From Gemmatimonadota bacterium (GTDB lineage: Bacteria; Gemmatimonadota; Gemmatimonadetes; Palauibacterales; Palauibacteraceae): DNA of 64,000 nucleotides. This document shows, one piece after another, positions 1-64,000 of the stretch; within the stretch, counting starts at the first letter, position 1; each line of letters begins with the position of its first letter. Under the pieces are notes generated by a model. It worked only from the letters and a program-made list of their open reading frames with translations, did not search any database and was not told the DNA's origin. The DNA is taken from contig OY762926.1 of assembly GCA_963666735.1 (NCBI GenBank), positions 2,016,001 through 2,080,000 on the forward strand, given 5' to 3'. The position numbers and the translations under genes are program-made.

Positions 1-1
1 C

Positions 2-1174
2 GGCAGGATCAACGATGACCACCTCGAGGCCCACCTGCGCTCGATCACGTACTACGCGCTCTTCTTCCCCGTCGTCGAGGTGCTCGCGTCCGTCGCGCTT
101 GCGCTCATCATCTGGTACGGGGGCAACCAGGCCCTGCAGGGGACGCTCACGATCGGGGTCATCGCGGCCTTTCTGCAGTACGCGAGACGGTTCTTCCGCC
201 CCATCCAGGATCTGTCCGAGAAGTACAACATCCTGCAGGGCGCGATGGCGAGCTCGGAGCGGATCTTCGGGCTCCTGGACGAGGCGCCGGGCATCGAGGA
301 CCCGACGGACCCGACGGACCTCCCTACGGATCTGAGGGGCCGCATCGAGTTCGAGGACGTCTGGTTCCGGTATCTGTCGCCGGAGGAGGACGCGGCGGGG
401 GTCACGACGCCCGCTTTGGCCCACGCCGCGGCCTGGGAGGGGGCGGAGGGGCGGCTCGACGAGGACGCGCCGGACGATGGCTGGGTGCTGCGCGGCATCA
501 GCTTCACCGCGGAGCCGGGGCAGCGGCTCGCGGTCGTCGGAGCGACCGGAGCGGGCAAGACGACGCTGTTCAGCCTCCTCATGCGCTTCTACGAGCCGCA
601 GCGCGGGCGCATCACGCTCGACGGGATCGACATCCGGGAGCTCCGGCTCTCCGACCTTCGCCAACAGATGGGCCTCGTGCTGCAGGACGTCTATCTCTTC
701 TCGGGCTCCGCCGCGAACAACATCGCGCTCGACCGCGAGGAGGTAGGGCGGGACGAGATCCGCAAGGCGGCCCGGCAGGTCGGGGTCGACCGGCACCTCG
801 CGCGGCTGCCGAAGAAATACGACGAGCCGCTGAGCGAGCGGGGGGGCAACCTGTCGGTCGGCGAGCGCCAGCTGGTGTCTTTCGCCCGCGCGCTCGCGGG
901 GGATCCGCCCATCCTGCTCCTGGACGAGGCGACGAGTTCGGTGGACTCGGAGATCGAGGCGGAGATCCAGGCGGCGCTGGAGCGCCTGATGGAGGGGCGG
1001 ACGAGCCTCGTCATCGCGCACCGCCTCTCCACGATCCGGGGGGCCGATCGCATCCTCGTGCTCCACCACGGACTTGTCAGCGAATCCGGCACGCACGACA
1101 CGCTGCTGGAGAGCGGAGGGCTCTACGCGCAACTCCACCGCCTCCAGTTCCAGAAGCCGACGGCCGCCGCATGA
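2..1174 (+). CDS. ABC exporter, fused permease/ATPase (MsbA/MdlB-like), 5'-truncated by window edge
   Basis: Frame open from base 2; TM helices then Walker A GATGAGKT, signature LSVGERQ, Walker B ILLLDEATS, IAHRLST. Confidence 0.93.
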   Translation, partial: GRINDDHLEAHLRSITYYALFFPVVEVLASVALALIIWYGGNQALQGTLTIGVIAAFLQYARRFFRPIQDLSEKYNILQGAMASSERIFGLLDEAPGIEDPTDPTDLPTDLRGRIEFEDVWFRYLSPEEDAAGVTTPALAHAAAWEGAEGRLDEDAPDDGWVLRGISFTAEPGQRLAVVGATGAGKTTLFSLLMRFYEPQRGRITLDGIDIRELRLSDLRQQMGLVLQDVYLFSGSAANNIALDREEVGRDEIRKAARQVGVDRHLARLPKKYDEPLSERGGNLSVGERQLVSFARALAGDPPILLLDEATSSVDSEIEAEIQAALERLMEGRTSLVIAHRLSTIRGADRILVLHHGLVSESGTHDTLLESGGLYAQLHRLQFQKPTAAA

Positions 1175-1389
1175 ACGCCGTGCTGGACTGGGCGGCGGCG
1201 CTGGATCCGCGCCTCGTGCTCCTCTCCCTCATCGGGGTCCTGAACCTCTGGGCGACCGGCGTCACCGCGCTTTCCCGGGCGCCGACGCGAGAAAAGATGC
1301 TCTGGGTCGCGGTGATCTTCCTCTGCCCCATCGTCGGCAGCGTGCTCTGGTTCGTGTTCGGCCCGAAGCTCTGGGCGGAGCGGCGCTAG
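1171..1389 (+). CDS. Small membrane protein, PLDc_N-like domain
   Basis: 72 aa, two hydrophobic helices, K-x-x-W...P-x-x-G-x-x-x-W pattern (KMLWVAVIFLCPIVGSVLWFVFG); ATGA overlap with the ABC gene. Confidence 0.75.
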   Translation: MNAVLDWAAALDPRLVLLSLIGVLNLWATGVTALSRAPTREKMLWVAVIFLCPIVGSVLWFVFGPKLWAERR

Positions 1390-1483
1390 CTCCGGACACC
1401 GGCGTCACAACGGGCATGGTTCACAGGGACTCCCGAAACCCGGGCACCTCACGTCGCTCCCTCGGGTGGCGCTGGACCGCGGG

Positions 1484-2827
1484 TCAGGACGGCCAGAGCG
1501 GACGCAGCAGATCCGCCGTGCGGGCGCCGGCGCCGGCGCCCGCCTCGACGAACGCGCGGGCGGCCCGGGCGTGGCGCCGACGGCGAGGCGGGTGGGCCAG
1601 CCCGGCCAAGGTGTCCGCGAGCGCGCCGGCCGGGGAGACGAGTGCGCCGCCGGCCGACGCGAGGGCGCGGGCGTCGGCCCGGTCGTGACGCGGGCCGAAG
1701 ATGACGGGCAGCCCGGCCGCCGCGGGCTCGAGCACGTTGTGGAGCCCGGCGCCCCCGAGGCCGCCGCCGACATAGGCCACATCGGCCGCCGCGTACAACT
1801 CCGCGAGCCGGCCCACTTCGTCGAAGACGATGACGGAGGCGTCGCGCCCCGCGGCCGTATCGCCGATCTCGGTCCAGCGGATGACGCGTTCCCCGCGGGC
1901 CGTGCAAGACGCGACGAGGGCGTCGACGTGCGCGGCGGTCGGCTCGTGGGGCGCGATCACGAACTGCCAGCCCGGGCCGCCACCCCGTCGCACGGCCGCC
2001 GCGGCATCGAGCAGCGCTCGCTCGTCAACGGGCCACGTAGAGCCAGCAACGAGCCGCGGCGGCGCCCGGTCCGCTGCTCCGTCCCCGGCTCGATCCTCCG
2101 GTCCGAGCGCAGAGAGGAAAAACACGGCCGAGCCGGCGGCGCGAGCGCGGTCGGCCCGCTCGAGCGCCAGGTCGAACGCCGCGTCCCCCGTCACCGTCAT
2201 CGCCTTCGGCCGGACGCCGAGCGCTTCGAGTCGCCGCGCGTCCTCCGGGCTCGCGGCGCCGACCGCGTCCAACCGCGCATACGAAGCGCGGAAGAGCCGG
2301 CGGGCGAGGGCGCCGGAGCGCCGGCTCCCGTCGCGGACCGTGCCGTTGATGAGCGCGACGGGCACTCCGGCCCGGTGCGCCGCGGCCACGAGTCCGGGCC
2401 ACACGTCCAACTTCGCGAACACGAGCAGGGCGGGGCGGACGGCGGCGAGCGCCGCATCGCAGTCCCGCGCGCGGTCGAGGGGCGGCGGGCCCGAATGATC
2501 CGGATCCAGCCACGCGAGCGCGGCCCGGCCCGATGGCGAGCCGTACGTGACGACGAGCTGCGCCCGCGCGCCGGCGCGCAATGCGGACGACGAACAACGC
2601 AGACCCCGGATCGCCGGCGCCGCGCCGAGCAGTTCGCCGGCGGAAGCGCCGTGGAGCCACACGAGCGGCCCGGGCGCCCGACCCCACCCCCACGCGCCCA
2701 ACTCCGCGGCGGCGCCCCGCCGGGTCGCCACCGCCCGCGCGATGTCCGGCCGGGCGCGCCGAAGCAGCGGCGCCGCCGCGAGCGCGACGCCGGCGAGCGC
2801 CTCCGTAAGGCGCGCCCCGGCGTTCAC
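1484..2827 (-). CDS. waaA: 3-deoxy-D-manno-octulosonic acid (Kdo) transferase
   Basis: LVWLHGASAGE, PPLD, DVWP, VAGSTW, IAPHEP, AYVGGG and HNVLEPAA motifs typical of KdtA/WaaA. Confidence 0.88.
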   Translation of the reverse strand: MNAGARLTEALAGVALAAAPLLRRARPDIARAVATRRGAAAELGAWGWGRAPGPLVWLHGASAGELLGAAPAIRGLRCSSSALRAGARAQLVVTYGSPSGRAALAWLDPDHSGPPPLDRARDCDAALAAVRPALLVFAKLDVWPGLVAAAHRAGVPVALINGTVRDGSRRSGALARRLFRASYARLDAVGAASPEDARRLEALGVRPKAMTVTGDAAFDLALERADRARAAGSAVFFLSALGPEDRAGDGAADRAPPRLVAGSTWPVDERALLDAAAAVRRGGGPGWQFVIAPHEPTAAHVDALVASCTARGERVIRWTEIGDTAAGRDASVIVFDEVGRLAELYAAADVAYVGGGLGGAGLHNVLEPAAAGLPVIFGPRHDRADARALASAGGALVSPAGALADTLAGLAHPPRRRRHARAARAFVEAGAGAGARTADLLRPLWPS

Positions 2828-2877
2828 GACCGTACTCCGGAACTTTTCGCCCGCGGCCCGTATCCATATTCTCCGGC

Positions 2878-3576
2878 GTGCGCTATCTCGGGAACAACAC
2901 GAAGCTCGTCCCCTCCCTGCTGGAGACCGTGGACCGGTTCCAGGAGGCGCCCGGCAACGGAGAGCGGGAGATCGGCTACCGCGCCCTGCTCAAGGGGCTG
3001 GACAGGGAGGGACTGGACGAGGAGAGGCCGGACGGCGAGGGGCCGGGCCGGCGCGGGTTCATCTTCGAGCACTACACGAGTGGCGGAGCCGCCGGCCGGG
3101 TAGCGAACACCCCGGGCGTGTACGCCTCGTTCGTGAAGACGATGCAGCCGAACGCCCCGCGCCCTCTCGAACTCCGCCCCATCGAACCGACCCGGCGCCA
3201 AAAGGGAGCCGGAGCCTGCAGCGCGTTTCGCGCACCCGCCGCCCGGCTCCTGGAATCCGTCGATCCCGTCGATCTCGTCTATCTCGACCCTCCTTACAAC
3301 GGCCGGCAATATCCCGCGTATTATCACATCCCGGAACTCCTCGCGCTCGGCTGGGCAACGCCGCCGGAGATTCGGGGGAAGACGGGACTCATACCCGACG
3401 AGGGGCACCTGGACCGCGCCGCCATTGAGGAGATGCTGCGCGAACGGGGCCTGCCCGACAGCTACGCGGTCCACGACCGGCCCTACCGCCGCTACCGGAG
3501 CGACGCCGACGGCCCCCGGCGGAGCTACCTGCGCGACGACGTGCGAGAACACCTCCACTACGTCAGATGCGCGTGA
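2878..3576 (+). pseudogene. D12-class (FokI/NlaIII-like) N6-adenine DNA methyltransferase with internal in-frame deletions
   Basis: Starts MRYLGN.TKL; has VANT.GVY..FVK and catalytic DLVYLDPPY..RQY..YYH; no FxGxG SAM-binding motif I and no SYNxEG block; only 232 aa. Confidence 0.72.
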
Positions 3577-4775
3577 GCCCGGAAAGCGCCGTGCGCCCCG
3601 AGAGCCCGGAGAGCGCCGTGCGCCCCGAGAGCTCGGCGAGCCCCGAGAGCCCGGGCCTCCCCGCCTCCCGCGCGCGCTCAGTGTTCCGGCTGCTCCCGCT
3701 GCTCCTGCTGTGCGCGGGTGCGTGCTCTCCGGCGTACGTCCTGCGCGCGGGCTGGGAGGAGGCCCGCATTCTTTCGGCGCGCCGCCCCATCCGGGCCGTG
3801 ATCCACGACACGACCGTGGCCCGCGAGACCCGTGACAAGCTCCGACTCGTCCTCGACGCGAGGGATTTCGCGGAACGCGACCTGGGGCTGCGCGCGGGCG
3901 CGAGCTACGAGTCCTTCGCGCAGCTCAATCGCGACACCCTGGTCCTGAACGTGCTCGCGGCCCCGGAGTTCGCGCTGGGCTGGAAGATGTGGTGGTTCCC
4001 CATCGTCGGCCACCTCCCCTACAAGGGATACTTCGACTTCGACGACGCCCGCGCGGAGGCCGCCAGCCTGGCCGAGGACGGCTATGACGTCTCGGTCCGG
4101 CCGGTCTCCGCCTTCTCGACGCTGGGCTGGTTCCCCGACCCCATCATGTCCACGACGCTGGGGCTCGACAGCCTGGGGCTGGTGGAGACCGTGATCCACG
4201 AGATCACGCACAGCACGTACTTCCCCACCGGGCAGGCGGATTTCAACGAGAGCTTCGCGAACTTCGTCGGGCACCGCGGCGCCATCGAATTCTTCTGCGA
4301 GGCCGTGGCGGACGAGAGTGCGTGCCAGCGGGCGCGGTGGAGGTGGGAGGACACGCGCGTATTCGGCGACTTCTTCCATTCCATTCTCGCGCCGCTGGAG
4401 GAGGTGTACGCCTCCGCCCTGCCGGACGAGGCGAAACGTGCGGCCAAGCGCGAAGTGTTCGAGGACGCGGCCCGGCGCTTCGAGACGGAGTACATCCCGC
4501 GGCTCCACGCGCGGTACGGCGCGATCGACCCGGACGGTCTCGACAACGCGTGGGTCATCTCGCGCCTTCTCTACTACACGAGGCTGGATGACTTCGAGCG
4601 TGTCTACGAGTCGCACGGCGCGCTGGTTCCCTCCGTCGAAGCGCTGATGGCGGAGGCCGCGGCCGGCGACCCGTGGGAGGCCCTGACGCGCCTGGCGGGT
4701 CCCGCGGACACGGGCTCGGGCGGAACGGGCCCCGGCGCAACCGACAACTCCGAAACCACGGAAGGTTCGAAATGA
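3567..4775 (+). CDS. Putative zinc aminopeptidase (Aminopep family), probable lipoprotein
   Basis: WWFPIVG..PYKGYF, AFSTLGWFPDP, HEITH zinc motif, FNESFANFVG; hydrophobic signal ending in AC. Confidence 0.85.
   Translation: MRVSPESAVRPESPESAVRPESSASPESPGLPASRARSVFRLLPLLLLCAGACSPAYVLRAGWEEARILSARRPIRAVIHDTTVARETRDKLRLVLDARDFAERDLGLRAGASYESFAQLNRDTLVLNVLAAPEFALGWKMWWFPIVGHLPYKGYFDFDDARAEAASLAEDGYDVSVRPVSAFSTLGWFPDPIMSTTLGLDSLGLVETVIHEITHSTYFPTGQADFNESFANFVGHRGAIEFFCEAVADESACQRARWRWEDTRVFGDFFHSILAPLEEVYASALPDEAKRAAKREVFEDAARRFETEYIPRLHARYGAIDPDGLDNAWVISRLLYYTRLDDFERVYESHGALVPSVEALMAEAAAGDPWEALTRLAGPADTGSGGTGPGATDNSETTEGSK
3575..3655 (+). repeat. 27-bp tandem repeat (2 copies plus a degenerate part) encoding SPESAVRPE
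   Basis: gagcccgga(a/g)agcgccgtgcgccccga twice in tandem at the methylase/aminopeptidase junction. Confidence 0.85.
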
Positions 4776-5059
4776 CGGAAACGTTCGCCTGCGTGCGCTG
4801 CGACCGCGGCGACCGGGGAAGGATCGACCGCGTCCCGTTCCCCAGCGCGTTGGGAGAGCGGATCGTGGCCGAGATCTGCGCCGCCTGCTGGGAGGAGTGG
4901 AAGGAGCGCCAGATGCTCCTCATCAACCACTACGGGCTCAAGCTCCACGAAGCCGCGGCGCGAGAGTTCCTCTACAAGAACCTCCGGATCCACCTCTTCG
5001 GCGAGGAGGGCGCCGCCGCCCGCATCGATACCGACGCGGAAGGGTCCGTCGAGTGGTAG
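4772..5059 (+). CDS. Fe(II)-trafficking / oxidative damage protection protein (YggX-like)
   Basis: PFPSALGERI..EIC..CWEEWK..Q..LINHYGL......REFL pattern; ATG at 4772 overlaps the upstream stop (ATGA). Confidence 0.88.
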   Translation: MTETFACVRCDRGDRGRIDRVPFPSALGERIVAEICAACWEEWKERQMLLINHYGLKLHEAAAREFLYKNLRIHLFGEEGAAARIDTDAEGSVEW

Positions 5060-5083
5060 CGCACCCGCGCCAGCCGGCCGTCG

Positions 5084-7564
5084 CTACGAAACCACGAGGT
5101 TGAGCATACGGTCCGGGACGTGGATCACCTTCCGGATCGCGACCCCGTCGAGGCGCCGGATCACGTTCGCCTCGGCCAGCGCCGCCTCGCGCACGACGTC
5201 TTCGGGGGCTCCGCGCGCGACCCGGATCGTCGCCCGCAGCCGGCCGTTCACCTGGACCGGGAGTTCGACCTCGTCGACCACGAGCTTGCTCTCGTCCCAG
5301 GCCGGCCACTCGGCGTGATCGAAGATGCTCGACTCACCGCCGAGCCGGACCCACAACTCCTCGGCGATGTGGGGCGCGACCGGCGCGATCATGATCACGA
5401 GCGGCCGCACCTCGTCGACCGAGGCCGTGCGCCCGCCGGCGCGCAAGGTGTTCAGGTAGTCCATCGCGGCGGCGACCGCCGTGTTGTAGCTCAGCGCCTC
5501 GAGGTCCTCCGAGATCTGTTTGATCCCGGCGTGCAGCGCCCGCTCGACGCCGGGATCGTCGAATCCCGTGCGCCCCGCCTCGGCCGCGGCCGTCACGCTG
5601 TCCCACACCTTCTTCAGGAAGCGCTGGGGCCCGGCCAGACCGCTGTCGCGGAAATCCCCGCCCCGCTGGAAGGGGCCGAGGAACATCAGGTACATGCGGA
5701 ACGTGTCCGCGCCGAACCGCGCGATGTATTCGTCGGGCAGGATCACGTTGCCGCGCGACTTCGAGATCTTGGCGCCGTCCCTGATGAGCAGGCCGTGCTT
5801 GCGGAAGCGGTGGTACGGCTCCTCGAACTCGAGGTGCCCGAGATCGTGCAGCACCATCGTGAGGAAGCGTGAGTAGAGGAGGTGGAGGACGGAGTGCTCC
5901 TCGCCGCCGATGTAGCTGCTGACGGGTAGCCACTTCCGCATCCGCGCGGGGTCGAACGGCCGGTCGTCGAACTCGGTCGAGGGGTAGCGCAGGAAGTACC
6001 AGCCCGAATCGAGGAAGGTGTCGGATACATCGGTCTCGCGCCGGGCATTGGCGCCGCACGCCGGACACGCCGCGGCGTGGAAGGCCGGGTCGCGCGCGAG
6101 CGGACTCACGCCCGTCGCCGTGGGGCGGAAGTCCTCCACGTACGGGAGGACGACGGGGAGGTCCTCCTCCGGCACCGCCTGCGGGCCGCAGTCGTCGCAA
6201 TAGATGATGGGGATCGGCGGCCCCCAGTACCGCTGCCGGGAGATGCACCAGTCGTGCAGCCGGTAGTTGACCTCGGCCGCCGCGAGCCCGCGCTCCGCCA
6301 GCCACTCGGTCATCGCCCGCCCGCCCGCGTCGGCCTCCATCCCGCTGAAACGTCCGGAGTTCACGAGAATCTCATCGGCGGTGTGCTCGACGAAGGCGGT
6401 CTCCGCCTCGACTCCGCCGACATCCGCGGGATCCGCACCCTCCGGGAGCGCCGCGCGGGAGCAGACGACCTGAACGATGGACAATCCGAACTGTCGCGCG
6501 AAATCGAAGTCCCGCTGATCGTGTCCGGGCACGGCCATGATCGCGCCGGTGCCGTAGTCCATGAGGACGTAGTCGGCGATCCACACGGGAAGGTCCTCCC
6601 CGGTGGCCGGGTTCCGCGCGTACCCGCCCGTGAAGACGCCGGTCTTCTCGCGATCGTCCGTCTTCTGTCGCTCCACCAGGTCCACGGTTGCGGCCGCGCG
6701 CACGTAGGCTTCCACGTCGGCGCGCCGTTCGTCCGCCGTGAGCCGCCCGACCAGGGGATGCTCCGGCGCAAGCACCATGAAGGTCGCCCCGAACAGCGTG
6801 TCGGGACGCGTCGTGAACACCTCGATCCGATCCCCGGCGCCTTCCGCCCCATCCCCGGCGCCCGAGAGCGGAAAGTGCAGCCGCGCGCCCTCGGAGCGGC
6901 CGATCCAGTTGCGCTGGGCCGTCTTCGTCGTATCGGACCAGTCGATCCAGTCCAGGTTGTCGAGCAGCCGCTGTGCGTAGTCCGTGATCCGGAAGAACCA
7001 CTGGCTCAGCATCCTCTGCTCGACCGCGGTGTCGCACCGTTCGCACAGGCCGGCGATCACCTGCTCGTTCGCGAGGACCGTCTGATCCTTCGGACACCAG
7101 TTGACCGCCGCCTCCTTCTTCTCGGCCAGGCCCGCCTTGAAGAGCTGGATGAAGATCCACTGCGTCCACTTGTAGTAGCGCGGATCCGTCGTATCGACGG
7201 TGCGGGACCAGTCCGTCATGAGGCCCGCCCCCCTCAGCATCCGCTCGAAGTTCCGGATGTTCGAGGGGATCAGCTCCATCGGGTGCGTGTCGACCTTGAG
7301 CGCGTGGTTCTCCGAGTGGATGCCGAACGCGTCGTATCCGATGGGCTCGAAGACGTCATCTCCCCGCAGGCGGCGGAAACGCCCGTAGATGTCGGCCCCC
7401 GTGAAGGCGTACAGGTTCCCGACGTGGAGCCCCTCGGCCGACGGATAGGGGTACATCATGAGGTTGAGGAACGGACGCGCCGCAGCGTCGAGGTCGGGCT
7501 CGTTCGTCCCGTTCTCCTCCCACCAGGTCTGCCACCGCAACTCGATGGCGCTTGGGTCGTACAT
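5084..7564 (-). CDS. leuS: Leucyl-tRNA synthetase
   Basis: MYPYPSAEGLHVGN (HIGH-like), editing domain VFTTRPDT and YGTGAIMAVPGHDQRD, DWCISRQRYWG, KISKS (KMSKS-like), C-terminal VQVNG. Confidence 0.97.
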   Translation of the reverse strand: MYDPSAIELRWQTWWEENGTNEPDLDAAARPFLNLMMYPYPSAEGLHVGNLYAFTGADIYGRFRRLRGDDVFEPIGYDAFGIHSENHALKVDTHPMELIPSNIRNFERMLRGAGLMTDWSRTVDTTDPRYYKWTQWIFIQLFKAGLAEKKEAAVNWCPKDQTVLANEQVIAGLCERCDTAVEQRMLSQWFFRITDYAQRLLDNLDWIDWSDTTKTAQRNWIGRSEGARLHFPLSGAGDGAEGAGDRIEVFTTRPDTLFGATFMVLAPEHPLVGRLTADERRADVEAYVRAAATVDLVERQKTDDREKTGVFTGGYARNPATGEDLPVWIADYVLMDYGTGAIMAVPGHDQRDFDFARQFGLSIVQVVCSRAALPEGADPADVGGVEAETAFVEHTADEILVNSGRFSGMEADAGGRAMTEWLAERGLAAAEVNYRLHDWCISRQRYWGPPIPIIYCDDCGPQAVPEEDLPVVLPYVEDFRPTATGVSPLARDPAFHAAACPACGANARRETDVSDTFLDSGWYFLRYPSTEFDDRPFDPARMRKWLPVSSYIGGEEHSVLHLLYSRFLTMVLHDLGHLEFEEPYHRFRKHGLLIRDGAKISKSRGNVILPDEYIARFGADTFRMYLMFLGPFQRGGDFRDSGLAGPQRFLKKVWDSVTAAAEAGRTGFDDPGVERALHAGIKQISEDLEALSYNTAVAAAMDYLNTLRAGGRTASVDEVRPLVIMIAPVAPHIAEELWVRLGGESSIFDHAEWPAWDESKLVVDEVELPVQVNGRLRATIRVARGAPEDVVREAALAEANVIRRLDGVAIRKVIHVPDRMLNLVVS

Positions 7565-7687
7565 GAGTCGCGGGTCCGCTCCGTCTACGGGATCACGCCG
7601 GGGAGATGCACGAGACGGCGGCACCCTGCGGAGATCGCCGTCCGGCCGCACAAGATGGGGCCGGAACGGCGACCGAACAACTTGCGG

Positions 7688-8095
7688 CTAGTCTTCCCGG
7701 CCGGGGCCGGGGACCATGTGGTCCAGGCTGAACTTGCCGTTGCCCGTCGTCCACAGGAAGAGGAAGATGGCGCAGTACAGGACGGCGAGTTCTCCGCCGT
7801 TCACGATCGGCCAGAATTCCATCTCGCGGGCGAAGAAGTGTCGCCACCAGTAGACCACGGCGAAGTGCCCCGTGAGGAGGAAGGCGACCCAGCGCGTCCG
7901 GATCCCGAGGATGATGAGGATCGGCGGGAAGAACTCGATGATGCCCGCAATGCCCACGGGCCACGAGAACCAGTTGCCGACGGCTTCCCTTCCGAACATG
8001 CCGAGGAGCTTCTGGGCTCCGTGCTGCCATAGCATGAGGCCGGCTGTGACCCGGAGCACGGCGTGGGTGGTTTCCTTCGAGACAGGTGCATTCAT
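7688..8095 (-). CDS. DoxX-family membrane protein
   Basis: LRV..GL...QHGAQKL.G, AGIIE, NGGELAVLYC..FL....G.G..SLD. Confidence 0.85.
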   Translation of the reverse strand: MNAPVSKETTHAVLRVTAGLMLWQHGAQKLLGMFGREAVGNWFSWPVGIAGIIEFFPPILIILGIRTRWVAFLLTGHFAVVYWWRHFFAREMEFWPIVNGGELAVLYCAIFLFLWTTGNGKFSLDHMVPGPGRED

Positions 8096-8170
8096 GGCGC
8101 CTCCCATGCGCTGGGCTCCGGCGTCCGAGGCCGCTTGCAGGCCCGGAAGTGCCGCCGTAGCCTTGCGACC

Positions 8171-8848
8171 ATGATGCCGGTTGATTCTCCGCGCGCACAA
8201 GACGGAACGTTCGAGGGCGAAATCCCCGTTCGCATTCCGCTGGCCCTTCTGCTGACCCTCAGGGACCTCGACACGCCCGATGATCCGCGGGAACTCGAGG
8301 AAGTGGACCTCTCCCTGAACCTGCGGCGGCGGCTGGGGCTTTCGAGTGTCGTGCTCAAGCAGATTCGCCGCTACGAGGAGTACGACGGGGAGGTGGGCGC
8401 CGCCGAAGTGGCGAGCCTGTTCGAACTCATCGCCAAGCGGATCGATGCTCCGGAGATCTTCGCCTCGACGGGACGCCGGATCACGCTCGAGGCTTTCGGC
8501 CCCAATGCGCGCGTGACCCTTCGCTTCGGGTGGCGGCTGATCCCTCTCGGTCTCCGCCGGATCCTCGCCTGGAGGCGAGTGAAGAGAATCGCCCGCCGTC
8601 TCAGCCCCTCATCGGAGGTCCGGATTGCGAAGGGGATGAACCGGCTCGTGATCGAACGCGGCCTCCCCGCGCTGTCCACGGCCGGCAAGGGCGGACGCGG
8701 CTGCGAGATCCTGTCCGGGATCATCGACGAGTCGTTCCGGACGTATCGGGCAGGGGCGGGCGACGTGTCGCACCCACAGTGCGAAGCCTCCGGCGACGAT
8801 CACTGCCTGTGGGTCTTCGAGGCGACCCCGAGCGCGAACCCGGACTGA
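8171..8848 (+). CDS. Hypothetical protein with C-terminal V4R-like domain
   Basis: GC....G.....F...HPQCEASGDDHCLWVF matches the V4R cysteine pattern. Confidence 0.65.
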   Translation: MMPVDSPRAQDGTFEGEIPVRIPLALLLTLRDLDTPDDPRELEEVDLSLNLRRRLGLSSVVLKQIRRYEEYDGEVGAAEVASLFELIAKRIDAPEIFASTGRRITLEAFGPNARVTLRFGWRLIPLGLRRILAWRRVKRIARRLSPSSEVRIAKGMNRLVIERGLPALSTAGKGGRGCEILSGIIDESFRTYRAGAGDVSHPQCEASGDDHCLWVFEATPSANPD

Positions 8849-8881
8849 CTCCCGGCGTCGGATCGCGGCGCCGGCGTCGGA

Positions 8882-9775
8882 TCAACCGTCTCCGTGCCGT
8901 CCGTCCACCTGCGGTTCGACGTGCACGGTCACGTCGGTGAATCCGATCTGGGCGGCGACCCGCCGCTCCACTTCATCGGCGATTTCGTGGGCGCTGACCA
9001 CCGTTTCGCCGGGTGCGACCTGGACCGTGAGTTCCGCGAAGCGCCCGACCGACTGCCCGCGCGAACGCACCCGGGTCACGGCCCGCACGCCGGGCACCCG
9101 GCTCGCCACGCCTTCGATCTCCCGCGGATCGACGGCCCGCTCGTCGACGAGGACGGGGACGGTCTCGCGGAAGATCTTGTAGCCGGAACGGGCCACGACG
9201 AGCGCCACGACGAGGGCGAGCCATGCATCGGCCGCGGCCCAGCCCGTCCAGTCGGTGATCGCCAGCCCGACCAGGACTCCGGCCGTCACCAGGACGTCGG
9301 ACGCCGTGTGCCGCGCGTCCGCCGCGAGGATCTCGCTCGACAACCTCCGGCTCGCCCGCGCTTCGCCCAGCGCAACGGCCGTGTTCACGACGATGACGGC
9401 GGTGAGCACGACCAGCATCTCGGGCTGGATGCCGGGGGGAGCGCCGCCCCGAACGAGGCGGCCGAGCGCGCTCTGTACGAGTTCGAAGCAGGTGACCGAG
9501 AGGAAGGCGGCGACGGCCAGCGCCGCGAGCGTCTCGAACTTGCCGTGTCCGTAGGGATGTTCGGCGTCCGGCGGGGCGGCCGCGAGGCGCATCGCGGCAA
9601 GGCCCACGACGTTGTTGATCGCATCGACGCCGGAATGGGCCGCGTCGCCCAGCACGGCGATCGACCCCGAGCGCAGCCCCACGATCAGCTTCGCCGCGAT
9701 CACCGCCACGTTCGCGAGCAGCACCCACAGGAGGATGCGGCGCACTTGTCCGTGGCGCTCCGCGGGCGAATTCAC
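8882..9775 (-). CDS. Cation diffusion facilitator transporter (FieF-like)
   Basis: DAAHSGVD, PPDAEHPYGHGKFE, ADARHTASD, C-terminal AHEIADEVE...VTVHVEP; GTG start at 9775 inferred. Confidence 0.92.
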   Translation of the reverse strand: MNSPAERHGQVRRILLWVLLANVAVIAAKLIVGLRSGSIAVLGDAAHSGVDAINNVVGLAAMRLAAAPPDAEHPYGHGKFETLAALAVAAFLSVTCFELVQSALGRLVRGGAPPGIQPEMLVVLTAVIVVNTAVALGEARASRRLSSEILAADARHTASDVLVTAGVLVGLAITDWTGWAAADAWLALVVALVVARSGYKIFRETVPVLVDERAVDPREIEGVASRVPGVRAVTRVRSRGQSVGRFAELTVQVAPGETVVSAHEIADEVERRVAAQIGFTDVTVHVEPQVDGRHGDG

Positions 9776-9785
9776 CGCCTCGGAC

Positions 9786-10106
9786 TCATCGCTTGAAGCG
9801 ACGCCCCCGGCTGAAGTCCGGTTTCGAGGAGTACGGCTCGAGCCCTTCCGCCTCGCCGTCTCCCTCGTCTTCTCCCTCTTCGACTTCCCCCTCCCGCAGC
9901 ACCGCGTCGAAGCGGCTCGAACGGGCGCGCTGCCGCCCCCCCAGCAACCAGCGCCAGGGCGAATCGCGCGGCGCCCTGCCCGTCGGCGCATGCTTGTCGT
10001 AGAGCCCCGGAGAGCCGAGCCCCACCCAGATGCCGAAGGCGAGGGCGAGGACCGCGCCCAGAGAGCCGGCGATGATCAGGATCCGGGCCAGCGTGTCTTC
10101 GGTCAT
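9786..10106 (-). CDS. Hypothetical single-TM protein with acidic C-terminal tail
   Basis: 106 aa; N-terminal hydrophobic helix; directly upstream of and co-oriented with the CDF gene. Confidence 0.6.
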   Translation of the reverse strand: MTEDTLARILIIAGSLGAVLALAFGIWVGLGSPGLYDKHAPTGRAPRDSPWRWLLGGRQRARSSRFDAVLREGEVEEGEDEGDGEAEGLEPYSSKPDFSRGRRFKR

Positions 10107-10282
10107 GAAACTCCGCGCTTGGTCGCGCTGGTGCGTGGGGTGCTTGCCTGCGCCGCGGGGCGTCGTCTACTGTCACGCGGAGCAGCCCCCGGCCGGCTCG
10201 CTGGTGTCGACACTAGATGGCGCCCCCGGCGGCCCCGTGACAAGCGCGCCGGCCTGGTTCCCCCTCCGATTCGAGCGATTCC

Positions 10283-12268
10283 ATGACCGAACAGCACCGG
10301 GAAATCGATGTCCTGCTGGACGAACAGAGGACTTTCGAGCCGTCGGCGGACTTCGTCGCGGCGGCCCACGTGGGCGATCGCAGCCCGTACGGCGAAGCCG
10401 GCCGGGACCGCGAGATGTACTGGGAGACGTGGGCGCGCGAACTCGACTGGTTCACGCCCTGGAACCGCGTCCTGGAGTGGGATCCGCCGTTCTCGAAGTG
10501 GTTCGTGGGTGGCACGCTCAACGCCGCGTACAACTGCCTGGACCGCCACCTCGAGACGCGCGGTTCGAAGGCGGCGCTCATCTGGGAGGGCGAGCCGGGC
10601 GATGTGCGGCGCTACACCTACCGCGAGTTGCACGAGGAGGTGGGCCGCTTCGCGAACGCGCTCCAGGGGCTCGGCATCGGGAAGGGAGACCGGGTCGCGA
10701 TCTATCTCCCCATGGTCCCGGAAGCCGCCATCGCCATGCTCGCCTGTGCGCGCATCGGCGCCCCGCATTCCGTCGTCTTCGGAGGCTTCTCGCCGCAGTC
10801 CCTGCGCGACCGGATCGAGGACGCCCATGCCACGTGCGTGATCACGGCGGACGGAGGATATCGCCGCGGCGGGATCATTCCTCTCAAGGCGAGCACGGAC
10901 ACCGCGATCGAGGGTCTCGACTACGTGAAGAGCGTCGTCGTCGTCCAGCGCTCCGCCGTGACCGACCCCGAGGCCGCGCCGCACGGAGACCGGGTGGACA
11001 CGCCATCGTGCGAGATGGCCGAAGGCCGGGACCACTGGTACCACGAACTGATCGCCGCGGCGGACGCCGAGTGCCCCGCCGAGCCGATGGATTCGGAGGA
11101 CCTGCTCTACATCCTCTATACTTCCGGGACGACGGGGAAGCCGAAGGGCGTGATGCACACGACCGGCGGCTACATGACGCACGTGACCGCGACCGCGAAA
11201 TGGGTGTTCGACCTCGGGGAGGACGACATCTACTGGTGCACGGCGGACGTGGGCTGGGTGACGGGCCACTCCTACATCGTGTACGGCCCGCTCTCGAACG
11301 GGGCGACGGTGGTGATGTACGAGGGATCGCCCGACTGGCCCGACCGCGGCCGCTTCTGGGACCTGTGCGAGAGCTACGCGGTGACGGTGTTCTACACGGC
11401 GCCGACGGCGATCCGCGCCTTCATGAGGTGGGGGGACGACTGGCCGGCGGGCTACAACCTTTCCAAGCTCCGGCTGCTCGGAACGGTGGGCGAACCCATC
11501 AACCCCGAGGCGTGGGTCTGGTACGACCGCCACATCGGGGGCGGCCGCTGTCCGATCGTCGACACGTGGTGGCAGACGGAGACGGGCGGAATCATGATCA
11601 CGCCGCTCCCGGGGGCGATCGTCACGAAACCGGGGACGGCGACGGTCCCCTTCCCCGGCATCGAGGCGGCGATCCTCGACGAAGAAGGGAACCCGGCGGA
11701 GTCCGGCTACCTGGCGATCACGTCGCCGTGGCCGGGGATGCTGCGCGGGGTGTGGGGAGACGAGGAACGCTACCGCGAGACCTACTGGTCGAAGTGGCCC
11801 GACATCTACTTCCCCGGCGACGGGGCGCGGGTGGACGAGGACGGCTACTACTGGATCATGGGCCGCGTCGATGACGTGTTGAACGTGGCCGGGCACCGGA
11901 TCGGGACGATGGAGGTGGAGTCCGCGCTGGTCGACCACGAGACGGTGGCGGAAGCGGCGGTGGTCGGGCGTTCGGACGAGATCAAGGGACAGGCGGTGGC
12001 CGCGTTCGTGAGCGTGGTGGAGGGGACGGAGACCTCCGAAGCGCTGCGCCGGGAACTGCGGGGGCACGTCGCCGCACAGATCGGGGCCATCGCGCGACCG
12101 GCCGACCTCATCTTCGCGGCCGAACTGCCGAAGACCCGCAGCGGTAAGATCATGCGGCGCCTCCTGCGCGACGTGGCGGAGGGACGGGCGCTGGGCGACA
12201 CGACGACGCTCGCCGATCCCGCCGTGGTGAGAAGCCTGCAGCAACAGTTCGCCGACAGCGAGGGCTAA
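10283..12268 (+). CDS. acs: Acetyl-CoA synthetase
   Basis: [50 protein letters not shown]. Confidence 0.97.
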
Positions 12269-12322
12269 CAGCCAACCGGGAGAGCCCGCCACGCCATCGA
12301 CCGCCCGCAGCCGCCGACGCCC

Positions 12323-13558
12323 ATGATCCCGCGCTCGCCGGACACCGGTTCGCGGAGAGCGGGTCAGCTCGCGCTGCTCGCGCTGGTCGATTTGCTCGCG
12401 ATGAGCCTCTGGTTCTCGGCCAGCGCGGTCGTGCCGGAGTTGCGCGACGCGTGGGACCTGGACGACGCGGGCGCGGCGTGGCTCACGACGTCGGTCCAAC
12501 TCGGTTTCGCTACGGGCGCGGTCCTCTCGGCGCTGCTCACGCTCTCCGACGTGTGGGACCCACGCCGGCTCATCGCGGGGTCGGCCCTCATCGGGGCGGC
12601 CGCCACGGCCGCGATCGCGGTCTTCGCCGAAGGTCTCGTCCTCGCGGTCATCCTTCGTTTCGTGACCGGGATCGCCCTCGCGGGGGTCTATCCGCCCGGG
12701 ATGAAGATCGTGGCGGGTTGGTTCCGGTCTGGACGGGGGATGGCGATCGGGGTCCTCATCGGCGCCCTCTCGATCGGGAGTGCGTCGCCGCATCTCCTGC
12801 GGCCCCTCGGAGGGATCGGCGCCTGGCAGCCGGTGCTCCTGCTCGCCTCGGGCCTCGCGGTCCTGGCGGCCGCCGTCGCCGCGACCGGACTGCAAGTGGG
12901 TCCCCACCAGGCGCCGGCCGCGCCCTTCGACCCGCGGGCGGTGCGCCGGATCCTCGGCGACCGCGCCTCGATGCTCGCCAACGGCGGCTATCTCGGGCAC
13001 ATGTGGGAACTCTTCGCCATGTGGACGTGGATCCCCGCCTTCCTCGCGGCGAGCTTCGCCGCGGACGCGAGCGCGGGCACGACTCCTTCGGTCGCCTCTT
13101 ACCTTGCGTTCGGGACGATTGCCGCCGGAGGGCTGGGCGCAGCCGTGGCCGGCATGCTCGCGGACCGCGTGGGACGGACGGCCGTGACGAGCTGGAGCAT
13201 GGTGGTGAGCGGCGCCTGCTGTCTGGCTATCGGACCCCTGTTCGGCGGTCCCGTCTGGCCGATCGCGGCGATCTGTTTCGTGTGGGGATTCGCAATCGTC
13301 GCCGACTCCGCGCAGTTCTCCGCCTGCGTGAGCGAGCTGGCCGAACCGGAATACGTCGGGACGGCGCTCACTCTGCAGACGGCCGTCGGCTTCCTGCTCA
13401 CGATCGCCACGATCCGCCTCATCCCGGTGTGGGAGGCGGCGCTGGGCTGGGAGTGGGCCTTCGCGCCCCTCGCCATCGGCCCGGCCCTCGGCACCTGGAG
13501 CATGCTCGCGCTGCGCCGGCGTCCCGAAGCCGCCCTAATTGCCGGAGGCCGCCGCTAG
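12323..13558 (+). CDS. MFS transporter
   Basis: About 12 TM helices; SLWFSASAV, GVYPPGMK, GHMWELFAMW, VADSAQFS motifs. Confidence 0.88.
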   Translation: MIPRSPDTGSRRAGQLALLALVDLLAMSLWFSASAVVPELRDAWDLDDAGAAWLTTSVQLGFATGAVLSALLTLSDVWDPRRLIAGSALIGAAATAAIAVFAEGLVLAVILRFVTGIALAGVYPPGMKIVAGWFRSGRGMAIGVLIGALSIGSASPHLLRPLGGIGAWQPVLLLASGLAVLAAAVAATGLQVGPHQAPAAPFDPRAVRRILGDRASMLANGGYLGHMWELFAMWTWIPAFLAASFAADASAGTTPSVASYLAFGTIAAGGLGAAVAGMLADRVGRTAVTSWSMVVSGACCLAIGPLFGGPVWPIAAICFVWGFAIVADSAQFSACVSELAEPEYVGTALTLQTAVGFLLTIATIRLIPVWEAALGWEWAFAPLAIGPALGTWSMLALRRRPEAALIAGGRR

Positions 13559-13569
13559 GTGCTGAACGA

Positions 13570-13598
13570 TTGCGGCGCGTAACGCTACACGCTACAGT
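13570..13598 (+). promoter_or_regulatory. Sigma70-like promoter of higBA, probably leaderless
   Basis: TTGCGG (13570-75), 17-bp spacer, TACAGT (13593-98); ATG 7 nt downstream; no SD. Confidence 0.5.
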
Positions 13599-13604
13599 CC
13601 ATCC

Positions 13605-13877
13605 ATGAGGATCCGGCACAAGGGACTCCGGGCGCTCCATGAGCGGGATGACCGGGCTCGGCTTCCGGCGCACCTGGTGCCGCGGCTTCGGCGAATTCTG
13701 TTCCGGCTGCAAGAAGCGACGCATCCCGGTAGCGCAGACGCTCCGGGTTTTCGGCTGCACCCGTTGAAGGGAGGTCGAGCGGGCCAATGGAGCGTGCGCG
13801 TGTCCGGCAATTGGCGCGTCGTGTTCCGCTTCGAGGACGGCGAGGTCGTGGACGTGGACCTGGTGGATTACCACTGA
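13605..13877 (+). CDS. higB: HigB/RelE-family toxin (plasmid maintenance system killer type)
   Basis: RHKGLR.L, PGFRLHPLKG...GQWSVRVSGNWRVVFRF.....DVDLVDYH. Confidence 0.92.
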   Translation: MRIRHKGLRALHERDDRARLPAHLVPRLRRILFRLQEATHPGSADAPGFRLHPLKGGRAGQWSVRVSGNWRVVFRFEDGEVVDVDLVDYH

Positions 13878-13893
13878 GGGGGGAGGAAATGCG

Positions 13894-14208
13894 ATGAACG
13901 ACAGCGGCAAGCGCGGAGGTCCGATGCTGAATCCGCCGCACCTGGGCGAACTTGTCCGCGAAGGCATGGACGAGGTCGGCTGGAACGTGACTCGGACGGC
14001 GGCTCATCTGGGGTGCGAGCGCGGGACTTTATCGCGACTGCTGAACGGGAGGGCCGGCGTGTCGGCGAACATGGCGCTTGCCTTGGAGGCCATCGGCTGG
14101 GGCACGGCGGATCACTGGATGCGAATGCAGGCGAGCTATGAGCTTGCACAGGCACGAAGGGCACATGACTGGCGGGAGGACACGCGGGCGCACGAAGCCG
14201 TCCCATAG
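13894..14208 (+). CDS. higA: HigA-family antitoxin (Xre HTH)
   Basis: NPPHLGELVRE, HTH TLSRLLNGRAGVS..MAL.L, WMRMQASYEL; alternative ATG at 13924. Confidence 0.92.
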   Translation: MNDSGKRGGPMLNPPHLGELVREGMDEVGWNVTRTAAHLGCERGTLSRLLNGRAGVSANMALALEAIGWGTADHWMRMQASYELAQARRAHDWREDTRAHEAVP

Positions 14209-14317
14209 TAGCGCCGTGGCACGTCTCAGGGCGACGTGGGCGGTGGTTGTGGGCCTTGCGCGTACGGTCTACCGTGAGCACCGAGGCTCCTCCCCGTTCG
14301 AAACCTGGAGTACAGAC

Positions 14318-15106
14318 GTGAGACAACACAGCCGTTCGGGCAGATCCCGATCCATCGCCAAGGTGGCCGTGCTGGCCCTCGCCGCGAGCGCCGCCCCGGG
14401 GTGCGGGCAGGCGGAAGCCGGGTCACGGTCGGAGGGAGCGGTTGCGGAGGACGGTGCGGCCGCGTCGCAGGCGGCGGCGAACCGACTCTCGGCCGAGGAG
14501 GCGGCGGAGGGCTTCGAGCTCCTCTTCGACGGGGAATCGCTCGACGCGTGGCGCGGGTTCCGGATGGATGACGTGCCCGCGGGCTGGAGCGCAAAGGAGG
14601 GCGCGCTCGCCTTCACGCCCGGTGTCGGAGGCGGGACTCTGATCACGCGCGATACCTACACGGATTTCGATTTGCGCCTCGAGTGGAAGGTCGGCGAGGC
14701 CGGCAACAGCGGGATCTTCTTCGGAATCGTGGAGAGCACCGAGAGCACCTTTCAGTCGGGGCCGGAGATGCAGGTGCTCGACAACGCGGGGCACTACGAC
14801 GGAGGCGATCCACTCACGTCCGCGGGATCGAACTACGGTCTCCACGCGCCGCCGGAGGATGTGACGCGCCCGGTCGGCGAATGGAACGAGGTCCGCATCG
14901 TGCGCCACGGCAACCAGGTCGTGCACTGGCTCAACGGCGTGCAGGTCGTCGAGTACGAGATCGCCTCGCCCGAGTGGGAGGCGCTGGTGGCGGGCAGCAA
15001 GTTCATCCAGTGGCCCGACTACGGCCGGCACCACGATGGCCACCTCGGGCTTCAGGACCACGGCGACCCCGTCTGGTACCGCAACATCCGGGTCCGGCGC
15101 CTGTAG
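14318..15106 (+). CDS. DUF1080 / 3-keto-disaccharide hydrolase family lipoprotein
   Basis: GGAG plus GTG at 14318, signal peptide ending PGC; GFELLFDG, GNSGIF, GPEMQVLD, GEWN, LQDHG..VWYRNIRVR. Confidence 0.88.
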   Translation: MRQHSRSGRSRSIAKVAVLALAASAAPGCGQAEAGSRSEGAVAEDGAAASQAAANRLSAEEAAEGFELLFDGESLDAWRGFRMDDVPAGWSAKEGALAFTPGVGGGTLITRDTYTDFDLRLEWKVGEAGNSGIFFGIVESTESTFQSGPEMQVLDNAGHYDGGDPLTSAGSNYGLHAPPEDVTRPVGEWNEVRIVRHGNQVVHWLNGVQVVEYEIASPEWEALVAGSKFIQWPDYGRHHDGHLGLQDHGDPVWYRNIRVRRL

Positions 15107-15114
15107 CCGAGCTG

Positions 15115-15270
15115 TTAGTCGGGATACGCTCCGCAGACCGCCCGAACCTCGCCCGTCACTTCTGAGCGGATCACGTTTTCACCGTTGCAGGGATCCGACG
15201 GGTTCTTGCATCCCGCCACACAGGAAACGACAAGAAGCAGCAACACGCCCACCTTCTGTTTCGCGACCAC
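15115..15270 (-). CDS. Small putative lipoprotein (51 aa), not in the ORF track
   Basis: GAGGA then GTG; MVAKQKVGVLLLLVVSCVAG-CKNPSDPCNGENVIRSEVTGEVRAVCGAYPD; lipobox VAGC. Confidence 0.55.
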   Translation of the reverse strand: MVAKQKVGVLLLLVVSCVAGCKNPSDPCNGENVIRSEVTGEVRAVCGAYPD

Positions 15271-15427
15271 GAAGCATCATCCTCGGTCCTGGTATCCGGC
15301 TCCCATCCCACTCACCCAACGTCCATCTCGGCTCCCGTGTGACGGCCTCGAGACCAGATCGCCGGCCGCAGCTGCGCGCCGCAGGGAACCCGACCGCAAG
15401 GTGGCAACCGGGCGTAAGAGAACGGAC

Positions 15428-16729
15428 CTAAGCGTCCAGCGTCCGGTGGGTGAAGCTCTGTCTGCCGGGACCGTAGTCCGCCGCGCTCTGCCCCTCGCCG
15501 CGCAGCAGCCAGCGCGTCGTCAGGAGGCCTTCGACGCCGACCGGCCCGCGGGCGTGGATGCGGGCGGTGCTGATCCCCACCTCGGCCCCGAGCCCATAGC
15601 GGAATCCGTCCGCGAAGCGCGTGCTCGCGTTGTGGAACACGCTCGCGGCGTCGACCGCCTTCAGGAATCGCTCCGCGACCTCCCCGTCCTCGGCCACGAT
15701 CGCGTCCGTGTGGCTGCTCCCGTAGGTGTGAATGAAGTCGACGGCCTCTTCCAGGCTCGCCACGGTCCGCACCGCCAGCGTGAGGTCGCCGAACTCGAGT
15801 CCCCAGTCCTCCTCGGAGGCGGCCCCGGCCCACGGCAGGACCCGGAGGGAGGGCTCGTCGCAGCGGAGTTGGACCCCGCGCTCGCGGAGCGCCTCTCCAA
15901 TCGGGCCCAGCCGCGGCAGGAACGACTCGTGCACGAGCAGCGTCTCGGTCGCGTTGCAGGCCGCCGGATAGTCGCACTTTCCGTCCACGGCGAGCCGCAG
16001 GGCCATCTCCGGATCCGCCGACGCGTCCACGTAAAGGTGGCATACGCCCTCCGCGTGCCCCAGTACCGGAATCCGGCTCCGCTCCTGAATCGAGCGCACG
16101 AGCGCCCCGGATCCCCGCGGGATCACGAGGTCGATGAGGTCGTCAAGCGCGAGCAGTTCGTCGACGTCCCGCCGGTCCGGGACGCCGAGGACGGCACGTG
16201 GATCGAGGCCGGCCTCCTGCAGCGCCTGTTGCAGGCAACCGACGAGTACCTCGTTCGAGCGCGCCGCCTCGCGGCCGCCCTTCATGGTGACTCCGTTTCC
16301 GGAGCGGATGGCGAGCGACCCGATCTGGATCACCGCATCGGGCCGGCTTTCGAAGATGATGAGAAGAACGCCGAGCGGACTGCGCACGCGCTCCAGGACG
16401 AGACCCTCATCCAGTTCCGTGCGCGTGAGCACGCGGTCGATCGGATCCTCGCCTTCGACCAGCGCGTCGATCCCCTCGAGCAGACTCTCGAACTTGGCCT
16501 CGGGGAGCCCCAGACGGTGGAGGAGCGGCCCGGAAAGTCCTTCCTCCGCCGCGCGCGCCAGATCCTCGTCATTCGCCCGCGAGATTTCAACCCGCGACCG
16601 GACCAGCACGTCCTTGAGCGCGCGGAGCGCCGCCGTCCGGCGCTCCGCCGGGGCGCTGCCGAGGGTGCGTTGCGCCTTCCGTACGCCGGCCGCCCGCGCC
16701 CGCAGAGACTCAGCCAATTCCCGCTTCAA
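15428..16729 (-). CDS. proA: Gamma-glutamyl phosphate reductase
   Basis: PLGVLLIIFESRPD, LVIPRGS, GVCHLYVD, ACNATETLL, YGSSHTDAI, NASTRFADG, HARGPVG. Confidence 0.96.
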   Translation of the reverse strand: MKRELAESLRARAAGVRKAQRTLGSAPAERRTAALRALKDVLVRSRVEISRANDEDLARAAEEGLSGPLLHRLGLPEAKFESLLEGIDALVEGEDPIDRVLTRTELDEGLVLERVRSPLGVLLIIFESRPDAVIQIGSLAIRSGNGVTMKGGREAARSNEVLVGCLQQALQEAGLDPRAVLGVPDRRDVDELLALDDLIDLVIPRGSGALVRSIQERSRIPVLGHAEGVCHLYVDASADPEMALRLAVDGKCDYPAACNATETLLVHESFLPRLGPIGEALRERGVQLRCDEPSLRVLPWAGAASEEDWGLEFGDLTLAVRTVASLEEAVDFIHTYGSSHTDAIVAEDGEVAERFLKAVDAASVFHNASTRFADGFRYGLGAEVGISTARIHARGPVGVEGLLTTRWLLRGEGQSAADYGPGRQSFTHRTLDA

Positions 16730-17901
16730 TTCTCGACTTCCTTGAGAATGAGGTGCTCCCGCCCGACGAGTTCGATGCCCGCGCCCGCCTCGTGCGAGAC
16801 CGCCTGGAGGACGAGTCTGGAGTCGAGCGCGACGACGCCCCGCCCGACCAGGGACCCGTCGAGTTCCCGGACTTCAACCACATCGCCCCGCCGGAACGCG
16901 CCTTCCGCCCGTGTCACATCCCCGGCTCGCAGCGGCTCGCCGGCCCGGAGGCGTTCGGCCCCACCCTCCGCCAGGACCAGCGTCCCGCGCGGGTGTGAAC
17001 AATAGGCGATCCAGCGGCTGCGCGAGGAGAGGGCGGCTCGAGGCGGGACCCATGTCCCCTCCTCTTCCCCGGCCAGAACCCGGTCGAGCGCGCCCGGATC
17101 GACACCCGACGCGATGACGGTGTGGCAGCCCCCGCGCGAAGCGACCCAGGCCGCCTCCAGCTTGCTCGCCATCCCGCCCCGGCCGAGCCCGGAGTAGCCG
17201 TCCACGTCGAGTCCGTGGTTGTCCGGCCGGTCGATCCGATCGATGAGTCGCGCTTCCGGGTCGCGCCTGGGGTCGGCCGTCATCACCCCCGGCACGTCCG
17301 TGAGAAGCACGATCAGATCCGCCGCCAGTTCGCTCGCAACCAGCGCCCCCAGCCGGTCGTTGTCGTCGAAGATCGGCCGCTTGCCGGTCCCCCGGTACAC
17401 GCGGTCGTTCAGCGAGATCGCGTCGTTCTCGTTCACGACGGGGACGACGCCGAGCCGGAAGAGGCTCTGGAGCGTCTCGTGCAGGTTCAGGTAGCGGACC
17501 CGGTCGTCGAAGTCCGTCCACGTGATGAGGATCTGCGCGCAGGTGACGCCGAGCCGGGCGAACCCCTGCTGGTAGAGTTCCATGAGCCGGCTCTGGCCGA
17601 TCGCGGCGCACGTCTGCTTCAGCGCGGCCGTCTCGGGCGCTTCGGGGAGATGGAGGGCGACGCGTCCGAGGCCGACCGCGCCCGAAGTCACGATGAGCAC
17701 CTCCCGGCCCTCGCGCCGCAGGCGGCTCGCGCTCTCGACGACGCGGAAGAGGCGAGAGAGGGCGATCGTCCCGTCGGCGTGCGTGACGACGCCCGTCCCC
17801 ACTTTGAGGACGATCCGTTCCGCCGTCGCGATCGCCTCGCGCGTCACCGCCGCCGCGGCGGCGGCGCCCTCGGGGGTCGAGACTGGTTGGAGCTGGCTCA
17901 C
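16726..17901 (-). CDS. proB: Glutamate 5-kinase with PUA domain
   Basis: IVLKVGT, VTSGAV, AAIGQ, VVNENDA, DNDRL, GRGGMASKL; GTG start at 17901 inferred. Confidence 0.95.
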   Translation of the reverse strand: MSQLQPVSTPEGAAAAAAVTREAIATAERIVLKVGTGVVTHADGTIALSRLFRVVESASRLRREGREVLIVTSGAVGLGRVALHLPEAPETAALKQTCAAIGQSRLMELYQQGFARLGVTCAQILITWTDFDDRVRYLNLHETLQSLFRLGVVPVVNENDAISLNDRVYRGTGKRPIFDDNDRLGALVASELAADLIVLLTDVPGVMTADPRRDPEARLIDRIDRPDNHGLDVDGYSGLGRGGMASKLEAAWVASRGGCHTVIASGVDPGALDRVLAGEEEGTWVPPRAALSSRSRWIAYCSHPRGTLVLAEGGAERLRAGEPLRAGDVTRAEGAFRRGDVVEVRELDGSLVGRGVVALDSRLVLQAVSHEAGAGIELVGREHLILKEVEN

Positions 17902-18157
17902 GTCGAACGCCTCACAGCGGGACCGGAACCCACAGCCGGCCGCGGGGCCGGCGGAAGGCCACCAAAAGTACACGGGCGCCTCCCCGGCACCAGTCCCCTG
18001 AGCCTCCTCTCGCGAGATCTGGAGCCATCGCCGACGTGTTCCGTCCCGCCACGTAACGAAATGTTGGGCGCGGCATTGACGGCGAGTTGATCGAACACGG
18101 AAGATTGAAGAGGGAGATTGGGAAGTCGGTGATGGGGACTCTGGAGGATACGAGGGC

Positions 18158-19144
18158 TTGCTAACCGTTCTTGAGATTTGTGCGGGGGGAGGGGGGCAGA
18201 CCTTGGGTCTCGAGGATGCTGGGTTCGAGGCTGCGGGGCTCGTCGAGAACGACCGTCACGCTTGTGCCACGCTCCGCTTTAACCGGCCGCGTTGGCGCGT
18301 GATCGAAGGTGATGTCCGGGAGCTGGATTCGGCTGAATTCCGGGGCGTAGATCTGTTTGCGGGCGGGGTACCCTGTCCGCCGTTTTCCGTAGCGGGAAAA
18401 CAACTCGGGAGTGACGACGAGCGTGATCTGTTCCCGGCCGCCCTCCGCCTGATCGAAGACATCGAGCCGCGCGCCGTCCTGCTTGAGAATGTCCCTGGCT
18501 TGGCCACGAGGCGGTTTTCCGCCTACCGCCGACGGCTCGCCGCGCGTCTGACCGCACTCGGCTACTGGCTTGACTGGAGGGTGTTGAACGCGAGCGAGTT
18601 CGGCGTTTCGCAGCTGCGCCCCCGGTTCATTCTTGTCGCCGTAAGGAGAAACCTCTCGCCGTATTTCGCTTGGCCTCTGCCTTCCGGCCCCGGCCACTCC
18701 GTCGGCGAACTGCTTGCGGACCTGATGGGCGCGGGCGGCTGGCCGGGTGCGGCTGATTGGGCGGCGGCGGCGAGCAACATCGCACCCACGCTTGTTGGAG
18801 GCTCCAAGAAGCACGGCGGGGCTGACTTGGGACCTACGCGGGCCAGGGCCGCCTGGCAGAAACTCGGTGTCAACGGGCTCTCTCTTGCCGACGCACCTCC
18901 CGGACCCGGCTTCCCGGCGGACTCGATGCCGCGTCTGACCTTGCGCATGACGGCACGCATCCAGGGATTTCCCGATTCATGGCAGTTCCAGGGAGGAAAG
19001 ACCGCGGCATACCGCCAGGTAGGGAACGCCCTGCCGCCGCCGGTTGCAGAGGCCGTGGGCACTTCCCTTCGCAGGGCGCTTATGGAGAAGACGCCGACCT
19101 ACGATGTAGACGAGCAGTTGCCGTTGCGGGCTCAAACCGTATGA
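18158..19144 (+). CDS. C5 DNA cytosine methyltransferase, M.NaeI/M.NgoMIV-like (predicted GCCGGC)
   Basis: EICAGGGGQ, GGVPCPPFS.AG, ENVPG, QLRPR, TRD PTLVGGSKKHGGADLGPTRA, YRQVGNA. Confidence 0.92.
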   Translation: MLTVLEICAGGGGQTLGLEDAGFEAAGLVENDRHACATLRFNRPRWRVIEGDVRELDSAEFRGVDLFAGGVPCPPFSVAGKQLGSDDERDLFPAALRLIEDIEPRAVLLENVPGLATRRFSAYRRRLAARLTALGYWLDWRVLNASEFGVSQLRPRFILVAVRRNLSPYFAWPLPSGPGHSVGELLADLMGAGGWPGAADWAAAASNIAPTLVGGSKKHGGADLGPTRARAAWQKLGVNGLSLADAPPGPGFPADSMPRLTLRMTARIQGFPDSWQFQGGKTAAYRQVGNALPPPVAEAVGTSLRRALMEKTPTYDVDEQLPLRAQTV

Positions 19145-19203
19145 CTGAAGAGATCCTGCTGGCGGCTCGCCGGGAACTGCTTCCGCTCGATCTCGTCGTC
19201 TGA
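19141..19203 (+). pseudogene. 20-codon scar of an NgoMIV-family restriction endonuclease (fused N- and C-termini)
   Basis: ATGA-coupled to the methylase; MTEEILLAARRE-LLPLDLVV*; tail resembles the LPLDL(A/V)V end recalled for the NgoMIV family. Confidence 0.65.
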
Positions 19204-19215
19204 GCGCATCCCGCG

Positions 19216-19707
19216 GTGGATTACAAGCCCAAGTCCGCGGATGAGATCCGGCGCAACATGTCAGCCATCCGGAGCACGGGAGGCAAGACGGAGGTTGCCC
19301 TCCGCTCCATGCTTCACCGCCGCGGCCTCAGGTTTCGCAAGAACTATGCGAAGCTCCCGGGGAGACCCGATATCGTCTTCGTCCGTGCCCGTGTCGTAGT
19401 GTTCATCGATGGCGACTATTGGCACGCGCGGGTTCTACGGGAGCGCGGTCCCGAGGCCCTCGAACAGCGCATGAAGACCGCAAACCGCGCATACTGGATG
19501 ACAAAGTTCACGAAGCGTGTGAAACGCGACGACCATGTGACGGCCACGCTTGAGGAAGACGGCTGGACGGTGGTCAGGCTCTGGGAATCCGATGTCCGAG
19601 CCAACTTGGACGAGGCGGCCAGGGCAATCGAAAATTCCGTAAGGTTGGGTTTGGGACACGGCCGGGAGCGTCAACGGAGAGCGGGTGCAGCGTGCAGGTC
19701 CACCTGA
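19216..19707 (+). CDS. vsr: Very short patch repair endonuclease
   Basis: RRNMSAIRS...KTE..LR..LH..GLRFRKN...LPGRPDIV, FIDGDYWH, GWTVVRLWE. Confidence 0.93.
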   Translation: MDYKPKSADEIRRNMSAIRSTGGKTEVALRSMLHRRGLRFRKNYAKLPGRPDIVFVRARVVVFIDGDYWHARVLRERGPEALEQRMKTANRAYWMTKFTKRVKRDDHVTATLEEDGWTVVRLWESDVRANLDEAARAIENSVRLGLGHGRERQRRAGAACRST

Positions 19708-20573
19708 TCGACGGCACCTACGAGTTGTTCCGGCACTTCTACGGAGCGCCCTCGGCGAAGAACGCCGGGGGTCACGAGGTCGGGGCGGCGCGCGGCGTCG
19801 TGGCTTCGATGCTCGGCCTCCTCGAGGGCGGGGCCACCCACATCGCCATCGCCACCGACCGCGTCATCGAGTCCTTCCGCAACGAGCTGTGGCCCGGCTA
19901 CAAGGACGGCTCCGGCATCGATCCGGCGCTCCACTCGCAATTCCCCCTCGTCGAGGAGGCGCTCGCCTCGGCGGGGTTCGTCGTGTGGCCGATGGTGCGG
20001 CACGAAGCGGACGACGGGATGGCTGCCGGCGCCGCGATGGCCGCCGCCGACCCGCGCGTGGAGCGCGTCTTCATCTGCACGCCGGACAAGGATCTCGCCC
20101 AGTGTGTGGAAGGCGACCGCATCGTGCAGTTCGACCGCCGGCAGCGGATCGTGCGCGACGAGGCCGGCGTCATCGAGAAGTTCGGGGTCCCTCCCGCCGC
20201 GATCCCCGACTGGTTGGCCCTGGTGGGAGACTCCGCGGACGGATTCCCCGGCATCCGCGGCTTCGGCGCCAAGACCGCCGCCGCGGTGCTCGCCCGCTAC
20301 GGCCGCATCGAGGACATCCCCTCGGACGGACGAGATTGGGATGTCTCCGTGCGCGGCCCCGAACGCCTCGCGCAGACGCTGCGCAGCGGGCTGGACGACG
20401 CGCTCCTCTTCCGCCGCCTCGCCACGCTGGTCCGCGAAGCGCCCGTCTCAGCGAGCGTCGACGACCTCGAGTGGACGGGCCCCCGGGACGATTTCGACCT
20501 CGTCGCTACGATACTCGACGCCCCTGACCTGCTTCCCCGTATCCGGCGACTCGCGGAAGACCGGGGCCATTGA
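19692..20573 (+). CDS. Stand-alone 5'-3' exonuclease / flap endonuclease
   Basis: HLIDGTYELFR, FRNELWPGYK, EADD, TPDKD, LVGDSADG.PGI.GFGAKTA (H3TH). Confidence 0.92.
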   Translation: MQVHLIDGTYELFRHFYGAPSAKNAGGHEVGAARGVVASMLGLLEGGATHIAIATDRVIESFRNELWPGYKDGSGIDPALHSQFPLVEEALASAGFVVWPMVRHEADDGMAAGAAMAAADPRVERVFICTPDKDLAQCVEGDRIVQFDRRQRIVRDEAGVIEKFGVPPAAIPDWLALVGDSADGFPGIRGFGAKTAAAVLARYGRIEDIPSDGRDWDVSVRGPERLAQTLRSGLDDALLFRRLATLVREAPVSASVDDLEWTGPRDDFDLVATILDAPDLLPRIRRLAEDRGH

Positions 20574-20644
20574 ACGGGCCGGGCTCTCGCCGATGAGGCC
20601 ACCTCGCTAGGCAACGCCACTCTCCGGACCTTTCGCATCTCACA

Positions 20645-20719
20645 ATCATATGATATCCTTGGCGGCGTGAACCAGCACACGAACTCCGTTTCACAAGCAC
20701 TAGTGCGATCATATGATCG
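20645..20719. promoter_or_regulatory. Twin palindromic operator upstream of the TA-ATPase operon
   Basis: ATCATATGAT at 20645-54 and CGATCATATGATCG at 20706-19; also GCACTAGTGC at 20697-706; AT-rich relative to flanks. Confidence 0.6.
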
Positions 20720-20728
20720 ACATCTCGC

Positions 20729-21115
20729 TTGAGATCCGCAGAAGATCGCTCGAAACAGGACAAAGCGGACCAGTATCCACAGATACGCGGACAGCCGATC
20801 GCCCTGGTCCGGAACGGCAGGCGGAAAGCTGCCTTTACTCACGAGCGGCCGGCCGATGTTCGTTTTCGCGAGGTACTTCGTCCCGAGTCTGGATTTCCGC
20901 TGACCGAGCGTGGCATGTGGGAAGAGATCGTACGTCTTCTGGATTCGGGAGTGCGGTTGACCTGTCTCCCGCTGCGCCAGCCCCCCGGCGAGAAGGCTTG
21001 GGTGTTTCGAGCGAGACTCGCCCCCGGTTTTCCGGTCATCTACGTAAAGCTGCAGATGCTGGGCGGTACCGTACTCGTACGCAGCTTCCACCCCAGTGAG
21101 CGTGGCCATGAATAA
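20729..21115 (+). CDS. MqsR-like (RelE-fold) toxin; start uncertain
   Basis: C-terminal IYVKLQ.....VLVRSFH resembles MqsR-like RNases; lies immediately before a Zn-ribbon/HTH gene. Confidence 0.6.
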   Translation: MRSAEDRSKQDKADQYPQIRGQPIALVRNGRRKAAFTHERPADVRFREVLRPESGFPLTERGMWEEIVRLLDSGVRLTCLPLRQPPGEKAWVFRARLAPGFPVIYVKLQMLGGTVLVRSFHPSERGHE

Positions 21116-21532
21116 GATCGCCTCGAAACCAACCGTCCTCGGCCGGATCGTCGGTCCCGAGACCTGCGAGATGTGCGGAAGTCCTGGGTTGAAGACCGAA
21201 CTTGTGCGAAATCCATTCACCTATGGGGTTGGGTCCGACGCCGTGGAACTCAGCGCTGACATCCCCGTCCACACGTGCGAGACCTGCGTGGTCTCGTTTA
21301 CGGATGAAGCGGCGGAGAACATTCAACACGACGCCGTGTGCCGACACCTTGGTGTCCTCACGCCGGACGAGATCCATGCCCTCCGCAGGAGCCACGACAT
21401 GACTCGCGCGGCCTTCGCCCGGCTGACCGGCTTCGGCGAAGCAACTGGGCTTACCCCGTTTTAGTGGACAGGTGAAAGTGGTGGTTTCCTCCATTCTCGC
21501 CACCTCGCGGGAGAGGGCCGCGGCCCGGGGGG

Positions 21533-22400
21533 TCACGCCGCCTCTCCTTTCTCGCGCGCCTCGAAGCTGGCGGGCGACTCGTAGCCGAGGCTCGAGTGCC
21601 GCCGGCGCGGGTTGTACCAGCCCTCGATGAACCGGAACACCCCCCGGCGGGCCTCGCCGGGCGTCCGGAACGAGCGCCGCCAGATCAGTTCGCACTCCAG
21701 CGTGGCGAAGAACGACTCGCACATGGCGTTGTCGTAAGCGTCGCCCACCGAGCCCATCGAGGGCCTGACCCCGGCCCTCCGGCAGCGCCCGCCGAAGGCG
21801 TAGGACGTGTACTGGCTGCCTTGGTCGCTGTGGTGGATCACCCCGTCGGGGCGCCGCTGCGCCAGCGCCATGTCGAAGGCATCCAGCACCAGGGACGTCC
21901 TCAGGTGCGTCGCCATCGACCAGCCCACGATGCGGCGGCTCCAGGCGTCGAGCACGACGGCCAGATAGAGGAAGCCCGCCCAGGTCGGCACGTACGTGAT
22001 GTCGGCCACCCAGAGTTCGTCGGGTCCGGAGGCCGAGAAGTCTCGGTCCACGAGATCCGGCGCGGGCCTGGACTTCGCGGCCCGCTTCGTCGTACTGCCC
22101 TTGCGGCGCCGGCTCACCCCTTCGATCTCCGCCGCCCGCATCAGCCGCGCCACCCGGCCCACACCCGCCTCGCGGCCCCGCGCCTTGAGTTCCGCATGGA
22201 CCCGCGGCGCCCCGTACGTCCCCCCGCTCATGGCGTGGATCTCGACGATCTCCGCACTGAGCGCCTCGTTCTCCCGCGCCCGCCGAGACGGCTCCCGCGT
22301 CCGCCACGCATAGTACCCGCTCGGGGAGAGACCCAGCAGGCGGCACATCACGCGCACGGGATACATGGCCTGGTGATCGCTCACGAACCGGAACCCCCCC
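21533..22400 (-). CDS. IS3 OrfB, DDE transposase catalytic part (5' boundary at frameshift window, approximate)
   Basis: TYGAPRV, WVADITY, HHSDQGSQY, YDNAMCESFF, WYN..RRHSSLGY. Confidence 0.92.
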
Positions 22401-22689
22401 GGGGGATCGATCCGCTCTCCTTGGCGAACCAGGCCGTGGCTTTTGCCAATATGTCGCGCTCGATCTTCACCCGGCGAAGCTCGCGCTTCAGTTCCCGGAC
22501 TTCCTTGCGCTCGACCGTCGTCAGACCGTCGGTGCGACGCCCCTCGTCCAGGTCGGCCCGCTCCACCCAGCGCCGGATCGCCGTCGCCGAGGGCTCGAAC
22601 TCGCGAGCCAGCCGGTCCGCGCTCCGTCCCGCACGGACCAGTTCCACCATCCGCGCCTTGTACTCCGGCGCGTATCTCCGTCCCGACAT
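22381..22689 (-). CDS. IS3 OrfA (HTH plus coiled coil)
   Basis: MSGRRYAPEYKARMVELV, LAREF...AIRRWV, ELKRELRRVKIERDILAKA; GGAGG SD. Confidence 0.9.
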   Translation of the reverse strand: MSGRRYAPEYKARMVELVRAGRSADRLAREFEPSATAIRRWVERADLDEGRRTDGLTTVERKEVRELKRELRRVKIERDILAKATAWFAKESGSIPRGGSGS

Positions 22690-22993
22690 GTGACACCTCC
22701 TCGTTGTGACCAACGCTCAAAGGTGTCCACCAAATCGGGGTAACTCCAGCAACTCTTGCACGGTGGGAGCGTCGCGACGTGATCCAGAACACTTCTTGCG
22801 ACCGGTATCTGCGGCTGCTGCTGTATGGTGCGAACGTCGACCGCCTTCGGGCGCTGGTCTCGGATACCTCACCTGAGGGGCCGGGTGTGGTAGGCACGCG
22901 CGCGACAGTGCGGTTCGTCCACCTTTCCGTTGAACGCCAGCGATCCTTCCGGCGCGACACCGCCGGATGGCGCCCTCGGGGCGTGGCCGCCTG

Positions 22994-24886
22994 ATGTACG
23001 TCGCCACGTTCTACTCCTACAAGGGCGGTGTTGGCCGAACGCTAGCCCTGCTCAATGTAGCGTACGAGATGGCCGATACCGGGCTCAAGGTGCTCGTCGT
23101 CGATTTCGATCTTGAGGCACCTGCCATCCGCGCCGACCGCTGGAAGTCGCGTGGCACCGGGATTACTGCCGCAACTGCCGCCAGTTCCGACCACGCCGGG
23201 ATGGTGGAGTACGTAGGCACATATCTCGATACGGGGCAGGCTCCACTTGTGGCCGACTACGTCGTCGACGCCACGCCCGACGAGTGTGCGGGCGAAATCG
23301 GACTGATGCCGGCTGGGCGGATTAACGACAGTTACGGTGATCGCCTGAACCAGATCGACTGGAACGCCCTCTACGCAGACCACGATGGGTATCTGATGTT
23401 CGAGGACCTGCGGGCGCAGTGGGAGACTCTCGGCTTCCATTACGTCCTCGTGGATTCCCGCACCGGCTTTACCGATGTCGGAGGCATATGCACCCGTCAC
23501 TTACCAGACGCCGTCGTCACGATGTTTCGCCCAGACGACCAGAGTCTGCGGGGTATCAGTGGTGTGGTTCAGTCCATCCGCAACGAGAAAACAACACCGC
23601 GACGGAAGCATGCAATCAACTTGCATTTTGTCATGGCTTCGATCCCCGCCGCCGACGACGAGGATGGGATCCTAGCGGAACATCGTAGGGCCTTCGCTGA
23701 ACACCTCTCCATCCCACGCGGCCACCTTCTCGAGGTCAAGCAATACCAAAGCATGGACCTCTTGACGCAGCCCATCTACACTCGCACGCGGCCGCGCACA
23801 TCCCTGGCTCGCTCTTATCAGGCGCTTGCAAAGGGGATTCGTGCTCTCAACGTGCTCGACCGCGACGGAGTGCGGGATTATCTGCGGCACGCTGGGAAAC
23901 GCCGGCGTTTCCCCAAAGACGACGACTACCTCAAGCGGATCCGGCAAGAGTACGATCAAGACGCGAGCGTGCTGGGGGAGCTTGCCGCGGCCCAATACTA
24001 CCGAGGCTTCATCATCGACGCGGTGGATCTCCTCGAGGCAATGGCGGAGCTGGGGCCTCTGAGTACGAGTCACCAGATGACGCTGGCCGAAGCTCGTCAC
24101 GTCACAGATGATCACGAGGGTGCTGCCAAGGCACTCAAGACGTTCTTTCAGAGCTCGGTTGACGACTCGGATTCCACCGATCCGGAGACCACCTACCGAC
24201 TCGTCCTCCGCGGTCTCAACATGCTGGAAGGACGGGGCGAGGACCGCGCTTCCTACGTTGACGGAAGTCCGGTCATTCGCCGGCTGTCGTCGCCTGACCA
24301 GGCAGCCGTGGCCGGGACTCTAGATCTGTCACCATCCGAGGGGCGCGTCGCAGCCGCAATCCTCGAGAGTGTCCTGCGCGACCCGGAGCTATCCTCAGAG
24401 GAAGGGGAGCGGTGGAAATGGGCGCTAGCGTTCGCTCTTATGACCACGGGCCGCTTTGCGGATGCCAGGGTCTACTTCGTAGAGGCCTCTGAGCAGCCGC
24501 CAAGTCCGTCGCTAGTTCCCTCGATCTTCAACTTGGCGATGGCGATTTGGGCGGATACCGGTACACCAGATCGGGAAGCGTTCAGACGGGTGTTGGAGGC
24601 GGTCGAGGCCGAAGAGGACACATCGACCTGGCTGAACGACAACGCGAACGCCCTTCAGGCGCTTGCGGTCGCGGCGTGGTTCGCAGGAAGGCGGGATGAA
24701 GCGCACGCACACCTGAAGGCGGCAGAAGACGCTATCAAGAGCCGCAAGACGATGATCAGCTGCTGGTCCTACACTCGGGTTTCACGAGACGAATTCCGGG
24801 CCCATTGTGGTGAGATACGTACCTTGCTATCCGGGTCAGACATCGAGCCTGCCTTCATGCGGAGGAATGCCCCTCCAGCACCGTGA
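22994..24886 (+). CDS. KGGVGR-motif ParA/MinD-like ATPase with C-terminal TPR-like helical repeats
   Basis: TFYSYKGGVGRT, VLVVDFDLEAP, YVLVDSRTG..D..GICT..LPD; Ala-rich helical repeats; TGATG coupling to the antitoxin stop. Confidence 0.85.
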   Translation: MYVATFYSYKGGVGRTLALLNVAYEMADTGLKVLVVDFDLEAPAIRADRWKSRGTGITAATAASSDHAGMVEYVGTYLDTGQAPLVADYVVDATPDECAGEIGLMPAGRINDSYGDRLNQIDWNALYADHDGYLMFEDLRAQWETLGFHYVLVDSRTGFTDVGGICTRHLPDAVVTMFRPDDQSLRGISGVVQSIRNEKTTPRRKHAINLHFVMASIPAADDEDGILAEHRRAFAEHLSIPRGHLLEVKQYQSMDLLTQPIYTRTRPRTSLARSYQALAKGIRALNVLDRDGVRDYLRHAGKRRRFPKDDDYLKRIRQEYDQDASVLGELAAAQYYRGFIIDAVDLLEAMAELGPLSTSHQMTLAEARHVTDDHEGAAKALKTFFQSSVDDSDSTDPETTYRLVLRGLNMLEGRGEDRASYVDGSPVIRRLSSPDQAAVAGTLDLSPSEGRVAAAILESVLRDPELSSEEGERWKWALAFALMTTGRFADARVYFVEASEQPPSPSLVPSIFNLAMAIWADTGTPDREAFRRVLEAVEAEEDTSTWLNDNANALQALAVAAWFAGRRDEAHAHLKAAEDAIKSRKTMISCWSYTRVSRDEFRAHCGEIRTLLSGSDIEPAFMRRNAPPAP

Positions 24887-24933
24887 CTGGCATTGTAGGC
24901 GATGGATTCGGGCACCCCTTGCCTTCATCAGAG

Positions 24934-26463
24934 TCAGTCGCCGATGGGGGGTACGGCCTCCATCAGCAGGGCGATCGCGGCGTTCAGGTTCTCCCCGCCT
25001 GGGCCGGCGCCCGTGTACTTTCCGAGGCGGGTGATGACGAGGCCGCGCGCCGGGATGAACACCGTGTACTGGCCGCCGGCGCCCGCGAAGGCGCCGTAGT
25101 CGTCGTCGATCGGGAACCCGAGGTCCTTCCACACGAAACCGCCGCCGTAGACGGGACGTCCGTCGGCGATCCAGGCCGGGGCGACCTCCATCGCGTAGTC
25201 CACGTAGCCCTCCGGGAGGATGCGCTCGCCCTCCCACACGCCGTCCTGCAGGTAGAGGTTGCCGAGCCGCGCCCAGTCGCGCGCGGAGCCGAACTCGTAG
25301 CCCTGCGTGAGGAAGTTTCCGTTCGGGTCCGTCTCCATGACGAAGTTCCGGATCCCGAGCTTGTCGAACAGGTTCCGCTGCGGGAAGGCGTGATAGTCCT
25401 CGCCGCGTCCCTCCACGCCGAGGCGGACCAGGTAGTTGGTGAGCGCCGGGTCGGTGTTCCTGTATCGTCCCACCGTGTTCGGCTCCCACTGCTGCGGGCG
25501 GGTGGCCGCCCACTCGAAGGCGTTCTCGCCCGTATAGAGGTAGAGGTGGTCGGGATACCCCATCTCCTCCGTGTATCCGGGGTCCTGCGGCGCGACGATC
25601 CGGATGCCGCTCGACATGCGCATGATGTCGCCGATGCGGATGTCCCTTCGGTCATCGCCCTGCCATTCCGGGAGCGGGGCGGGCTGCCACAGCTCGTACA
25701 CGCCCTGCTGGATGAGGACGGCCATCAGCGTGCCGGTGAGCGACTTCCCCTTGGACCAGCTCTCCAGCGGCGAGTGCATGTCGACATCCGGGCCGTAGCC
25801 CTCGCCGATGATCCGGCCCTTGTAGGTGACGACAAAGCCCAGCGTCTTCCCCTCCTGGTCCATCGCGATCTCGACCGCCTGCCCGACCTTGTCCATGTCG
25901 ATCTCGGGCGGATACGGCTCGTCGGGGAGCACGTCCCCCATGGGCCACGGCGTGGTGGCCGGATCCGGGGTGTTGGGCTCGACCACGGACGGGGTGAAGT
26001 AGATCGAGTCCCGGCCCAGCGGATGCGTGATGCAGCCCTGGCTGCCGTACAGCTTGGCCGTGCGCGTGATCCCCGAGCCGAGGGTCAGGCTCACGGTCTG
26101 CGCCTCCATGTCGACGACCGTGTCGACGACCGCGCCCCGGTGCTGGAAGGGCGCTGTGAAGCCGCCCACGTTGGCGGCCGCGTCGCGCCAGTCGAGGCCC
26201 GTGATGAACGTCCCGGAGCAGAGCGTCTTCGCGAACCCCGCCGTGTGGTGCACGATCGGCTCGCCCGGCGGCGGATCCCATTCGGTGGGCAACTCGAGAG
26301 ATTCCCCGCGCGCGATCACCCGGTCCATAACGGATTCGCCGGAGGCTTCCTCCCCGCCGGCCTCGCCGCCGTCGCCCGGCGCACAAGCCGGAAATCCAAG
26401 GAGAGAAAGCGAAAACGCGACACACAGGTGCGCCAGGGAAGCTCGATCACGGATGCAACGCAT
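24934..26463 (-). CDS. Serine hydrolase, beta-lactamase class C-like, probable lipoprotein
   Basis: SxxK in SWSKGKS, YxN in GRYRN, ARDWARLG.LYLQDG.W.GERIL, GAGGQY; signal ending PAC. Confidence 0.88.
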   Translation of the reverse strand: MRCIRDRASLAHLCVAFSLSLLGFPACAPGDGGEAGGEEASGESVMDRVIARGESLELPTEWDPPPGEPIVHHTAGFAKTLCSGTFITGLDWRDAAANVGGFTAPFQHRGAVVDTVVDMEAQTVSLTLGSGITRTAKLYGSQGCITHPLGRDSIYFTPSVVEPNTPDPATTPWPMGDVLPDEPYPPEIDMDKVGQAVEIAMDQEGKTLGFVVTYKGRIIGEGYGPDVDMHSPLESWSKGKSLTGTLMAVLIQQGVYELWQPAPLPEWQGDDRRDIRIGDIMRMSSGIRIVAPQDPGYTEEMGYPDHLYLYTGENAFEWAATRPQQWEPNTVGRYRNTDPALTNYLVRLGVEGRGEDYHAFPQRNLFDKLGIRNFVMETDPNGNFLTQGYEFGSARDWARLGNLYLQDGVWEGERILPEGYVDYAMEVAPAWIADGRPVYGGGFVWKDLGFPIDDDYGAFAGAGGQYTVFIPARGLVITRLGKYTGAGPGGENLNAAIALLMEAVPPIGD

Positions 26464-26597
26464 GGGTGATCCTCCGGTTCGTCCAGGTACGGTTGGGCTC
26501 ATGTGCTCAGTCCGGCAGCGCGGCCTTCGACTGCTGCAGCGTCTGATGAACGTGGTCCGAGCGATTGCGCGTGACAAGCGGGGCGGCGGCGAGACCT

Positions 26598-28076
26598 TCA
26601 GCCCCCGAGCAGCCACGCGAGCAACGCCGTGGGAACGGCGGACAGCTCGGGATCGTCCAGGTCCAGCGCCCGCCTCGTCGCGACGAGGCCGCGCCAGGGA
26701 GATGCCCTCAGGGTGGGGGCAGCCCGCTTCCACCGGTCCCCGTCCACGTACTTCGACTCGATCGCGAGCCCCCCGAACCCGGGCCCGGTGAAGTCGATCT
26801 CCTTGCGGCTGGGCGTCCGGTGATGGAGAACGGCATCGAAGTTCGGGTACCCTCCCGGATCCCTGCGCAGGAAGGAGCGGACCAGGGTCATCCCCAGCTG
26901 CTGCTCGGAGAGGAGCGATAGGTCGACCGGTCTCCGGGGACGCGCCGACAGCACCGCGAAGATGGGGTCGGTAAAGTACGTCTTTTCCTGTGACCGGAGG
27001 GCCGGCGCGAGGCGGTGTTCGCGGTAGCAGGGCCACACGACGAAGCTTTCACGGAGCGCATCGATCCGGCGGCGGACGGTGTTGGCCGACGTGCCGGTGT
27101 CGGAGGCAATATCGCTGCGGTTGGTCGGCGACCCGATGCCGGTCGCCAGTCGGCTCACGAAGGCATCGGTGTGCGCGCGCGACCAGGCGGACTGCCCGAA
27201 AGCCTCTCCCCGGATCACGTCGAGCAGGCTCTCCTTGAGGGCGCGGGCGATCGGCCCGCCGCCTGTTTCGGGGCTCGGGGCGTCGGTCGCGGCGTGTGCC
27301 GCCACGGCCTGTGGAAACCCGCCGACCGCGAGGTACGTCTCCCATCCGTGTACGAGATCCGGCAGCCACGGCGCCAGCCTCCTCGCGGCTTCGTCCAGAA
27401 CCTCGGGCGTCAAGCCGGCCACCGGCAGAGGCGCTCCACCGGCGGGCGGGAGCCTCCCCCTTTCTCCTTCCGCGTCATCCTGCACCCGCAGGAAGCTCCG
27501 GAAGGACATGGGCAGGAGCACGCGGTCCGAGTCCACCGCGCCGCCGCGCCGCCCGGCGAAGGCCTTGACCGCTTCCGTCAGGTCGCGCGCGGAGGAGCCG
27601 GTGAGGACCACAGTATCCAGTCCGAAGCGCAGATCGTTGTCACGCAGCCACTTGATCGCCGGCGGCCATCCGTCCGGGATGGCCGTGATCTCGTCGAAGA
27701 ACCAGAAGCGGCGCCCCGAGGGGGGAGTGATCGAGGCTGCGGCGTCGACGACTCGTCTGAGGTCTGCGGCGGCGAATTCGTCGGCCGCAACGTGGATAAT
27801 GCGGCGGGGATCCTCGCCGCGCTCGATGAGACTCTGGACCGTCTTCTTGATCTCGACCGACTTGCCGACCCGCCGCGGCCCGCGAAGCACGTAGAGGCCG
27901 CCCGGAACGAGCGCCTCAAGCACGCCGGCGGTGTATTCGAACGGAGCCTCCCGGGCCCGGCGCAGGTCCGGGTCGCGCCGAACCCATCCGTCGGGGTCCG
28001 TCCACCAGCCGATACGGGTCAGGATGTCGCGCAGTTCAGCTGTGCTGTGCAGGATCGCCCCCGGAGTGACGCCCAA
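26598..28076 (-). CDS. AAA_14 ATPase with C-terminal DUF4143 (PD-(D/E)xK-like) domain; start uncertain
   Basis: GPRRVGKS, FFDEI, LTGSS, AGRRG, YL.VGGFP, KTYFTDP, EIDF...IESK. Confidence 0.85.
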   Translation of the reverse strand: MGVTPGAILHSTAELRDILTRIGWWTDPDGWVRRDPDLRRAREAPFEYTAGVLEALVPGGLYVLRGPRRVGKSVEIKKTVQSLIERGEDPRRIIHVAADEFAAADLRRVVDAAASITPPSGRRFWFFDEITAIPDGWPPAIKWLRDNDLRFGLDTVVLTGSSARDLTEAVKAFAGRRGGAVDSDRVLLPMSFRSFLRVQDDAEGERGRLPPAGGAPLPVAGLTPEVLDEAARRLAPWLPDLVHGWETYLAVGGFPQAVAAHAATDAPSPETGGGPIARALKESLLDVIRGEAFGQSAWSRAHTDAFVSRLATGIGSPTNRSDIASDTGTSANTVRRRIDALRESFVVWPCYREHRLAPALRSQEKTYFTDPIFAVLSARPRRPVDLSLLSEQQLGMTLVRSFLRRDPGGYPNFDAVLHHRTPSRKEIDFTGPGFGGLAIESKYVDGDRWKRAAPTLRASPWRGLVATRRALDLDDPELSAVPTALLAWLLGG

Positions 28077-28127
28077 CCGTCGGATGGAGGATATTGTGCA
28101 CCAAATCCGCCATCGCCTGGAAGAAAA

Positions 28128-28155
28128 AGTATACATAATCTCCCATGGATGCCAA
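28128..28155 (-). promoter_or_regulatory. Sigma70-like promoter for the AAA/DUF4143 gene
   Basis: Minus strand TTGGCA, 16-bp spacer, TATACT in an AT-rich patch. Confidence 0.5.
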
Positions 28156-28202
28156 TTCTGCGCACAGGACGTTCCCGCGGGAACGTCTCCGGTTCTCCTC
28201 GG

Positions 28203-30551
28203 CTACGGCTGCACGATCCTGTAGTCGACCGGCGGCTCGGCGCCCATGAGGTGCTCGATGAAGTAGTCCCACGTGCGCCGGATCAGGTACGGCTCGCGCG
28301 CGTAGCCGTGGTTCCGGTTCGGGAAGACGAGCATGTCGAACGTCTTGTTCGCCTCGATGAGCGCGTCGGCCACGAGCAGCGTCATGTTCGGGTGCACGTT
28401 GTCATCGAGCGACCCGTAATGGAGCAGGAGCTTCCCCCTGAGGTTCGAGGCGATGTTCTGGTTCGCCTGCGAGTCGAAGCTGTCCGTGCCGTCCGGGTTC
28501 CGTTCGAGCAGCCCGTGGTATTTCTCCCCCCACGGGAAGTGGTAGCCGCGCTGGTCGTGATTGCCCGCCCCCGACACCGCGACCTTGAAGAAGTCCGGGA
28601 AGGTGAGGATCGCGTCCGTCGAGGAGAAGCCGCCCCCGGAGTGGCCGAAGATCCCCACCCGCTCGATGTCGATGGGATAGCGGAGGGCGAGCGCCTTGAG
28701 CGCCGCGACGTGATCGGGGATCCCGTTGTCCCGCATGTTCCCGTAGTAGCTCTCGTGGAAGGCCTTGGAGCGGTACGGCGTGCCCATCGCGTCGATCGCG
28801 AAGGCGATGAAACCGAGCTGGGCGAGCGCGTGGCCCTGGCCCCGCGGCCCGGAGGTGAAGCCGGGCGTGCGAATGGGGCCGATCTGGGGGCCGGGGTAGA
28901 CGTAGTCGATGACGGGATAGACGGCCCCCTCTTCCATGTTCGGGGGGAGCCAGAGGTAGCCGTACACGTCCGTCACCCCGTCGCGCGCCTTCGCGGAGAA
29001 GCGCACGGGGGGCTCCCAGCCGGCCGCGAGGAGCGGGGAGATGTCGCCCTGCTCGACCGTCATCACGGGGCGTCCGGCGCCGTCCCTGAGGACGGTGACC
29101 GGGGCCGTCGAACGCGTGGAATACGTGTCCACGAAGTAGCGGCCGTCGGGTGAGGCGGAGACCGCGTGGTGGGCGTCCTCGGGCGAGAGGAGCGTCACTC
29201 CGCCGCCGTCGAGCGACGCCCGGTACAGGTGATGCCGGTACGGATCGCGCCCGGGCTCGCGCCCCACGCCGGTGAAGTAGACCTGCCGCGCGGCCTCATC
29301 GACCGCCAGAAGCTGGACGACGAGCCAGGACCCCTGCGTGATCCGGTTCTTCATCTCTCCGGTGGCGAGGTCGTGCAGGTAGAGGTGGCCCCAGCCCTCG
29401 CGCTCGGAGAACCAGATGAACTCGGTCCCGTTGTCGAGCACGCGCCAGTTGTAGGGCGTGCGGAGCTGGTTCAGCTCCACCCAGGTGTCGCCGCTCTCGA
29501 CGATGACTCTGCGCGACGCGCCCGTCGCGGCGTCGACTTCAACGAGCGTCTGGCTCTTGAAATCGCGGGAATGGTGCGAGAACCAGACGCGGCCGCCGTC
29601 CGGCGACCACTGCGCGGCGTGCCAGGTCGTGTCCGCGTCGCCGAAGTATCCGACGACGGGATCGTAGTCGGCCCGCACCCGGACTCCGGTCTCGGCGTCG
29701 AAGAGGTGGAGTTGCCAGGTCGGGACGATGGAATCGCCGGGGAGCGCGTAGCGGTAGCTGTGGAGGATCGGACGCCCCGTGGCGGCCTCGAGCAGGTGCA
29801 GGTCCTCGACGTCGCGCTCGTCGTAACGGTGGGTCGCGATCCGGCGGCCGTCGGGCGACCACTCGGCCACGGGCGGCGGCTTGAACTCCCTGCGGCGGTT
29901 CGTGATCTCCTGGCAGCAGCCCTCGGGGGCGACGCCGTAGCCCCAGTGCAGCTCTCCGTCCGTCGAGAGTTGGCGCTCCTCGCCGGAGCCCGTGTCGCGG
30001 ACCCACAGGTTCTCGTCGCGCGAGAAGACGGCGAGCGCGCCATCGGGGGAATCGATCTCGTGCGTCGCCCGCGCGACCGAGTCCGGGCCGGTGCAGCGGT
30101 AGGCGCCGATGTCGCAGTCCCAGCGCTCGTCGGTCTCCGTCCAGAAGCGGATCCCGCCGGACGCGTTGAACTCGAACTCGTCGAAGGGAAGATCCGTCGC
30201 CTCGTGGCTCTCGTCGGAAGCCTCGGAGAGGGCGGCGGCGAGCCGGTCGTGGTCGAAGGCGGGCCGGCGAGTGCGGGCGGCGGCGTCGATCATGATGAAC
30301 TCGTGGCCGCCGAACACCTGGTTGCGGTACCAGAAGCGGTTCGCGTCGACCCAGCGGGGGCTCACCGTGACGCCCGACGTGAGCTTCTCGGCGTGCCAGG
30401 GCAGGAACTGCTCGGCGCGCGCGTACTCGCTCGCGCTCACGGATTCCGGCTGGTAGGGCCGGGATTGGGCGGCGGCGTCGGGCGTCAGCGTGGCGAGCGC
30501 GAGGACGGCGAGCGCGGCGGGTGACAGGCCGAAAATCGAGGGGCGTCTCAC
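28203..30551 (-). CDS. S9B dipeptidyl-peptidase IV-like protein, secreted
   Basis: Signal peptide; DPPIV N-terminal propeller; YPGPQ, GHSGGG nucleophile, DDNVHP, NRNH. Confidence 0.92.
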   Translation of the reverse strand: MRRPSIFGLSPAALAVLALATLTPDAAAQSRPYQPESVSASEYARAEQFLPWHAEKLTSGVTVSPRWVDANRFWYRNQVFGGHEFIMIDAAARTRRPAFDHDRLAAALSEASDESHEATDLPFDEFEFNASGGIRFWTETDERWDCDIGAYRCTGPDSVARATHEIDSPDGALAVFSRDENLWVRDTGSGEERQLSTDGELHWGYGVAPEGCCQEITNRRREFKPPPVAEWSPDGRRIATHRYDERDVEDLHLLEAATGRPILHSYRYALPGDSIVPTWQLHLFDAETGVRVRADYDPVVGYFGDADTTWHAAQWSPDGGRVWFSHHSRDFKSQTLVEVDAATGASRRVIVESGDTWVELNQLRTPYNWRVLDNGTEFIWFSEREGWGHLYLHDLATGEMKNRITQGSWLVVQLLAVDEAARQVYFTGVGREPGRDPYRHHLYRASLDGGGVTLLSPEDAHHAVSASPDGRYFVDTYSTRSTAPVTVLRDGAGRPVMTVEQGDISPLLAAGWEPPVRFSAKARDGVTDVYGYLWLPPNMEEGAVYPVIDYVYPGPQIGPIRTPGFTSGPRGQGHALAQLGFIAFAIDAMGTPYRSKAFHESYYGNMRDNGIPDHVAALKALALRYPIDIERVGIFGHSGGGFSSTDAILTFPDFFKVAVSGAGNHDQRGYHFPWGEKYHGLLERNPDGTDSFDSQANQNIASNLRGKLLLHYGSLDDNVHPNMTLLVADALIEANKTFDMLVFPNRNHGYAREPYLIRRTWDYFIEHLMGAEPPVDYRIVQP

Positions 30552-30693
30552 GGGATCCTCCTGGGTTTCTGGACTCCGGAAAGAATAGACCGAAGCGTTC
30601 GCCGGCCGGTAGGGTCGCAAAGGTCGCCGCGCCGTTGCGGAGTCGAACGAGGCGGCGCTAGCGTGCCCGCCGACCCGATCCGAGGAGTTTTCC

Positions 30694-32172
30694 GTGAATG
30701 CGACCTCGTCAGCCGTCCGTCCGAGGCGGCTCTTCCTGGCCAGTTGCGTGTCGCTCATCGCGACCTCCGTCACGTTCGCGGTGGTGGGCGCGGTCATGCT
30801 CACCCTCAAGAGCGAATTCACGCTCACGAACTACGAGGTCGGCCTCATTGGCGGCGCGGCGCTCTGGGGCTTCGCGGTGTCGCAGGTCCTCTTCGCACCC
30901 TTCTGCGACACGCTCGGGATGCGGTTCCTGCTCCGGCTCGCCTTCGCGTGCCATCTCCTGGGGGCGCTCGTCCTGGTCACGGCCGGCGGTTTCTGGCAGG
31001 CGTTCATCGGAGCGCTGACGCTGGCGCTCGGGAACGGACTCGTCGAGGCCGCCTGCAACCCGCTCGTGGCGGCACTTTATCCGGACCGGAAGACGGTCAA
31101 GCTGAACCAGTTCCACGTCTGGTTCCCGGGCGGGATCGTCATCGGCTCGGTGCTCGCCTTCGGGCTCGACTCGGTGGGGCTCACCGCGTGGCAACTGAAG
31201 ATCGGCCTCATCCTCATCCCCACGCTCATCTACGGTCACCTGATGTGGCGGGAGGAGTTCCCGCCGACGGAAGGTGTGCGCGCCGGGGTAAGCATGTGGG
31301 AGATGTTCAAGGCAACGTTCATGACGCCCTTGATGATCGTGATGCTGTTCTGCATGGCGATCACGGCGTCGACGGAACTGGGGCCGAACCGCTGGGTGCC
31401 GGCGGTGCTGGAGGCTGGCGGCATCCCGGGGATCCTCGTGCTCGCGTGGATCAATGGCCTGATGGCGATCCTGCGCTACAAGGCGGGGTTTGCGGTGGAG
31501 CGGCTCTCGCCGACGGGGGTGCTGTCGGCGAGCGCGGCGGTCTCCGTCCTGGGACTGCTCTGGCTCAGCTACGCGGAGACGACGCTGATGGCCTTCGCCT
31601 CGGCTACCGTGTTCGCGGTCGGCGTGTGCTACTTCTGGCCGACGATGCTCGGCTTCGTGTCGGAGCGGATCCCGCGGTCCGGCGCGCTGGGGCTCGGGCT
31701 GATGGGGGCGACGGGGATGGCGGTCGTGGGACTGTGGACGACGCCGTGGATGGGACGGATCGCCGACGAGGTGGGGCACGAGCGGCTCCCGGCGGTCGAG
31801 ACGCAGGCGCTCTTCGCCGATGCGGCGGCAGCCTTCGCCGGGGCCGGCGGGAGCACCGCCCCGGATCTGGCGGCGGCGGGTGAAGCGGTGAGGGAGGCGC
31901 TCGCCGGGGTGGGACCGGATGGCGCAATGCCGGAGTCGGTGACGGCGAACGCGCTGCGGGCGATCATCGACTCCGCGGGCGATGAGACGCTCGTGGAGCG
32001 GGCGAGCGCGATCCTCGGGCCGGCGGACAACTATGGAGGACGGGTCTCGTTCCGGCGTCTCGTTCCTTTTACGGCCGTCCTCGTCCTCATCTTCGGACTC
32101 ATCCGCATGCGCGACCGGCGGGCCGGCGGCTACCGGGCCGTCCGCATCGGGACGGAGCCGGACGACGGATGA
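30694..32172 (+). CDS. MFS sugar/glycoside transporter
   Basis: GNGLVEAACNPLVA.LYP..KT..LN.FHVWFPGGIVIG, TELGP, YFWPTMLGFVSERIP. Confidence 0.88.
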   Translation: MNATSSAVRPRRLFLASCVSLIATSVTFAVVGAVMLTLKSEFTLTNYEVGLIGGAALWGFAVSQVLFAPFCDTLGMRFLLRLAFACHLLGALVLVTAGGFWQAFIGALTLALGNGLVEAACNPLVAALYPDRKTVKLNQFHVWFPGGIVIGSVLAFGLDSVGLTAWQLKIGLILIPTLIYGHLMWREEFPPTEGVRAGVSMWEMFKATFMTPLMIVMLFCMAITASTELGPNRWVPAVLEAGGIPGILVLAWINGLMAILRYKAGFAVERLSPTGVLSASAAVSVLGLLWLSYAETTLMAFASATVFAVGVCYFWPTMLGFVSERIPRSGALGLGLMGATGMAVVGLWTTPWMGRIADEVGHERLPAVETQALFADAAAAFAGAGGSTAPDLAAAGEAVREALAGVGPDGAMPESVTANALRAIIDSAGDETLVERASAILGPADNYGGRVSFRRLVPFTAVLVLIFGLIRMRDRRAGGYRAVRIGTEPDDG

Positions 32173-32179
32173 CGCACGG

Positions 32180-33379
32180 ATGACTCGTCGCCTCAGCTAC
32201 GGGATGGTCGGGGGTGGCCCCGGGGCCTTCATCGGGGACGTGCACCGGATGGCCGCGGAACTCGACGGTCGCGCGCGCATCGCGGCCGGCGCCTTCTCGT
32301 CGGACGCCGAGCGATCGGCCGCCAAGGGGGCCGAGATCGGACTGGACCCGGACCGGGTCTTCGGGAGTTACGCGGAGATGGCGGAGTCCGAGGCGGCACG
32401 CGCGGGAGACGGCCGGCTGGACTTCGTCATCATCGTCACGCCGAACCATCTCCACTTCGATGTGGCGCGCACCTTCCTCGAGGCGGGCTTCCATGTGGTG
32501 TGCGACAAGCCGTTGACGACGGAACTCGGGGACGCGGAGGCGCTGTGCCGGCTCGTGGCCGGCGGCGACCGCGCGTTCGCCCTCACGCACAACTACGGCG
32601 GCTATCCGATGATCAAGGACGCGCGCCACCTGGTGCGCGGGGGGACGCTGGGGGAGATCCGCCGCATCCAACTCGAGTACTTCCAGGGGTGGCTGGCGAC
32701 GCCGCTCGAGGAAATCGGGCACCCGCAGGCGGTGTGGCGCACGGACCCGGCGCAGGCGGGGGTGGCCGGGGCGCTGGGGGACATCGGGACGCACGCGCAT
32801 CACCTGGCCCGCTACGTGACCGGGCTGGAAGTCGAGGCGTTGTGCGGCGAGCTGACGACGTTCGTGCCGGGACGGCGGCTCGAGGACGACGCGAGCCTGC
32901 TCATGAGGTGGAACGGCGGGGTGCGGGGAACGCTGACGGTGTCGCAGGTGGCGGCGGGCGAGGAGAACGGGCTCGCGATCCGCGTGTTCGGGAGCGAGGG
33001 CTCGATCGCCTGGCGGCACGACGACGCGGAGACGCTGTGGCACCGGACACCGGACGGGCAGACCCGGGTGCGCCGCCGAGGACACGGCTGGATCTCGCCG
33101 GAGGCCCAGGGCGCTTCGCGGGTTCCGCCGGGCCACCCGGAGGGGTTCATCGAAGGCTTCGCGAACCTGTACGGGAGTGTGATCTCGACCATCGGAGCGC
33201 TCGACGAAGGGCGGACGCCGGACGCGGCGGACCTCGACTTCCCAACCGTGTGGGATGGGGCGCGCGGGGTTCACTTCCTCGACCGGGCGGTGGAGAGCGG
33301 GCGGCGCGGCGCATGGGTGGACGCGCGCTACGCACCGCCGGGGGAACCGCCCGCAGAGCCCTGGGAGCCTGCGCCATGA
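32180..33379 (+). CDS. Gfo/Idh/MocA-family oxidoreductase
   Basis: [41 protein letters not shown]. Confidence 0.93.
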
Positions 33380-34380
33380 GTACGCGACCGATCACGCTGT
33401 TCACCGGCCAGTGGGCGGACATGCCGCTGGCGACGCTCGCCGGGAAAGCGGCTGCGTGGGGCTACGACGGGCTCGAGCTCGCCTGCTGGGGCGACCACTT
33501 CGACGTTGTGCGGGCGGCCGAGGAAGACGGCTACGCCGCCGGGCAGCGCGACCTGCTGGCGGCCCACGGCCTCGAGGTGCATGCGATCGCCAACCATCTT
33601 GTCGGTCAGGCCGTGTGCGATCCGATCGATGCCCGCCACCGGCTGATTCTGCCGGAGCGCGTGTGGGGCGATGGCGACCCCGGGGGCGTGCGGCGGCGGG
33701 CCGCGGCGGAAATGAGCCGGTCGGCGGCCGCGGCGGCTGCGCTCGGCGTCCCGGTCGTGAACGGCTTCACCGGCAGCTCGATCTGGGCCGCCGCGTACGC
33801 CTTCCCCCCGCACCCGCCCGGCTTCAACGAGGCCGGGTTCGCCGACTTTGCGGAGCGCTGGAACCCGATCCTGGACGCGTTCGACGCGGCGGGCGTGAAG
33901 TTCGCCCTCGAAGTCCACCCCACCGAGATCGCCTTCGACGCCGCCAGCGCGGCGCGCGCCGTGGAGGCTGTGAAGGGACGCCCAGCCTTCGGCTTCAACT
34001 ACGACCCCAGCCATCTCGCCTACCAGGGCGTCGACTACGTCGCCTTCATCCTCGAATTCGGCGACCGCATCCACCACGCCCACATGAAGGATGTGTGGTG
34101 GTCGGACACGCCGACCCGCTCCGGCGTGTTCGGAGGCCACTTGGACTTCGGGCACGCGGACCGCGGTTGGGATTTCCGTTCCATCGGACGCGGGCGCGTG
34201 GACTTCGAGGAGATCCTGCGGGCGCTGGACCGCGTGGGCTACGCGGGGCCCCTCTCGATCGAGTGGGAAGACAGCGGCATGGACCGCGAACACGGCGCCC
34301 GGGAGGCCTGCGAGCGCCTCCGGGCGATGACCTTCCCGCCTTCCGCGACCGCCTTCGACGCCGCCTTCTCCGAAGACTGA
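33376..34380 (+). CDS. Sugar phosphate isomerase/epimerase (AP_endonuc_2 TIM barrel)
   Basis: [53 protein letters not shown] coupled. Confidence 0.92.
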
Positions 34381-34523
34381 CCCCGAGCTCCACGTGGTCG
34401 AGCGCGACGATGCTTCGAGCCCGGTCGTTTCTTGCAGCGCAACGCTGCACGGAACTGGAACTGGTCGTTCCGGCGGCGCCGGCATCACAGCCCTGAGCGA
34501 GGCCTTCGGCCGGATCCGGAACG

Positions 34524-36464
34524 CTATGGAGGGACGCCGCTCCAGAGGGCGTTGACGCCGGTTTCGTAGGGTAGGACGTGGCCGGCGCTCGCACTGTCCG
34601 GGATGACGAAGATGGGCGTTCGGCCGGGGTGTGCCTCGATGAGGCGCGCGTTCGCTTCCGGCCCGAGATCCCGGGTCCAGAGTACGCCCGAGCCGCCGAG
34701 CCCGGGCAGATCCCCGCGCCACAGGTAGCTGGTGAGGCCCATCGCGCCGAGCCGGTCGGCCGCCGCCTCGCGCCGGCACCGATCGACCACCTCTTCCGGT
34801 CGTTGCGCTCCGACGAGGGCACCCTCGAGGCGGCACGGCGAATACTGATTGATGAGCGCCCGAACGCTGTCGAGCCTCATGGGGCGCGCGGCGAGCCGGG
34901 CGCCGATCCGGTCCTGCCACGACTCGTGCACGAACACGAGCGACGGGCCGGGCTCCGCGATCTCCGGGACGAGCGGGGCGCGGCTTCCCAGGCGCACGAC
35001 GCGCTCGGCCCCCCCCACGGCCAGGCCGTAGGCGAGCGAGACGAGGACGAGGACGGCGATCCCGTCCGACAGCCACGGCCGCCGGCGCGCGCGAGAGAGA
35101 CCGACCGCCGCGAGGACGAGAAGCGCGGCCCACGCGGGCACGGCCTCGCCGAGCATGCGCGGCCCGAACACGAGATCGTGATGCCAGTAGAGGGCGCTCG
35201 CCAGGATCGGCAGGAAGGCCCACGCGGCGAGGATGCGCTCGCCGCGCTGCAAGCGGCGCGCGAAGAGCAGGTAGAGTCCGATGAGCGCGGCGACGGGCAG
35301 CGCGGCGCCAAAGAGTTCGCGCCCGACCGAAAGCAGTTCGGTCGACGTGTAGCCCAGCGCCTGCGTGAAGCCGTACATGCGGCCCCAGGGGTCGATGTGG
35401 AAGCCGAGGCCGTGGCTCGGGCCGGTGGCCGCGGTATAGCCGAGGGTGAGCGGGCTGCCGAAGAAGTGGGCGTTGAACCAGCCGAGACCGACCGCGAACG
35501 GGAGGCCGCCCAGGACCCACCAGGCGAAGCGGCGCAGGAGCCACGGCCGGTGCAGGCCCGGCCCCTGGCGCGGCGCGGTCAGCCACACGCCGGCCGTCAC
35601 GGCGGCGCCGATGAGCAGGCCGGAGACGGGGCGCGTCGTGACCATGAAGCCCATCGCGGCGCCCGCAGCAAGCGCCCACACGGCCCGGCCCGTCTCGGCC
35701 CGGAGCGACAGCCAGAGGGCGAGCGCGGCGAAAGCCGCCACGGTCGCGTGGTTCATGTAGGCCCCGGCCAGGGCCAGCAGCATGGGGCTGGTGACGGCGA
35801 GCAGCGCGCCGAGCCGGGCGACCGCGACCCGGTCGGGCAACAGGCGCTCGAACGACAGGACGGAGAAGACGCCGAGCATCCCCATCGCTCCCGCCATCGC
35901 GACCCACGGACCTCCCAGCCGGAAGCCAGCCGCAAGCCACAGGGCGTGGGCCGGGGGGTACTGGGACACCCACCCCGCGGGCGTCTGCACCATGAACTGC
36001 ATCGACCAGAACTCGGGCATCGAGAGCGGAGGCCCGGCCAGTGCCCCGGCGGCGAAGTAGCGAGCCTGCAGGAGTTGCACGCTCGCGTCGTTGACGAGGG
36101 TGCGCCCCTCGTACACCGCCAGCGCGACCGCGGCCGTGAGCCCGGCGCCCAGAAGCCCGATGAACGCGGCTGCCATCCATGCCGGCGGCCGCTCGATCGC
36201 CCGGCCGATCCGGGTGAGCATGCCGGACAGCCTCCCTCCCCCGAACATCCCTGCCAGAACGGCGACTCCGACCGCGAGGAGGGTCCAGACGCCGGCCGTG
36301 ACGCCCCAACTGTACGTCCAGTGCTCGAACCCCGACCGCCGCATGAGGTCGTCCAGCGCGCCCGGAGGCGCGGCCGGATCGAGCACCACGAAGACGGGGA
36401 CGACGACAAGCACGACCAGCGCGAGTCCCACCACCCGCCGGCCCGCATCGAGGAATAGGTTCAT
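34524..36464 (-). CDS. Polytopic membrane protein, GT-C/PMT-like glycosyltransferase
   Basis: Many TM helices; NDA..QLLQA..FA.G, SQYPP.H, YMNH, GPRML.E; soluble C-terminal domain. Confidence 0.6.
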   Translation of the reverse strand: MNLFLDAGRRVVGLALVVLVVVPVFVVLDPAAPPGALDDLMRRSGFEHWTYSWGVTAGVWTLLAVGVAVLAGMFGGGRLSGMLTRIGRAIERPPAWMAAAFIGLLGAGLTAAVALAVYEGRTLVNDASVQLLQARYFAAGALAGPPLSMPEFWSMQFMVQTPAGWVSQYPPAHALWLAAGFRLGGPWVAMAGAMGMLGVFSVLSFERLLPDRVAVARLGALLAVTSPMLLALAGAYMNHATVAAFAALALWLSLRAETGRAVWALAAGAAMGFMVTTRPVSGLLIGAAVTAGVWLTAPRQGPGLHRPWLLRRFAWWVLGGLPFAVGLGWFNAHFFGSPLTLGYTAATGPSHGLGFHIDPWGRMYGFTQALGYTSTELLSVGRELFGAALPVAALIGLYLLFARRLQRGERILAAWAFLPILASALYWHHDLVFGPRMLGEAVPAWAALLVLAAVGLSRARRRPWLSDGIAVLVLVSLAYGLAVGGAERVVRLGSRAPLVPEIAEPGPSLVFVHESWQDRIGARLAARPMRLDSVRALINQYSPCRLEGALVGAQRPEEVVDRCRREAAADRLGAMGLTSYLWRGDLPGLGGSGVLWTRDLGPEANARLIEAHPGRTPIFVIPDSASAGHVLPYETGVNALWSGVPP

Positions 36465-36744
36465 GCCGGTGAAGCTACACCCGAGCTCCCCGCCTGTCTG
36501 CGATGATCCGCGGCTGCCTGCCCGCGGCGAGGCGCCGGCAGGCCCGGCGGTGCTTGACTCGCACCGCGCCCCATCTACCTTTCCCGGCTCCGTCGGGGAG
36601 ACCCCCGCCGGGGACGATCCGAACGCCGCCGCGGCGCGGGCAACAATTCGACCCCGCTCGACTGTCCATCGGCGGGTCAGCCCGGCGATGTCCCGTCGAC
36701 CACGGGCGGTTCGCACACTCCAACCCGGATCCGGCGTCACTCGC

Positions 36745-37763
<1,019 letters not shown>

Positions 37764-37767
<4 letters not shown>

Positions 37768-40019
37768 TCGGCCGCATTCTGACCGTCGCCAGGCGCGAAT
37801 TCGCGGGCTACTTCGACCACGCGACCGCCTACATCCTCCTCGTCATCTTCTTCGGGATCAACTTCTATTTCTACTTCCAGGAGGCCTATCTCCTCGGCGA
37901 GGCCTCGCTGCGGCCCATGTTGTCGCTCCTCCCGTGGCTTCTGCTCTTCTTCATTCCGGCCGTCTGCATGCGGTCGTTCGCCGAGGAGCGGAACGCGGGG
38001 ACGCTCGAACTCGTGCTCGCCCAGCCAATCCAGGTCGTGGAGTTCCTGCTCGGCAAGTTCCTCGGCGTCCTCTTCTTCCTGTCGGTCGCCATGGCGGGGA
38101 CGCTGGGCATCCCGCTCGGCCTCACGCTCGGCGCGGACCTTCAGTGGGGTGTGATCTTCTCGCAGTACCTGGGATCGATGTTCCTCATCTCGGCCCTCAT
38201 CGCGGTCGGCCTGTGGGCGTCCTCGCTCACGAGAAACCAGGTGACCGCGTTCATCATCGGCGTCACGGTCGGCTTCGCCCTCTACCTCATCGGACTCCCC
38301 ACGGTCACGCTCTCCCTCCCCGGCCCGTTCGCCGCGGTGGCGGCGCGCCTGGGCGTGCTCGGGCACTTCTCGAACGTGGCGCGAGGCGTGATCGACCTGC
38401 GGGACGTCCTGTACTTCGCGGCACTCGGGACGGCGTTCCTCTCGCTCACGTATTTCTCCGTCATGCGCGAACGCCTGAGCCGCGGCAGGCCGGCGTACGG
38501 GCGGCTCCGCGTGGGCGTGCTCGGCCTGGTCGGGATCGCGATCTTCGCCGCGCTGGCGGGCGGGCAGTTGCGCGGCCGGATCGACCTCACGCCCGGCAAG
38601 GTCTACACGCTGTCCCCGCCGACGGCCGACCTGCTGCGCGGCCTCGACGACCTCGTGACGCTCAAGCTCTTCCAGTCCGCGGAACTCCCGGCGCAACTCA
38701 TGCCCGTGAGCCGGGACGTGGACGATCTTCTCCGGGATCTCGACGCCACCGGCGGCGCCAACGTGAACCTCGTCCGCGCGAACCCGGACGAGGATCCCGA
38801 CGCCCGGGAGGAGGCGGGACTGCTCGGCATCCGCCCCGTGCCGTTCCAGGTCTTCGCCGATGACGAGGTGTCGTACCAGGAGCGCTATTTTGCGCTCGCG
38901 GTCCAGTACGCCGGCGATAGCCAGATAATCCCCCTCATCCGGCAGACGGCCGACCTCGAGTACCGCCTCGCTTCGATGATCCGGGCCCTCACGCGCCCGG
39001 AACGTCCCGCCATCGGGATCCTGACCGGGCACGGCGAGCTGAGTCTGGACGCGGGGCTTCGGATCGCCCGCGGCCGGCTCCAACTGGAATACGATGTGAT
39101 GGAGTTCCGCATCGACTCGACGACCGCGGCGGTGCCGGATTCGATCGACGTGCTCGTGATCGCCGGTGGCACATCGCCCCTGGAGCCCGCGGCCGGCGAA
39201 ATCATGAGCCGGTTCGTCGACGAGGGAGGGAGCCTCTTTGTCCTCAAGTCCGGCGTGACGGCGGACATGCAGGCGCGCTACGCGGGCCCCACCTTCGATC
39301 CGGCCCTCGACTCTCTTCTGCAGGCGCGCGGACTCGGCATCGTCCCGTCGATGGCTTTCGATCTGCTCGTCAACGAACAGGTGCAGGTCCCGTCCCAGGG
39401 TGGCGCCTTCATCGTGGAGTATCCGCTGTGGATGCTCGCCCAGCCGGCCTCCGGACACGTGATCGTGGACGGCGTGGCGAACGTGCCGATCCGATACGGA
39501 AGCCCGCTGCTGGTCGAGGTGGAAGACAGCACGCTCGTGACGCCGCTTCTCACCACCTCCGAGGGAGGCGGACGGCTGCAGACCCCGCTCTCGATCGACG
39601 CGATGCAGGAGTGGGCCGCGGTCATCGCGCCGGGCGGGGAGCTCTCGGAGGGAGATGTGGCGATGGAGACGCTCGCCCTGGCCTACACCCAGCCGGACGG
39701 AGGCCGCATCGTCCTCGCGGGCTCCTCGTCGCTGATCCACGACGAGACGCTCTCGCAATCGATGTCCGGGCTGGCCGGGATGGTCTTCTTCCAGAACGCG
39801 ATCGATTGGCTCGCCCAGGACGAGGCGTTGATCTCGATCCGGTCCAAGGACCGCGCGCCGCCGCTGCTCCTCTTCCCCAACGAATGGCTCCCGGACGTGA
39901 CCCGGTACGGGAACATGGCCGGCGTTCCGCTGCTCTTCGTCCTCGTCGGCGTGCTGCGGCTCGCGCGCCGCCGGCAGGTGCAGCAGCGTTCGTTCACGGA
40001 GGGAGGAGCGCTCGTATGA
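37764..40019 (+). CDS. Fused GldF-like ABC-2 permease and GldG-like auxiliary domain
   Basis: MRSFAEERN.GTLE, LGKF, SSLTRNQ, RGVIDLRD; then RIDLT..KVYTLS..T, LEY.L...I, TGHGE, NAIDWL. Confidence 0.88.
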
Positions 40020-40945
40020 ACGCCAGGCAACTGAAGGTCATCGCGGTCGTGCTCGGCGTGGCGGTCCTCCTCTACCTGCCCCGGCTGTTCAGGGACAGCG
40101 GCGCGGGAGGGACGCTGGATGTCGGGGACGGCTTCTCCTTCGTGGTGACGGACTCCATCGCGGGCGTGGACATCGTGGTCGCGGACGACGCCGGCACGGT
40201 GCGCCTCGAGCGGACGGACGCGGGGTGGACGGTCGACGGCTACGTGGCGGACGAACCGAAGATCCGCGGCCTCCTGGACGTGATCGGGCGGCTCTCCTCG
40301 TCGGAACTCATCGCGCGCAACCCGTCGAATCACGCGAACCTGGGCGTCGCGGAGGGCGGCCGGCAGGTCGAAGTGCGGACGGTCGGTGGAGACGTGCGGC
40401 GGTTCCATCTCGGCGAGCGCGACACGCGTTCCGGGGGGTATTTCGTGCGTCTTCCCGGCGACGATGTCGTCTACCGGCTCGACGGTCCGGCCGGAGGTTA
40501 CCTGAACCGCGACCGCGACGGGTGGCGCCCGCGCCTGATCGCCTCCGTGGACACCGCCGGCGTACGCGAAATCCTCATGCGCCGCGGGGACCGGGAGGCC
40601 GTGCTGCGCCGGAGCGATGAGGGGTGGCTCGCCGGGGACGCGCCGGCGGATTCGGCGCTCGTGCAGAGGCTCCTCGCCATCCTGCCCTCCGTCTCCGCTT
40701 CCGGCTTCCCCACGGATGAGGAAGAGGCGGCCGCCGACTTCACGCTCGCGGACGGATCGTTCGAAGTGTTCTCGGAGGGGTCCGCGGACGTGACCAGCCG
40801 GCGCCTCGAACTCGCGATCCTGCTGCTGGAGGACGAGGAGCGCGGAGACTGGGTCGCCCGCATCGCGGACGGAACGGAAGCCTTCCGGCTCTCCGGCCTC
40901 ACCGTGAACCGCCTGCTCCCGGAGGCGCTGCTCCCCGTCCCCTAG
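40016..40945 (+). CDS. DUF4340-domain protein
   Basis: N-terminal TM, two repeated units with L.R....W....AD; usual position after GldAFG-like genes. Confidence 0.7.
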   Translation: MNARQLKVIAVVLGVAVLLYLPRLFRDSGAGGTLDVGDGFSFVVTDSIAGVDIVVADDAGTVRLERTDAGWTVDGYVADEPKIRGLLDVIGRLSSSELIARNPSNHANLGVAEGGRQVEVRTVGGDVRRFHLGERDTRSGGYFVRLPGDDVVYRLDGPAGGYLNRDRDGWRPRLIASVDTAGVREILMRRGDREAVLRRSDEGWLAGDAPADSALVQRLLAILPSVSASGFPTDEEEAAADFTLADGSFEVFSEGSADVTSRRLELAILLLEDEERGDWVARIADGTEAFRLSGLTVNRLLPEALLPVP

Positions 40946-40946
40946 C

Positions 40947-41981
40947 TGTAGATGCCACGATGGTTGTTCACCGGATCGACGAGTAGAATGAGAGTTCCTA
41001 TCAGAGAATTCACACCCTACTCGTCGGAGGATCCGGTGAACGTGCACAAGAATGCGAAGTTGACGCCCGCGGGGCGAGCGGTGCTGGTGAAGCGGGTGCT
41101 GGCCGGGGAGCCGGTCGAGGTGGTGACGCGGGAGATGGGGGTGAGCCGCCGGACGGGGTTCAAGTGGCTCAAGCGGTTCCGGGAGGAGGGAGAGGAAGGG
41201 CTTCTGGACCGTAGCTCGAGGCCGCACCATCACCCGCGCCGGATCCCTCGGCAACGGCGCCGCCGGATCGAGCGGTTGAGGCGGGAGCGCTGGAGCTGTC
41301 CGCGGATCGCCGATCAGTTGAACATGCCGGTCTCGACGGTGACGCTGGAGGTGAGGCGGCTGGGTCTGAGCCGGTTGGAGAAGCTGGCGCCTCCGGAGCC
41401 GGTGGTGCGCTACGAACGGTCGCGGCCGGGGTCTCTGGTGCACATGGACATCAAGAAGCTCGCGCGGATCGTACGGCCCGGACACCGGATCGACGGGGAC
41501 CGGAGCAAGAGGGTCCGGGGCGCGGGGTGGGAGTACTACCACGCGGCGGTCGACGACGCGTCGCGGGTCGCCTGCGGAGATGTGCTGCCCGGCGAGCGGA
41601 AGGAGGACGCGGTGGCGTTCCTGTTGCGGGTGGTCGCCTTCTTCGGGAGCCAGGGGGTGAAGATCGGCCAGCTCATGACCGACAACGGGGGCTGCTACCG
41701 GTCGAAACGGTTCCGACGGGTGCTCCGGGAACTCGGGATCAAGCACATCTTCACCCGTCCCTACACGCCCAGGACCAACGGGAAGGTGGAGCGCTTCATC
41801 CGCACCTCGCTCGCGGAGTGGGCCTACGGCCGGTCCTATCCCCACTCGCGCGTGCGGACGGAAGTCCTCCGCATCTGGCTCCGCTACTACAACCTGAGGC
41901 GAAGACACACCGCCATCGGACGGCTCACACCCATGCAAAGACTCGTCGAGCTAAGGGTCACCAACGTCCTTGGCATCTACA
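40947..41981 (+). mobile_element. IS481-family insertion sequence, 1035 bp
   Basis: TGT...ACA ends; 26-bp imperfect inverted repeats (first 11 bp perfect, TGTAGATGCCA); flanked by NCTAGC on both sides. Confidence 0.93.
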
Positions 41982-41986
41982 GCTAG
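41036..41986 (+). CDS. IS481 transposase
   Basis: GGAGG plus GTG; MNVHKNAKLTP, DRSSRPH, HMDIKK, MTDNG, TNGKVERF; stop TAG supplied by the target site. Confidence 0.93.
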   Translation: MNVHKNAKLTPAGRAVLVKRVLAGEPVEVVTREMGVSRRTGFKWLKRFREEGEEGLLDRSSRPHHHPRRIPRQRRRRIERLRRERWSCPRIADQLNMPVSTVTLEVRRLGLSRLEKLAPPEPVVRYERSRPGSLVHMDIKKLARIVRPGHRIDGDRSKRVRGAGWEYYHAAVDDASRVACGDVLPGERKEDAVAFLLRVVAFFGSQGVKIGQLMTDNGGCYRSKRFRRVLRELGIKHIFTRPYTPRTNGKVERFIRTSLAEWAYGRSYPHSRVRTEVLRIWLRYYNLRRRHTAIGRLTPMQRLVELRVTNVLGIYS

Positions 41987-41992
41987 CGCAGC

Positions 41993-42038
41993 GTCAGCCG
42001 GGTTCGGTCAGTCGCGCCGTGTCAGCCGGGTTCGGTCA
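41993..42038. repeat. 18-bp direct duplication of the fumC 3' end
   Basis: gtcagccgggttcggtca at 41993-42010 and 42021-42038. Confidence 0.8.
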
Positions 42039-43410
42039 TCGCGCGGAAGTCCAGGATGCGGTCGAGTTCCGCCGGGGCGACGAGCCCCTGCTCCAGTACG
42101 AGTTCCTTCAGCGTGCGGTCTTCCGCGAGGCTGAGCTTGGCGAGTTCGGCCGCCTTGTCGTACCCGATGACGGGCGCGAGCGCCGTGGCGAGCGCCGCGG
42201 TGGATTCCGCGTTCCGAAGACAGCGCTCCTCGTTCGCCGTGATCCCCCGGACGCAGCGTTCGGCGAACTCGACGCTCACCGTGGAGAGAATCCGGACGCT
42301 CTGGAGCAGGTTGTGGGCCATCACGGGGATCATGACGTTGAGTTCGAGGTTCCCCGACTGCCCGCCCACGACGATCGCGGCGTCGTTGCCGATGACCTGC
42401 GCACAGACCTGAAGCACCGATTCCGCCATCACCGGGTTGACCTTGCCCGGCATGATGGACGAACCCGGCTGCACCGCGGGAAGATTGATTTCGCCCAGGC
42501 CCGTGCGCGGACCGGATGACAGCCAGCGCAGATCGTTCGCGATCTTGGTCAGGCTCACCGCGACGGTCCGCAGCGCCCCGCTCGCCTCGACGACCGCGTC
42601 GCGCGCCGACTGCGCCTCGAAGTGGTTCGACGCCTCCACGAACGCGACGGCGAGGATCTCGCTCAGCGCGGCCGACATCCGGGCGCCGAAGTCGGCTGGC
42701 GTGTTGATGCCGGTCCCCACCGCGGTCCCTCCGATGGCGAGTTCCGCGAGCGCGGGACGGACGGCCTCGACGCGCCGGATCCCGTGCCTCAGCTGGCTGG
42801 CGTAGCCGCCGAACTCCTGTCCCAGGCGGACGGGCGTCGCGTCCTGCAGGTGCGTGCGCCCCGCCTTCGCGATGTGGTCGAATTCCTCCGCCTTCTCCGC
42901 GAGCGCCGCGCGCAGCCGTTCCAGCGCGGGCAGAAGTTCGCGCTCGATCGCGACCAGTCCCGAGACGTGGGTGGCGGTGGGGATCACGTCGTTCGACGAC
43001 TGCCCCAGATTGACGTGATCGTTGGGGTGGACGGGGCTTCGCGAACCCACGACGCCGCCCAGAAGCTGGATGGCGCGGTTCGCGATGACCTCGTTCGCGT
43101 TCATGTTCGTCGACGTGCCGGACCCGGTCTGGAAGATGTCCAGCACGAAATGGGAATCCAGATCCCCGCTCATGGCCTCCCCGGCCGCCCGCTCGATCGC
43201 CTCGCCGAGTTCGGGGTCGAGGAGTCCCAGGTCCCGGTTCACGCGGGAAGCCGCCAGCTTGATCGCGCCGAGCGCCTCGATGAAGCGGCGGCCGAAGCGG
43301 AGGTCGGAGATGGGGAAGTTCTGGCGGGCCCGCTCCGTCTGCGCTCCGTAGAGCCGGTCGGCGGGGATCGCCATCTCCCCCATGGAGTCCTTCTCTATGC
43401 GATGATCCAT
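42022..43410 (-). CDS. fumC: Class II fumarate hydratase
   Basis: QTGSGTSTNMN.NEV, HPNDHVN..QSSND, GRTHLQDATP, PGSSIMPGKVNP. Confidence 0.95.
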   Translation of the reverse strand: MDHRIEKDSMGEMAIPADRLYGAQTERARQNFPISDLRFGRRFIEALGAIKLAASRVNRDLGLLDPELGEAIERAAGEAMSGDLDSHFVLDIFQTGSGTSTNMNANEVIANRAIQLLGGVVGSRSPVHPNDHVNLGQSSNDVIPTATHVSGLVAIERELLPALERLRAALAEKAEEFDHIAKAGRTHLQDATPVRLGQEFGGYASQLRHGIRRVEAVRPALAELAIGGTAVGTGINTPADFGARMSAALSEILAVAFVEASNHFEAQSARDAVVEASGALRTVAVSLTKIANDLRWLSSGPRTGLGEINLPAVQPGSSIMPGKVNPVMAESVLQVCAQVIGNDAAIVVGGQSGNLELNVMIPVMAHNLLQSVRILSTVSVEFAERCVRGITANEERCLRNAESTAALATALAPVIGYDKAAELAKLSLAEDRTLKELVLEQGLVAPAELDRILDFRAMTEPG

Positions 43411-43426
43411 TCGTGGTTGTCCGTGA

Positions 43427-43951
43427 CTAGAACTCGATGAGGTCGCCGATGCGGATGCCGTTGGCGTCGAACCACCCCTGGTTCATCTCCAGCGCATACA
43501 TGGCGGGCGCGGCCGAGTCGTGGGTTTCCGTCGTCTGCGGCTCCATCTGCTGGATGTCGACGATGCGGCCCTCGCGATCGATGTACGCGATATCGAGCGG
43601 TATGAGCGTGTCCTTCATCCAGAACCCGAGGGTGCGCTGTTCGGGGTAGACGAACAGCATCCCCTGGTTCTCCTCGAGCGACTCCCGATACATGAGTCCG
43701 CGCTGACGTTCCTCGGCGTCATCGGCGATCTCGACCTGGATCTCGATCCCGCCCACCCGCAGCGGGACGAGTTCCGCGGCCTGGGCGACGGCGCCCGTGC
43801 CCGTCTCGACGGCCTGGCCGCCGTCCGCCATGTCGGGGTCGCGAACGCCCGCGTCCACTGCACCGCACGCCGGCAAAACGGCCGCGAGGGCCAACAACAT
43901 CAGCCCGAATCCGGGCTCTCTCCATCGTTCTTTCAGCCGTTCTCTCAGCAT
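43427..43951 (-). CDS. DUF192-domain lipoprotein
   Basis: Lipobox LPAC; VEIAD...ER.RGLM.R, GMLFV, FWMKDT.IPLDI, ALEMN.G. Confidence 0.88.
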   Translation of the reverse strand: MLRERLKERWREPGFGLMLLALAAVLPACGAVDAGVRDPDMADGGQAVETGTGAVAQAAELVPLRVGGIEIQVEIADDAEERQRGLMYRESLEENQGMLFVYPEQRTLGFWMKDTLIPLDIAYIDREGRIVDIQQMEPQTTETHDSAAPAMYALEMNQGWFDANGIRIGDLIEF

Positions 43952-44083
43952 GTCAGATCGTCGTCATCCGGGTCGACTCCGTTGCGGCCTCCGCTCTCAC
44001 AGGGAAAACTAGCAGACGAGGTTGGGGTATGGAACGAGGTGGCGGGGCCGACGGGCGGAGGACCGCGGATAAAGGGGGGCGGC

Positions 44084-44818
44084 ATGATTCTTCCGGATGT
44101 CAGAGCTTCCTTCGGACGGGACGATGCGGCCCGGCTCGTCTACCTGCTCGCTCACGAGGGCGAGGACCGGACCCGCCTCGAGACGCTGGTCTCGGAGCGG
44201 GGCATCGACGCGCTGCTCGATCACCCGAAGGCGCCCGGCGCGCTCGCGGCCGAACCGGGCCTGTCGGCACTCCCGCTGGCGCTCTTCTCCTACGTGTCGC
44301 TGCGCCACAGCCTGCTCGAGGGCGGCGTCGAGTCCCGTCTCATGGCCGACTACGTGACCTCGATCTTCCTCCACTTCGCCAGGGAGGCGCGGGCACACCG
44401 GATCGCCGAATACGACGACTGCGAGTACCACTACCTCGTCGACCTGGTGGCGGAGATCGCGGAATCGGACGGTCGCCGCAGCTTTCTGCTCAGCGCTCAT
44501 CTCGGCAACTTCGCGCTCTGGCTGTCGGGCCTCTTCCCGGACTGGATCTGCACGCGGGAGCGACGGAGAGCGGGCCCCGACCTCGGCTACTACGAGGCGA
44601 TGGGCCAGACCGGCTTCTCGCTGGCCGCCGACGCCCCCTTCGCCCGCCGCCAGCGACTCGATGGCTGTTATCGCGACGCCGCGAAGACCTTCACCGCCCT
44701 CCGCGTCGCGCTGAACCGCTTTTCGGACCGATTCCTCACGCCCCGGCCGGCGTCTCCCGTCGACCGCCTGTTGAGGCAGGTCGTGGACGACTTCGAGGCG
44801 CAGCGGTTGCAGGCGTGA
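44084..44818 (+). CDS. Conserved-looking hypothetical protein
   Basis: ATG after a purine-rich SD; ordinary composition with motifs YLVDL, HLGNFALWLSGLFPD.I, YYE.MG. Confidence 0.7.
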   Translation: MILPDVRASFGRDDAARLVYLLAHEGEDRTRLETLVSERGIDALLDHPKAPGALAAEPGLSALPLALFSYVSLRHSLLEGGVESRLMADYVTSIFLHFAREARAHRIAEYDDCEYHYLVDLVAEIAESDGRRSFLLSAHLGNFALWLSGLFPDWICTRERRRAGPDLGYYEAMGQTGFSLAADAPFARRQRLDGCYRDAAKTFTALRVALNRFSDRFLTPRPASPVDRLLRQVVDDFEAQRLQA

Positions 44819-44854
44819 CGAGCGCGCTTATCTTCTCAGCGCGTTGAGAACACC

Positions 44855-45367
44855 ATGACCACGGACACCCTCGCTCCCCGACCGCCGCTCGGCTGCGCCG
44901 CCGTGATGCTCGGCCTCTTCCGGGCCGCGCTACAGGAGCATCATCTGCCTGTCACCCATCAGCGGGAAGCGATATCCCGCGTGCTGTTCGAGTCGGGACA
45001 GCGACTCTCCGCGGACGAGGTCGTGGAACGCCTGCGGGGCGACGGCGAACGCGCGGGGAAGGCGACGGTGTATCGGACCCTGAGCCTCCTGGTTCGCGTC
45101 GGCCTCGCAACGGAGCACGATTTCGACGAGGGGTTCAAGCGATACGAGGCGAAGGTGGGCCGCGCGCAGCAGGACCACCTGATCTGCACGGCGTGCGGAG
45201 ACGTGGTCCGCTTCCAGCGCGATGAACTCAACCGGCTCCAGACGGAGGTGGCCGGGCAATTCGGTTTCCATGTACTGAGGCGTCAACTCAAGCTCTACGG
45301 GCTCTGCGCCCGCTGCGACGTCGAATCCGGCCCGGCGATTCGCCAGGTCAGCCAGGGGGTCCGCTGA
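44855..45367 (+). CDS. Fur-family regulator with atypical metal site
   Basis: T.QRE.I, ATVYRTL, RYE, DHLICTACG, LYGLCARC. Confidence 0.9.
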   Translation: MTTDTLAPRPPLGCAAVMLGLFRAALQEHHLPVTHQREAISRVLFESGQRLSADEVVERLRGDGERAGKATVYRTLSLLVRVGLATEHDFDEGFKRYEAKVGRAQQDHLICTACGDVVRFQRDELNRLQTEVAGQFGFHVLRRQLKLYGLCARCDVESGPAIRQVSQGVR

Positions 45368-45957
45368 ATTCCGTCCATGATTCCGCCCATGATTCCGCTC
45401 AATCGAGACTTCTGAACCTGCTCGCCGAGCGCTCGTTCCGGCTCGGGGACTTCGTGCTCGCATCCGGTGCCCGGAGCGACTACTACATCGACTGCCGGAC
45501 CACGACCATGCACGCGCACGGGCAGGTGTTGATGGGCGAGGTCGGCCTCGCGGCCATCCGGGACGCCGGCCTCCGGCCGGATGCGGTCGGCGGCCTCACG
45601 ATGGGCGCGGATCCGCTGGCCTACGCGATCGCCGCCGACAGTTGGCGCGCGGGGGATCCGATCCACGCGTTTTCGGTCCGCAAGCGCGCCAAGCGGCACG
45701 GCAAGGGGCAGCGGATCGAGGGCTGCTTCGAGCCCGGCGCCCGTGTCGTCGTCGTCGAGGACGTGATCACGACCGGCGGATCCGCGTTCCAGGCGGTCGA
45801 GGCGGTGCATGGGGCGCGCGGCGAGGTGCTCGGCGTACTCGGCCTCGTGGACCGCGAGGAGGGGGGAAGAGCCACGTTGGAGGAGGCGGGTCTGCGGACG
45901 ATGGTACTCTATACGGCAAGCGATCTGAGGGCGGCGGTGGCCGCGGGAGAGAAATGA
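45364..45957 (+). CDS. pyrE: Orotate phosphoribosyltransferase (probable CTG start)
   Basis: RLLNLLAERSFRLGDFVLASG..SDYYID, GGLTMGADP, VRK..K.HG....IEG, VVEDVITTGGS; first ATG/GTG/TTG only at 45454. Confidence 0.92.
   Translation: MNSVHDSAHDSAQSRLLNLLAERSFRLGDFVLASGARSDYYIDCRTTTMHAHGQVLMGEVGLAAIRDAGLRPDAVGGLTMGADPLAYAIAADSWRAGDPIHAFSVRKRAKRHGKGQRIEGCFEPGARVVVVEDVITTGGSAFQAVEAVHGARGEVLGVLGLVDREEGGRATLEEAGLRTMVLYTASDLRAAVAAGEK
45368..45400 (+). repeat. 12-bp tandem repeat, about 2.7 copies
   Basis: attccgtccatg attccgcccatg attccgctc, in frame at the pyrE 5' end. Confidence 0.75.
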
Positions 45958-45958
45958 C

Positions 45959-46555
45959 GTGTCCGACCAGGATTTTCTGATATTCACGGATGCCGCCTGC
46001 GAGCGGATCCGATCGTTCATCGAAGAAGACCCCGCGGAAGGCCTCGCGGTGCGCGTCAGCGTCCAGAACGCGAGCCCGATCGCGCCGGAATACGAGATGG
46101 CGCTCATCGAACCCTTCGAGCGGGAAGCGAAGGACCAGTCGTTCGACGCGTCCGGCTTCGAGGTCGTCATCGACGCCGGGAGCGCGGACATCCTCGCGGG
46201 CACCCGCATCGACTGGGTGGAGTCGCTCCAGGGCTCGGGCTTTCATTTCAACAATCCCAACATCCAGCCGCTCGGCTCCAAGCCTCTGGACGGGCCCCTC
46301 GTCGACCGCGTGCGCCGCGTCATCGACGAGCAGATCAACCCGGGGGTGGCGTCGCATGGCGGCACCGTGCGTCTCGTCGACGTCCGCGACAACGTCGTCT
46401 ACGTCACGATGGGCGGCGGGTGCCAGGGCTGCGGCATGGCCTCCGTGACGCTCACGCAGGGGATCAAGCAGATGATCCGCGACGCGGCCCCCGAGATCGT
46501 CGACGTGCAGGACGTGACCGACCACGCCGCCGGCAGCAACCCCTATTACGCCTGA
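45959..46555 (+). CDS. nfuA: NfuA-like Fe-S carrier (degenerate HesB/ATC domain plus NifU domain)
   Basis: IDWVESL.GSGF.F.NPN; INP.VASHGG, GGCQGCGMA..TL..GI, DVTDH..G.NPYY. Confidence 0.88.
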   Translation: MSDQDFLIFTDAACERIRSFIEEDPAEGLAVRVSVQNASPIAPEYEMALIEPFEREAKDQSFDASGFEVVIDAGSADILAGTRIDWVESLQGSGFHFNNPNIQPLGSKPLDGPLVDRVRRVIDEQINPGVASHGGTVRLVDVRDNVVYVTMGGGCQGCGMASVTLTQGIKQMIRDAAPEIVDVQDVTDHAAGSNPYYA

Positions 46556-46589
46556 GTTACGCCTGACTTACGCCTGACTTACGCCTGAC
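46546..46589. repeat. 11-bp tandem repeat x4 between convergent stop codons
   Basis: ttacgcctga(g/c) four times; the first copy is the nfuA 3' end including TGA. Confidence 0.9.
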
Positions 46590-46939
46590 TACTTCTTCTT
46601 GCGCGGCTTGAGGAAGACGTGCAGCGCCGTCGCCACGATCGACATGATGAGCGCACCCCCGACCGCCGTGACGAGACCGTCGAGTTCGAACCCCGGGATC
46701 AGTGACGCGGCCAGTTGGAACATCAGGCCGTTGAGGACGAAGTAGAACAGTCCCAGCGTCAGGACGGTGATCGGGAAGGTCACAAGGCGCAGCACCGGCC
46801 GCACGATCGCGTTGATGAGGCCGAGCGCGAGCGCCCCGCCGATGAGCGCCGCCGCGCTCTCGACCCGCACTCCGGTGAGGAGCCGCGCGGTCAAGTACAG
46901 CGCCGCCGCGTTGACGAGCCAGCTCCGGATCAAGCCCAT
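46589..46939 (-). CDS. YvlD-like 4-TM protein (phage holin 4_2 family)
   Basis: LGLINAIVRPVL.L.T.P...LTLGLF..V.N. Confidence 0.85.
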   Translation of the reverse strand: MGLIRSWLVNAAALYLTARLLTGVRVESAAALIGGALALGLINAIVRPVLRLVTFPITVLTLGLFYFVLNGLMFQLAASLIPGFELDGLVTAVGGALIMSIVATALHVFLKPRKKK

Positions 46940-46973
46940 GAATCGCCCTCCGCGGCGGCCGCCGGCACCGCCG

Positions 46974-49900
46974 TCAGAAGCCGGGCGTCAGATTGAACTG
47001 CCAGATCCAGCCTTTTTCCGGGCGATCGAAGGGCCGGACGAAACTGAGTTCGGCGATCATGAGGCCGAAGAGGTTGACCCTCGTCAGCAAGCCGGCGCTC
47101 GACACCCAGTCCCGATCCTCGAAGCCGCAGTCGCCGGTCGGACAGTTGAGGGCCGTCTCGCCCGACCACGCCTTGCCCATGTCATAGAAGACGCCCACTT
47201 CGACCGGCGGTACGCCCGGGGCCCGGATCACCCCGATCCCGCCCAGGAGGGGAAGCCGCAACTCCAGGTTCCCTACCGCCACCCGGCTTCCCGTGAGGTT
47301 TTCGAACAGGGGGCACCTGAAGAGTCCGGCCTGGCCGCCGGCGCCGGTGCACTCCGCGATCCCGATGGACCTGTTCCCGTAACCGCGCACGAGCGACGGC
47401 ACGCCGAGATAGAGTCGTCCGAGACGCCAGTCGTCCGAACCGCCCCCCCAGCGGCCGAAATGAAGGGCCCGGCCGGCCACCGTGAAGGGTCCGGCGCGGA
47501 CGTACCGGCGGACGTCGCCCGTCACCGTCAGGAAGTCGAGGGTTCCCACCGCCGGCTCCACTTCCAGACGGTAGCGCTGTCCGGCGATCGGGCTCGTGCC
47601 GCCGAAGATGGAACTGTCGTATACGAGGGCGACGCTTCCGCTCGCCGTGTAGAGCGACTCCGGCGCGCACGGATCCTGCCCGAATGACAGCGTCTCCCCC
47701 TCACAGTCCCGCAGATCGGTCTCCTCCGTGGCCAGCAACTGGCCCGTGAAGGAGTCGATCCCGAACTCCTCGATCTCGCCGGAGAAGTCGATCTGACGCG
47801 CGGACGCGGAGAATTCGATCCGCGAGTTGCGGTTGAACGGATAGGCGACGATGCCGGTCAGCTCCCGGTTGATCTCGAACCAGCGGAAGTCCCGGAAGAC
47901 GCTCACCGGCCGGTCCCCCACCAGGACGTGCTGCACCGACAACTGGCGCGTGACCAGCGGCACCTGCCCACCGATGAACGCCCAGTTCCAGCGGCTCGAC
48001 AGGTTCTCGTAGCCGGCGAGAAGCGCCGTCCCCTGGACCACGTTCCCGAAGCTCGTGTTGACCTGCAGGATCGTCTGGAGCGTCCGGTTCCCGAGCAGGT
48101 CCGAGAAAAACAGCGCCGCGCCACCCGCGAAGAAGACCCCGAAGTCGCTCGCTCCGAAGGCGATCGTGGGCTGCGAGATGAAATCGAGGGACAGCTGCGA
48201 GCGGTACTCGTCGTCCTCGAAGGTGATCGGGTCGGCCAGGCCCAGGCGAGCGTTGGTGAGGAGTTCCGCGTGGGCGGTCGACATCCGCTCCCGGGGCGGG
48301 ATGATCGAGGCGTCGACCCCCACGAGCATCTCCGGAGCGGGCTGGCCGGCCAGGACCTCCGGATCGTCGGCCACGTAGATCTCGTAGCTGAACGGCCCGC
48401 CCTTGTTGACGCTGAAGGCGACATCGCCCGTGCCGCGCGCCACGGAGATGGCCGGGCTTATGGCCGTGAGTCCGCTCACGCCGGTCCACAGATCGGTGAT
48501 CAGGTAGCGCTCGCGCGTCTCGAGGTCGAGCCGGTAGAGATTCGCGATCCCGTCGTGGTCCGACACGAAGTACAGGTTCCGGCCGTCCGGGGCCCACTGC
48601 GGATTGTAGTTCCGGAACTGGTCGTCAAAGCCCGGCAGCCCCTGGATCTCACCGCTCTCCAGGTCCAGCAGCGCGATCTGGTAGGGACCCGCGACGAGCA
48701 ACTCCAGGTCGGTCGTGTACCGATCCGTGGTGAACGCGAGCGACCGCCCGTCGGGCGACCAGGCGGGCTGGAGGTCCGCAAAGGGGTCCGCCGTGAGCCG
48801 CGTCAACTGCTCCGTCTCGATGTTGACGAGGTACAGATCCGTGAAGCCGGCGGAATGGCCGCTGAACGCGACGTGCGACCCGTCGGGCGACCAGCTCGGC
48901 GTGAAGATCGCGCCCAACTGGAATCCCCGGAGCCGGATCTCCTTCACGATGTTCCCGGTCGCCGCCTCCATGATCGTGAGCAGGGGATCGCCGGTCTTGA
49001 TGCCGGCGATCGCGAGCAGGCGGCCGTTCGGGTGCCAATCCCCCGCCGAATGGATGAACTGGAGACTCTCGAAGTGCGGATCCACCGCGTTGTTCGTCAG
49101 GCGGCGCTTGACCTCGCCCGTGCGCGCGTCCGCGAGGAACATCTCGAGGGAGAAGAGGTCGCTCTGCGAGACGTAGACCACCTCATCGCCATCCGGGCTG
49201 ATCGCCGGACCGAGATTGAGCTTCCCTTCCTCGACAGGCTCGTAGATGACGCGGCGGCCGTACTCGTCGGGCGAGTTCGTCTCCTGCCGCGCATCCGCGA
49301 AATAGGTCTCGAGTTCGCTCTTCCAGCGGTCGGAGAGTTCCCCGATCGGGACTTCCAGCACGGCCTCGATCGCGGCCAGCGCGTTTCCGGTGCGCGCCGC
49401 GAGGTTGAGGATCCGCCCGATGCGGTCGTCCCCGAACGCGCCGCCGACGTAGGACCAGAAGGCGTGTCCGTAGCGGTACGGGAAGAACCGCGGGTTGCCG
49501 AGTTCAGGGATCGTCGGAAACCCGTCTTCCAGATCCAGCGCGTCCCGCATCCACATCGTGGTGAACGGGTCGATGGGGCCGACGGAGAGATATTCGGCCA
49601 TCCCTTCGATGAACCACAGCGGGAGCCGGATCGCGCCGGGAATGTCCAGCCCGGGGCCGCCCGTCCCCTGCCCCGTCATGTCGAACTGGAAGGCGTGCAC
49701 GAGTTCATGTCCGAGGAGGTGATCCGTCTCGTGCATCGAGACCATCATCGGCATGACGAGCCGTCGCTTCAGGATCTCGGTGAATCCCTGGGTGCCCTCG
49801 TCGATGAACTGTCCGGAGGTATTCGTCTGCTCGAAGTCCGGGTGGTCGGCGTAGAGGATGATCGGCTGGCGCTGGCGGAACTCGTGGTTGAGCACCCGCG

Positions 49901-50138
49901 AGATGCGAGCGTACCAGCGCTCGGCCTGGCGGCCGATCATCTGCGCGCCGGCCGCGCTCTCGTCGTAGTAGTAGATGTCGAAGTTCTCGGTCTTGAGCAC
50001 TTCGAAGTCGAAGGACTCGTAGACGACCTTGTTCCGCCCGAAATACCGGCCGGCCTGCGCCTCCAGCGCGGCGGCCGCGGGGCCCGAGAAGACCGCCAGA
50101 GCGGCGAGCGCGACGAGCGCGTGGGTTCTCCGAAGCAT
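46974..50138 (-). CDS. Omp85-superfamily outer membrane protein with N-terminal zincin (HExxH) and TolB/PD40 propeller
   Basis: Signal peptide; HELVH and WFIEGMAEY; repeated P.WSPDG; barrel motif VRGY; C-terminal Phe. Confidence 0.85.
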   Translation of the reverse strand: MLRRTHALVALAALAVFSGPAAAALEAQAGRYFGRNKVVYESFDFEVLKTENFDIYYYDESAAGAQMIGRQAERWYARISRVLNHEFRQRQPIILYADHPDFEQTNTSGQFIDEGTQGFTEILKRRLVMPMMVSMHETDHLLGHELVHAFQFDMTGQGTGGPGLDIPGAIRLPLWFIEGMAEYLSVGPIDPFTTMWMRDALDLEDGFPTIPELGNPRFFPYRYGHAFWSYVGGAFGDDRIGRILNLAARTGNALAAIEAVLEVPIGELSDRWKSELETYFADARQETNSPDEYGRRVIYEPVEEGKLNLGPAISPDGDEVVYVSQSDLFSLEMFLADARTGEVKRRLTNNAVDPHFESLQFIHSAGDWHPNGRLLAIAGIKTGDPLLTIMEAATGNIVKEIRLRGFQLGAIFTPSWSPDGSHVAFSGHSAGFTDLYLVNIETEQLTRLTADPFADLQPAWSPDGRSLAFTTDRYTTDLELLVAGPYQIALLDLESGEIQGLPGFDDQFRNYNPQWAPDGRNLYFVSDHDGIANLYRLDLETRERYLITDLWTGVSGLTAISPAISVARGTGDVAFSVNKGGPFSYEIYVADDPEVLAGQPAPEMLVGVDASIIPPRERMSTAHAELLTNARLGLADPITFEDDEYRSQLSLDFISQPTIAFGASDFGVFFAGGAALFFSDLLGNRTLQTILQVNTSFGNVVQGTALLAGYENLSSRWNWAFIGGQVPLVTRQLSVQHVLVGDRPVSVFRDFRWFEINRELTGIVAYPFNRNSRIEFSASARQIDFSGEIEEFGIDSFTGQLLATEETDLRDCEGETLSFGQDPCAPESLYTASGSVALVYDSSIFGGTSPIAGQRYRLEVEPAVGTLDFLTVTGDVRRYVRAGPFTVAGRALHFGRWGGGSDDWRLGRLYLGVPSLVRGYGNRSIGIAECTGAGGQAGLFRCPLFENLTGSRVAVGNLELRLPLLGGIGVIRAPGVPPVEVGVFYDMGKAWSGETALNCPTGDCGFEDRDWVSSAGLLTRVNLFGLMIAELSFVRPFDRPEKGWIWQFNLTPGF

Positions 50139-50337
50139 ACATCCTCCACCAGGAGACCACTGCTTTCGACCGTCCCGGGTTCCTGGGGCCCCGGGGGACG
50201 GTGCCGCCTCGCGGACGGCAAGCAGTCAGGGGGTGCCGAAAGCTACCCGCGGCGCCGGACCTTCGCTATTCCGCTCTAGCACGACTGAAGCGCGCGCGAG
50301 GTCACGTCCCCGCCGCCCGCCGGCTCCCCCGCGACCG

Positions 50338-50976
50338 TCAGCAGGGGCGCATGAACCCGCCGAGCGTTTCGCGGGCGCGGTCGGCCGCCGGCTCCTCCAC
50401 GAAGGGACCGGCCACGACGCGGTACACATCCTCGTATGGCTCGATCGAGGCTTCGAACCCCGCCCGCGCGACCTCCTCGCGTTTCGCCTCGGCGCTTCGA
50501 CGCTCCCGAAAGGCGGCGACCTGGACGACGACGCACCCCCCGAGCGCCGAGACCGCGTTCGGCGGTCCGACGACGGTAATCCGTACTTGCGCCGTGCCGG
50601 GCCCGATCATTCCGAGGGCCCTCGCCGCGGCCCGGGACACGTCCAGGATGCGGCCGCGCACGAAGGGGCCGCGATCGGTCACCGGGAGTTCGATGGAGCG
50701 CCCGTTGTCGAGGTTGTCCACGAGGATCCGGGTCCCGAACGGGATCGTCTGGTGGGCGGCCGATGTGCCGTCCATGTCGTAGGTGCCCCCTGCCGCCGTG
50801 TTCCGGCCGTGAAACGGTTCCCCGTACCACGAGGCGATGCCGGTCTGCGTCCAGCCGACGGCGTAAGGCGGAGGAGCGTCTGATGGCGTCGTCGCGAGCG
50901 GCACGGACCACACGCAGGCCTGCCCGGAGAACGCGGTGGCGAGCGCCACGGCGAACGCGGCCCCTCGCCGGCTCAG
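50338..50976 (-). CDS. rlpA: Septal ring lytic transglycosylase with SPOR domain (probable CTG start)
   Basis: G.ASWYG..FHGR.TA, AAH.T.PFGT, DRGPFV.GRI.DVS..AA; SPOR VQVAAF...YRV..GPF. Confidence 0.88.
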   Translation of the reverse strand: MSRRGAAFAVALATAFSGQACVWSVPLATTPSDAPPPYAVGWTQTGIASWYGEPFHGRNTAAGGTYDMDGTSAAHQTIPFGTRILVDNLDNGRSIELPVTDRGPFVRGRILDVSRAAARALGMIGPGTAQVRITVVGPPNAVSALGGCVVVQVAAFRERRSAEAKREEVARAGFEASIEPYEDVYRVVAGPFVEEPAADRARETLGGFMRPC

Positions 50977-52346
50977 AGCGCCCCCCGCTCCCAGGGCCCC
51001 CAGATCGCGAACGTCCGGCCGAGATGCCCCGGGCCCATGGAGATCGTGTCTCCCTGCAGGTTGACGAAGAGCGTCCGGCCATCGGGACTGAAGCAGGCGC
51101 CGGCGAACTCGCGCACGTTCAGGAGGTTCCGGGCGAAGGGAAAGATCTCCCCTGCGGGCGACAACCCGCGGAGGTGCGTCGTGCCGGAGTTGTCCTCGCA
51201 GATGAGGATCCCGCCCCGGGGGCTCACCGTGAGGTTGTCCGGACCGGAGAGCACGTCCTCCGACGACGACTCGAAGACGAGCGCGAGCGCCTCCTCCTCC
51301 GGCACGTACCGCCAAACCTGGCCCAGTTGGGCGTCGCCCCCGTTCGTCGCGTGGAAGTAGAGGCTCCGGTCCGCGTGCCAGCACCCCTCGAGCCGGGAGA
51401 ACCGGGCCCCGCCCGCCTCGAACCCCTCCGTCCACACCGTGGTCGCGCTGCGCTCGGCCTCGGGAGGGTCGGGGTTCTCGATCGGCACCCATTCGACTTC
51501 GCGCCACGCGCCCGGCTGCTGGCCGGTGCGGAGATCCACCTGCGGCTCCCCTCGCACGGCGAGCATCTCCAGAACGCCCCCATCCCGCAGAACGCCGGGA
51601 GTATGGGGCCGAAAGCGATAGAACCCCGAGCGACGATTGTAGTCTTCCGTCTCGTAGACGAACCCCGTCTCGGGGTCCACCGCGATGGCCTCATGCGTGA
51701 ACCGTCCCATGGCCCGTAACGGCTCGGCGCGGACCGCTTCTTCCGCGTCGGCGGGGACCTCGAACACGTACCCGTGCGGCGCCGTCCAGCCGCGCCCCGG
51801 GCCGAAGGTCGTCTCCTCGCACGTCAGCCAGCTGCGCCACGGAGTCGTCCCTCCCGCGCAATTGATCATCGTCCCTCCCGCGCTCACGAAGTCCCGCACG
51901 AGGACGGGACCCCCGTCCGCCTCGATCCGGACCTCCAGCGTCGTCGTGCCGCCGCCCGCGAGCGGATCGTAGGCCAGTTCGGGGGGCACGAGCGGAACCG
52001 CGACGCCGGGAGGGTCCTGGTCTTCGTGGTTTCGCACCAGGCGAACGACTGCGTCGCTCACCGGGAAGAGTCCCATTCCATCGTGGGCGCGGGGCGTGGG
52101 CCGACCGTCCGACATCGGGCGGCCCTCCACGCTGAGAACGACGTAGGAAAACCCCTCGGGGAGGGCGAGTTCCGGGCCCGCCGGGCTCAGGGGGCCGTAT
52201 CCGGCGGATCCGGGGGCTGTCCGGCGCGTGGACGCGGTTGTGGGTCCGGCGCACGCCGCCAGACCCGAGAGCGAGGGCGCGAGCGCCGCGGTTCCCGCCC
52301 AGCGTCCCGCGCGACGCACGAAATCCCGTCTGTCGATCTTGCTCAG
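50973..52346 (-). CDS. phoX: PhoX/DUF839 alkaline phosphatase, Tat-exported (probable CTG start)
   Basis: Tat motif IDRRDFVRR; HDGM, VRNHE, NCAGG.TPW..WLTCEE, GRFTHEA, PDNL, EFAGACF. Confidence 0.88.
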   Translation of the reverse strand: MSKIDRRDFVRRAGRWAGTAALAPSLSGLAACAGPTTASTRRTAPGSAGYGPLSPAGPELALPEGFSYVVLSVEGRPMSDGRPTPRAHDGMGLFPVSDAVVRLVRNHEDQDPPGVAVPLVPPELAYDPLAGGGTTTLEVRIEADGGPVLVRDFVSAGGTMINCAGGTTPWRSWLTCEETTFGPGRGWTAPHGYVFEVPADAEEAVRAEPLRAMGRFTHEAIAVDPETGFVYETEDYNRRSGFYRFRPHTPGVLRDGGVLEMLAVRGEPQVDLRTGQQPGAWREVEWVPIENPDPPEAERSATTVWTEGFEAGGARFSRLEGCWHADRSLYFHATNGGDAQLGQVWRYVPEEEALALVFESSSEDVLSGPDNLTVSPRGGILICEDNSGTTHLRGLSPAGEIFPFARNLLNVREFAGACFSPDGRTLFVNLQGDTISMGPGHLGRTFAIWGPWERGAL

Positions 52347-52593
52347 CGGCTCCTCCGTAACGCTTCGGGCGGCACCCGCGGCATGTTGCGGGGTACGGGA
52401 AAGACCGGGGTTGCCGGTTTCCCGGCCGAACCCCGGACTAAACGCGAACCGGACAGGGAGTATCCTAAAAGGTCGGTGGATCGCTCGCACCGCGACATCC
52501 ATCGGCATCGGTACGGCACCGTGGGCATGGTGGGCATCGTGCCCGCAGCGCGTGCCAAGGCCGAGGGAGCCATCGAAGAGGAGAGAGATCGAC

Positions 52594-53373
52594 ATGCGGC
52601 ACCCGTTCGCGCGCCTTCAGGGGCCTGTCCTGTTTCTGGTCGTCGCAAACTCCGCGGCGGCCCAGTCGTTCGCCGACTTCTGTCCCGGCGGGGACGAAGC
52701 GACGCAAGCGGCGGTCGTGGGCTATGTGACGGATCCTGAAGCGGAGACGATCGTCCCCGGTGCGACCGTGGCGGCGAGTTGGGTGCAGGATGACGCCCGC
52801 CGGCGGATCGAAGTACAGACGGACATTCAGGGTCTGTATGCGCTCTGCGGACTGCCCCGCGACACGGAAGTCGTGCTGCGGGCGCTTCTGGGAGACCGGC
52901 GCGGCGAAGCCGTCCCCTATACCACGTCCGCCACGCTGGCCCAGTCGGATCTCTTCATTTCGCTTACCGGGGAGCCCGAGACGAGAGAGGAGGTCGGATC
53001 GCTGGCCGGCGGCGGCGGCAGGGGCCAGGCGTTCAGTTCGGAGGTGATCCGCGCGGAGGATCTCCTTCATCTGCCCGAGATGAGCGTGTACGAGCTTCTT
53101 CGCCGACACCAACTCCTCAGATTCGACCGGGTGAGCACGCTGGGCGAGGTCATCCTCCTCACGTCCGCCACATCGAGCCTCCGCGCCGGCCGTCTGCAGT
53201 CCGTCCAGGTGAGGATCAACGAGCGGCGGGAGGTGGACGGCGTCGCGGCGATCCGCGACCTGTCGATCGATGAGATCGGCCGCATCGAGATCCTGACGCG
53301 TACCGAGGCGTCCGCGCGCTACGGCGGAGACGGTTTCGTCGGAGCGATCGTGATCACGACGCGAGACCGCTAG
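52594..53373 (+). CDS. Secreted protein: carboxypeptidase-regulatory-like domain plus TonB plug-like domain, no barrel (paralogue 1)
   Basis: Signal peptide; G.VTD......PGATV, G.Y..CGLP; plug-like end IGRIEIL...EASARYG.....GAIVITTR. Confidence 0.7.
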   Translation: MRHPFARLQGPVLFLVVANSAAAQSFADFCPGGDEATQAAVVGYVTDPEAETIVPGATVAASWVQDDARRRIEVQTDIQGLYALCGLPRDTEVVLRALLGDRRGEAVPYTTSATLAQSDLFISLTGEPETREEVGSLAGGGGRGQAFSSEVIRAEDLLHLPEMSVYELLRRHQLLRFDRVSTLGEVILLTSATSSLRAGRLQSVQVRINERREVDGVAAIRDLSIDEIGRIEILTRTEASARYGGDGFVGAIVITTRDR

Positions 53374-53393
53374 GTTCAAGGAGAGAAGTCGAC

Positions 53394-54188
53394 ATGCCGC
53401 ACTCGTTTGCGCGCCTCTCGGCGCCCACATTGATGCCCGCACTGATGCTCGTGGTCGCGAACTCCGCGGCCGCCCAGTCCTTCGCCGACTTCTGTCCCGG
53501 CGGGGATCCGGAGACGGAAGCCGCCGTCGTAGGCTACGTGACGGATCCGGAGGCGGAGACGATCGTGCCCGGCGCGACCGTTGCGGCCAGCTGGGTGCAG
53601 TTCGACGCCCGCCAACGGGTCGAAGCCGAGGTCGGCATGGACGGCCTCTACGCCATCTGCGGGTTGCCGCGCGACATGGAGATTGCGTTGCGGGCCGTCT
53701 TCGGCGGATGGCGAGGTGAAGCCGTCCCGTACACCACGGCCGTCACCCTGGCCCAGCAGGATCTCCTGCTCTCCCTGACCGTGGAACCCGAACGGAGGGA
53801 AGAGGTCGGGTCCCTCGCCGCAGGGGGCAGCCGGACCCGGATTCTGGGCTCTCAAGTCATCCGCGCCGAGGACCTCGTGGATCTTCCCGAGATGAGCGTG
53901 TACGAGCTGCTGCGCCAACACTCGCTCCTGAGATTCGACCGGATGAGCACGCTCGGCGAGGTCATCCTCCTCACGTCGGTGACATTGAGTGCGTGGAGAT
54001 CCTTCCGGGAGCAGGCGGTGGAAGTACGCATCGACGAGAGGCGCGAAGGCGATGGCGTCAACGCGATCCGCGAGCTGTCGATCGACGAGGTGAGCCGGAT
54101 CGAGATCCTGACGCGTACGGAAGCCTCCGCGCGCTACGGGGGCGACGGTTACGTCGGCGCCCTCGTGATCACGACGCGCGACCGTTAA
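53394..54188 (+). CDS. Secreted protein, same architecture (paralogue 2)
   Basis: Near co-linear copy of the preceding gene, including the SD region. Confidence 0.7.
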   Translation: MPHSFARLSAPTLMPALMLVVANSAAAQSFADFCPGGDPETEAAVVGYVTDPEAETIVPGATVAASWVQFDARQRVEAEVGMDGLYAICGLPRDMEIALRAVFGGWRGEAVPYTTAVTLAQQDLLLSLTVEPERREEVGSLAAGGSRTRILGSQVIRAEDLVDLPEMSVYELLRQHSLLRFDRMSTLGEVILLTSVTLSAWRSFREQAVEVRIDERREGDGVNAIRELSIDEVSRIEILTRTEASARYGGDGYVGALVITTRDR

Positions 54189-54203
54189 CCGCCCCGGCCC
54201 CGT

Positions 54204-57200
54204 TCAGGGGACGAGCCTCACGAGGTTCGCCCAGGTCGTGCGCTCGATTTCGTCCACCGCCGCGGCGCGCTCCTCGATGCCGGCCCCCAGCCGGGCCAGC
54301 AGATCGATCTGGCCCCGCGTGGGCGGGCCATCGCCCATCGAGGCGAATCCCATCAGCCGCGCCAGCTTGCTGTCGATGGCGGTGGGGTTCGCGATCAGAT
54401 CCTGCCCCGCGCGGGCTCGGTACTGCACGAGCCGCTCCTCGACCGGATAGAGTTCGCCGTTCAGTTCCGCGAGCGCGGCGCGCAGCGCATCTCCGCTTCC
54501 GCCGCGCTCCACGGCCCGCTCGGCCTGGGCGCGCAGGTCGCGGATCCTCGCGACGAGCTCCATGGTTTCCGTCAAGCGATCTCTCGCCTCCAACAGAAAC
54601 TCGAACTGCGCGCGGAGTTCCTCGTCCGTCACGTCGACGCGCGGGTCGCGGACGACCGCGAAGGGCTGCGAGAGGGTCCGCTCGCCCAGATCCAGCTCGA
54701 CGGTGTAGTCGCCGGGCGGCACGCGAGGGCCCTGCGCGCTTCCCTGGAAGACGGCGTCGTCGAGCACCTCCGCGGGCCGCACGCGCAGGTTCCATACGAA
54801 GGTGTGCGCCCCGGCTTCGGCCGAAACCGCCGCGCCCCCGCCGCCCAGGCCGAAGAAGTCCATCCCGGCCGGCGCCGCGGCCGTTTCGCTCGAGAACTCC
54901 CGGATCAGCGCCGCGCCCTCGCGGATGCGCAGCGTGACCCCGCCCGGCACGGTCTCGGGCAGGTAGTAGGGGATGACGACGCCGTCCGGCGGATTCGCGC
55001 CCGCCGGGTCGCCCGCGCCCGGCCGACCCATGGCCGAGAAGAGGGCGGCGGGCGAGGCGCCGGGGTTGAAGCGCGTCGTGGTCGCCGGACGGAAGAGCCT
55101 CGGCTCGCTCGCCGCTTCCCCGGCCGCGAACTGGTGGAGCAAATCCACGTTGTCCAGCACCCAGAACGAGCGCCCGTGCGTGGCCGCCGCGAGGTCGCCG
55201 TCGCGGAGCACGAGGTCGTGGATGGGGACGACCGGGAGGTTGAGGCTCAGCGGCTGCCAGGCGTCCCCGGCGTCGAACGAAACGTAGACCGTGCGTTCGG
55301 TGCCGGCGTACAGGAGCCCGGCCCGCCCCGGATCCTCCCGGATGACGCGCGTGAAGTCGTTGTCCGGGATCCCCTCCACGATCCGCGTCCACGTCTCCCC
55401 GTAGTCGGTGGTCCGGTACAGGTACGGGGCGTGGTCGGAGAGCTTGTAGCGCGTCGCGGCGACATATGCCGTTGCAGGATCGTGAAGCGACGGCTCGAGG
55501 ATGGAGATCAACGCAAACTCGGGCAGATCCGGGATCGTCACGTCCTCCCAGTTCGCGCCGCCGTCGCGCGATACGTGGATGTATCCGTCGTCCGACCCCG
55601 CCCACAGGAGCCCCGGCTCGAGCGGCGATTCGGCGAACGCGAAGATCGTGGCATACCACTCGGGACCGTACGCCTCCCGCGTGATCGGCCCCCAGTATTC
55701 TCCCGTTTCCTCATCCTCGTACGCGGGCGTGGGCTCCAGCGTCCGCGGGTCGGCGCGCGTGAGGTCGGGGCTGATGACCTCCCAGCCGTGGCCCTCGTCC
55801 GTCGTCCGATGGACGTGCTGTGAGGTGACGTAGAGGACGTCCGGATCGTGGGGCGAGGTCATCACGGGGTAGGTCCACCAGAACCGGTAGTTGATGTCGG
55901 CCGAACCCCAGCCGTAGTGCGTCTCGGGGTTCGGGGAGATGTCCCGCACCTGCCGGTTGCGGTGGTCGTACCGGTACACCCAGTGGTGATCTCCCGCATA
56001 GACGATGTTCGGGTCCTCGGTATTCACCGCGATGTAACCGTCTTCGCCCCCGCCGACGGTGTACCAGTCCTCGATGCTGATGCGGCCGAAATCCGAGCGG
56101 ACGGGGACGGAGATCGACGTGTTGTCCTGTTGAGAGGCGTAGAGCCGGTAGGGCGTCTGGTTGTCGGCGGTCACATGGTACATCTGCGCCGTCGCCTGAT
56201 TGAGCAGACTCGACCACGAGCGGCCGCCGTCGAAGCTCACCGCGCCGCCGCCGTCGCTCCCGTTGACCATCCGCAGGGGATTCGCGGGGTCGATCCACAG
56301 GTCGTGGTGATCCGGGTGCGGCGTGAACACGCGCTCGAAGGTTTCGCCGCCGTCCGTCGATTTCCAGAGGAAGACGTTGAGGACGAAGACCGTGTTCTCA
56401 TCGCCGGGGTCGGCGACGATGTGGTGGTAGTACCACGGACGCTGGAGGAGGTTGGCGTCCTCGTTCACGCGGACCCACGTCTCCCCCGCGTCATCGGAGC
56501 GGAAGATCCCCTTCTCCCCGCGCGCCGCGTCGATGATCGCCCACAGGCGATCGGAGTTCCGCGGCGAGACGGCGATCCCGATCCGTCCCTTGAGGCCGGA
56601 CGGGAGACCGGGGTGGTCGGTCAGTTCGGTCCAGGTGTCGCCGCCGTCCGTGCTCTTGAAGAGTCCGGTGCCGGGGCCCGCGCTGCGGAAACCCCAGGGG
56701 AAGCGCCTCAATTCCAGGAGCGACGCGTACAGGATGTCGGGATTCGCGGGGTCGAGGACGAGGTCGATCGCCCCCGAGTTCTCGTCCCGGTACAGGACCT
56801 TCTCCCACGTCGCGCCGCCATCGCGCGTCCGGTAGACGCCGCGTGCCTCGCTCGCGCCCCACGCGTCGCCGAGCGCGGCCACCCAGGCGATGTCGGGGTT
56901 CTCCGGATGTACGCGCACCCGGGCGACCTGGAGCGTCTCCGCGAGCCCGAGGTGCCGCCAGCTCGCGCCCCCGTCGTCGGAGCGGTAGACGCCGTCGCCG
57001 TGCGAGGCGTTGCCGCGGATGCAGGTCTCGCCCATGCCGACGTAGACGATGTCGGGGTGGGAGCGGCTGACCTCGACGGCCCCGACGGAGCCCGTGCCGA
57101 AGTAGCCGTCGGAGACGTTGCGCCAGTTCGCCCCGCCGTCCTCCGTCTTCCAGACACCGCCGCCCGCGCCGCCCTGGTAGAAGACGAGATCGTCCGTGGG

Positions 57201-57362
57201 GTGGCCGGCCACGCCGAGCACGCGGCCACCGCGCGTGGGTCCGATCGAGCGCCAGTCGAGGAGATCGAGCCAACCATCGTCGACGGGCTGCGCGTGTGCG
57301 CCCGCCGACGTCGAAGCACCGAACAGCGCCAGCGCGAGCAGGGTCCGTACGATTCGGGTCAT
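54204..57362 (-). CDS. Secreted VPS10/sortilin-like BNR-repeat beta-propeller (putative glycosyl hydrolase)
   Basis: Signal peptide; WRSIGP.RGGR; many S/T-x-D-G-G-x-x-W Asp boxes; C-terminal helical domain. Confidence 0.88.
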   Translation of the reverse strand: MTRIVRTLLALALFGASTSAGAHAQPVDDGWLDLLDWRSIGPTRGGRVLGVAGHPTDDLVFYQGGAGGGVWKTEDGGANWRNVSDGYFGTGSVGAVEVSRSHPDIVYVGMGETCIRGNASHGDGVYRSDDGGASWRHLGLAETLQVARVRVHPENPDIAWVAALGDAWGASEARGVYRTRDGGATWEKVLYRDENSGAIDLVLDPANPDILYASLLELRRFPWGFRSAGPGTGLFKSTDGGDTWTELTDHPGLPSGLKGRIGIAVSPRNSDRLWAIIDAARGEKGIFRSDDAGETWVRVNEDANLLQRPWYYHHIVADPGDENTVFVLNVFLWKSTDGGETFERVFTPHPDHHDLWIDPANPLRMVNGSDGGGAVSFDGGRSWSSLLNQATAQMYHVTADNQTPYRLYASQQDNTSISVPVRSDFGRISIEDWYTVGGGEDGYIAVNTEDPNIVYAGDHHWVYRYDHRNRQVRDISPNPETHYGWGSADINYRFWWTYPVMTSPHDPDVLYVTSQHVHRTTDEGHGWEVISPDLTRADPRTLEPTPAYEDEETGEYWGPITREAYGPEWYATIFAFAESPLEPGLLWAGSDDGYIHVSRDGGANWEDVTIPDLPEFALISILEPSLHDPATAYVAATRYKLSDHAPYLYRTTDYGETWTRIVEGIPDNDFTRVIREDPGRAGLLYAGTERTVYVSFDAGDAWQPLSLNLPVVPIHDLVLRDGDLAAATHGRSFWVLDNVDLLHQFAAGEAASEPRLFRPATTTRFNPGASPAALFSAMGRPGAGDPAGANPPDGVVIPYYLPETVPGGVTLRIREGAALIREFSSETAAAPAGMDFFGLGGGGAAVSAEAGAHTFVWNLRVRPAEVLDDAVFQGSAQGPRVPPGDYTVELDLGERTLSQPFAVVRDPRVDVTDEELRAQFEFLLEARDRLTETMELVARIRDLRAQAERAVERGGSGDALRAALAELNGELYPVEERLVQYRARAGQDLIANPTAIDSKLARLMGFASMGDGPPTRGQIDLLARLGAGIEERAAAVDEIERTTWANLVRLVP

Positions 57363-57475
57363 CGGTCGGGCCGTATCCTTCGGGAGTCGTCCATTGCAGC
57401 CGAACCCCGAATCTTGCGCTCCGCCCACGCGCCGTACAGCGTGGGAGGGTGGCGGGTGGTTGAAGACGCCTGCCG

Positions 57476-57508
57476 GCGACCGATGTGCGACCGATGTGCG
57501 ACCGATGT
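57476..57508. repeat. 11-bp perfect tandem repeat x3 in a divergent intergenic region
   Basis: gcgaccgatgt at 57476, 57487 and 57498. Confidence 0.88.
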
Positions 57509-57596
57509 GACCCGGAGCCGGTACGGATCGTCTGTCATGGAGAAGCTGCGCCACGGACGGGCGCAGGGGCCAACGGAAATCGGGAATCGGAGTTCG

Positions 57597-58310
57597 ATGC
57601 CTCAGAGAACGATGGTCAGGCCAAACGACGTGACGGTCTCTGTTTCCGGACGCGCCCCGAGCCGGCGCCCATCGGTGCGCGGGCGCGTCGCGGTCTCGCT
57701 CGGCGTGTCGGCGCTCGTGCACGTCGCCCTCCTCGCCTGGGTCTCCGTGACGATCCCGGAGAGTACCCACACCGCCGCAGGCTTCGACCGCTCCGGATCT
57801 ACCGCGGAGCGCCCGCCGGAACGGACCATTGAAGTCGTGCGGATCCAGCCCCCGGGCGCGTTGCCCTCGGGTGGAGCGGCGGGTTCGGCGGAAGGCGGCG
57901 GCGGACAGGGCGCGGCCCCGGCGGCGGCAGTGCCCGTGCGACTCCCCTCGGTCTCCGTGCCGCTGGCGGGGGGCTCGAACGCCGGGCTTCCGGCCTTCGC
58001 GGCGGCTCCCGCATCGCCGTTGGCGCTCCCGGCGTTGGCGCTGGCGCCGGAGCGGCCCGCCGCGTCGACGCCGAATCGGGGCATCCTCCGGCGGCGGCCC
58101 GAAGCCGGAGCGTTCCCGGGTCTGGGAGAACGCACCGGCAACGGCTCCGGGCGGGGATTCGGCGGAGGAGGCGTCACCATCACGGGCATCGGGACGGATT
58201 GCATCACCCCGGGACGTGCCGGCGTCGGAGGCCGCATCGGATTCGGACTCCCGCTCTCGGGGCCGAGGGGCGGCGCTGGCAGTGTTGGAGGCGGCTGGCC
58301 CCGACGCTAG
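57597..58310 (+). CDS. Hypothetical single-TM Pro/Ala/Gly-rich protein with TonB/TolA-like anchor; start uncertain
   Basis: TM VAVSLGVSALVHVALLAWV (SxxxH) then low-complexity linker; upstream of the TonB-dependent receptor. Confidence 0.5.
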   Translation: MPQRTMVRPNDVTVSVSGRAPSRRPSVRGRVAVSLGVSALVHVALLAWVSVTIPESTHTAAGFDRSGSTAERPPERTIEVVRIQPPGALPSGGAAGSAEGGGGQGAAPAAAVPVRLPSVSVPLAGGSNAGLPAFAAAPASPLALPALALAPERPAASTPNRGILRRRPEAGAFPGLGERTGNGSGRGFGGGGVTITGIGTDCITPGRAGVGGRIGFGLPLSGPRGGAGSVGGGWPRR

Positions 58311-58593
58311 TGTGGTGTCGCAGAAGTCCGCGAGCCACCGAGAGCGTCGAGGCGCCGAGTACTGCAAGGCGCTCCGACGAGGAATAGCAGAGCTATTGCG
58401 AGGAGGAGCAACGCCGCAGGGGCGGATGCATCGGCGCTCGAATGGCCGTGGAATCTCTGCGACACCACACCAGGCCCCACGTTGGCGCTCAGCGCGAGCG
58501 CGTGTGAACGTGCGGGATGACCAGGACGCCGATCTCACCCGTCTCACCCGCGAGGATCTCCTCCTGCTCGAGGACCATCCCGGATAGCGTCTC

Positions 58594-61239
58594 GTGGCGC
58601 GGCTCCGCCTGAACTGCGGGCGGGTCGCGGGCTGGACGCTGCTCTTCGCCGCCTCCGCGACGATCTCGGCCGCCGCGCCTTTCGTCGCTGAGGCGCAGTC
58701 GAGCCCGCCGGGCCGGGTACCCCCGGACACGCTCGCGCCCGAGGTCCGCGAAGAGAGGGATGTGTCCGTGGAGACCCTCTTGCGAGCGGAAATTCTCGAC
58801 ACCGGACAGGCCGAACTCGCTTCCGCCCTCAGCGAACTCCTGCCATCCGCCTACTTCCCGCGCCGTCAGGTCGCGGACCTCACATCGGCCGTTCGACCCT
58901 TCCGGCTGCGCGGGCTGTCGCCGGACCACACGCTCGTCCTCCTGAACGGGAAACGCCGCCACGCCACCGCGGTCGTGCACACGCCGGGCGGCGGCGCTTT
59001 TCCGGGCGCGAGCGGCGTGGACATGAACGCCTTCCCGCTTCACGCGATCGACCGCCTGGAGGTCGAACGCGACGGGGGCGCGACGCGGCACGGCTCCGAC
59101 GCGATCGCGGGAGTCATCGACCTGCGTCTCCGAAACACGGTCTCCGCGCCCGAGTTCATCGCCTCCGTCGGCCACCACTTTCCGGGCGACTGGGACGACG
59201 ACGGGCTGCGCTACGACTTCTCCGGACACTGGGGACTCGGGGTCGGCCGCGGGGCTGTCCTGAACCTCACGGGCGCGTTCAGCCAGCGGGAATCCACGAA
59301 CCGCGCGGGCGCCGACGGCCGCGATCAAATCCTCCCGGGGGACGCGGATTTCGTCGACGGGGGTGTCGTCATCCGCAAACACAACGAGGTGGCGCAGCCG
59401 AACCACCTGTGGGGCGACGGCGAGTCCTCCAACTTCATGCTGTTCGCCAACTTCGAACTCCCCCTTTCGGCGCGCGCCGGCCCCGGCGGCGCTGAACTCT
59501 ACGCATTCGGCGGCTACAGCCGGCGCCGGGAACGGAACGCGGGGTTCTTCGTGCGTTCGATGGACGACCGCAACTGGCCGGGGATCCACCCGCTCGGCTT
59601 TCTTCCGCGCTTCGACTCCGACACGCGGGACGTTTCTTTCGTCACGGGCTTGCGGCGCGGCGGGGACGGTCGGCCCGGGGCCGGATCCGGGACCGGTTCG
59701 CGGTATCGCTCCGAGCCCGGCTTCGACGGGGGCTGGAACTGGGACCTGAACGCCCAGTACGGGGCGAATAGACTCGACAACGACCTCTTCGACACGCTCA
59801 ACCCGTCGCTCGGGCCCTGCCTCGAGTCGGCGTGCGCCCCCGGCGCGGACGGGGTGCTCGGGACGGCGGACGATCCGGGGATTCCGAACCGGACCCGGTT
59901 CTCGACGGGCTCACTCGCGAACCGCCAGCTCCTCGCGAATGCGGACGTGTGGCGCCGGATCGAGACGGGACTCGGCGCGGGGCCGGTGAGCCTCGGCCTC
60001 GGGGCGACGTTCCGCCTCGACGGCTACCGGGTTCTGGCGGGCGAGCACGCGTCGAGGATCGATGGCTTTCACCCGACCCAGAGCGGTGGCGTCGCGGCCG
60101 CCGGCTCCCAGCGCTTCACGGGCTTCCGGCCGGAGGAAAGCGGGAGCTGGCACCGCACGAGTTTCGGCCTCCACGGTGGAGTCGACGCGCCGCTTGCGAG
60201 TCGGCTCCTGGTCTCCGCGGCGGGACGCTACGAACGCTTCGGCGACGTCGGCGGTACCCTGAACGGGAAGCTCGCGCTGCGCCTGGCTCTCTCCCGGATC
60301 ACGGTCGTCCGGGCGAGCGTGTCCACGGGATTCCGGCCGCCCGCGTTGAGCCAGTCCCACTACGGACACGTCGCGGCGGGGCGGCGCGAAGATCCGGACG
60401 AGCCGGGCGCCAGCCTCGGGTGGGAGGCGGGTACGTTTCCGGTGGAGGCTCCGGAAGCCCGGGCCGTCGGCGCGTCGCCCCTCCGGGGGGAGAGGTCGCG
60501 CTCCGTCAGCGCGGGGTTTGCGCTCGCGCCGGCCGACGACCTGCACTTCTCGGTCGACGGTTATGCGACGGACGTCGACGACGCCATTCTCCTGTCCAAC
60601 CCATTGGTCAGCGGCGTGAGCGGCCTCGTCGATCATCTGCTGGCGGATCTTGCGGTGGAGTCCGTTCGTTTCTTCTCGAACGCGATCGACCTGCGGTCCT
60701 ACGGCATCGATGCGGGGGCCACCTGGCGACCGCGGGTCGGGAACGCATCACGCCTCGAGTTCAGCGCGTCGGCGCACTGGGGGCAGGTCCGCGGCCGCTG
60801 CCCCGACGACGACATTGCCGCCTGCGTGAAGGAGAACGAAGCGCTGCGGGACGAATCGTACAGGATCTACGACGGGTTCGACGTCTTCTTTCTCGAGGAG
60901 GGACGCCCGGACTGGCGGGGCGTGTTCCGGACGAAGTTCACGAGCGGAGCGTTCGAGTTCGGCCTCGGGGCACACTATTTCGGGGCGCAGGAGGAACTGC
61001 GCGCGCTCGGCGTCGGCGAACACCCCCACAGAATCCGACGCCACGAACCGAAAGTCCTCTTCGATGCGGGAGTCCACGTCGACCTGGCGGGAGGGTGGCG
61101 CTTCTCGGCCGGCGGCGAGAACCTCTTCGATTCCTTCCCGGCGCGGGTGGACTCGTTCGGAGGGATCTTCCCCTACCGCTCGTTCTCGGCGATGGGGTTC
61201 AACGGCCGCTACCTGTACGCGCGCCTGCAGGTCTCCTAG
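58594..61239 (+). CDS. TonB-dependent receptor
   Basis: Plug LRGLSPDHTLVLLNGKRRH, IDRLEV.RDG....HGSDAIAGVI; barrel RASVSTGFRPP, GGENLFD, GFNGRYLYAR. Confidence 0.92.
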   Translation: MARLRLNCGRVAGWTLLFAASATISAAAPFVAEAQSSPPGRVPPDTLAPEVREERDVSVETLLRAEILDTGQAELASALSELLPSAYFPRRQVADLTSAVRPFRLRGLSPDHTLVLLNGKRRHATAVVHTPGGGAFPGASGVDMNAFPLHAIDRLEVERDGGATRHGSDAIAGVIDLRLRNTVSAPEFIASVGHHFPGDWDDDGLRYDFSGHWGLGVGRGAVLNLTGAFSQRESTNRAGADGRDQILPGDADFVDGGVVIRKHNEVAQPNHLWGDGESSNFMLFANFELPLSARAGPGGAELYAFGGYSRRRERNAGFFVRSMDDRNWPGIHPLGFLPRFDSDTRDVSFVTGLRRGGDGRPGAGSGTGSRYRSEPGFDGGWNWDLNAQYGANRLDNDLFDTLNPSLGPCLESACAPGADGVLGTADDPGIPNRTRFSTGSLANRQLLANADVWRRIETGLGAGPVSLGLGATFRLDGYRVLAGEHASRIDGFHPTQSGGVAAAGSQRFTGFRPEESGSWHRTSFGLHGGVDAPLASRLLVSAAGRYERFGDVGGTLNGKLALRLALSRITVVRASVSTGFRPPALSQSHYGHVAAGRREDPDEPGASLGWEAGTFPVEAPEARAVGASPLRGERSRSVSAGFALAPADDLHFSVDGYATDVDDAILLSNPLVSGVSGLVDHLLADLAVESVRFFSNAIDLRSYGIDAGATWRPRVGNASRLEFSASAHWGQVRGRCPDDDIAACVKENEALRDESYRIYDGFDVFFLEEGRPDWRGVFRTKFTSGAFEFGLGAHYFGAQEELRALGVGEHPHRIRRHEPKVLFDAGVHVDLAGGWRFSAGGENLFDSFPARVDSFGGIFPYRSFSAMGFNGRYLYARLQVS

Positions 61240-62435
61240 CCGCCCGGCCAGGGGGGGCCCTGTTCGGCCGGTACACGGCCCATGCCCATGTAGACGAACT
61301 TCTGGATCCGCTTCCCATCGTACGTCTCGGTCGTGTAGACGTTGCCCTGCGAATCGGTGGCGATGCTGTGGACGCCGATGAACTGGCCCGGCTGCCGGCC
61401 CCCGTCGCCGAAGCTGGTCAGCACCTCGAGCGAGGCACGGTCCACGACGTAGACTCGGTGGTTCGACCCGTCGGCGACGTACATGTACCGCTGGCCGGGA
61501 TCGCGTGAGAATGCGATATCCCAGGTCGAGCCGGCACCGAGTGTGCGCGGCGCAATCATCACCTCATCCACGTACGTCCCGTCCGTCCGGAAGATCTGGA
61601 TCCGGTCGCCGGCACGGTCGCAAACGTAGATCAGGCCGTCCAGCGAGGGGTCGGCGCAGTGTACGGGCGTACGGAACTGCTGGAGGGGTGGCGCATCGGG
61701 ATCGTAGGGCGGCGGGGGCGTGTCGTCCGGCGGGTTGCCGTAGGCGCCCCAGTAACGCTTGAACGCGCCCGTCGACGCGTCGAGCACCGCCACGCGGCGG
61801 CCGCCGTAGCCATCCGCGACGTAGGCTTCGTTGGCCTCCGCGTCGAAGGCGACCTTCGCCACCCGGTTGAAGCGCGTCTCGCTGTGGCTGTCCGGATCGA
61901 GCCCCAATTGCGGCTGGCCGTACGAAGCGAGGAACTCGCCGTCGCGCGAGAACTTGAGGATGTGCGAATCGCTCGCTCCGTTGCCGCCGATCCACACGTT
62001 GTCCATGTGGTCGATGGTGATCCCGTGGTTCGATTCGGGCCACACGTAGCCGTCGGACGGGCCTCCCCACGAGTTCACGAGATTGCCCTCCGGATCGAAC
62101 TCGAGCACCTCCGGCGCGGCGCGGCAGCACTCGCTCGTCGGCGGATCGGCTTCCGCTCCGAGTTCGGTGCCCGGGTTGATCGAAGCTCGGCGATGGATGA
62201 TGAACACGTGGTCGCGCGAGTCGACGCCGACGCCGATCGTGGAGCCCAGGAGCCAGTGTTCGGGCAGCGGTTTGGGCCAGAACGGGTCCACCTCGAACCG
62301 CGGCGCCGCGACGCCGGCCCCGTCTCCCGCGTCGGCCGAACCCGCATCGTCCATGGCGGCCTGACCGCAGGCGAGGGCGATGACGATTCCCGCGAACGCA
62401 ACGCAGGACAGCAGGTGTCGACGCTTCGCGCTCAT
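61236..62435 (-). CDS. NHL-repeat / PAL-like beta-propeller lipoprotein (paralogue 2)
   Basis: Lipobox LAC; FEVDPFWPKPLP..W, HGITID, YVADGY, YVCDR, HSIATDS.GN.YT.E. Confidence 0.85.
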   Translation of the reverse strand: MSAKRRHLLSCVAFAGIVIALACGQAAMDDAGSADAGDGAGVAAPRFEVDPFWPKPLPEHWLLGSTIGVGVDSRDHVFIIHRRASINPGTELGAEADPPTSECCRAAPEVLEFDPEGNLVNSWGGPSDGYVWPESNHGITIDHMDNVWIGGNGASDSHILKFSRDGEFLASYGQPQLGLDPDSHSETRFNRVAKVAFDAEANEAYVADGYGGRRVAVLDASTGAFKRYWGAYGNPPDDTPPPPYDPDAPPLQQFRTPVHCADPSLDGLIYVCDRAGDRIQIFRTDGTYVDEVMIAPRTLGAGSTWDIAFSRDPGQRYMYVADGSNHRVYVVDRASLEVLTSFGDGGRQPGQFIGVHSIATDSQGNVYTTETYDGKRIQKFVYMGMGRVPAEQGPPWPGG

Positions 62436-62497
62436 TGCTTCTCCCTCCTCGTCAAGCCTCTTCGAGCCGCGGCGGCGGGAACCCGCTCGCGGAACTC

Positions 62498-63694
62498 CTA
62501 CTGGTCGCCGCGCGGCCAGGGCGGCCCCTGGTGCTCGGCCGGCACCGGACCCATGCCCATGTACACGAACTTCTGGACGCGCTTCCCCTCGTAGGTCTCG
62601 GTCGTGTAGATGTTGCCGTTCGAGTCGGTCGCAATGCTGTGAACCGCGAAGAACTGGCCCGGCTGCCGGCCGCCGTCGCCGAAGCTGGTCAGGATCTCGA
62701 GCGAGGCGCGGTCCATGATGTAGACCCGCATGTTCTTCCCGTCGGCCACGTACATGTACTGCTGCTCCGGGTCGCGCGAGAAGGCGATGTCCCACGTGGA
62801 GCCGTCGCCCAGCGTGCGCGGCGCGATCCGCACCTCGTCGACGTAGGTGCCGTCCGTCTGGAAGACCTGGATGCGGTCGTTGGGACGGTCGCACACGTAG
62901 ACGAGGCCGTCGAGCGCAGGCTCGGCACAGTGCACGGGCGTCCGGAACTGCTGGATGAGCGGCGCATCCGGGTCGTAGGGCGGCGTGCGCGTATCGTCGG
63001 GCGCGTTCCCGTACGCGCCCCAGTAGCGCTTGAAGGCGCCGGTCGAGGCGTCGAGCACGGCAACGCGGCGGCCGCCGTAGCCGTCCGCGAGATAGGCCTC
63101 GTTGGCCGCAGCGTCGAAGGCGAGCTTCGCCACGCGGTTGAAGCGCGTCTCGCTGTGGCTGTCGGGCTCCGGACCCGCTTCCGGCTCGCCGTAGGAGGCC
63201 AGGAACTCGCCATCGCGGGAGAACTTCAGGACGTGCGTGTCGTTCGGCCCGTTGCCGCCGATCCACAGGTTGTCCATGTGGTCGACGGTGATCCCGTGGT
63301 TCGAGCCGGGCCACACGTAGTCCTCGGAGGGGCCTCCCCACGCGTTGACGAGATTGCCCTCGGGATCGAACTCGAGCACGGGGGGGGCGGCCCGGCAGCA
63401 CTCGCCGATCGGCGGGTCCGCGTCGGCGCCGCCCTCGGTGCGCTCGGTGAGGTTGCCGCGGTGGACGATGAAGACGTGGTCGCGCGAGTCCACGCCCACC
63501 CCGATGGCCGAGCCGAGCACCCAGTGATCCGGCAACGGTTTCGGCCAGAACGGGTCCACCTCGAACATCGGCGCCTCGACGCCCTGTCCCTCGCTCGCCT
63601 GAGCCCCGTCGTCCATGGCCGCCTGGCCGCAGGCCAGCGCGAGGGCGATGCCCGCGACCACACCGAAGATGAGGGTTCGCCGCTTCCCGTTCAT
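62498..63694 (-). CDS. NHL-repeat / PAL-like beta-propeller lipoprotein (paralogue 1)
   Basis: Co-linear paralogue of the adjacent gene with the same motifs. Confidence 0.85.
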   Translation of the reverse strand: MNGKRRTLIFGVVAGIALALACGQAAMDDGAQASEGQGVEAPMFEVDPFWPKPLPDHWVLGSAIGVGVDSRDHVFIVHRGNLTERTEGGADADPPIGECCRAAPPVLEFDPEGNLVNAWGGPSEDYVWPGSNHGITVDHMDNLWIGGNGPNDTHVLKFSRDGEFLASYGEPEAGPEPDSHSETRFNRVAKLAFDAAANEAYLADGYGGRRVAVLDASTGAFKRYWGAYGNAPDDTRTPPYDPDAPLIQQFRTPVHCAEPALDGLVYVCDRPNDRIQVFQTDGTYVDEVRIAPRTLGDGSTWDIAFSRDPEQQYMYVADGKNMRVYIMDRASLEILTSFGDGGRQPGQFFAVHSIATDSNGNIYTTETYEGKRVQKFVYMGMGPVPAEHQGPPWPRGDQ

Positions 63695-63886
63695 GGCTGT
63701 CGCTCCTTGCGGATCCTGAGTCGCTGCCGAGTCGCCCGGTCCTGATTATTTGTGGATCAGTTCACGCTACAGATGCCGTTCGCATTCGTCCAGAGAGCGG
63801 CCGGGGTCGACGGCGGGAGCCAGCCGCGCCATCGTGCGGGCGGACGAGGGGTGCTTTCCCAACCTCCCGGAGTTCGGGGATCGCGG

Positions 63887-64000
63887 ATGAAGCGAGGTAA
63901 CAGACGCCGTCCGACCCGGCGCACAGCGTCATTGATGGGGTGCGTCCTCGCTCTATACGGCCTGACGAGTCTCGCCGGCGCGGCGCGGGCGGCGCCGGAC
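63887..64000 (+). CDS. 5' end of a secreted protein, truncated by the window edge
   Basis: MKRGNRRRPTRRTASLMGCVLALYGLTSLAGAARAAPD; signal-peptide-like and open to the edge. Confidence 0.5.
   Translation, partial: MKRGNRRRPTRRTASLMGCVLALYGLTSLAGAARAAPD

Follow-up and report, generated by a model that had tools for sequence, protein, structure and literature searches.

A transposon-broken TA-ParA operon of the MqsR-MqsA subtype and a predicted route from its ParA-TPR ATPase to the toxin

Two designs of toxin–antitoxin (TA) module with a third gene are closest to the locus described here. The 'TA-ParA' class was recently predicted in a preprint by Li, Burroughs and Aravind (October 2026, bioRxiv 10.64898/2026.10.19.760177), whose section 24 describes type II TA systems with ParA-TPR, including an MqsR-MqsA subtype. 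In the class as a whole the ParA domain carries a C-terminal sensor, mostly of TPR type, and a PG motif follows sensor-1. In the BECR subtype, of the ConB2 ParA clade, the type II TA pair is followed by a ParA fused to C-terminal TPRs, and an Arg replaces the second Walker A Lys. Section 26 proposes ParA as a switch; for other systems the preprint argues for ParA as a multimerising effector. The text of sections 12, 24, 26 and 41 mentions no antitoxin tail, degron, docking site or operator and leaves the route from ParA to the toxin unstated, although figures and supplements may show more. Our literature search for experimental tests of TA-ParA systems found none.

The second design is the TAC module (MqsRAC, HigBAC, CmdTAC, M. 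tuberculosis TAC), with the gene order toxin, antitoxin, third gene and a SecB-like third protein which recognises an extension of the antitoxin. This extension makes the antitoxin unstable, and a pair that has lost it no longer depends on the partner. Excerpts of the TAC literature describe this C-terminal extension as about 40 residues long, with aromatic motifs and often an AA or VA end, and part of 10.1101/2024.02.24.581848 identifies such ends as ClpXP degrons. In its sections considered here, the preprint calls TA-ParA a theme wholly distinct from TAC.

The window, a 64,000-nt stretch of a Gemmatimonadota genome, holds a transposon-broken member of the TA-ParA class, MqsR-MqsA subtype. 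The original prediction did not know this combination as a named system; the triplet matches the one in section 24 of the preprint, an outcome that the prediction itself had set as a refutation.

The disrupted operon

The features of the locus are as follows.

20574..24933, no strand: entire insert, flanked on one side by a 5'-3' exonuclease gene and on the other by a convergent serine hydrolase gene
20645..20654, no strand: palindromic operator 1 (ATCATATGAT), predicted site of the antitoxin HTH, putatively bound by it
20690..20719, plus strand: promoter-like site TTCACA-16-TATGAT; the second palindromic operator (20706-20719) overlaps it
20729..21115, plus strand: MqsR-fold (BECR) toxin by fold match, 128 aa from a TTG start, with a private Leu-to-Pro change at residue 23
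21108..21445, plus strand: 5' piece of the antitoxin, coding for the CxxC-CxxC zinc finger and the first helices of the HTH (TIGR03830, E 2e-8)
21446..22748, minus strand: IS3-family element, orfA/orfB, 1303 bp, flanked by the GCAAC duplication (21441-21445 and 22749-22753)
22754..22994, plus strand: 3' piece of the antitoxin, coding for the HTH recognition helix and a subsequent tail of ~45 aa (22857-22991) ending in ...GVAA, which aligns with 72 family tails
22994..24886, plus strand: KGGVGR ParA/MinD-like NTPase (aa 1-~285) with TPR-like repeats (aa ~290-612), 630 aa (NF047398, 142 bits)

In congeners the exonuclease and hydrolase gene ends lie at most 80 nt apart at 22 of 29 loci. Removal of the IS3 leaves three overlapping genes, in agreement with the original prediction: the toxin stop and the antitoxin ATG overlap by 8 nt, the antitoxin TGA and the ATPase ATG by 1 nt, and the antitoxin pieces share one frame (112 aa, a junction codon and 79 aa; the total of 192 aa is arithmetic on separately translated pieces). 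As it stands, the 5' antitoxin ORF enters the element and stops at 21464 (118 aa). The predicted lower-GC block is equally apparent, with a GC of 0.60-0.68 in the three genes against 0.69 in the window and a GC3 of 0.64-0.75 against 0.84-0.93 in seven neighbouring core genes.

The twin palindromic operator also stands: ATCATATGAT occurs at 20645 and 20708 and nowhere else in the 3.98-Mb genome. Its second copy sits inside a 14-bp palindrome covering the -10 hexamer of the promoter-like site, the single such site in 20500-25100; since 0.9 are expected by chance, the site is weak taken alone. The intact congener locus L002 has the same arrangement of twin palindrome and promoter, and across the family TCAWWTGA is found upstream of 51 of 62 toxin genes, versus 10 of 1278 downstream control windows. 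The operator of E. coli MqsR-MqsA is a different one.

The inserted element has the orfA/orfB transposase, TG...CA inverted repeats and short target duplication of the IS3 family (terminal repeats matching at 21 of 25 positions; orfB against NF033516, E 5e-102). The target duplication is 5 bp long here; five other copies have one of 3 bp. The genome carries 8 near-full copies at 99.8-100% identity, and the insertion is young. IS-free alleles are seen in public runs X8 and X9, where a 1308-base skip joins the IS flanks, and intact versions of the operon are present in a congener.

The window copy is probably off, because the IS3 costs the antitoxin its recognition helix and tail but spares its toxin-binding zinc finger, and because toxin and ATPase bear private changes at conserved sites. 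Pro23 of the toxin is found in none of 59 homologues, and the first Walker B Asp, present in 96% of A1, is His149 in the window ATPase. These further private changes and the probable inactivity had been overlooked earlier. The toxin start is ATG at the same place in L002 and L004; the idea that the TTG start compensates for the IS is unsupported, as run X8, which has the IS-free joint, shows no alternative letter at 20729 (on separate contigs at low depth). Among three close copies dN/dS is 0.12-0.28 for all genes.

Toxin, antitoxin and ATPase families

The 'MqsR-like' identity of the toxin rests on fold. The model (pLDDT 89) best matches MqsR 3hi2 (Z 10.1, rmsd 2.8, 90 aligned), the next-best match has a Z of 5.1, and Foldseek ranks MqsR first (E 0.012). 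By sequence the window toxin has no match in Pfam, NCBIfam, PADLOC or solved structures; furthermore, none of 60 family members matches PF15723 (MqsR, searched at E 0.1) or another Pfam family, which sets this family apart from E. coli MqsR. One Atlas cluster, 17% of whose members belong to PF15723, has a score of 0.92. The catalytic pair of MqsR is Lys56/Tyr81. Conserved residues of the present family are Y105, K107, S119, F120 and H121, on the C-terminal strands.

The antitoxin resembles E. coli MqsA (3gn5, E 7e-9) and consists of a zinc finger, whose four Cys are invariant in 61 sequences, and an HTH. PF15731 matches 58 of the 61, which together with the MqsR fold match agrees with TA-ParA. 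For TIGR03830 (cut-off 61.8), the L017 antitoxin passes at 66.4 and that of L002 fails at 48.5; the window gene is split. The extra tail originally noted after the HTH is borne out: it extends ~47 profile positions past E. coli MqsA, which spans 17-138 of 186, and has the motif F-x-x-L...F-x-L-R-x-A-A. The last residue is Ala in 38 of 72 tails, 32 of which finish with AA or VA, compared with 4 of 72 ATPases; 40 tails lack an AA/VA end.

The ATPase combines the deviant Walker A KGGVGRT, the ConB2-like trait mentioned above, with a C-terminal half in which we found a TPR-like helical repeat and no recognisable effector domain, as originally described. NF047398 is matched above its cut-off of 90, and the model (pLDDT 93.5) matches Soj/MinD and TPR folds. 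KGGVGR[TS] is kept in 69 of 72 orthologues. Downstream of sensor-1, PG is present in 57 of 72 full-length orthologues and PA in the window protein and G013; PA appears to be a subclade variant within a family that has PG, and in this it differs from TA-ParA as the preprint's sections describe it. The TPR half is the more variable, with a mean top-residue frequency of 0.41 versus 0.66 in the ParA domain. PADLOC, named earlier as a check, gave a divided answer: the ATPase matches PDC-M28B in part (E 1e-21; aa 4-233 against profile positions 131-355 of 438), and toxin and antitoxin pieces match nothing there, so that neither a full-length PDC-M28 nor its partner gene was found. Both NF047398 and PDC-M28B cover the NTPase domain alone.

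The three genes travel together. Among the 80 best ATPase loci an antitoxin match is found at 79 and lies directly upstream at 76; among 80 toxin-anchored metagenome loci the ATPase is present in 58, absent in 10 and cut by contig ends in 12, that is, present in 58 of 68 informative loci. These counts uphold the expected neighbourhood of ATPase and TA pair. All three genes occur at the 8 toxin places other than the window's own in a 401-genome phylum sample, and at all 4 plasmid toxin matches, where the toxin is unannotated in every record. Order and coupling are fixed across at least nine phyla, even where the toxin slot holds other ORF families. Twelve such ORFs (Planctomycetota, Verrucomicrobiota and other loci) matched no NCBIfam toxin model; that they are RNases is a guess.

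Searches for a conserved fourth gene around the loci, for the ATPase in annotated phages and for the toxin profile in viral contigs found none. An antitoxin accompanies the ATPase in 4 of 6 viral loci, and scanning viral sequences with the antitoxin gave mostly unrelated HTH matches. Flanking genes are mostly housekeeping: from 70 of the 80 genome loci 115 flanking ORFs were picked, of which 82 matched Pfam and about 12 looked defence-like by our own reading, with no control set. Neither this survey nor the fourth-gene search gives a direct sign of defence.

Such neighbours, together with patchy presence (the ATPase in 1 of 40 relatives, the toxin in 8 of 401), a GC below that of the flanks in 69 of 71 loci, mobility and independent decay at the site of the insert in G051, would suit an addiction cassette that is selfish or responds to stress, wired in the same way but with no anti-phage role. 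We consider this somewhat unlikely. A protein of 630 aa whose TPR half evolves fast would be costly for simple addiction, and TAC systems of similar design defend against phage, according to excerpts of that literature. This alternative is about role, not wiring, and overlaps with the reading we prefer.

The antitoxin tail and its predicted docking on the ParA domain

Tail and ATPase tend to occur together. After the 'xWE' of the HTH, 46 distinct ATPase-linked antitoxins have a median of 74 residues, versus 42-60 in 7 distinct ATPase-less ones. A tail profile, built from other loci than those scored, exceeds 7 bits in 37 of the 46 and in none of the 7; the remaining 9 linked tails score lower, and one is short (L113). 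The ATPase-less antitoxins fall into 3 groups whose single origin is not rejected in quick trees (p-AU 0.31), so tail and ATPase may have been lost in one event. A tail is kept beside ATPase frames which are broken early in L071, L072, L099-L101, L151 and L164. These breaks may be assembly errors; if real, they argue against strict addiction.

A co-fold of antitoxin and ATPase, proposed earlier as a check, points the same way. For the pair of the relative L017, whose ATPase is 36% identical and whose tail was used in place of the window's divergent one, the score is 0.71, against 0.00 for the best of three controls; on our own alignments, roughly 116 of 157 solved pairs reach the mark, compared with 2 of 215 mismatched ones. 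The runs share at least 87% of contacts, with a partner pLDDT of at least 71. The tail is placed on the ParA domain, not on the TPRs. In the model the two conserved tail motifs contact the near-invariant ParA residues W113, Y117, G122, E127, D128, Q132, D152, G155 and R159, all nine of which are kept in the window protein. Mapped onto the latter, the contacts give one more feature.

aa 81-86, 123-144, 161-169 and 194-203 of the window ATPase: predicted tail-docking patch, transferred from the L017 model

Solved structures match the family solely at the Walker A region and at generic TPRs. In sum of synteny, tail coupling and predicted docking, the ATPase does occupy the third-gene slot of a tripartite module, as first proposed. 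That it merely travels with an ordinary MqsRA pair is very improbable: the toxin loci without ATPase would allow it, whereas the fixed order, kept even with other ORF families in the toxin slot, the restriction of the tail to ATPase-linked antitoxins and the modelled L017 interface argue against it.

The geometry of the modelled complex bears on a further alternative. Arms of ParB or MinE stimulate ParA and MinD. By analogy the tail could be an ATPase-activating peptide, the antitoxin keeping ParA off and the freed ParA-TPR itself being the effector. The predicted docking of a basic, Arg-rich tail on the NTPase domain, beside the helix that follows Walker B and away from the TPRs, is consistent with this, as is the multimerising effector role for which the preprint argues in other systems. 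Nevertheless, the most confident contacts involve a helical insert (aa 121-132 of L017) and not the P-loop, and nearly every locus keeps the RNase toxin and thus already has a dedicated effector. We regard the proposal as quite improbable.

An activator switch, the model of section 26 of the preprint to which we add the tail as a handle, is unlikely, if less so. Here the TA pair would be stable alone, and TPR sensing would turn on ParA, which would pull the antitoxin off the toxin by its tail. Synteny and predicted interface would be equally expected, and tailed antitoxins beside early-broken ATPase frames fit well. However, harmless ATPase loss predicts common tailed orphans, and the motif is kept in none of the seven distinct ATPase-less antitoxins; Ala-rich ends, moreover, suit a degron better than a handle.

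Proposed mechanism and implications

The reading we prefer, with slightly more than even confidence, is a TA-ParA member working by chaperone-addiction logic with an NTPase in the place of SecB. The antitoxin would repress the operon at the twin palindromes, and its zinc finger would bind the MqsR-type RNase by analogy with E. coli MqsRA, where MqsA residues 1-76 are enough for MqsR binding according to part of PMC9636575. The tail is predicted to dock by its two aromatic motifs on the conserved helical insert of the ParA domain, and docking would shield an end which is often a ClpXP-type AA/VA degron. The variable TPR half may sense a signal, most likely an invader protein, which would change the nucleotide state of ParA or compete the tail off. 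Freed antitoxin would then be degraded, and the RNase would stop translation.

Compared with TAC, the antitoxin extension is present and its recognition by the third protein is predicted. In contrast, that protein is a 630-aa ParA-TPR and not SecB-like, and the tail keeps its conservation between phyla, unlike ChAD regions, which lack significant similarity. More tentatively, TA-ParA systems could be 'ATPase-addicted' TA modules. The helical insert of a KGGVGR ParA would hold the conserved tail with its protease degron, and an NTPase switch equipped with a TPR phage sensor would have come by convergence to do the job of SecB. Tail and ParA would form a portable control unit that has acquired several unrecognised RNase toxin families by exchange.

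Neither Pfam nor NCBIfam has a model for the toxin family, and plasmid annotation overlooks its members, so such operons are filed as two-gene loci; the copy described here is one in decay. The TA-ParA class is a recent prediction; what is new here is a proposed route from ParA to the toxin, via docking of the antitoxin tail on the ATPase. The tail, the predicted patch and the natural relatives that lack both tail and ATPase provide a short list of mutants, and would link TA-ParA to TAC, which the preprint's sections treat as separate.

Gene layout and insertion site

The module comprises three co-oriented genes, for an MqsR-fold toxin, an MqsA-type antitoxin and an ATPase, in a region split by an IS3 element:

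20729-21115, toxin ORF, overlapping the antitoxin start by 8 nt
21446-22748, IS3 element with inverted repeats matching at 21 of 25 positions and a 5-bp target duplication, GCAAC (21441-21445 and 22749-22753)
22994-24886, ATPase gene (gene 3), overlapping the antitoxin stop by 1 nt

Upstream, the palindrome ATCATATGAT occurs in two copies and nowhere else in the genome, and GC and GC3 of the module are lower than in the neighbouring core genes. The three-gene module of the original prediction is therefore real, with its overlaps, twin palindromes, low GC and GC3 and IS3 interruption all found.

Since the exonuclease and serine hydrolase genes on either side end at most 80 nt apart in 22/29 congener loci, the module block is an insert. 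In the related genome G051 the same junction (L199) carries a decayed remnant of the module, in which the toxin is lost between the operator and its own 3′ end, the antitoxin is frameshifted and other DNA replaces the ATPase. The intact triplet is found in one of 40 relatives (G013), at a different site and with a twin operator identical in kind; the nearest relatives with a name belong to Ca. Palauibacter (Gemmatimonadota). Further congener loci (L200, L201, L203, L210, L190) carry other inserts, 170-1020 nt long, between the exonuclease and hydrolase genes, which suggests an insertion hot spot. On the far side of the exonuclease gene lies a GC3-poor pair of C5 DNA methylase and Vsr endonuclease genes (18158-19707). 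Most congener loci join 18003 directly to 19660, which makes this pair a second insert, so that two variable slots flank the exonuclease gene. Other features nearby are a separate HigB-HigA pair (13605-14208) and an AAA_14/DUF4143 ATPase close to the module (26598-28136, minus strand). Elsewhere in the genome, C1 carries nine densely arrayed tRNA genes (2294005-2294905) and four more at 2289347-2289790.

The copy in this genome is broken. The IS insertion is recent, as the eight near-full copies in the genome are 99.8-100% identical. The target duplication is 5 bp at the antitoxin copy, 3 bp at five other copies and absent at one. Among four public runs compared, from other studies, contigs of two (X8, X9) join the IS flanks by a 1308-base skip, and in X1 and X5 both sides terminate within the IS. 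The interrupted antitoxin product (118 aa) keeps the zinc finger, the portion of E. coli MqsA described as binding MqsR (PMC9636575), and lacks the recognition helix and the tail, the C-terminal extension beyond the HTH. The toxin starts with TTG, 11 nt past the -10 hexamer, where two close copies have ATG; this start seems older than the IS insertion. Its Pro23 is shared by none of 59 homologues, and in the ATPase a histidine replaces the first Walker B aspartate (D in 96%). From these sequence features the window copy is very probably disabled. Across all module genes dN/dS is 0.12-0.28, indicative of long-term purifying selection.

Conservation of the triplet

The module is conserved as one system. 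Among the best 80 of at least 592 confirmed ATPase loci, the antitoxin is present in 79 and directly upstream in 76, as judged with a profile derived from the same loci, whose antitoxin genes were initially identified by their zinc-finger pattern; a toxin of the window's family is found in 62. Conversely, 80 toxin-anchored metagenome loci have the ATPase in 58 cases and lack it in ten, contig ends cutting the remaining 12. In a sample of 401 genomes of the phylum, all three genes are present at 8/8 toxin places other than the window's own, some of these proteins duplicating those of the ATPase-anchored set. The family tree names nine phyla. TCAWWTGA lies upstream of 51/62 toxins vs 10/1278 control windows. 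The synteny counts hold for the full-length ATPase family; the distant KGGVGR proteins of L088 and L089 have no such pair. Module loci show no conserved fourth gene. Flanking ORFs are mostly housekeeping, about 12 of 82 matched being defence-like in a count without control set, and any anti-phage or defence role of the module is putative.

No library model matched the toxin (0/60 family members in Pfam). Its predicted structure (pLDDT 89) matches E. coli MqsR with Z 10.1 and rmsd 2.8 over 90 residues (next row Z 5.1), and Foldseek weakly places MqsR at rank 1 (E 0.012). Of the 80 best ATPase loci, 18 are without this toxin, and 12 of these have other ORFs of 115-154 aa in its slot. Small ORFs of at least two other families stand in for the toxin next to a retained antitoxin and ATPase (L037, L038, L059, L067, L075-L082); one family ends in H-x-H-N-T-G-x-P-P-L-P. 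These replacements match no NCBIfam toxin model and are candidate new toxin families.

The antitoxin tail and the ATPase

The antitoxin family combines four invariant cysteines with an HTH, and 58/61 members match PF15731. E. coli MqsA spans positions 17-138 of the 186-position family profile, so that the tail beyond it measures about 47 positions. The tail consensus reads F-R-x-L, some ten residues, then F-x-L-R-x-A-A; in the alignment the tail encoded in the window is a divergent form of it. Tail and ATPase co-occur: among distinct toxin-anchored antitoxins (L170 and L180 omitted, having no toxin match), the residues past the HTH xWE motif number 74 (median) with the ATPase (n=46) and 42-60 (range) without (n=7). 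A tail profile from genome-anchored loci exceeds 7 bits in 37/46 and 0/7 of them, respectively. Two quick trees place the seven ATPase-less antitoxins in three groups, and as a single origin survives testing (p-AU 0.31), independent tail losses number one to three. Alanine is the last residue of 38/72 tails vs 4/72 paired ATPases.

Gene 3 passes NF047398, and its model (pLDDT 93.5) shows a Soj/MinD domain followed by TPR-like repeats. The family is large and consists of 600-630 aa proteins (596 representatives at <1e-30). A shorter subtype of 550-570 aa (L075-L083, mainly Verrucomicrobiota) has its own tail pattern, F-P-x-L...N-P-A. At L023, L027, L042, L056, L059 and L066 the ATPase frames end at 284-434 aa next to a tailed antitoxin, with the ParA domain intact and most TPRs gone; these are either real truncations or assembly errors.

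Co-folding the ATPase of a relative (L017, 36% identical) with the C-terminal 34 residues of the cognate antitoxin gave 0.71, the best of three controls giving 0.00; roughly 116/157 solved and 2/215 mismatched pairs reach the mark used. Contact agreement is at least 87% and partner pLDDT at least 71. In this model the two tail motifs contact the ParA domain at a conserved patch, the TPRs and the final two alanines having no named contact. The tail is accordingly modelled, and predicted, to dock on the ParA domain, whose patch residues the window ATPase retains; no solved structure spans this region of the family.

Precedents and a proposed coupling

The original prediction put the combination forward as a candidate new system. 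That does not stand: a preprint (bioRxiv 10.64898/2026.10.19.760177) already predicts, in its available text, type II toxin-antitoxin pairs with a third ParA-TPR gene in a clade with a Walker A arginine, lists an MqsR-MqsA subtype and suggests a switch role. As this class covers the module, it is no new system. Sections 12, 24, 26 and 41 of the preprint contain nothing on a tail, a degron, a docking site or an operator, though its supplements may bear on the point, and neither 'addiction' nor 'operator' occurs in the available main text. In the accessible parts of two other sources, ParA and TPR are absent (PMC11980606), as is M28 (10.1101/2024.01.29.577857).

In toxin-antitoxin-chaperone (TAC) systems, antitoxins are described as extended at the C-terminus by a segment that bears aromatic motifs and ends in AA/VA, which confers partner dependence and ClpXP exposure (PMC5105189, 10.1101/2024.02.24.581848). 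Their third gene is SecB-like whereas here it is ParA-TPR; hence the module is not a TAC system. By analogy it probably works like one, and we lean slightly towards the following scheme. The ParA domain would hold and shield the antitoxin tail; a signal sensed at the variable TPR half would set the tail free; the antitoxin would be degraded, and the RNase toxin would then stop translation. Tailed antitoxins next to early-broken ATPase frames at some loci count against strict addiction, but these frames may be assembly errors. An activator reading is rather unlikely, and it is quite improbable that the tail is an ATPase-activating peptide. For a class predicted beforehand, the analysis adds a specific, testable coupling mechanism, together with a toxin family that lacks annotation.
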